Source of the DNA: Candidatus Fokinia solitaria
GTDB taxonomy: Bacteria > Pseudomonadota > Alphaproteobacteria > Rickettsiales > Midichloriaceae
Assembly (NCBI RefSeq): GCF_003072485.1
Contig: NZ_CP025989.1
Span: forward strand, 240,001 to 272,000
DNA: 32,000 bases
Reading direction: 5' to 3'
Positions 1-32,000 of this stretch are shown in pieces (position 1 is the first letter of the stretch; each line of letters opens with the position of its first letter). The position numbers and the translations under genes are program-made. The notes beneath the pieces were generated by a model. That model was not told the DNA's origin and did no database searches. It saw only the letters and a list, made by a program, of their open reading frames with translations.

Positions 1-7329: not shown

Positions 7330-9828
7330 ATGCAGAATAGCTTCTATAAGGTAGTTGCATTGATTGCGTTGTGTAGTATGCTTTCGATACTGTATTTTGG
7401 CTTTTCTGTTGACTTTATTGTAGTAAGAGAATCGATATATGAATCAATTGAGAAACGAGGATACAAGATTGCGGCGAGTGATCTACAGCTGTTTATTTCA
7501 TATTTTCCAGAAATAAGATTTTCAAATGCTCTACTATACGACAGTAAAAGTGAAAAAATTGTCACTGCTAAAGAAATACGTATTCAGTACAACATTTTTA
7601 CTTTTCTTGCCTCTATCTTTAATGAGCAAAAATATAAAATTACCATAACAGATGGCGATTTATATCTTAATTCTATCGTTAAAGAATTGCCTTCTACTGA
7701 GAATGTAGAGTTGCATAATGTGAAATTGATATATAGTTCATCTGATAAATTTCCCGATATTACAGTGCTTGATGGATATCAAAATGCTCACGACTTTCAG
7801 TATGAAGGAGAGATTCGCATGAAATCCGATCATGGCAAGTATAGTTTTTCTCTGACATTTGCTGATCAGAACATAGATATAACTCTAGCGAGTATGAAAA
7901 TTAGTTTTAAGAAGCATAATAAAAAGGATTTTGTGGAGATGATAATTTCCGATAAAGGTGAAGAAATAATGAAATATTTACTGAAATTTCAAAATAGTAA
8001 TGATGAAGCGTATATCAATCTTATGAAGATAAACAGCAAATCGCACGAATATTTATACGAAGAATGGGAAAATTTCCTACATGTTGATTTTAAAGAGAAT
8101 ATGATATTATCAAACTTGTCATTGCCGATAGAATTTCCTAATAATATCGATCTTGAAGAGATCTATAAAAATAGAGAATGGATACAGTTACTGAATGATT
8201 TTATATCGAATGCAGTACTGACAATGGCTGTAAAAGCAAGTATGGATTTACAATTTGTAGATGAAAAAGATGGTGCTACTTTAAGTGTTAATGTACTTTC
8301 TGACGAGCGTGGTAGCGCTTATAGTGCATCTTTTGATTCTAAAGACATTGCTCTTCATTCCGGTGGTTACGGATTCGAAGATGTTGATGGCATTGGCATA
8401 GCATTCGTCAATTCTAATCTTACATATAAGCTTGATAACGCTACATCGAATTGTAATATTTCCATTTTTCCATCATTTTTGTATTTATCCAATATCATTA
8501 TTGATGATAAGAATGCTAATACCTTTCGCACTCATATTGTAGCGCATCAAGGATGGAGAGGAGATGCAGAGTGGCTTATTGTGCATTCTACAGATAAGTT
8601 AATGCTTTCTTTGCAACACGATATTCTATCTGATTTTTTCTCATGCGCATATCTTACGGATTATGATACAACTGGTGAAACTTTCGCGCAGAAATGCCAA
8701 TATCTGCAACTCTTAAGAGATGTAAAAGATCAGATACATTTTTATTTAATTGCAGATCATGTGACGTTACAGCAATCGGAAGATAACGGCATATTATTGC
8801 ATGTGATTGCAGAAAAAGATGGCATTTCGGGAGAATTTTCACAATTAAGTGAAGAGCGTGAACTTTTAAGTACTATGAATTTTGCAATTTCTGTTGCTAA
8901 ATATAGACCTAGTTTTGCTTTAAATGGAGATATTAAATATGTAAATCTCAATTTTATACCTTCTACTCTGTCGAAGTTTCTAGCTGATGCGAGTAGTTAT
9001 AAAAAGCTTTCTCCGGAAGTAATTGCTTTATCCAAAGATATAGATGCTGATGACGTAATACATTTGATGAATGTCGGATTTTTCGATCATCAAATAGATA
9101 TAAATTGCGATTCCGTCACTGGATGGTTTTTAGGTGATAACAGAATAAATAACGTAGTAATGCAATCTCAAAATGATGAGGGCATTATAACAATTCGTAA
9201 TTTACGTGGTAACTTTGATAATGGCGATTTCGATCTACAGGCTAATATTAGTTTAGCGCGAGACTTACCTCGTTATGAAATAGCTTTCGGAATATCGAAT
9301 ATTGATCCGTCGATTATATCACGATTTTTATTAGATGATAATACGGTAGTAGATGGCTTTATCAGCATTAACGGACTTATTAAAACTGAAGGGTTATATA
9401 AGCCATCATTTTATCGTGGTTTATCTGGACAAGTAACGATGCAAGGAAAAGCGATATCGATATATAATTTGGATATATTATCTTTTATTAAATACGTTAA
9501 TAGTATTACTGCTGCAAATTTTGATAAAGACAAAGCGATTCAGTTGCTAAATCGAAATAAGACGTATTTTGAAGACGCTAGTTGTACTATAGAGATTGAC
9601 AACGGTATAGGTATTGTTACTGATGGCGCTGTGCACGCAAACGGTATTAGCGGCTCTTATGCTGTTACTTGGGCATTATGGGAGAAAATGCTTAAATTAC
9701 AATGGCAATTCTCTTTTATTAATAACAAAGCAAAACCAGTATACTTACCGTTAGAAATTGAAGGTAAGATACCAGTCTTTAGTATATATTACGACTTTCG
9801 CCGTATCTTCATAGATAGCAGTCAATGA
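7330..9828 (+). CDS. Large envelope protein, AsmA-family-like (N-terminal anchor, AsmA-like C-terminal region)
   Basis: There is a single N-terminal TM (VVALIALCSMLSILYFGFSV). The long soluble body is rich in beta-type repeats. The C-terminal segment ITIRNLRGNFDNGDFDLQANISL...VDGFISINGLIKTEG...LSGQVTMQGKAISIYNLDI resembles the AsmA C-terminal domain pattern. The assignment is by pattern only. Confidence 0.5.
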   Translation: MQNSFYKVVALIALCSMLSILYFGFSVDFIVVRESIYESIEKRGYKIAASDLQLFISYFPEIRFSNALLYDSKSEKIVTAKEIRIQYNIFTFLASIFNEQKYKITITDGDLYLNSIVKELPSTENVELHNVKLIYSSSDKFPDITVLDGYQNAHDFQYEGEIRMKSDHGKYSFSLTFADQNIDITLASMKISFKKHNKKDFVEMIISDKGEEIMKYLLKFQNSNDEAYINLMKINSKSHEYLYEEWENFLHVDFKENMILSNLSLPIEFPNNIDLEEIYKNREWIQLLNDFISNAVLTMAVKASMDLQFVDEKDGATLSVNVLSDERGSAYSASFDSKDIALHSGGYGFEDVDGIGIAFVNSNLTYKLDNATSNCNISIFPSFLYLSNIIIDDKNANTFRTHIVAHQGWRGDAEWLIVHSTDKLMLSLQHDILSDFFSCAYLTDYDTTGETFAQKCQYLQLLRDVKDQIHFYLIADHVTLQQSEDNGILLHVIAEKDGISGEFSQLSEERELLSTMNFAISVAKYRPSFALNGDIKYVNLNFIPSTLSKFLADASSYKKLSPEVIALSKDIDADDVIHLMNVGFFDHQIDINCDSVTGWFLGDNRINNVVMQSQNDEGIITIRNLRGNFDNGDFDLQANISLARDLPRYEIAFGISNIDPSIISRFLLDDNTVVDGFISINGLIKTEGLYKPSFYRGLSGQVTMQGKAISIYNLDILSFIKYVNSITAANFDKDKAIQLLNRNKTYFEDASCTIEIDNGIGIVTDGAVHANGISGSYAVTWALWEKMLKLQWQFSFINNKAKPVYLPLEIEGKIPVFSIYYDFRRIFIDSSQ

Positions 9829-9841
9829 AAAGATAGTACAA

Positions 9842-11260
9842 TTATTTAGCTTTTGTTGTGCTGAGATATTGTAAGTATGCTAGTGCACACGATGCTTTTC
9901 TAGATACTACATCTCCTTCTGCTCTGCTTGTTATGACGATGGGAATTTTAGCGCCAAGTACAATACCTATACTTTTTGCATCAGATAAGAAACTCATTTG
10001 TTTGAATAATATATTGCCGGATTCTATATCAGGTACTACGAATATATCTGCATCTCCCGCTACATCACTTTTTATGCCTTTTATAATTGCCGCTTCTTTA
10101 GAGATAGCATTATCAAAAGCTAATGGTCCGTCCACGATAGCATTTTTGATTTGTCCACGTTGCGACATTTTAGAGAGTATTGTCGCGTCTATTGTGGATT
10201 GCATTTTCATGTTTACAGTCTCTACTGCTGAGAGTATAGCAACTTTTGGCGTTCGAACGAATAATGTAATATACAGATCTACTGCATTTTGTACGATATC
10301 TACTTTTGCATTAAGATCAGGGGCGATGTTTACTACCGCATCTGTGATGAAAATAGGCTTCCGATAATTTGGAGTGCCCATAATAAATACGTGAGATACC
10401 TTTCTTGAAGTTCTGAGGTTATTTTCTTTTTCTAAAATTGCATGTAAAACATCATCGGTATGTATATTACCTTTTATGATGCAATTTATGCGCTGTTCTT
10501 TTGCTAAAAAAGCTCCTTTTGCAGCTGCTTCCTCATGTGTTTTTGCATCCATTATTTCTATGTCGCTTATATCAAGTTGCTTAGACTGTGCAACATCGAG
10601 AATCTTCTCTTTAGGGCCAATTAGTATAGGCTCTATAATACCATCTTTTTTCCCTTCATATGCTAATTCTAAGGATATATAATCCGTTGGAAAGATAATG
10701 GCTGAAGGCATTGGCTTTGTCGCTATTTTAGAAAGGCGTTCAAGCATTACTTCATATCCTTTTCCGAGTTTATCTTCTAACAATCTCAATTTAGGGAAAT
10801 TATGGATATTTTTCTCTATTGGTCGTGGCGGCAACGTCACAACAAGAGTGCCGTTACAGATTGCTATGTTATTGACGTAACCTGCAGTTTCGATCTTTAT
10901 TTCTCCAGTAGTATTATCAATGTCTTGTATAGTATATTCTACCTTGATTTTATCTCCTATTTTTATGCCGCAGACATTCTGTAGCCATTTAAAAGAAGTA
11001 GATTTATAGTTCAAACTTGCGCCAAAAATTTTTGTCTCAATATTTGAAAAAATGTATTGTAAGAATGTCAGATATACATATACAGAGGATATCTGTGAAT
11101 CGTAGGAAGCTGTTACGGGAGATATAAACGTCCAGTCCTTAGCATCTCCAAAAAGATGTGTGAGTATATTGATATCATTTTCATCTACAAGTTTCTCTTC
11201 TATCTTTTGCATGCCAAGTTTGCACTTTTCTATGGATAGCAGTTTACTATCATGTGGCAT
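9842..11260 (-). CDS. Bifunctional MaoC-like (hotdog) dehydratase / phosphate acetyl- or butyryl-transferase (PTA_PTB domain)
   Basis: The N-terminal part resembles a hotdog fold (GDKIKVEYTIQDIDNTTGEIKIETAGYVNNIAICNGTLVV). The C-terminal part is a PTA_PTB domain (IIFPTDYISLELAYEGKKDGIIEPILIGPKEKI, SHVFIM..P.YRKPIFITDAVVNIAPDL, VLGAKIPIVITSRA). Confidence 0.8.
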   Translation of the reverse strand: MPHDSKLLSIEKCKLGMQKIEEKLVDENDINILTHLFGDAKDWTFISPVTASYDSQISSVYVYLTFLQYIFSNIETKIFGASLNYKSTSFKWLQNVCGIKIGDKIKVEYTIQDIDNTTGEIKIETAGYVNNIAICNGTLVVTLPPRPIEKNIHNFPKLRLLEDKLGKGYEVMLERLSKIATKPMPSAIIFPTDYISLELAYEGKKDGIIEPILIGPKEKILDVAQSKQLDISDIEIMDAKTHEEAAAKGAFLAKEQRINCIIKGNIHTDDVLHAILEKENNLRTSRKVSHVFIMGTPNYRKPIFITDAVVNIAPDLNAKVDIVQNAVDLYITLFVRTPKVAILSAVETVNMKMQSTIDATILSKMSQRGQIKNAIVDGPLAFDNAISKEAAIIKGIKSDVAGDADIFVVPDIESGNILFKQMSFLSDAKSIGIVLGAKIPIVITSRAEGDVVSRKASCALAYLQYLSTTKAK

Positions 11261-11321
11261 TTTGAGTGTATATTCATACTTTCTACAAAAGTTATCTTAT
11301 GTAATAAATTTTTACAAGATG

Positions 11322-11846
11322 TTATCGATTTACTATCGCATTATAGATCTTAGAACATACTGTTTCGATATTTAGTTTGAAAATTTTATTTAAGATTGCG
11401 CTCTGTAAATTTACATTCATAGTGAAAGATACAGTAGTTGTATTTTCATCTCTTTTTTTCAATTTCCAACTTCCATTCATAGTGTGAAATAGCGAATCGT
11501 CGGATTGAATTTTCATTTCTATGAAAGATAAATGATGAGAATAACGATCTTCCATCTCTCTTATTCTATGCAAATTACATGCAACTTCCTGTAGTTGGAT
11601 ATTGCACATATTAGCATCAGTATAAAAAAAACATGTTACGCGTGACGTAAAGCTTTTATGGAAGATTTTCCACTTAAAATATACTGTACCGATAAATTCA
11701 CCATTCTTCGATTTATCAGATCTTTTATAGATTACTCTAGAGCAATACGGTATAAAATTTGAGTAATCCTCTATATTAGCGATTTTTTGAAAAATTGAGA
11801 AAATCTTATCTGATACATCTTTTTCCATAAATATAACATGCTTCAT
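11322..11846 (-). CDS. SRPBCC/START-domain protein (COQ10 / RatA family)
   Basis: 174 aa. The N-terminal block IANIEDYSNFIPYCSRVIY matches the V.dv..Y..F.P.C motif of the COQ10/RatA polyketide-cyclase-like family. Confidence 0.65.
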   Translation of the reverse strand: MKHVIFMEKDVSDKIFSIFQKIANIEDYSNFIPYCSRVIYKRSDKSKNGEFIGTVYFKWKIFHKSFTSRVTCFFYTDANMCNIQLQEVACNLHRIREMEDRYSHHLSFIEMKIQSDDSLFHTMNGSWKLKKRDENTTTVSFTMNVNLQSAILNKIFKLNIETVCSKIYNAIVNR

Positions 11847-11911
11847 ATGTGAGCTATAATCAATTTTCTGAATAATATGTCGATGTTTTATTTTTTCACG
11901 TACTCTTCATA

Positions 11912-12514
11912 ATGAAGTTGAATTTTATAAGCGGTTACGATGCTTTACAATTCATAGAAGAGAAAATCGCTTCAAAAAAGACATACGTAATAAGCGGCAT
12001 TGATAACGGCGCAAAGAAGATCGGACTTGCGCGATTCATAAGTGTCACTGGAAATGTGGTACCATATGGCGCATTGTATAACAACAATGAAGTATCGCAA
12101 AAAATTACACATTTCATCAAAGAATCTATGCCAATTTGTTGCGTTATTGGAGTATGGTGTCCTAATGATGATAATACCGATAATACTGTTCGCTTGCATT
12201 CAAAGATATCGTGGAAACAGCTTCCAGAGATGACAAAAAAGCTTTTATGCGATATGCAAAAATTATCATGCGATGCAGAAGAGTTGAATGCTTTATACAG
12301 TTCTACGGAGAATTTATACACAATGAATAAACAACATCATGATAGCATTAACGTGACTTTTTTTGATGAAAGTATGACTACCGTATTAGCTAATCATAAA
12401 CTTAAAGACGTAGGATTATGTAGAAAAAAAAGAATACTATTGGACGATCAAATTGCTGCTATGGAGTTGTTAGAAAGGTTTGTATCGTTTTTCAAATTAC
12501 GCTCAAAAGTATAA
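11912..12514 (+). CDS. ruvX: YqgF/RuvX-type putative pre-16S rRNA nuclease (Holliday-junction-resolvase-like), with an internal insertion
   Basis: N-terminal ISGIDNGAKKIGLA, mid VIGVWCPNDD, and C-terminal FFDESMTTVLANHKLKDVGLCRKKRILLDDQIAAMELLERF correspond to the conserved YqgF blocks (G.D.G...iG.A; vvG.P...dG; DER.tT..A...l......k.r...iD..AA..iLq.). The protein is about 50 aa longer than typical family members. Confidence 0.7.
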   Translation: MKLNFISGYDALQFIEEKIASKKTYVISGIDNGAKKIGLARFISVTGNVVPYGALYNNNEVSQKITHFIKESMPICCVIGVWCPNDDNTDNTVRLHSKISWKQLPEMTKKLLCDMQKLSCDAEELNALYSSTENLYTMNKQHHDSINVTFFDESMTTVLANHKLKDVGLCRKKRILLDDQIAAMELLERFVSFFKLRSKV

Positions 12515-12594
12515 ACTGCAGTGCAAACATATTTTGTAAATGTATTGATTGCTTATATTTTAGAAGTTATCCTAATACGGATATTAATTTTATT

Positions 12595-12792
12595 GTGGTG
12601 TGCATGGATATTATAGCGAGAAAAATTATAATGTTGTCCTTTTGTATTCTTTTAGGTGCAGTTCTTTGTGTTGGATGTAGTCAAGCTGGAGATCTAAGAA
12701 GTCCTTGCGCTGTAGGAGATACGATGTTTGGCATAGCTCATCATGTACCATGCATTAAAAGAGATGTAGAGATGAACGTTTACTTTATGTAA
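12595..12792 (+). CDS. Small predicted lipoprotein (possibly LptM/YifL-like)
   Basis: Signal peptide plus lipobox: MLSFCILLGAVLCVG-C. After the lipidated Cys comes SQAGDLRSP, which resembles the GC..KG.L..P pattern of small LptM-type lipoproteins. The listed start is GTG; ATG alternatives exist at 12604 and 12631. Confidence 0.4.
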   Translation: MVCMDIIARKIIMLSFCILLGAVLCVGCSQAGDLRSPCAVGDTMFGIAHHVPCIKRDVEMNVYFM

Positions 12793-12810
12793 ATGTAATA
12801 CGCTTATTTA

Positions 12811-13887
12811 TTGATGAAATTAAAAGCGCTAATAGAAGAAAGAAACTGCTTAGTGCTGTTGCTCGCAGTATGTGGATTCGTAATCGCTAATCTCTGTCAT
12901 GATTTATACGAGAGAATCGTGAATGATATGCATATAGGACATGCTAGCGGTCATTTCTTGATGCCTGTGTACTTTATGCTAATTGGCATCGAGATGCGGA
13001 AAGAGATGGCTGTTGGTGGTATTCTTAGCTCTCGTCTCCGTATGGTATTTCCTCTTGTAATGGCTATCAGTGGCGTATTGCTTCCTGCTGTGATATATGC
13101 GACTGCAGCTTTCTTTATAAATATTAACGTGATCAACGGATGGGCAATACCTACTGCTACTGATATAGCATTTGCTACAACGATCTCCTTAGTACTGCAA
13201 GGGTTACGGAAAAATTCTAGAAAAATTCTTACAGCTATAGCGATATTTGACGATCTGATAGCTGTGCTTGTAGTTGCGATTTTTTACTCTAGTACGATAG
13301 AGGTGGGATATCTGCCATATATTATTATTTTAGCATGCTTTGCAAGTGTATTAAGTAAGTATATGAGTAATTTTACTGTATTATGGTTACTGTTATTCGG
13401 AGTACCTTTGTTTTGGCTAACATGGAAAAGTGGTATACACAGTACAGTTTGCGGATTTCTGATAGGTGTTTTAATGCCCTTTGACAAGAAAGCACATAGT
13501 ATCGAGAGGTTTCTACAACTTTCTGTGACATATGTGATACTCCCGCTTTTTGCGCTATGTAATACTGGTATTACGGTAAGCGTTGGAGAGCATTATGATG
13601 TTTTATGTATTACTTTTATTGCATTAATCTTAGGAAAGAATATAGGTATTTCTGCATCCGGACTGTTGATGTTGAAGCGGTACGACATAGGGTATGCAAT
13701 TAGTCGAAGTGATATTGTAATGATAGGAGCATTTTGCGGTATAGGATTTACCATGGGACTCTTTATTGCCACTCTTTCATTTGATGATATCAGCATACAA
13801 GACAGCGCGAAAGCAGGCGTAATACTTGGCTCTATTGCATCGGCTGCTGTATGCACTATAATATCGAAGTTAAAAAAGAAACATTAA
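12811..13887 (+). CDS. nhaA: Na+/H+ antiporter NhaA
   Basis: Polytopic membrane protein with NhaA blocks: FMLIGIEMRKE, GWAIPTATDIAFA, and AIFDDLIAVLVVAIFY (the DD catalytic pair). 12811 is TTG; the ATG at 12814 is the more likely start. Confidence 0.85.
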   Translation: MMKLKALIEERNCLVLLLAVCGFVIANLCHDLYERIVNDMHIGHASGHFLMPVYFMLIGIEMRKEMAVGGILSSRLRMVFPLVMAISGVLLPAVIYATAAFFININVINGWAIPTATDIAFATTISLVLQGLRKNSRKILTAIAIFDDLIAVLVVAIFYSSTIEVGYLPYIIILACFASVLSKYMSNFTVLWLLLFGVPLFWLTWKSGIHSTVCGFLIGVLMPFDKKAHSIERFLQLSVTYVILPLFALCNTGITVSVGEHYDVLCITFIALILGKNIGISASGLLMLKRYDIGYAISRSDIVMIGAFCGIGFTMGLFIATLSFDDISIQDSAKAGVILGSIASAAVCTIISKLKKKH

Positions 13888-13892
13888 TCTTT

Positions 13893-14387
13893 CTATTCAC
13901 TTTTACCATTATTGCTTGTATCAGCGCTTTCATCTGTCTTTGCGTTATCAATACCGAAGATGTATTTACCGACTAACGATTCGATATTAACAGGAGGTTG
14001 AGTCCATTCAAACTTACCATCATCAGCAAGGTACTGATTACTGCTTCCTATGTTTAGATTAACATACTTATTTCCTATCAGTGAATCGCTTATAATTTCA
14101 GCTACTGAATCTGACGGTACTCTGATATTGCCTATAATTTCTATTTTCAATAGAGCAAGATAGTCTTCGTTGATGGAGATTTCACTTACTTTGCCTACTT
14201 TTACTCCTGCAATCTTCACGTCGCTTCCTACTTTTATTCCATCCACTCTTTCGAATTCAGCACGTAACGTATACTTAGATGTTTCCAGCATGGTAGTGTC
14301 ATGCTTAAATATCATGATGAGAGCGAATACGGTTAATGCCATTACTATAATTCCTATAGCAACATCAATAGACCTAGTATTATACAT
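13893..14387 (-). CDS. mlaD: MlaD / MCE-domain lipid-asymmetry maintenance protein
   Basis: N-terminal TM anchor followed by an MCE domain: YTLRAEFERVDGIKVGSDVKIAGVKVGKVSEISI...ALLKIEI. It starts immediately after the nuoE stop. Confidence 0.8.
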   Translation of the reverse strand: MYNTRSIDVAIGIIVMALTVFALIMIFKHDTTMLETSKYTLRAEFERVDGIKVGSDVKIAGVKVGKVSEISINEDYLALLKIEIIGNIRVPSDSVAEIISDSLIGNKYVNLNIGSSNQYLADDGKFEWTQPPVNIESLVGKYIFGIDNAKTDESADTSNNGKSE

Positions 14388-14900
14388 TTAAATGGTAAGA
14401 TTATTATTTTTTTGCAATTCTTTTAATATTTCTACTGTCCTATTGTAATCCAAGTGTTCATAGTAATGATCGTTTATCATTATTACAGGAGCGTTGATGC
14501 AACTGCCAAGACATTCGACTTCTACGACGGTAAACAACTCATCTTCCGATGTTTCACCTACTCCTATGCTTATTGTATCACGTATAGCATCGTAGATCAC
14601 CTGATTTCGACATAATGCACATACTACAGTTCTGCATATTTGTATAAGATACTTGCCAATCTTCTTAGAATGAAACATCGAATAAAATTCGGCAATCTCC
14701 TTCACATGAGAGACATTCATATGTAGTATTTCAGCGACTTGATCTAAAACTGCATCAGATATCCAATTATTATTTTGCTGTTGTCCAAGCCATAGCAAAG
14801 GCATTACTGCACTTCTTTGTTTTCCTTGAGGATATCTTGCTATTATTTTTCGAACAGCTTCCATATCGCTAAAGGAAAACTTTTCGCACTTGTCCTCCAT
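14388..14900 (-). CDS. nuoE: NADH-quinone oxidoreductase subunit E (24-kDa subunit)
   Basis: IIARYPQGKQRSAVMPLLWLGQQQ, AEFYSMF, the 2Fe-2S cysteines in QICRTVVCALC and EVECLGSCINAPV, and MINDHYYEHL. Confidence 0.9.
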   Translation of the reverse strand: MEDKCEKFSFSDMEAVRKIIARYPQGKQRSAVMPLLWLGQQQNNNWISDAVLDQVAEILHMNVSHVKEIAEFYSMFHSKKIGKYLIQICRTVVCALCRNQVIYDAIRDTISIGVGETSEDELFTVVEVECLGSCINAPVIMINDHYYEHLDYNRTVEILKELQKNNNLTI

Positions 14901-14908
14901 AATACTGA

Positions 14909-15508
14909 TTAAGATTTTGCTAGTTGTGCTTTTGCTGCAAGTATTTTACTTGCGATGCTTTTATCTATAAGTAGAAAGTTAGATTCAATTCTAAAACCGC
15001 CCATCATAGAATCATCTATAAGAAAAGTAGGTATGATTGAATTATTACATACCATTTGAGAAAAGTTTTTTATAAGGTGTGTTTTTACATCATCGCTTAT
15101 TACTCTTGCTGTAAAGATCGTAGCCTTCCTAAGATTTGCAAGTTTATGGAAGCTATCTATCGTGAGTTGGATAAAATGAGACATAAAAGAAAGCATTTTC
15201 CTTGCTACGAGTAAAGCGATAAAATCCTTCATCTCTTTTAGAAACTGACGTTCTGCATCATTCAACTTACTCTCATTACTAGAAAGATGACGTATAACAA
15301 GTTCGCCGACATTTTTTTGCACTTCTTTAGGTGCATGAATCGCTAAAAATCCACCACTGAGATAAATGCTGGAATGCGTTACATCTAGGATATTGTGGAG
15401 GAAGTGCAGCGCATTCGTGATGTCATTTTTCTGCAAATCAAATGTATTATTGCAAAAAACGTCACTTAATTTCTTCACATATGAAGGAACGGAACAAAGC
15501 GAACTCAT
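14909..15508 (-). CDS. atpH: F-type ATP synthase delta (OSCP) subunit
   Basis: The size (199 aa) and helical N-terminal half fit. The C-terminal block ...LIDDSMMGGFRIESNFLLIDKSIASKIL is typical of subunit delta (.D.sliGG..i..g....D.S....L). Confidence 0.7.
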   Translation of the reverse strand: MSSLCSVPSYVKKLSDVFCNNTFDLQKNDITNALHFLHNILDVTHSSIYLSGGFLAIHAPKEVQKNVGELVIRHLSSNESKLNDAERQFLKEMKDFIALLVARKMLSFMSHFIQLTIDSFHKLANLRKATIFTARVISDDVKTHLIKNFSQMVCNNSIIPTFLIDDSMMGGFRIESNFLLIDKSIASKILAAKAQLAKS

Positions 15509-15515
15509 CGCAGTA

Positions 15516-16061
15516 TTATTTAGCTGTAGAAATGCTAAAGTGAGAGTAAACTAAAATTACCCCTAAAACAATAGCTACATCAGCTAAATTGAAAGCGGGA
15601 TAATGATACTGATCGACGTATATATCTATGAAGTCTAACACGTACCCTCTTACTACTCTATCGTACGTATTACCGATTGCGCCTCCTACTATTAAACCTA
15701 TTCCAACGCGCGAAGCAATGTCATGCATCGAGATACTCCATGCGAATAACACGAAAGTTATCAGCAGTTGTAGTATGATAAATGGAGTTTGGTTATGAAA
15801 GAGAGAACTAAAGAAGCCGAACATTACTCCATGATTCTGAACGTTTACAATGTTGACGAAACAATCCATACCACGCACCTCAAGTGCGCCATGCGGTACA
15901 GCAACTTCGGATGCAGTCTTAGTAGTTGCGTCCAGCAAAAATGTAGAAAATGCTACAAACGCTACGAAACACGGTGCGATGCAATAACGTAACAGTACAT
16001 TGCTAATCTTCTTGCTCGTCTTCATTTTCCGATGAAAGAAGTGCATCTTCAAACTTTTCAT
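15516..16061 (-). CDS. lspA: Lipoprotein signal peptidase (signal peptidase II)
   Basis: Conserved LspA blocks are present: NHGVMFGFF, GGAIGNTYDRVVRGYVLDFI and PAFNLADVAIVLGVIL. The listed start overlaps rpoZ by 59 nt. An alternative start at MKTSKK (about 16025) still overlaps by 23 nt. Confidence 0.85.
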   Translation of the reverse strand: MKSLKMHFFHRKMKTSKKISNVLLRYCIAPCFVAFVAFSTFLLDATTKTASEVAVPHGALEVRGMDCFVNIVNVQNHGVMFGFFSSLFHNQTPFIILQLLITFVLFAWSISMHDIASRVGIGLIVGGAIGNTYDRVVRGYVLDFIDIYVDQYHYPAFNLADVAIVLGVILVYSHFSISTAK

Positions 16062-16377
16062 TAAATAAATCGTCTACCATTTCCTGTATCATGGTATCAT
16101 TACGCTTCTTCGCTATTTCTCTTTTTACATCTACGGGATCTTTCTTCTTCAGAAACCAGCGTGATTCAACTAGCTCTTGTATCATACCTTCTCGTATTTT
16201 TTCGATATCCACAAGTCCACTCTGTATTTCTGCTATCGCTATTGCCGTAGTTTTCCGTCCTTCCATTCCTGAGATTGCTGCGGGAGCGCCTCGAGAGAGT
16301 TGAGAAGCGCGGTAAGCTGCATACAGCACTACTTCGAACTGAGATAAGCTTTTCTTTGGTGTAATGGAATCACTCAT
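16003..16377 (-). CDS. rpoZ: DNA-directed RNA polymerase subunit omega
   Basis: SQFEVVLYAAYRASQLSRGAPA...KTTAIAIAEIQSGLVD matches the RpoZ core (.r.elv..aa.RA.ql..G....v......K....AL.EI..G.v). The C-terminal tail is acidic. Confidence 0.85.
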   Translation of the reverse strand: MSDSITPKKSLSQFEVVLYAAYRASQLSRGAPAAISGMEGRKTTAIAIAEIQSGLVDIEKIREGMIQELVESRWFLKKKDPVDVKREIAKKRNDTMIQEMVDDLFNEKFEDALLSSENEDEQED

Positions 16378-16607
16378 GCTGTATTGAATATCGAAAAATG
16401 TATCAGCACATCAGCAGCAACTTTAACATATACGGAGAGTAAATCAATAGATTTTTATCGTATGACATTTGAGGCGATTTCAGAAAATACCGAATGACGT
16501 AAGGTAAAGTGATTTTGTGATCAATTTTTGAAAGCTATATGATGATCTTAGTGTAGGAAATTCACGAATATATCATGAAGGAGCTTGAGAATTCTGAGAC
16601 AGATATT

Positions 16608-17618
16608 TCATTTAATTGTTTTCTTATCATTATGTAGTGTCATGACGGTATCGAGGATATCATCTGTATCAGCATGTAAATATACGGATGTAGAGGCAAT
16701 TGAAGAGTGTCCAAGCAATTCTTGTATTTTTCGTATATCTCCTCCGTGCTTTATCAGATGTGTTGCGAAGCTATGTCTTAAGGTGTGAGGAGATGTTGTA
16801 GCTTCGATGCCGAGAGATGCTAATATAAGCTTCATTTGCCTTCTAAATACATCAGGGTTCAACATATCGCCTTTCATACCGACAAATATTGGTTGCTGCT
16901 GTGCCGCTTGATATGGACATCTCTCGATATATTGCAACAGTGCATCCAGCACATAAGGTAAAAGCGGTACACTTCTATCTTTTTTCCCTTTTCCCTTTAC
17001 CGTAAGGTTGACATCATTTCTATTGAAGTTTTGTTTAAGATCTTCCGCATTGAAGTCTATGTTTGGAAGATCACGCTTCGTAATCTTTAGTACTTCTCCT
17101 ATTCTTAAGCCGCTTCCATATAGCAAAGCGATGATGCTTTTATCTCTGTAAAATAGCCATTCTTCCGGATATAAATTACTGTTGGAAAATTTACATAATG
17201 CAATACTACTACTTTCAGATATTGCCTTTGGTAGAGTGCTTCCCGTTGTTTTGATTTTTAATTTATCAATACTTATAAGCGTCGCGACCTCATAGCTTAA
17301 CTCATTTCTCAAATGAAGCAAAAAATACCGTAATCCGCACAGTGCTCTGCTGTTTGTTTTGCTACTGACCTTATGTTCTGCTCTGAAAGCTAGCCATGCT
17401 CTCATAGTTTGCACAGTTGCTTCAGTGACATAAAGAAGAGTACATTTTGTGCCGTGATAATGAGATAAAAATACTATGAATGATGATACGTCTTGCGCGT
17501 ACGCTCTCGACGTATTCTCACTGACGTACACTTCGATGTATGAATAGAACTTCTCTATTACCTTTGCTAAAACGTCGTCGCAGAAGCTTTGTAATGACTG
17601 TAACTTCATAAAACGCAA
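16608..17618 (-). CDS. Tyrosine site-specific recombinase, XerC/XerD family
   Basis: An N-terminal SAM-like domain is followed by a catalytic domain with R (SGLRIGEV), HTLRHSFATHL, and LLGHSSIASTSVYLH (the R-H-R-Y set). 17616..17618 is TTG; the ATG at 17609 (MKLQS) is the more likely start. Confidence 0.9.
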   Translation of the reverse strand: MRFMKLQSLQSFCDDVLAKVIEKFYSYIEVYVSENTSRAYAQDVSSFIVFLSHYHGTKCTLLYVTEATVQTMRAWLAFRAEHKVSSKTNSRALCGLRYFLLHLRNELSYEVATLISIDKLKIKTTGSTLPKAISESSSIALCKFSNSNLYPEEWLFYRDKSIIALLYGSGLRIGEVLKITKRDLPNIDFNAEDLKQNFNRNDVNLTVKGKGKKDRSVPLLPYVLDALLQYIERCPYQAAQQQPIFVGMKGDMLNPDVFRRQMKLILASLGIEATTSPHTLRHSFATHLIKHGGDIRKIQELLGHSSIASTSVYLHADTDDILDTVMTLHNDKKTIK

Positions 17619-17623
17619 AAAGG

Positions 17624-17696
17624 TGGTCAGAGCCGGAATCGAACCGGCGACACAAGGATTTTCAGTCCTTTGCTCTACCGACTGAGCTATCTGACC
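17624..17696 (-). tRNA. tRNA-Phe (anticodon GAA)
   Basis: The reverse complement folds as a canonical 73-nt cloverleaf: GGTCAGA TA GCTC AGTCGGTA GAGC A AAGGA CTGAAAA TCCTT GTGTC GCCGG TTCGATT CCGGC TCTGACC A. The 3' CCA is not fully encoded (CCT). Confidence 0.92.
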
Positions 17697-17953
17697 TCAA
17701 AAATGGGCATACCATGTATCACTTGAGATGCTTTCTCTCGAATCTGACTCGTTGAGTGCTGAATGATACCCCACATATTAAGAAGTACATACGGTATTGC
17801 ATGCTGTCAATACGGATCTTCTCATTCATGATTTAAAGTGAAAGATTTTATCGCATAAGTGCCGCTTACCGAAAGGCTGTAGCACTACTTCGTTTATGAT
17901 TTATGTAAGTGATTGTATCGATTTGATAAACACGCTTGTAGTCCGAAAAATAC

Positions 17954-17983
17954 TTGCACAATTTTCGTAATAGTGCTTATATT
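17954..17983 (+). promoter_or_regulatory. Candidate sigma-70-type promoter for the ATPase-Toprim gene
   Basis: TTGCAC (17954..17959), an 18-nt spacer, then TATATT (17978..17983), about 40 nt upstream of the ATG at 18025. This is a pattern match only, in AT-rich DNA. Confidence 0.2.
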
Positions 17984-18018
17984 GTACGTAATTATTTCAA
18001 AATTATTTAATTTACAAG

Positions 18019-20613
18019 TTGTTTATGATGGACAATATGGATAATGGTACTTCAATGGAAGGAAAGGACCAAGTAAATGGCGTGAAGAGCGCGGAAGAGA
18101 AAGCGGCGGAAGCGGCTGAGGAAACGAAGGGGGCGAGCGTGGCGGAGAATCATGGCGTCGCTGAAGAAGAGAGCGGTGCGGATGAGTTGGCTGAGGAAGC
18201 GGAGGAAAGTGCGGAAGCAGTTGAGGAAGCGAAGGGGGCGAGCGTGACGGAGAGTCCTGGCGTCGCTGAAGAAGAGAGCGGTGCGGATGAGTTGGCTGAG
18301 GAAGCGGAGGGGGCGAGCGTGACGGAGAGTCCTGGCGTCGCTGAAGAAGAGAGCGGTGCGGATGAGTTGGCTGAGGAAGCGGAGGAAAGTGCGGAAGCGG
18401 CTGAGGAAGTGGAGGAAAGTGCGGAAGCGCAAGGAGAGGACGTTAAATCTGATTCATTTATAGTAAAAGCGGGGACTGGAATCTTTCAGAATGATGTAGA
18501 GCTAGTTATTAAAAGAAATAAGGAAAGCAAGAAAAGTGAGAAAAGCGGAAAAAAACATGGTGATTTAGTAGTGATTACGGGAGTCAATGGCGTGGGGAAA
18601 ACACAGTTTTTGAAAGGTATTAGTGAGGGAAAAAATGACTTTCTCCTCACATCTCGTAGTGGTAGTAGTAAAGCAAATGCTGAAGAGGGAGTACATAGAG
18701 TTAGTACAGTTAGAGGCGCAGTGGAGTGTATGAATTTTTTCTTTGATAAGGATTGGAAAAAGAAAAATAGCGCTTTCTCAAATGGGGTACATACTTTAGA
18801 ACGTAGTTTATTTAAGCGTACTTCTAGAGAATACAAAGAGAGAGTACATTGCATTTTATCGTATGTAATACCGCCATTGCTCTCGTTGCAAGATAATTTA
18901 CATGAGACAACTAATGCTGCTCAAGCTGCTGCTTTTAAAGAAGGATATAACTTAATTGCGAAAAAATTCGCTCTCCCTGCTTATGAGGATTTAGAACACT
19001 TTTTTAAAGGGAAGAATTTAGATGCATCTGCCGTTAATGTAATTTTAATGCAGTATTTTTGTACTCAATATATGCGAAATAGAGAGAACCTTCCACATCC
19101 GCAACGAGATGAATACTGGAAAATTTTCTCCAATCATGCGTACCATATTCATATGACGCACTCTCATTTAGTAGAGATTTTTAAAAAAGAAAAGAAACAA
19201 GATGGCGAATTTATAGAATGGGCGCAATTGGAAGAGTATATAGAAGAGCTTGTCATACGAGAAAATCTCAAAGAGAGGTTGTCAAGTATGCAGAGCATTG
19301 TCGATGTAATACAGTGTACTATGCGAGCAGGTGCGTTGTGTGAGATCAAGAAAAAGATTGATAATATCAAAGATTCTAAGCTTCAAAATGTCGCTTTTGA
19401 ATATAAATTGAGAGATGTTTCCGATTTATCTCATCCAGGAATAGAGTTTGACGATAAAAATAAGCAGTTGATAAAGTTTGAAGATCTGTCAAGTGGCGAG
19501 CAAGTCATGTTCGAACTGATATGTTATGCAGCTCTTTGTAAGATATTAAGTGTGAAGTATCTGCTATTTGATGAGTTTGATGCGAGTTTGAACCCTACAT
19601 TAATGGAGTCATATATCAAAAATATAAGAGATATATTATTAGAGAATGGCATCACTGTTGTGCTTACTACTCATAATCCTTCTACTGTGGCAGTAGTATA
19701 TCCATATGAATTATGGTGGATGGAGAGAAATTACAATACTGAAGATAAGAAATACGAAGTGACGTTGAAGAACGCTGAGAATGAAGAGGGAAGGAGGAAA
19801 GCTAAAAAGCAAAATAATAAGAGTCAAGATACATCGAAGAATGCTAATGATGAAATATTCGATAAGCGAGCAATTCTGCAAAAATTAGCGCCGAAATTTA
19901 TTCCAAGCGGCGATGCTGCGCATCTAATATACAACGCATTGCCTGGAGATAGAAAGATAGTATTTGTAGAAGGAAGAGCGGACGTACAGTACTTATATAA
20001 CAAGTCTTTAGTGCGCAAGTCTAATGAAAAGTATCATTTTAGCTATTTAAATGGCGCCGGCAACGTTAAAAATATTTGTGCGGTACTAACATCGTTAAAC
20101 AGCGGAGAACAAGCCATTTTCGAAAGACAGTTCATCTTTATGTTGGATCATGATGAAGCAGGCTTTGATAGTATGAAAGGATTATTGTCTAGTGAAGATA
20201 TAGAATTTAGCCAAATTATCCCTTCAGATACGAATGAAAATGAGGAAACAGATAGTGAAAAAGCAAAGTGGATAGAGCGTTGTAAGAAGAGAGAAGGAAT
20301 TTTAATACTTAAGAAATTTTTTTGCGTAACGACGTTAGTGCCGCCTGATAACTACAATTTTAAAGAGCATAGATATAGAGAATTGCACTACAAAAATTGT
20401 GGATCGAAAACTACAGAGAAAAATAGTCGTGGATACATCTTAGAAGATCTTATGAGGGAGGATATCAAGAATAAGGAAGAGGGGAGAGAAGGAGAAGCTA
20501 TAAAAAGGCAATTTGACTGGCTTGATAAAATCGTACAGAAGTACGAAGAAACTCATCCTAAGAGCGAGGACGATAAGGCGAATAATGTAGATGAAGCAAC
20601 TAAGGATAAGTAA
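18019..20613 (+). CDS. ABC-type ATPase fused to a Toprim/DUF4435-like nuclease domain (OLD-family / fused AriA-AriB-like), with an N-terminal acidic tandem-repeat region
   Basis: Walker A GVNGVGKT (18580..18603). A long helical insertion follows. ABC signature LSSGEQ (19486..19503). Walker B LLFDEFD (19561..19581). H-loop TTHNP (19666..19680). A Lys-rich linker follows. Toprim-like VFVEG (19960..19974), LNGAGNVKN, and DHD (20146..20154). 18019 is TTG; the ATGs at 18025/18028 are the more likely start. Confidence 0.75.
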   Translation: MFMMDNMDNGTSMEGKDQVNGVKSAEEKAAEAAEETKGASVAENHGVAEEESGADELAEEAEESAEAVEEAKGASVTESPGVAEEESGADELAEEAEGASVTESPGVAEEESGADELAEEAEESAEAAEEVEESAEAQGEDVKSDSFIVKAGTGIFQNDVELVIKRNKESKKSEKSGKKHGDLVVITGVNGVGKTQFLKGISEGKNDFLLTSRSGSSKANAEEGVHRVSTVRGAVECMNFFFDKDWKKKNSAFSNGVHTLERSLFKRTSREYKERVHCILSYVIPPLLSLQDNLHETTNAAQAAAFKEGYNLIAKKFALPAYEDLEHFFKGKNLDASAVNVILMQYFCTQYMRNRENLPHPQRDEYWKIFSNHAYHIHMTHSHLVEIFKKEKKQDGEFIEWAQLEEYIEELVIRENLKERLSSMQSIVDVIQCTMRAGALCEIKKKIDNIKDSKLQNVAFEYKLRDVSDLSHPGIEFDDKNKQLIKFEDLSSGEQVMFELICYAALCKILSVKYLLFDEFDASLNPTLMESYIKNIRDILLENGITVVLTTHNPSTVAVVYPYELWWMERNYNTEDKKYEVTLKNAENEEGRRKAKKQNNKSQDTSKNANDEIFDKRAILQKLAPKFIPSGDAAHLIYNALPGDRKIVFVEGRADVQYLYNKSLVRKSNEKYHFSYLNGAGNVKNICAVLTSLNSGEQAIFERQFIFMLDHDEAGFDSMKGLLSSEDIEFSQIIPSDTNENEETDSEKAKWIERCKKREGILILKKFFCVTTLVPPDNYNFKEHRYRELHYKNCGSKTTEKNSRGYILEDLMREDIKNKEEGREGEAIKRQFDWLDKIVQKYEETHPKSEDDKANNVDEATKDK
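18088..18429 (+). repeat. In-frame GC- and purine-rich tandem repeat encoding an acidic Glu/Ala-rich module
   Basis: A 75-nt core (GASV(A/T)E(NH/SP)GVAEEESGADELAEEAE) occurs at 18130..18204, 18235..18309 and 18310..18384. Copies 1 and 2 are each preceded by a related 30-nt E(S/K)AEA.EE.K linker. Copy 3 abuts copy 2 directly and is followed by ESAEAAEEVEESAEA. Confidence 0.93.
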
Positions 20614-20838
20614 GGTAATCAAGGATAAGTGATGTGACCGAGGGTGATGCTGCCAAAAGCTGATACTTAAGGCTTGCTTCAAGAAATGATGCGTCATCTC
20701 ACGTCAATCTTTACAAAGCATCGAGAGTCTCTATTTAACGGAGATTCGCGAGTGCTATATCTATGACAAAACATGCAATAAGCGCAAAGACTATCACAAC
20801 GAAGTAGAAAAGATGATACAGAGAGTGAGGGAGAGATA

Positions 20839-20912
20839 TGGAGCGGGTGATGGGAATCGAACCCACGCGGCTAGCTTGGAAGGCTAGAACTCTACCATTG
20901 AGCTACACCCGC
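20839..20912 (-). tRNA. tRNA-Gly (anticodon UCC)
   Basis: Reverse-complement cloverleaf: GCGGGTG TA GCTC AATGGTA GAGT T CTAGC CTTCCAA GCTAG CCGC GTGGG TTCGATT CCCAT CACCCGC T CCA (74 nt, CCA encoded). Confidence 0.92.
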
Positions 20913-21096
20913 AACGTACTTGTAACATATAAAATGAATGCTGAGACGTCAATATGAAAATCCCTAAGATTGTTAATGTTCGTTATTTTTGAAGGATGTA
21001 TTTACTTTTTCGAAGCATGCGACATGTATTGAAGGTTACGTAAAATTATGCTACATAGTGTCATACAAATTTCTTGATGTGAGTTTTTTTACGCCG

Positions 21097-21525
21097 ATGC
21101 AAAAGTATACCTTCTCTATCATAAAGCCAGATGCAGTGGCGAAGAAGAAAATAGGCGCAATAATAGCTGATATTGAGAATGCGGGATTTGCGATAGTTGC
21201 GCAAAGGATGATTCGTATGTCAAAAGATGATGCGCGCGAGTTTTATAAGATTCACTCAGCAAGACCATTTTTCGATTCACTGGTAGATTACATGTCTTCC
21301 GGTGCTGTAGTGGTGCAAGTTCTAAGCAAAGATGGAGATGATGTTGTCGCTGCTTATAGGAAGTTGATGGGTGCTACAAATCCTGCTGATGCGGAAGTCG
21401 GTACGTTGAGGAAGTCGTATGGTGCGAGTATAGAAGAGAATGCTGTACATGGTTCTGACTCGGAGGAAAATGCTAAGATCGAGATAGAGTTCTTCTTCAA
21501 GAGTGGTGATTTTTGCAATAAGTAA
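21097..21525 (+). CDS. ndk: Nucleoside diphosphate kinase
   Basis: MQKYTFSIIKPDAV..., RPFF..LV.YM.SG, GATNP and the active-site NAVHGSDS. The listed TTG at 20989 adds 36 non-conserved residues, so the ATG at 21097 is preferred. Confidence 0.93.
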   Translation: MQKYTFSIIKPDAVAKKKIGAIIADIENAGFAIVAQRMIRMSKDDAREFYKIHSARPFFDSLVDYMSSGAVVVQVLSKDGDDVVAAYRKLMGATNPADAEVGTLRKSYGASIEENAVHGSDSEENAKIEIEFFFKSGDFCNK

Positions 21526-21747
21526 TTAGAAAGTATTTTCGAAACTGGCGCTTTTTCATTAGTTTTGTGCGAAGATGAGTCGTATGTTACATGTAGGGAG
21601 TTACGAGGATAAATCTGTCTTAAAATTGCGTAGAAGATTCATTCTGAGATGTTTAAATGAAAGTTCGAGCGTTCTGTAACATATACTGAATCATCTGTAT
21701 CATGAGTGATTTTCCATCACTATAGCGCCATAGAATGCGTAATCTTT

Positions 21748-22368
21748 TCAAAGATTTATTTCTTTAAGATGCATCTTCTTTTTGAATAACTCTAATACTT
21801 TTATTATTTTTTCCTTGTATCTTTCTGAATAAATTGGAGTGAAAGAATGAAATTGTGAAGCGGCTTTTAGCCACTCTGAAGTATTTTTGTAATTCTTCGC
21901 AATAAGATATGAAGCGTAAGCTATATTATTTGCTGGTTCCATCATTTGCTCTATACTGTCGAAATTATGCCCGTGATATCTGTAATTTATTTGAGAACAT
22001 CCAACATCTATATTTGATATTCCTTCATTAATTTTGCTGTTGAAAAATTTCACCGCTTCGTTTTTAGTAGAAAATCTGTAAGATTCGCCGGCGATCCCTA
22101 TTGTCCAAGGCCATGCTAGCGCCATTCTTGCTTCTGAGTTGTATACGCCAGATTCTACTACCGTAACAGCTAGTAATAAGTTTTCAGATATATTGTATTT
22201 TTTCTCATAAAAAATTGCTGGAATGATGCATTTTCTATGCTCAAGTATATTGAACTTGACGTTAGAAGCACTGTAGCTATTCTTATGAAAACAGAAAGAG
22301 AGTATCAGTAGTGTAACGAAAATACTGCGCGCTTTCCATGTTTTCATAGGTGACAAAAAGGAAGCCAA
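21748..22368 (-). CDS. Lytic transglycosylase (SLT-domain) protein with signal peptide
   Basis: Signal-like N-terminus. The block LLLAVTVVESG ... WPWTIGIAGESYRFSTKNEAV ... IDVGCSQINYRYHG contains the catalytic ES and the WPWT...D.G.mQIN..H pattern of alphaproteobacterial SLT proteins. Confidence 0.8.
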   Translation of the reverse strand: MASFLSPMKTWKARSIFVTLLILSFCFHKNSYSASNVKFNILEHRKCIIPAIFYEKKYNISENLLLAVTVVESGVYNSEARMALAWPWTIGIAGESYRFSTKNEAVKFFNSKINEGISNIDVGCSQINYRYHGHNFDSIEQMMEPANNIAYASYLIAKNYKNTSEWLKAASQFHSFTPIYSERYKEKIIKVLELFKKKMHLKEINL

Positions 22369-22448
22369 TAATTAGATATTCTGACACACGTATTGCAAAA
22401 AGCAAGATATCTATGTATGCTTACGCTGAGTTGAACATACTTAATTAA

Positions 22449-22757
22449 GTGATCATGCACAGCATCTTAAATCTCCTTCATATTGCTCCATCTTTCTTTA
22501 TTCTTGGCTTACTCTCAGTGCTTTGTGTCCGCTTTTTATGGCGTAGGTACGTCAATAACGGATTGAACTATGAAGTTGAGGCTTTTTCTTTGACGAGTTC
22601 TTTAGTGCTTTCAGCTATTGGAATCATAGCGGGTAGCTTTGTGCATCATAGCCATGAGAGTAGCTTAAGTCTTCTAGATCCTTGTTTCGTATATGCTATT
22701 GCATCCGTTGTTGTTGCTGTTGCTTATCGCAAGGTATTGGCGAGAAAAAACGCATAA
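22449..22757 (+). CDS. Hypothetical small membrane protein (3 predicted TM segments)
   Basis: ORF of 102 aa with hydrophobic segments FFILGLLSVLCVRFLW, LVLSAIGIIAGSFV and FVYAIASVVVAVAY. I recognise no family. The listed start is GTG; there is an ATG at 22455. Confidence 0.4.
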   Translation: MIMHSILNLLHIAPSFFILGLLSVLCVRFLWRRYVNNGLNYEVEAFSLTSSLVLSAIGIIAGSFVHHSHESSLSLLDPCFVYAIASVVVAVAYRKVLARKNA

Positions 22758-23011
22758 TTTTCTTGGTATAAAAAAGGCAGTACTATAGCGCTTTGCGATA
22801 TATCATTCTTCAAGAGTGTCGCTATAGTCTGTCTTGAGTGCATGCAAATATAGTTCTCCGCTAAGAGATCTTCTACAAGGGTGCTGCATTTACATCTCTG
22901 CTTTTTTGCATCTCTGTTTATCGTAGCGCGCAACATCCGTTGCATTCGGTAGTTACTTCCTTGCTCTTCCAAGTGACTGTATTCCCGGTGCGTTCTCTTG
23001 GGATATCTCAT
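22724..23011 (-). CDS. Doubtful hypothetical ORF (95 aa, basic)
   Basis: An open frame only. It overlaps the 3' end of the 22449..22757 ORF, and its ATG abuts the 145-bp repeat array. No recognisable motif. Confidence 0.15.
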   Translation of the reverse strand: MRYPKRTHREYSHLEEQGSNYRMQRMLRATINRDAKKQRCKCSTLVEDLLAENYICMHSRQTIATLLKNDISQSAIVLPFLYQENYAFFLANTLR

Positions 23012-23014
23012 GGT

Positions 23015-23593
23015 GTGTTTGCCTGATATGACGTGAGTCTTTAAGGTGACATTAGATCAGTTCTTGAGTTTATTTTGTGCTATTAAGAAATATCAGCGAA
23101 TTTAATATTTTCTACGACTGATATCCGCTTATAGTGTGATTGCTGATTTCATGATAGAGCGTGTTGCCTGATATGACGCGAGTTTCTAAGGCAACATTAG
23201 ATCAGTTCTTGATTTTACTTTGTGCTATTAAGAAATATCAGCGAATTTAATATTTTCTACGACTGATATCCGCTTATAGTGTGATTGCTGATTTCATGAT
23301 AGAGCGTGTTGCCTGATATGACGCGAGTTTCTAAGGCAACATTAGATCAGTTCTTGATTTTACTTTGCGCTATTAGGAAATATCAGCGAATTTAATATTT
23401 TCTACGACCGATATCCGCTTATAGTGTGATTGCTGATTTCATGATAGAGCGTGTTGCCTGATATGACGTGAGTTCTTAAGGTAACATTAGATCAGTTCTT
23501 CAGTTTATTTTGCGCTATTAGGCAATATCAGCGAATTTAATATTTTCTACGGCTGATATCCGCTTATAGTGTGATTGCTGATTTCATGATAGA
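23015..23593. repeat. Noncoding tandem array, 4 x ~145 bp
   Basis: Copies lie at 23015..23160 (146 nt), 23161..23305, 23306..23450 and 23451..23593 (truncated). The unit length is not a multiple of 3, and stop codons occur in all frames I checked. Each unit has the inverted repeats gttgcct-N18-aggcaac and atatcag-N22-ctgatat. Confidence 0.95.
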
Positions 23594-24251
23594 TTTTAAG
23601 AAAGTATCAGTCTTGCGATGATCTTCCTGATTATTTTGAAAAATAGTGCTTTAAAGTATCACGTATAAGGAGAGTAGCGAAGTTACTATTGAAGCTAAAA
23701 ATAGTTACCATAAAAAGAGACATCAAGTGCGACACATAGTTCTGTGTATAATCTCTATTCTACAGTTTCATATTTTATATTGTCAGTGATTAAGGAATGT
23801 TGTTAGTGCACTGATTACAGGTAAAGCATGTACAGCAGCATGTGTGTTACATTAATTGCATAGGATTTTTTATAGCTTGATGAAAATTCGAAGCATATGC
23901 TGATTGATATGATTGAAAAGGTAAAAATATGTATTTATTTCTCTTGTCTTTAAGCTATTTCTGAAGTGCGTTTTTACGCGGCAGTGTAATTTGAGAATAT
24001 TCTTATTCGATAAGTATTTTGCGAGTATTTGCTCTTTGTATAACGAATAGTGAGATATATTATTTTGATATTTTATATCTTTCTGTAGCGATAGATTATA
24101 ATCATGATCGTAATTTTATATACGAATCGTATATTTATCTGTAATTATCCAGAGCTATAGTGCTTAGCTTATTATGAAGTATTGTAAAGTACGCATAATT
24201 TTCTTACCATTATCTTCTTAATGAGAGTACATCTGTAGTCCAAATGCATTA

Positions 24252-25475
24252 ATGAGAGCGAAATCGAAAAGCAATAACACTTTTGTAGTGGATGTAGGCA
24301 CTTCCAAGATTGCTATGATACTCGCGAAGATAAGCGATATCAAAGATGGAATAGAGATTATAGATTCGTATTGCGCTTCAAGTGTTGGAGTAAAAGAGGG
24401 GATCATAGCGGATCCGCATGCATTACGTGATGTAGTAAGGCACTGCTATAGTCATTTTTTTCGTCATATGAATGACAGGAGAGCAGATGTTTATGTAACG
24501 CTGCCATCGAGTGTATTAACTTCAATTCCTACTGAAACGAGATTAAATATTGCAGGGCATGCTGTTACGTATAAGGAGATCAATAAGATGGCTATCGAAG
24601 CTGAGAATAATAATTGTAAAAAGAGAAATTTAAGCGCGATACATAGCTTTGTATACAACTACTCTATAGATGGTTACGATGGATTGATATCTCCAATAGG
24701 GATGCATGGAAACACGTTAGTTTGTGATACTCATTTTGTTGCATGCCAAGATTCTACGATATTAAATATTTCAGGTTTCTTTGAGAATTGTGGAATATCG
24801 GTGAATCAGTATATATGCGGACATTATGCTGGTACTTGCGCTACAATAACGGAAGACGAAACAAAATTAGGCGTATGTGTGATAGAATTCGGCGGTGGAG
24901 TGACATCTATTTCGATATTTCATGCGGCACACATGGTATATATTGGTTATGTACCGTATGGAGGTATGAATATCACGAATGATATAGCTAAAGTATTCGG
25001 CGTGAAGATCAAAGATGCGGAGAAAATAAAGAATTTGCACGCTAATCTGCATGATTATAAGCAGTCGGGGCAGGTGATAATTGAAAATTGCGAAACTCAG
25101 TATGATGAAGAAATTACAACATCGTTATTAGATGATATAGTGAGAGCGAGAATTGAAGAAATAACGATGATGCTATTTAAGAAATGTCCAGAAGAATGGA
25201 TGAGAAAAGTAAGCGCATGCATAGTAATAGGAGGTTCTACGAAGATCGTAGGTATAGATGAGTTGATCAAAAAGATATCAGGCATTAAAACGAGAATTGG
25301 AAAACCATTGAAGAAATGTTCGCCGGATGACAGATTAGAGGTAGAATATGCTAATGCAATGGGAGTACTGAAATTCGTTAACGATCAGAAAGTTCGCCAT
25401 AGAAAGCACGCAATGCTAAAAAGTTCTTCTGCTGAGAGTATTTTTCAGAAAATAAAGAAAATATTTTTAGAGTGA
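24252..25475 (+). CDS. ftsA: Cell division protein FtsA
   Basis: Actin-like ATPase blocks: VVDVGTSKIAMILA, GVKEGIIADPHAL, CVIEFGGGVTSISIF, GGMNITNDIAKVF and IVIGGSTKIVGIDELI. Confidence 0.92.
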   Translation: MRAKSKSNNTFVVDVGTSKIAMILAKISDIKDGIEIIDSYCASSVGVKEGIIADPHALRDVVRHCYSHFFRHMNDRRADVYVTLPSSVLTSIPTETRLNIAGHAVTYKEINKMAIEAENNNCKKRNLSAIHSFVYNYSIDGYDGLISPIGMHGNTLVCDTHFVACQDSTILNISGFFENCGISVNQYICGHYAGTCATITEDETKLGVCVIEFGGGVTSISIFHAAHMVYIGYVPYGGMNITNDIAKVFGVKIKDAEKIKNLHANLHDYKQSGQVIIENCETQYDEEITTSLLDDIVRARIEEITMMLFKKCPEEWMRKVSACIVIGGSTKIVGIDELIKKISGIKTRIGKPLKKCSPDDRLEVEYANAMGVLKFVNDQKVRHRKHAMLKSSSAESIFQKIKKIFLE

Positions 25476-25479
25476 TATT

Positions 25480-27033
25480 ATGAGGCTTGAAACGCATAAT
25501 CCTACCGATGTAACAAAGGAAGTAAAGGTATACTCAGTTACAGAAATATCCAATCATATAAAGGCGCTACTTGGTAAAAGTTATCCTTACGTAAAGATAC
25601 GTGGAGAAATTTCTTCGATATTTCAAAAAAACGGACATACGTACATCAATCTAAAGGATGCTTCATCCATGATAAAAGTTGTCACTTTTGCTTATCAAAA
25701 TATTAGACTAAGTGCAGAAATAAAAGATGGAGTAGAAGTAATATGTACAGGTGCACTTACATCTTATGGCGCTTCTTCCTGTTATCAGCTACATGCGAGT
25801 GCGATCGAAATTAGTGGTGAGGGCGAATTATTAGCGATACTTGAGAGACGTAAGAAAGAATACGAAATAAAGGGATATTTTTCACAAGATAGAAAAAAAG
25901 CATTACCTCTTTTTCCGCGAATAATAGGAATTATCACATCAATTCAGGGAGCAGTAATAAGAGATATAGTAAATACACTTTCTCAGCGTATACCTACGAT
26001 CCTTTTTATATTTGATGTAAGCGTACAGGGGCAATTCGCCGCACTTGAAGTATGCAATGCTTTGCAGAAATTTCAATCTCTTCCGAAATACGCGGATCTT
26101 GAGCTAAATGATTTTATAAGCAAAACATCAGAAGAAGTAGCAGAGATGAATTTTCATGATCTTCCACAGCCTGATATATTGATAATAGCAAGAGGAGGAG
26201 GATCAGTTAGTGAATTATGGACGTTTAACGAAGAAGCTATAATAGAAGAGATATATCGTTGCACAATTCCAATTATATCAGGTATTGGTCATGAAACGGA
26301 TAATACGCTTTCAGATTATGTTGCAGATAGAAGAGAGCATACACCGACTGCAGCGGCAGTTGCTGCAGTTAAGACTATCGATAGTCTGCAGTACGCTAGA
26401 ACGACACAAGACGTTGTGTATACATTTGAGAAAAAGCTTGAAGAAGCTAGAGGCAAATTACAGGAAGCTAATAGCATTCTTGAGAGAAAATACAAAACTC
26501 TTGAACGTAATATAGAAAAGTTTTCCGATGGAGTATATTTCGACTTAAAGAAAGTGGTGGACGATATAAACTATCAACTCAACAGTAGTCGTTTAAAACT
26601 TGAGTCAAAATATGAAAGAATCAGATCTCGTATTGATAGTATGTATGCTAGTATGTGTCACATTATCGATTTCCAGTGTAGAAGCGCCGATAGCGCGATA
26701 CAACAGCATAGAAATGCGATGCTTCAAGGATGTAAGCGTACCGAGGAGAGGTTACGTATGCATGAAACTACAATAACGAATATTTGGCTAAATGCTGTTC
26801 AAAATATGAATTTAGCTATGGTGCAAATCAAGCACTTGTTGGATATGCACAATCAAAAACTTTCGAAGTTCAATTATAAGGATACATTAAAGCGAGGCTT
26901 CGCTGTAGTAAGAGATAAAGATGGATATGCAGTGCAGGCAAAAGATGCTGTATCAGTCAATTCAATGATTGAAATAGAAGTGTCAGATGGATATATAAGT
27001 GCGCTAGTGAAAGATAACTCAAAAAGTAAGTAG
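25480..27033 (+). CDS. xseA: Exodeoxyribonuclease VII large subunit
   Basis: N-terminal OB-fold block YSVTEISNHIKALLGKSYPYVKIRGEISS....GHTYINLKD. Catalytic-core blocks RIIGIITSIQGAVIRDI, IIARGGGS..ELW.FNEE and ISGIGHETDNTLSDYVAD. The C-terminus is long and helical. Confidence 0.9.
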   Translation: MRLETHNPTDVTKEVKVYSVTEISNHIKALLGKSYPYVKIRGEISSIFQKNGHTYINLKDASSMIKVVTFAYQNIRLSAEIKDGVEVICTGALTSYGASSCYQLHASAIEISGEGELLAILERRKKEYEIKGYFSQDRKKALPLFPRIIGIITSIQGAVIRDIVNTLSQRIPTILFIFDVSVQGQFAALEVCNALQKFQSLPKYADLELNDFISKTSEEVAEMNFHDLPQPDILIIARGGGSVSELWTFNEEAIIEEIYRCTIPIISGIGHETDNTLSDYVADRREHTPTAAAVAAVKTIDSLQYARTTQDVVYTFEKKLEEARGKLQEANSILERKYKTLERNIEKFSDGVYFDLKKVVDDINYQLNSSRLKLESKYERIRSRIDSMYASMCHIIDFQCRSADSAIQQHRNAMLQGCKRTEERLRMHETTITNIWLNAVQNMNLAMVQIKHLLDMHNQKLSKFNYKDTLKRGFAVVRDKDGYAVQAKDAVSVNSMIEIEVSDGYISALVKDNSKSK

Positions 27034-27141
27034 AAAGTGATTTCGTAGAAGAGAAATTTTATCCGATCAAGTGCAGCGTAGAATAAAATATTACGAAAAT
27101 GGCATTTACATATGATATGAAATCGATAATCATGTGCACGT

Positions 27142-27230
27142 GGAAGGGTGGCCGAGCGGCTGAAGGCGCACGCTTGGAAAGCGTGTTTACTCAAAAGGTA
27201 ACAAGGGTTCGAATCCCTTTCCTTCCGCCA
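27142..27230 (+). tRNA. tRNA-Ser (anticodon GGA), long variable arm
   Basis: GGAAGGG TG GCCGAGCGGCTGAAGGC G CACGC TTGGAAA GCGTG, a long variable arm, then AAGGG TTCGAAT CCCTT TCCTTCC G CCA. Length is 89 nt with the CCA encoded. Confidence 0.9.
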
Positions 27231-27335
27231 CGTGATGACGCATTTCATATTTCTAGATGATATCAGTAATTCGTTTCGTTATTCATCTAGCTGTGCTTTA
27301 TCCAAGTATTAAGAGTGTTGCGTTAGATAAAAGAT

Positions 27336-28664
27336 CTACACATTCTTTATCATTCGTAGTATGAGTTGATGCAACTCGTTCAATTTTACTGTTAACTGCG
27401 TTCCTTCTTCCATATTCCTCAATATCGCTATCCCGTCCTGATATTCTTTTTTGTCAAATATAACCACAAATTTAAATTTTCTTTTAGATGCGTATTTTAA
27501 TTGATTAGAAAGATTTTGCAACTCGGTGTACACGAATACATCTAGCGATGAAGCTCTCAACTGATTGGCAAATTTCATATAGACGATCATCATCGAATGA
27601 TCTTGAGTGGCAATCATGATCGTGTTTTCATATTTTTCCGTATAAGCATCCGTAATTAATTTGAACAACCTGTATAATCCTATTGAAACTCCTACTCCTG
27701 CATATTGCTGCTTTGCTCCTAAGTTGCTAATAAGATTAGAATATGTACCGCCTCCACATATGCTGCCTAATTTTGGATCATCATCTGTAATTACTTCGCA
27801 AACGAATCCAGTATAATAGCTTAAGCCGCGCGCTAGTCGTGGTACGAGTACTATGTTATCTTGAGATTCGTTCAGATTCTTTACCGTAGTTATCAATTTT
27901 CTCATATATTCTAAGCTTTCATAAAATCTCTCCGATGACGTAAATTGTTCTAGTATCTTTGTTTGTACTTCCATTGATTCTTTACAAAAATCGATAGTGA
28001 CCAATTCGCATATTTTATCAATTTGAGTTCTATTACAGCCATTTTCTTCTAGTAGTAGTGCTAGAGTTTCAATTTTAATTTTGTCCGATTTATCCAATAA
28101 CCTTGCGATGTCAGTAAATTTTTCCTGAGAAATACCTATACTTTCAAAGATACCGCTTAAGATATCCTTGTGATTGACTAGTATTGTGAATTTCTCCAAA
28201 CCAAGAATATGTAAGCACTTCGATATCAAACATATTACTTCAATCTCAGACCAAAATAATTCATCTCCCTTGTTTATTATGTCAATATCAAACTGGTAAA
28301 ATTGTCTGTAGCGTCCATTTTGCGGTCTATCACCACGCCATACGTATCCTGTTTGATATCTTTTATAAGGAAAAGCAATATCATGACTGTATTGTGCAAT
28401 ATATCGTGCAAAAGAGAAAGTTAAGTCGAATCTTAGTCCAAGTTCCGGAGAAAAGTTATTACCTCTATCATTTGCTCTTTGTATTCCATATATCTCATTA
28501 TCACCACTTTTAGATAGTAGCGTTTCAAGTTTTTCCACTGGCGATGTATCTAAATTCTCAAATCCGTATGAATGAAGTGCTTTTTGCATTTCCTGCATCA
28601 TACGATGAAATAATTTTTGATACTTTATTACAACTTCAGGATATCCCGATATATGACTGATCAT
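27336..28664 (-). CDS. hisS: Histidine--tRNA ligase
   Basis: Class II aaRS. Motif 2 region YQTGYVWRGDRPQNGRYRQFYQFDIDI, the block LRFDLTFSFARYIA, motif 3 region GGGTYSNLI...GVGVSIGLYRL, and a C-terminal anticodon-binding-like domain. Confidence 0.9.
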   Translation of the reverse strand: MISHISGYPEVVIKYQKLFHRMMQEMQKALHSYGFENLDTSPVEKLETLLSKSGDNEIYGIQRANDRGNNFSPELGLRFDLTFSFARYIAQYSHDIAFPYKRYQTGYVWRGDRPQNGRYRQFYQFDIDIINKGDELFWSEIEVICLISKCLHILGLEKFTILVNHKDILSGIFESIGISQEKFTDIARLLDKSDKIKIETLALLLEENGCNRTQIDKICELVTIDFCKESMEVQTKILEQFTSSERFYESLEYMRKLITTVKNLNESQDNIVLVPRLARGLSYYTGFVCEVITDDDPKLGSICGGGTYSNLISNLGAKQQYAGVGVSIGLYRLFKLITDAYTEKYENTIMIATQDHSMMIVYMKFANQLRASSLDVFVYTELQNLSNQLKYASKRKFKFVVIFDKKEYQDGIAILRNMEEGTQLTVKLNELHQLILRMIKNV

Positions 28665-28778
28665 AATAATACGTACTTTTCATGAATTGTATAAAATGCT
28701 TCAAATTTTATAAATAGAATGTTGATAAAATCGGAAAATTTGCGATAATCGCTACGCGATATCCATTCTTATAACAGC

Positions 28779-30059
28779 ATGAAAAGAAGAGTAGTTATCA
28801 CAGGTGTTGGTGCTATTACTCCACTTGGTACTACGATAAACAAAAGTTGGGATTCTTTGATAAAAGGACGATCTGGTATAAGAGTGATACCGGAATCGCT
28901 TTTTGATACATCGGATCTTGTATCTAAGGTTGCAGGATATATTTCGGATAATAAGACAAATGACTGTAGTGATGAAGAAATGTGCTTCATACCAGAGAAG
29001 TACATAGAGCCTCAGAAAATTTCTTCCATGGATAGATTTATACAACTCGCTATACATGCTGCAGAGGAAGCAATAAGAGATTCAGGTTATTTATGCGATT
29101 CGGAGGAAAAAGCGATGAAAGCTGGTGTGATAGTAGGTTCTGGTATTGGCGGACTTCTTGCGATTGAAAAAAACATGAAGATATTAGAATCTGCAGGACC
29201 GAGAAGAATTAGCCCTTTCTTTATACCTTCTACTCTTATCAATTTAGCTAATGGCCATCTATCTATAAAATATGGATTCAAAGGGATGTCACATGGTATT
29301 GTTAGTGCATGTGCTACTGGCGCGCATGCTATAGGAGAAGCGGCAAGGATTATTTCTACTGGAGAGTTAGATGTTGCTTTATGCGGAGGTTCTGAAGCCG
29401 CTATATGCAGATTTGGATTAGCTGGCTTTCAAGCAGCAAGAGCATTATCAAAAAATCCTTCTCCTCAAGATGCTTCAAGACCTTTCGATGTAGGGAGAGA
29501 TGGTTTTGTAATGGGGGAAGGCGCAGGGATCTTTGTATTAGAAGAGTATGAAAGTGCAAAAAAACGTGATGCAAAAATTTACTGTGAAGTTGCAGGTTAT
29601 GGTAGTACGAGTGATGCGTACCATATTACGATGCCGGAAGCAGATGGTAAAGGTATCATATCAGCAATGGAGAAAGCGCTGAAAAATGCTGAAATCAATC
29701 ATTCTGACATAGGGTATATCAATGCGCATGCGACATCTACTCCTGCAGGCGATTTGATTGAAATAGAAAGTATAAAAAAATTCTTAGGAAAAAATTATCA
29801 ACATACTCCAATATCAGCGACAAAGTCTTATACAGGTCATCTTCTTGGTGCAGCTGGTGCAGTTGAAGCCGCATTCTGTATAATGGCGCTAAAACATAAA
29901 GTATTACCTCCTACAATAGGTGTGTCGAATTTGATGGAAGAAGCAAAAGATATGAATATTATATTAAATGAGCCGCTAGAGGCTGATGTATCATACGTTA
30001 TGTCGAATTCTTTCGGTTTCGGTGGAACAAATTGCGTCCTAATTCTAAAAAGACTATAG
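28779..30059 (+). CDS. fabF: 3-oxoacyl-ACP synthase II
   Basis: MKRRVVITGVGAITPLG. Active-site Cys in GIVSACATGAHAIG. The His pair lies in AYHITMP and INAHATSTPAGD. C-terminal NSFGFGGTN. Confidence 0.93.
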   Translation: MKRRVVITGVGAITPLGTTINKSWDSLIKGRSGIRVIPESLFDTSDLVSKVAGYISDNKTNDCSDEEMCFIPEKYIEPQKISSMDRFIQLAIHAAEEAIRDSGYLCDSEEKAMKAGVIVGSGIGGLLAIEKNMKILESAGPRRISPFFIPSTLINLANGHLSIKYGFKGMSHGIVSACATGAHAIGEAARIISTGELDVALCGGSEAAICRFGLAGFQAARALSKNPSPQDASRPFDVGRDGFVMGEGAGIFVLEEYESAKKRDAKIYCEVAGYGSTSDAYHITMPEADGKGIISAMEKALKNAEINHSDIGYINAHATSTPAGDLIEIESIKKFLGKNYQHTPISATKSYTGHLLGAAGAVEAAFCIMALKHKVLPPTIGVSNLMEEAKDMNIILNEPLEADVSYVMSNSFGFGGTNCVLILKRL

Positions 30060-30182
30060 TAGAATGTGGGAGATCTGCAGTGATCTGATGTATATGATGT
30101 TATATCTTGCCAGCATTCGTGTATGTTGTGGCAGAATTTGCATTCTTTCTAAAAAAATATAGTAATTTCCACATCTCTATCC

Positions 30183-31409
30183 ATGCACAACATAAGAAAT
30201 TGCATAGCATCGCTTTTCGTTTTTCTATTGCCTCTTGCGTTTTTCGCATACCAGTTCGTTCCTAAACTCTTGCCGATGCTTATTACGGAAAAGATGATGA
30301 ACGCTGGACTTAGTGCGAATCAGTTTAATTTAATTGTTTCGGCATGGACATATGGTGTGCCTATTCTGCAAATACCGTTCGCAATCCTTGTAAGAAAGTA
30401 TGAGATCAGAAAGTTATTATCCATATGTATTCTACTTTCTGGTATTTCCATAATACCGTTTTTGCTACCTGTGAATTTTTGGATGATGTTACTTGGTAGA
30501 TTCGTTTTAGGATTAACTTCTGGTGTTGCATTCTTATCGACTGCTATTGTTACGTCTCAACTGTACTCTAAAAAAGCTTATTCAATAATGCTTTCGCTTG
30601 CGTTCAGCATTGGATTTTGCGGTGCTGTATATGCAGGTGAGCCTATTGGACGAATGATAAATGAGTTAGGGTTATATTCAGTCGTAATGTCGATGATTGC
30701 ATTCTGTGTGATTAACTCAATATTAGTGTTCTTATTTCTACGTACCGATAAGAGTAATGAAGAGAAAAGTGTATTATCATTGCGTGGACTGTGGATGATT
30801 CTAAAAAATCCGATATTTCTTTCGCTTGGAATAAGCAATTTGCTGATGTCGGGAAGCTATGAAGCGTTTGCAAATGTATGGGGTGCATTATATTTTAGAA
30901 AAATGTATTTTCTTTCTGAAAGTGCAGCAGCAGGTATTATATCGTATGTGTTTATAGGTATGATAGTTGGAGGACCTATAGCTGCATTCTTAGGAATGAA
31001 ATTTGGATATTATAGAGTAATTGGCTTATCGAGTACCTTTATCAGTTTACTAATACTATATGCGTGTTCTGGTATGCAGTATCATCCGATGATAATCAAT
31101 ACATGTCTTTTTTTCATTGGTGTCTTAAGCTGTTCACAAGTGTTAATATACTCTATAGGCAATCAGACTGCCGGTAAGTATGATTTAGCAGTAGTTGCTG
31201 CATTTTTGAACTGCGTAGGTACTATGGCGGGTATGTTTTTTCACACTCTGATAACAGTATCATTCTTTATTTTAGAACCATCTGCAACTACGCATGAAAT
31301 GTATGATATTACCTCATGCAGAAATGTTCTGATGTGGATTCCTGCTGCAGGAATAATAGTAAGCGTGATAATGAATGCTTTGCAGAAACAAAGTAGCAAA
31401 TCATCATAA
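30183..31409 (+). CDS. MFS-type transporter
   Basis: 408 aa with about 12 TM helices in a 6+6 layout around a central cytoplasmic loop ([16 protein letters not shown]). The substrate cannot be inferred. Confidence 0.7.
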
Positions 31410-32000
31410 TGGTATTCTATCTTTCTTATAGCTTAATGCAGCTTTTGCATACGAATTAAATAGAGGATGTCCATTGCGTGGCGTTGATGTGAATTCTGGA
31501 TGAAATTGACAAGCAAAAAACCAACGATGATGTGGTAGTTCTATCGTTTCTACGAGTTTTTTAGTACCTGCTGAATAGCCACTTATAACTAGTCCAGCTG
31601 CTTCGAGGCGTGGTATATAGTCATTATTGATCTCATAGCGATGCCGATGCCGTTCGTAAATGACATCATTGCCATAAATTGCAGAAGCAAGAGAATTTGG
31701 TAAAAGATTACACTGGTAGTTTCCTAGTCGCATTGTGCCGCCAAAACAGGAGCTATTATCACGCACTTCTACATTACCACTATGATTAATCCATTGATTA
31801 ATTAAGGCAACAACAGGAAATTTAGTACTTAGATCAAATTCTGTCGAATTGGCGTCGCTCATGTTAGCGATATTTCTTGCATATTCGATAAGTGCTATTT
31901 GCATGCCAAGGCAAATACCGAGATATGGAATATTATTTTCTCGCGCGAAACGTATAGCTGCGATTTTTCCATCCATACCACGTTTGCCGAAACCACCAGG
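31404..32000 (-). CDS. pyrG: CTP synthase, C-terminal glutamine amidotransferase domain; 5' part lies beyond the window end
   Basis: The frame stays open through 32000 ([34 protein letters not shown], with the catalytic Cys). HRHRYEIN and the [10 protein letters not shown] triad region are present. The 3' end overlaps the convergent MFS gene by 6 nt. Confidence 0.92.

Follow-up and report, generated by a model that had tools for sequence, protein, structure and literature searches.

A Paramecium endosymbiont with a tiny genome, Candidatus Fokinia solitaria, retains one large, very fast-evolving gene for a predicted ATP-driven nuclease of the anti-viral type found in free-living bacteria, extended here by a highly acidic repeat tail of its own. 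In the stretch of DNA analysed (32,000 nucleotides, hereafter the window), a single intact open reading frame (ORF) of 864 amino acids (aa) occupied positions 18019..20613 on the plus strand. An earlier note, made from the letters alone, had described this ORF and a reduced genome of the obligate-intracellular type, and the source, a bacterium of tiny genome living inside Paramecium, agreed with both. The length of 864 aa counts from a TTG codon at 18019; the public annotation starts at the ATG at 18028 (861 aa), and the ortholog of Ca. Fokinia crypta likewise starts with MDN. The product matched, at 100% identity, a Ca. Fokinia solitaria entry annotated as 'putative conserved hypothetical protein'. 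The contig carrying the ORF was 837,348 bp long.

The complete ABC/SMC-type ATPase motif set of the earlier note was recovered in place (all features on the plus strand unless stated otherwise). Walker A (P-loop) GVNGVGKT (18580..18603; aa 188-195) was followed by the ABC signature LSSGEQ (19486..19503; aa 490-495), Walker B with the D-loop, LLFDEFDASLNP (19561..19596; aa 515-526; D518, E519 and D521 invariant), and the H-loop TTHNP (19666..19680; aa 550-554; H552 invariant). Pfam AAA_21 matched the protein at E = 4e-12. The best PADLOC match was the retron I-B model ATPase-Toprim_I-B (9e-16), confined to the ATPase C-lobe, with AbiLi second (2e-15), then AriA (8e-14) and PtuA (9e-12). Profile search of the PDB matched PtuA, AriA, SMC, Rad50 and OLD ATPases (retron PtuA-type ATPases at 8e-22 versus AriA at 5e-13), and Foldseek returned the same set. 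Housekeeping RecF, RecN, SbcC and SMC families were considered and set aside: no NCBIfam equivalog came near its cut-off, and SMC and Rad50 matches were weaker than those of defence ATPases. Between Walker A and the signature, a mostly helical insertion (18664..19458; aa 216-480; 14% identity to F. crypta) sat where the dimerisation domain of OLD or the coiled-coil arm of AriA/PtuA is found. An AF2 model built with the family alignment gave an ABC core whose C-lobe (fragment residues 331-430) had mean pLDDT of 87-94 in 10-residue blocks. The insertion, proposed earlier to be helical, came out all-helical in this model, with blocks averaging pLDDT 37-79 only, and may be a dimerisation domain.

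A Lys-rich insertion (19792..19842; aa 592-608), without counterpart in the other 14 aligned sequences including F. crypta, links the ATPase to a Toprim half. The Lys-rich linker, Glu strand, LNGAGNVKN turn and FMLDHDEAG strand pointed out earlier all lay where they had been placed. Strand 1, KIVFVEGRADVQYL (19954..19995; aa 646-659), carried the invariant E651, G652 and D655; the pair E651/D655 corresponds in the alignments to E377/D381 in Thermus OLD, E374/D378 in retron Eco2 and E157/D161 in T7 primase. Strand 2 with its turn, LNGAGNVKN, came next (20047..20073; aa 677-685). Strand 3, FMLDHDEAG (20137..20163; aa 707-715), held the invariant D710, D712 and G715, the predicted DxD metal site of the Toprim domain. 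The ExxxD...DxD spacing agreed with the metal ligands of Thermus OLD (PMC7049728) and Eco2 (PMC12916289). Further downstream, YILEDLM (20434..20454; aa 806-812) contains E809, which lies in the near-invariant IExL motif of the family and is probably the second-metal (metal B) ligand, and a C-terminal KRQFDWL motif (20503..20523; aa 829-835) was common to F. crypta and several family members.

Taken alone, the Fokinia Toprim segment scored below threshold against Pfam OLD-like_TOPRIM (E = 0.06-0.095; 14 bits versus a 23.2-bit cut-off), so that support for a Toprim domain comes from the family profile and the predicted fold. The family Toprim profile matched the T7 primase Toprim (E = 3.8e-6, 86-position core), the Toprim protein 1t6t (E = 3.9e-5) and the RT-Toprim of retron Ec67/Eco2 (E = 5.9e-5 over 157 of 195 positions). 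The AF2 model with the family alignment displayed a canonical beta-alpha x4 Toprim, with strands and helices at mean pLDDT 67-90 in 10-residue blocks. The Toprim fold first supposed for residues of about 640-760 is in this way supported by the family profile, which matched solved Toprims at 4e-6 to 6e-5, and by the predicted structure. Across the Toprim domains of 35 family members, Pfam matches were to OLD-like_TOPRIM (22), Toprim (17) and DUF3226 (16), while the most frequent PADLOC match was RT-Toprim_I-C (9/35), with AbiLii at 3/35 and Old and GajA at 1/35 each.

Sixteen columns were invariant across the family alignment of 63 sequences, and they comprised ATPase and Toprim catalytic residues: N, G and K of Walker A, L-S-x-G, D-E of Walker B, D of the D-loop, H of the H-loop, E651, G652, D655, D710, D712 and G715. 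With hhalign, the family profile aligned to phage P2 Old (97.0% probability, E = 8.3e-11) over 175 columns, which reached from the signature motif into Toprim strand 1 (VEGxxD). The alignment to E. coli YbjD was weaker (48%, E = 2e-4) but kept VEGxxE and DxDxxG in register. The match to Thermus OLD (6p74, E = 1.5e-10; Foldseek rank 3) ran through the ATPase C-lobe and on to the Toprim DxD. The OLD-like reading of an ABC ATPase and an E...DxD Toprim on a single polypeptide was in this way upheld, and these profile matches place the protein in the broadly defined OLD superfamily, within an unnamed subfamily with members of about 600 aa.

Class 1 OLD proteins (P2 Old, Thermus scotoductus OLD, YbjD) share profile-level homology with the Fokinia protein and are encoded by stand-alone genes, as in Fokinia though not in most of its close relatives, but they measure about 525-590 aa, whereas the Fokinia protein has 864 aa with a longer helical insertion and an acidic repeat N-terminus. 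In sequence, the Fokinia-family Toprim resembled the primase-type and retron I-C Toprims more closely than that of Thermus OLD. Published descriptions put Class 1 genes away from other defence genes (PMC10568477), in contrast to the free-living relatives of the Fokinia gene inside restriction operons. Two further OLD classes were rejected. For Class 2 (Gabija GajA), no GajB-type helicase was found around the gene in the window, and GajA models matched one of the 35 Toprims. For Class 3 (retron I-B), no reverse transcriptase (RT) was seen among the neighbours, Rfam returned tRNAs only, and the I-B model match covered only the ATPase C-lobe.

PARIS (Class 4 OLD) likewise combines an ABC ATPase bearing a helical arm with a Toprim effector, and is conceptually linked to anti-restriction sensing. 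A fused AriA-AriB in one chain, the PARIS form raised in the earlier note, would sense Ocr-like anti-restriction proteins and free a tRNA-cleaving DUF4435 Toprim. Such a system agreed with the AriA matches to the Fokinia ATPase (PADLOC 8e-14, PDB 5e-13), with the fused AriAB model of PADLOC (four of 35 family Toprims; Fokinia Toprim E = 4e-4, 17 bits) and with the placement of relatives inside restriction operons, which is compatible with an anti-restriction sensor. The Toprim of PARIS is a DUF4435, however, and that of the Fokinia family is not: DUF4435 matched none of the 35 family Toprims, PADLOC AriB matched one, and the alignment to solved AriB spanned just 40 residues at E = 0.13. AriB was outscored by the models for retron I-C RT-Toprim, generic Toprim and OLD-like Toprim, and AriA by retron PtuA-type ATPases (8e-22). 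From these comparisons PARIS membership appears largely refuted, and we regard it as highly improbable.

The surroundings of free-living relatives pointed to restriction-linked defence. Of 16 loci encoding a close family Toprim, 10 had HsdM or HsdR within 6 kb, compared with 1 of 64 control loci, and Pfam confirmed the order hsdM-hsdS-[gene]-...-hsdR at four loci; other relatives adjoined an AAA_21+RloB pair or a HerA-like gene. The supposition of a defence-type protein was in line with this location in defence islands. Stand-alone placement was seen in both Fokinia species, while most close relatives were instead inside type I restriction-modification (R-M) operons. A neighbour-joining tree put the Fokinia pair (100/100 bootstrap) beside a restriction-linked clade; being a simple distance tree, it supported deep branching weakly, with the best sister grouping in 53 of 100 replicates.

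The slot inside type I R-M operons is also that of RloA/RloB, which Fokinia-family relatives occupy as well, between hsdS and hsdR. RloAB sits inside Campylobacter type I R-M loci (PMC10802264). RloA/RloB and AbiLi/AbiLii carry the same two activities on two genes, whereas the Fokinia family has one fused chain. AbiLi was a close PADLOC match for the Fokinia ATPase, but AbiLii matched few family Toprims, and RloB was absent from the Pfam families listed as matching the 35 family Toprims. In one Rickettsia metagenome-assembled genome (MAG), a family member adjoined a separate AAA_21+RloB pair, which indicates that the two systems are distinct. The RT-Toprim of retron Eco2 (Ec67, type I-C) was, among solved matches, the one covering the largest part of the family Toprim profile, and it reached past the core fold, with E374/D378 in register. 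Eco2 is an RNase cutting tRNA acceptor stems (PMC12916289); it has an RT, a non-coding RNA and msDNA, whereas the Fokinia gene is without these and has an ABC ATPase as regulator. PrrC and RloC resemble the Fokinia protein in fusing an ABC-type ATPase regulator to a nuclease, but their nuclease domains are unrelated, and sequence similarity to PrrC/RloC was found only in the P-loop ATPase. PrrC occupies the same type I R-M slot, and is activated upon attack against restriction (PrrC-EcoprrI-Stp). RloC is described as an ABC ATPase-nuclease within type I R-M loci that is activated when restriction is attacked (PMC3874168).

In F. solitaria, the gene was flanked upstream by a tRNA-Phe(GAA) (17622..17696, minus strand) and a XerD/XerC-type tyrosine recombinase (16608..17618, minus strand) of housekeeping type rather than a phage integrase, and downstream by a tRNA-Gly(UCC) (20839..20912, minus strand) and Ndk. 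No partner gene (helicase, RT or restriction gene) was found among these neighbours in the window, as had been noted. Both tRNAs, which bound the locus, were kept in F. crypta, whose ortholog lay between them. The gene was thus present before the two species diverged and was kept vertically, a case resting on one comparison since only two Fokinia genomes exist. This syntenic ortholog overturns what the earlier note implied, an unusual and possibly recent gain of a defence gene: the gene did not arrive recently. A search of 1.8 billion representative proteins retrieved no other close ortholog in Rickettsiales or Midichloriaceae; the next match, at E = 5e-28, was about 25-30% identical. Neither a grouping with housekeeping ABC families nor universal conservation in relatives was found, and F. 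crypta held the sole close ortholog in the library.

Between the two species, the protein was 33% identical, versus 60-90% for 20 neighbouring proteins. By segment, identity was 65% in the ATPase C-lobe, 14% in the helical arm and 29% in the Toprim; all motifs and every catalytic residue were kept. Fast divergence with kept catalytic residues fits a conflict-related gene still under selection. It could also reflect a former defence gene under relaxed selection, becoming a pseudogene without current function. Such decay would agree with divergence several times faster than in every neighbouring gene, with a reduced genome lacking a restriction partner at the locus, and with lineage-specific changes: the Lys-rich linker, N-terminal repeat slippage and, on the F. 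crypta side, some 200 aa inserted at the C-terminus. We find it quite improbable, as both orthologs stay open over about 850 codons at 35-38% G+C, where about 7% of random codons would be stops (estimated from base composition), both species keep the full set of 16 catalytic residues that are invariant in the family, and the ATPase C-lobe is 65% identical.

We rather favour, with some reserve, a Toprim nuclease gated by ATP and using two metals, which descends from a defence family tied to restriction and is now partnerless and vertically retained. Beyond the observed architecture, family, conserved residues, synteny, divergence rate and relatives' context, we infer its enzymatic activity, substrate, trigger and present role as follows. 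An ABC/SMC-type ATPase head with a long helical arm, fused to the Toprim domain, would oligomerise via this arm; a sensed trigger would lead to nucleotide-dependent engagement of the ATPase heads and license the Toprim. The acidic site, consisting of E651, D710 and D712 plus D655 and probably E809, would then cut DNA (as OLD and GajA) or tRNA/RNA (as AriB and retron Eco2). The ancestor of the genus would have gained the gene without a restriction partner or lost the partner later. Both known Fokinia species have kept it at the same locus, where it evolves far faster than its neighbours with catalytic residues held. Its conflict role may be defence against phages or mobile elements, or that of a self-preserving toxin-like module. 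The F. solitaria genome has just two insertion sequences (IS) and very little phage sequence (PMC5905368), and the obvious target of a defence gene is therefore missing, which counts against this explanation. So do the score of the Fokinia Toprim alone, below the Pfam threshold and only 17 bits in PADLOC, and the absence of a restriction partner within the window. The Toprim core also diverged faster than the ATPase core (29% versus 65%), a pattern also found in OLD proteins whose phenotypes lie outside defence or need the ATPase only (Cran1 and YbjD).

The latter pattern, with the fixed locus and vertical inheritance in two genomes of about 0.82 Mb, would also suit a domesticated housekeeping enzyme in chromosome maintenance, replication/repair or cell-cycle control, whose key activity would be that of the ATPase. 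Its retention in a strongly reduced genome almost devoid of phage and IS sequence (PMC5905368) agrees with such a role, and there are precedents. Cran1, an OLD-family ATPase-nickase of Sulfolobales, was recognised via its vertical inheritance, which led its authors to look for a role outside defence, and depends on the ATPase rather than the nuclease (PMC12796447); YbjD phenotypes are reported to require the ATPase and not the Toprim. Cran1 resembles the Fokinia gene in its vertical inheritance within a lineage, but is archaeal, essential and follows the species tree across a whole order, whereas that of Fokinia has been seen in two species only and evolves very fast. Being by a wide margin the fastest-evolving gene of its locus is unlike a core function; moreover, none of the Rickettsiales or Midichloriaceae proteomes besides Fokinia in the 1.8-billion-protein library carried it, the Toprim catalytic residues are still invariant, and the nearest relatives are defence-island genes. 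A housekeeping role is accordingly judged unlikely.

The N-terminus distinguishes the Fokinia proteins further. No family member outside Fokinia had the acidic extension (18028..18468; aa 4-150); in those proteins Walker A is reached by about aa 30-40. The first 150 aa contained 33% Asp+Glu and no Arg, with a net charge of -43. Within it, an in-frame DNA tandem repeat (18106..18429; periods of 105, 75 and 30 nt; 94-98% identical) encoded three copies of GVAEEESGADELAEEAE, a unit without homolog in the databases searched. No comparable acidic repeat tail was present in other proteins among the 268 retrieved, which accords with the earlier note, to which no OLD or PARIS member with such an extension was known. 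That note had suggested that the tail could be an in-cis DNA mimic or autoinhibitor, or a secreted effector module. Speculatively, the tail is most likely a disordered, polyanionic regulatory or autoinhibitory appendage.

Acidic tandem-repeat proteins are secreted effectors in other Rickettsiales, for example the Ehrlichia TRPs. By analogy, the protein or its repeat module might be exported to the Paramecium cytoplasm and act on host nucleic acids or chromatin; fast evolution would then reflect host-symbiont conflict, in keeping with the extreme divergence of non-catalytic parts and an acidic N-terminus expanded in one lineage. For the F. solitaria genome, more than one secretion system is reported, along with proteins of cytoplasmic appearance that are predicted to be secreted (PMC5905368). 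Other family members are cytoplasmic and linked to restriction, however, the F. crypta protein lacks repeats, and the repeat unit has no database homolog, which makes an effector very improbable. Co-option of a defence-derived OLD-like ATPase-nuclease by the endosymbiont for a role beyond phage defence, be it chromosome or replication control (as Cran1) or manipulation of the ciliate host, with the polyanionic, DNA-mimic-like tail as a new regulatory or targeting module, is a tentative and unlikely possibility. If true, no bacterial OLD-family enzyme would have been shown to be domesticated before, and none to bear an acidic appendage in cis. The repeat expansion was specific to F. solitaria, the N-terminus of F. 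crypta being short and acidic (about 45 acidic residues) without repeats; a short acidic N-terminus is ancestral to the genus Fokinia, and F. solitaria expanded it recently by tandem duplication.

The gene at 18019-20613 on the plus strand formed a single open frame of 864 codons, and its product was identical to a database entry named 'putative conserved hypothetical protein' of Candidatus Fokinia solitaria, an obligate Paramecium endosymbiont with a genome of 837,348 bp (PMC5905368). The publicly annotated start was the ATG at 18028, three codons downstream of the ORF start, and the Candidatus Fokinia crypta ortholog, which likewise begins MDN..., agrees with it. Motif checks on the plus-strand translation recovered in place every motif listed in the earlier note: Walker A (aa 188-195), the LSSGEQ signature (aa 490-495), Walker B and D-loop (aa 515-526), the H-loop (aa 550-554), a Lys-rich stretch (aa 592-608), VFVEGRAD (aa 648-655), GAGNVK (aa 679-684) and LDHDEAG (aa 709-715). 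Minus-strand ORFs over the gene (e.g., 18052-18432) were shadows of a purine-rich repeat rather than genes, and promoter and terminator scans gave nothing above chance.

As judged from sequence matches, the ATPase identity of the protein was unambiguous. The ATPase half matched Pfam AAA_21 (E = 4e-12), the best PADLOC models were all defence ATPases (retron I-B ATPase-Toprim, 9e-16; AbiLi, 2e-15; AriA, 8e-14; PtuA, 9e-12), and no NCBIfam housekeeping equivalog came near its cut-off. The C-terminal module alone stayed sub-threshold (OLD-like_TOPRIM, E = 0.06-0.095), and the family was therefore built for profile comparison. Queried with the full-length protein, a word-indexed homology search returned only the protein itself and weak matches, so that an exhaustive HMMER search (query aa 150-864, 1.84 billion representative proteins) was needed. 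This search yielded 1183 matches, of which the best non-self one was an 848-aa protein of F. crypta (E = 7e-61), followed by proteins of about 600-700 aa from an E of about 1e-28.

Columns without variation in the 15- and 63-member alignments were the ATPase catalytic residues together with E651, G652, D655, D710, D712 and G715. A profile built from 35 C-terminal domains matched solved Toprims (T7 primase, 3.8e-6; 1t6t, 3.9e-5; retron Ec67/Eco2 RT-Toprim, 5.9e-5 over 157 positions). Searched member by member against Pfam, 22 of the 35 domains matched OLD-like_TOPRIM (best 3.6e-8), 17 of 35 Toprim and 16 of 35 DUF3226. A single-sequence AlphaFold2 model (pLDDT 34.9) was unusable and was replaced by one computed from the 63-sequence alignment (mean pLDDT 67.9), in which 10-residue block means reached 87-94 in the ATPase C-lobe and 67-90 in the Toprim strands and helices. 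The predicted fold was an ABC head with an all-helical insertion, followed by a canonical four-strand beta-alpha Toprim. Invariant columns, profile matches and predicted fold bore out the ABC-ATPase and Toprim architecture first read from the sequence, and showed that the Fokinia protein combines an ABC head and a predicted helical arm with a Toprim whose two-metal site is intact.

Comparison with characterized systems linked this architecture to OLD-type proteins, one of the two kinds of system named in the earlier note. The family profile aligned with the founding OLD member, the OLD protein of phage P2, from the signature motif to the first Toprim strand (hhalign probability 97%, E = 8e-11), and with Thermus OLD (6p74) over residues 259-434 (1.5e-10). 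The match to E. coli YbjD was weaker (E = 2e-4), but VEGxxE and DxDxxG were in register. The experimentally defined metal ligands of Thermus OLD (E377, D381, D431, D433; PMC7049728) and of retron Eco2 (E374, D378, D460, D462; PMC12916289) matched the ExxxD...DxD pattern of the family. The alternative of a fused PARIS system with a DUF4435-type Toprim was not supported: DUF4435 matched 0 of the 35 family Toprims, solved AriB aligned with the family Toprim profile over 40 residues only (E = 0.13), and PADLOC models for AriB and fused AriAB matched one and four of the 35, respectively (Fokinia, E = 4e-4, 17 bits). The most frequent PADLOC Toprim matches were retron I-C RT-Toprim models (9 of 35). 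Since the family Toprim appeared, by these profile scores, roughly equally distant from several defence Toprims, the Fokinia protein is best classed in a divergent subfamily, still without a name, within the OLD superfamily. Foldseek against the PDB did not separate SMC, PtuA, OLD, AriA and GajA, which were all matched through the ATPase head at E of about 1e-5, with low TM-scores explained by the several domains of the model. Members bore only the public names 'AAA family ATPase', 'ATP-binding protein' or 'hypothetical protein', and eleven uncharacterised clades were already distinguished in a recent OLD-protein phylogeny (PMC12796447). A coherent, uncharacterised subfamily of fused ABC-ATPase-Toprim proteins is thereby singled out.

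The acidic N-terminus was a genuine tandem repeat at the DNA level, lying in frame at 18106-18429 on the plus strand with periods of 105, 75 and 30 nt (94-98% identity) and coding for GVAEEESGADELAEEAE x3. Residues 1-150 contained 33% Asp and Glu and no Arg, for a net charge of -43. Family members outside Fokinia started only about 30-40 residues upstream of Walker A; the extension of F. crypta was of about 45 residues, acidic and without repeats, and that of F. solitaria had grown to about 150 residues through tandem duplication, recently so given the near-identity of the repeat units. The acidic repeat tail was lineage-specific, not being seen in other OLD-superfamily members, and represents an unusual structural addition in a superfamily where little is yet understood of how the ATPase regulates the nuclease. 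DNA mimicry, autoinhibition and secretion have been put forward as candidate roles of the tail. That the protein is a host-directed effector is one of the main rival readings. G+C content rose to 45% and GC skew to +0.42 at 18001-19000, compared with about 35% G+C elsewhere; the purine-rich GAA/GAG/GCG repeat fully explained this rise, which was not a sign of foreign DNA. Short direct or tandem repeats also crossed the stop codon of the gene in F. crypta (12527-12682 of its contig locus; 81 bp x 1.9) and in F. solitaria (20602-20639; 19 bp x 2), and at either end the gene seems liable to repeat slippage.

The genomic context of relatives was scanned with one genome per species. Close members were mainly found in Flavobacteriia, and also in a Saccharospirillaceae MAG, Spirochaetia, Actinobacillus and three alphaproteobacterial or Rickettsiales MAGs. 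HsdM or HsdR was detected within 6 kb (local tblastn) at 10 of 16 loci with a close family Toprim, versus 1 of 64 loci matching the ATPase only. Four Pfam-annotated loci displayed the order hsdM-hsdS-[gene]-(GmrSD fragment, AbiEi/AbiEii or Schlafen/AlbA gene)-hsdR; one other member adjoined an AAA_21 and RloB pair, and another a HerA-like gene. Campylobacter RloAB occupies the same restriction-linked slot, a placement discussed in the literature as hinting that ATPase and Toprim systems back up restriction (PMC10802264). This slot in free-living bacteria makes the subfamily candidate guards that would fire upon inhibition of restriction, an idea that connects with ongoing research on PARIS, RloAB and PrrC. 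No relatives were found in PLSDB or INPHARED, IMG/VR matched the ATPase lobe only, and PHROGs matches were limited to families of unknown function.

The hsdM-hsdS-[ATPase-Toprim]-...-hsdR layout was near-identical at eight loci (L002, L003, L005, L006, L007, L010, L011 and L012) from several Flavobacteriia and the gammaproteobacterial Saccharospirillaceae MAG, with HsdM identities of 62-81%, which suggests horizontal movement of the whole cassette. The cargo between the gene and hsdR varied (GmrSD fragment, AbiEi/AbiEii, or Schlafen/AlbA-HATPase gene). The family gene was split into two ORFs at L006 (5249-7134; 255 and 358 aa) and L013 (5022-6852; 215 and 402 aa); these may be frameshifts or pseudogenes, pointing to decay of the family in some free-living hosts. 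In an uncultured Rickettsia sp. MAG (L008, 3803-7833), a 644-aa member lay directly downstream of a separate AAA_21 ATPase and RloB pair, placing two distinct ATPase/Toprim-type systems side by side in one Rickettsiales genome.

In Fokinia the gene was kept without its usual partners at the locus, in line with the partnerless state noted at first. The F. crypta ortholog lay at the same place, in the order rpoZ, xerD-like, tRNA-Phe, [gene], tRNA-Gly, ndk, SLT-like, ftsA, xseA, hisS, and the gene was already in the common ancestor of both species. An integrase-borne island at a tRNA was unlikely, as the adjacent recombinase was XerD-like along its full length and no att-like direct repeats flanked the gene; the arrangement was also kept in F. 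crypta. The earlier note had set a universally conserved core gene against its defence reading, and no close ortholog was retrieved outside the two Fokinia species among the 1.84 billion proteins. Together with the shared locus, this makes the gene neither universal core nor a recent arrival. The Fokinia pair was monophyletic in a distance tree (100/100) and adjoined the clade with the restriction-linked members and a Rickettsia MAG, with weak deeper support.

The two orthologs shared 33% identity, against 60-90% for twenty neighbouring proteins, the gene having diverged several times faster than its surroundings. Identity over aligned positions reached 65% in the ATPase C-lobe, 38% in the Walker A lobe, 29% in the Toprim core, 24% in the region after it and 14% in the helical insertion. 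Synonymous sites are expected to be saturated at the distance between the two species. Descent from a defence-island family was shown, as was vertical retention with fast, mosaic divergence. A decaying relic is another main rival reading; all catalytic residues were retained in both orthologs, and in AT-rich DNA both genes have stayed free of stops over about 850 codons, an argument for continued selection.

By analogy with OLD, GajA, PARIS and retrons, ATP-dependent head engagement in an oligomer would control the Toprim nuclease. The nuclease may act on DNA, like OLD and GajA, or on tRNA/RNA, like AriB and Eco2, a choice that sequence cannot decide. A conflict-related role in Fokinia is considered most likely, as defence or as a self-preserving toxin-like module. 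Domestication for a housekeeping role, also a main rival, is kept alive by the scarcity of phage and insertion sequences in the Fokinia genome and by an ATPase that is better conserved than the Toprim; Cran1 and YbjD provide precedents for ATPase-centred functions. The protein appears to be an OLD-like, predicted ATPase-Toprim nuclease of restriction-linked type, retained in a reduced endosymbiont without its usual partners at the locus and carrying a lineage-specific polyanionic repeat. The initial observation was confirmed; of the interpretation in the earlier note, the ATPase-Toprim and OLD-like part stood and the PARIS part fell, leaving a less exotic protein than proposed. Two obligate endosymbionts of about 0.82 Mb that kept a 2.6-kb family member through speciation constitute a natural experiment: either such symbionts still meet genetic parasites or the enzyme was repurposed, and both answers bear on why defence genes are kept, or take on new functions, as genomes shrink. 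Experiments are warranted on the uncharacterised subfamily as well as on its retention in Fokinia.

Two non-coding tandem repeats lay elsewhere in the window. The one at 23019-23593 (145-bp unit x 4.0, 95% identical), unusual for a 0.84-Mb genome, sat in a spacer of about 1.5 kb, devoid of ORFs, that runs from 22757 to ftsA (24252); it had no Rfam match, and TRF at the same threshold detected no such repeat at the F. crypta locus. The other, at 915-1286 (186-bp unit x 2.0, 94% identical), lay between the ORFs at 80-877 and 1547-2830.
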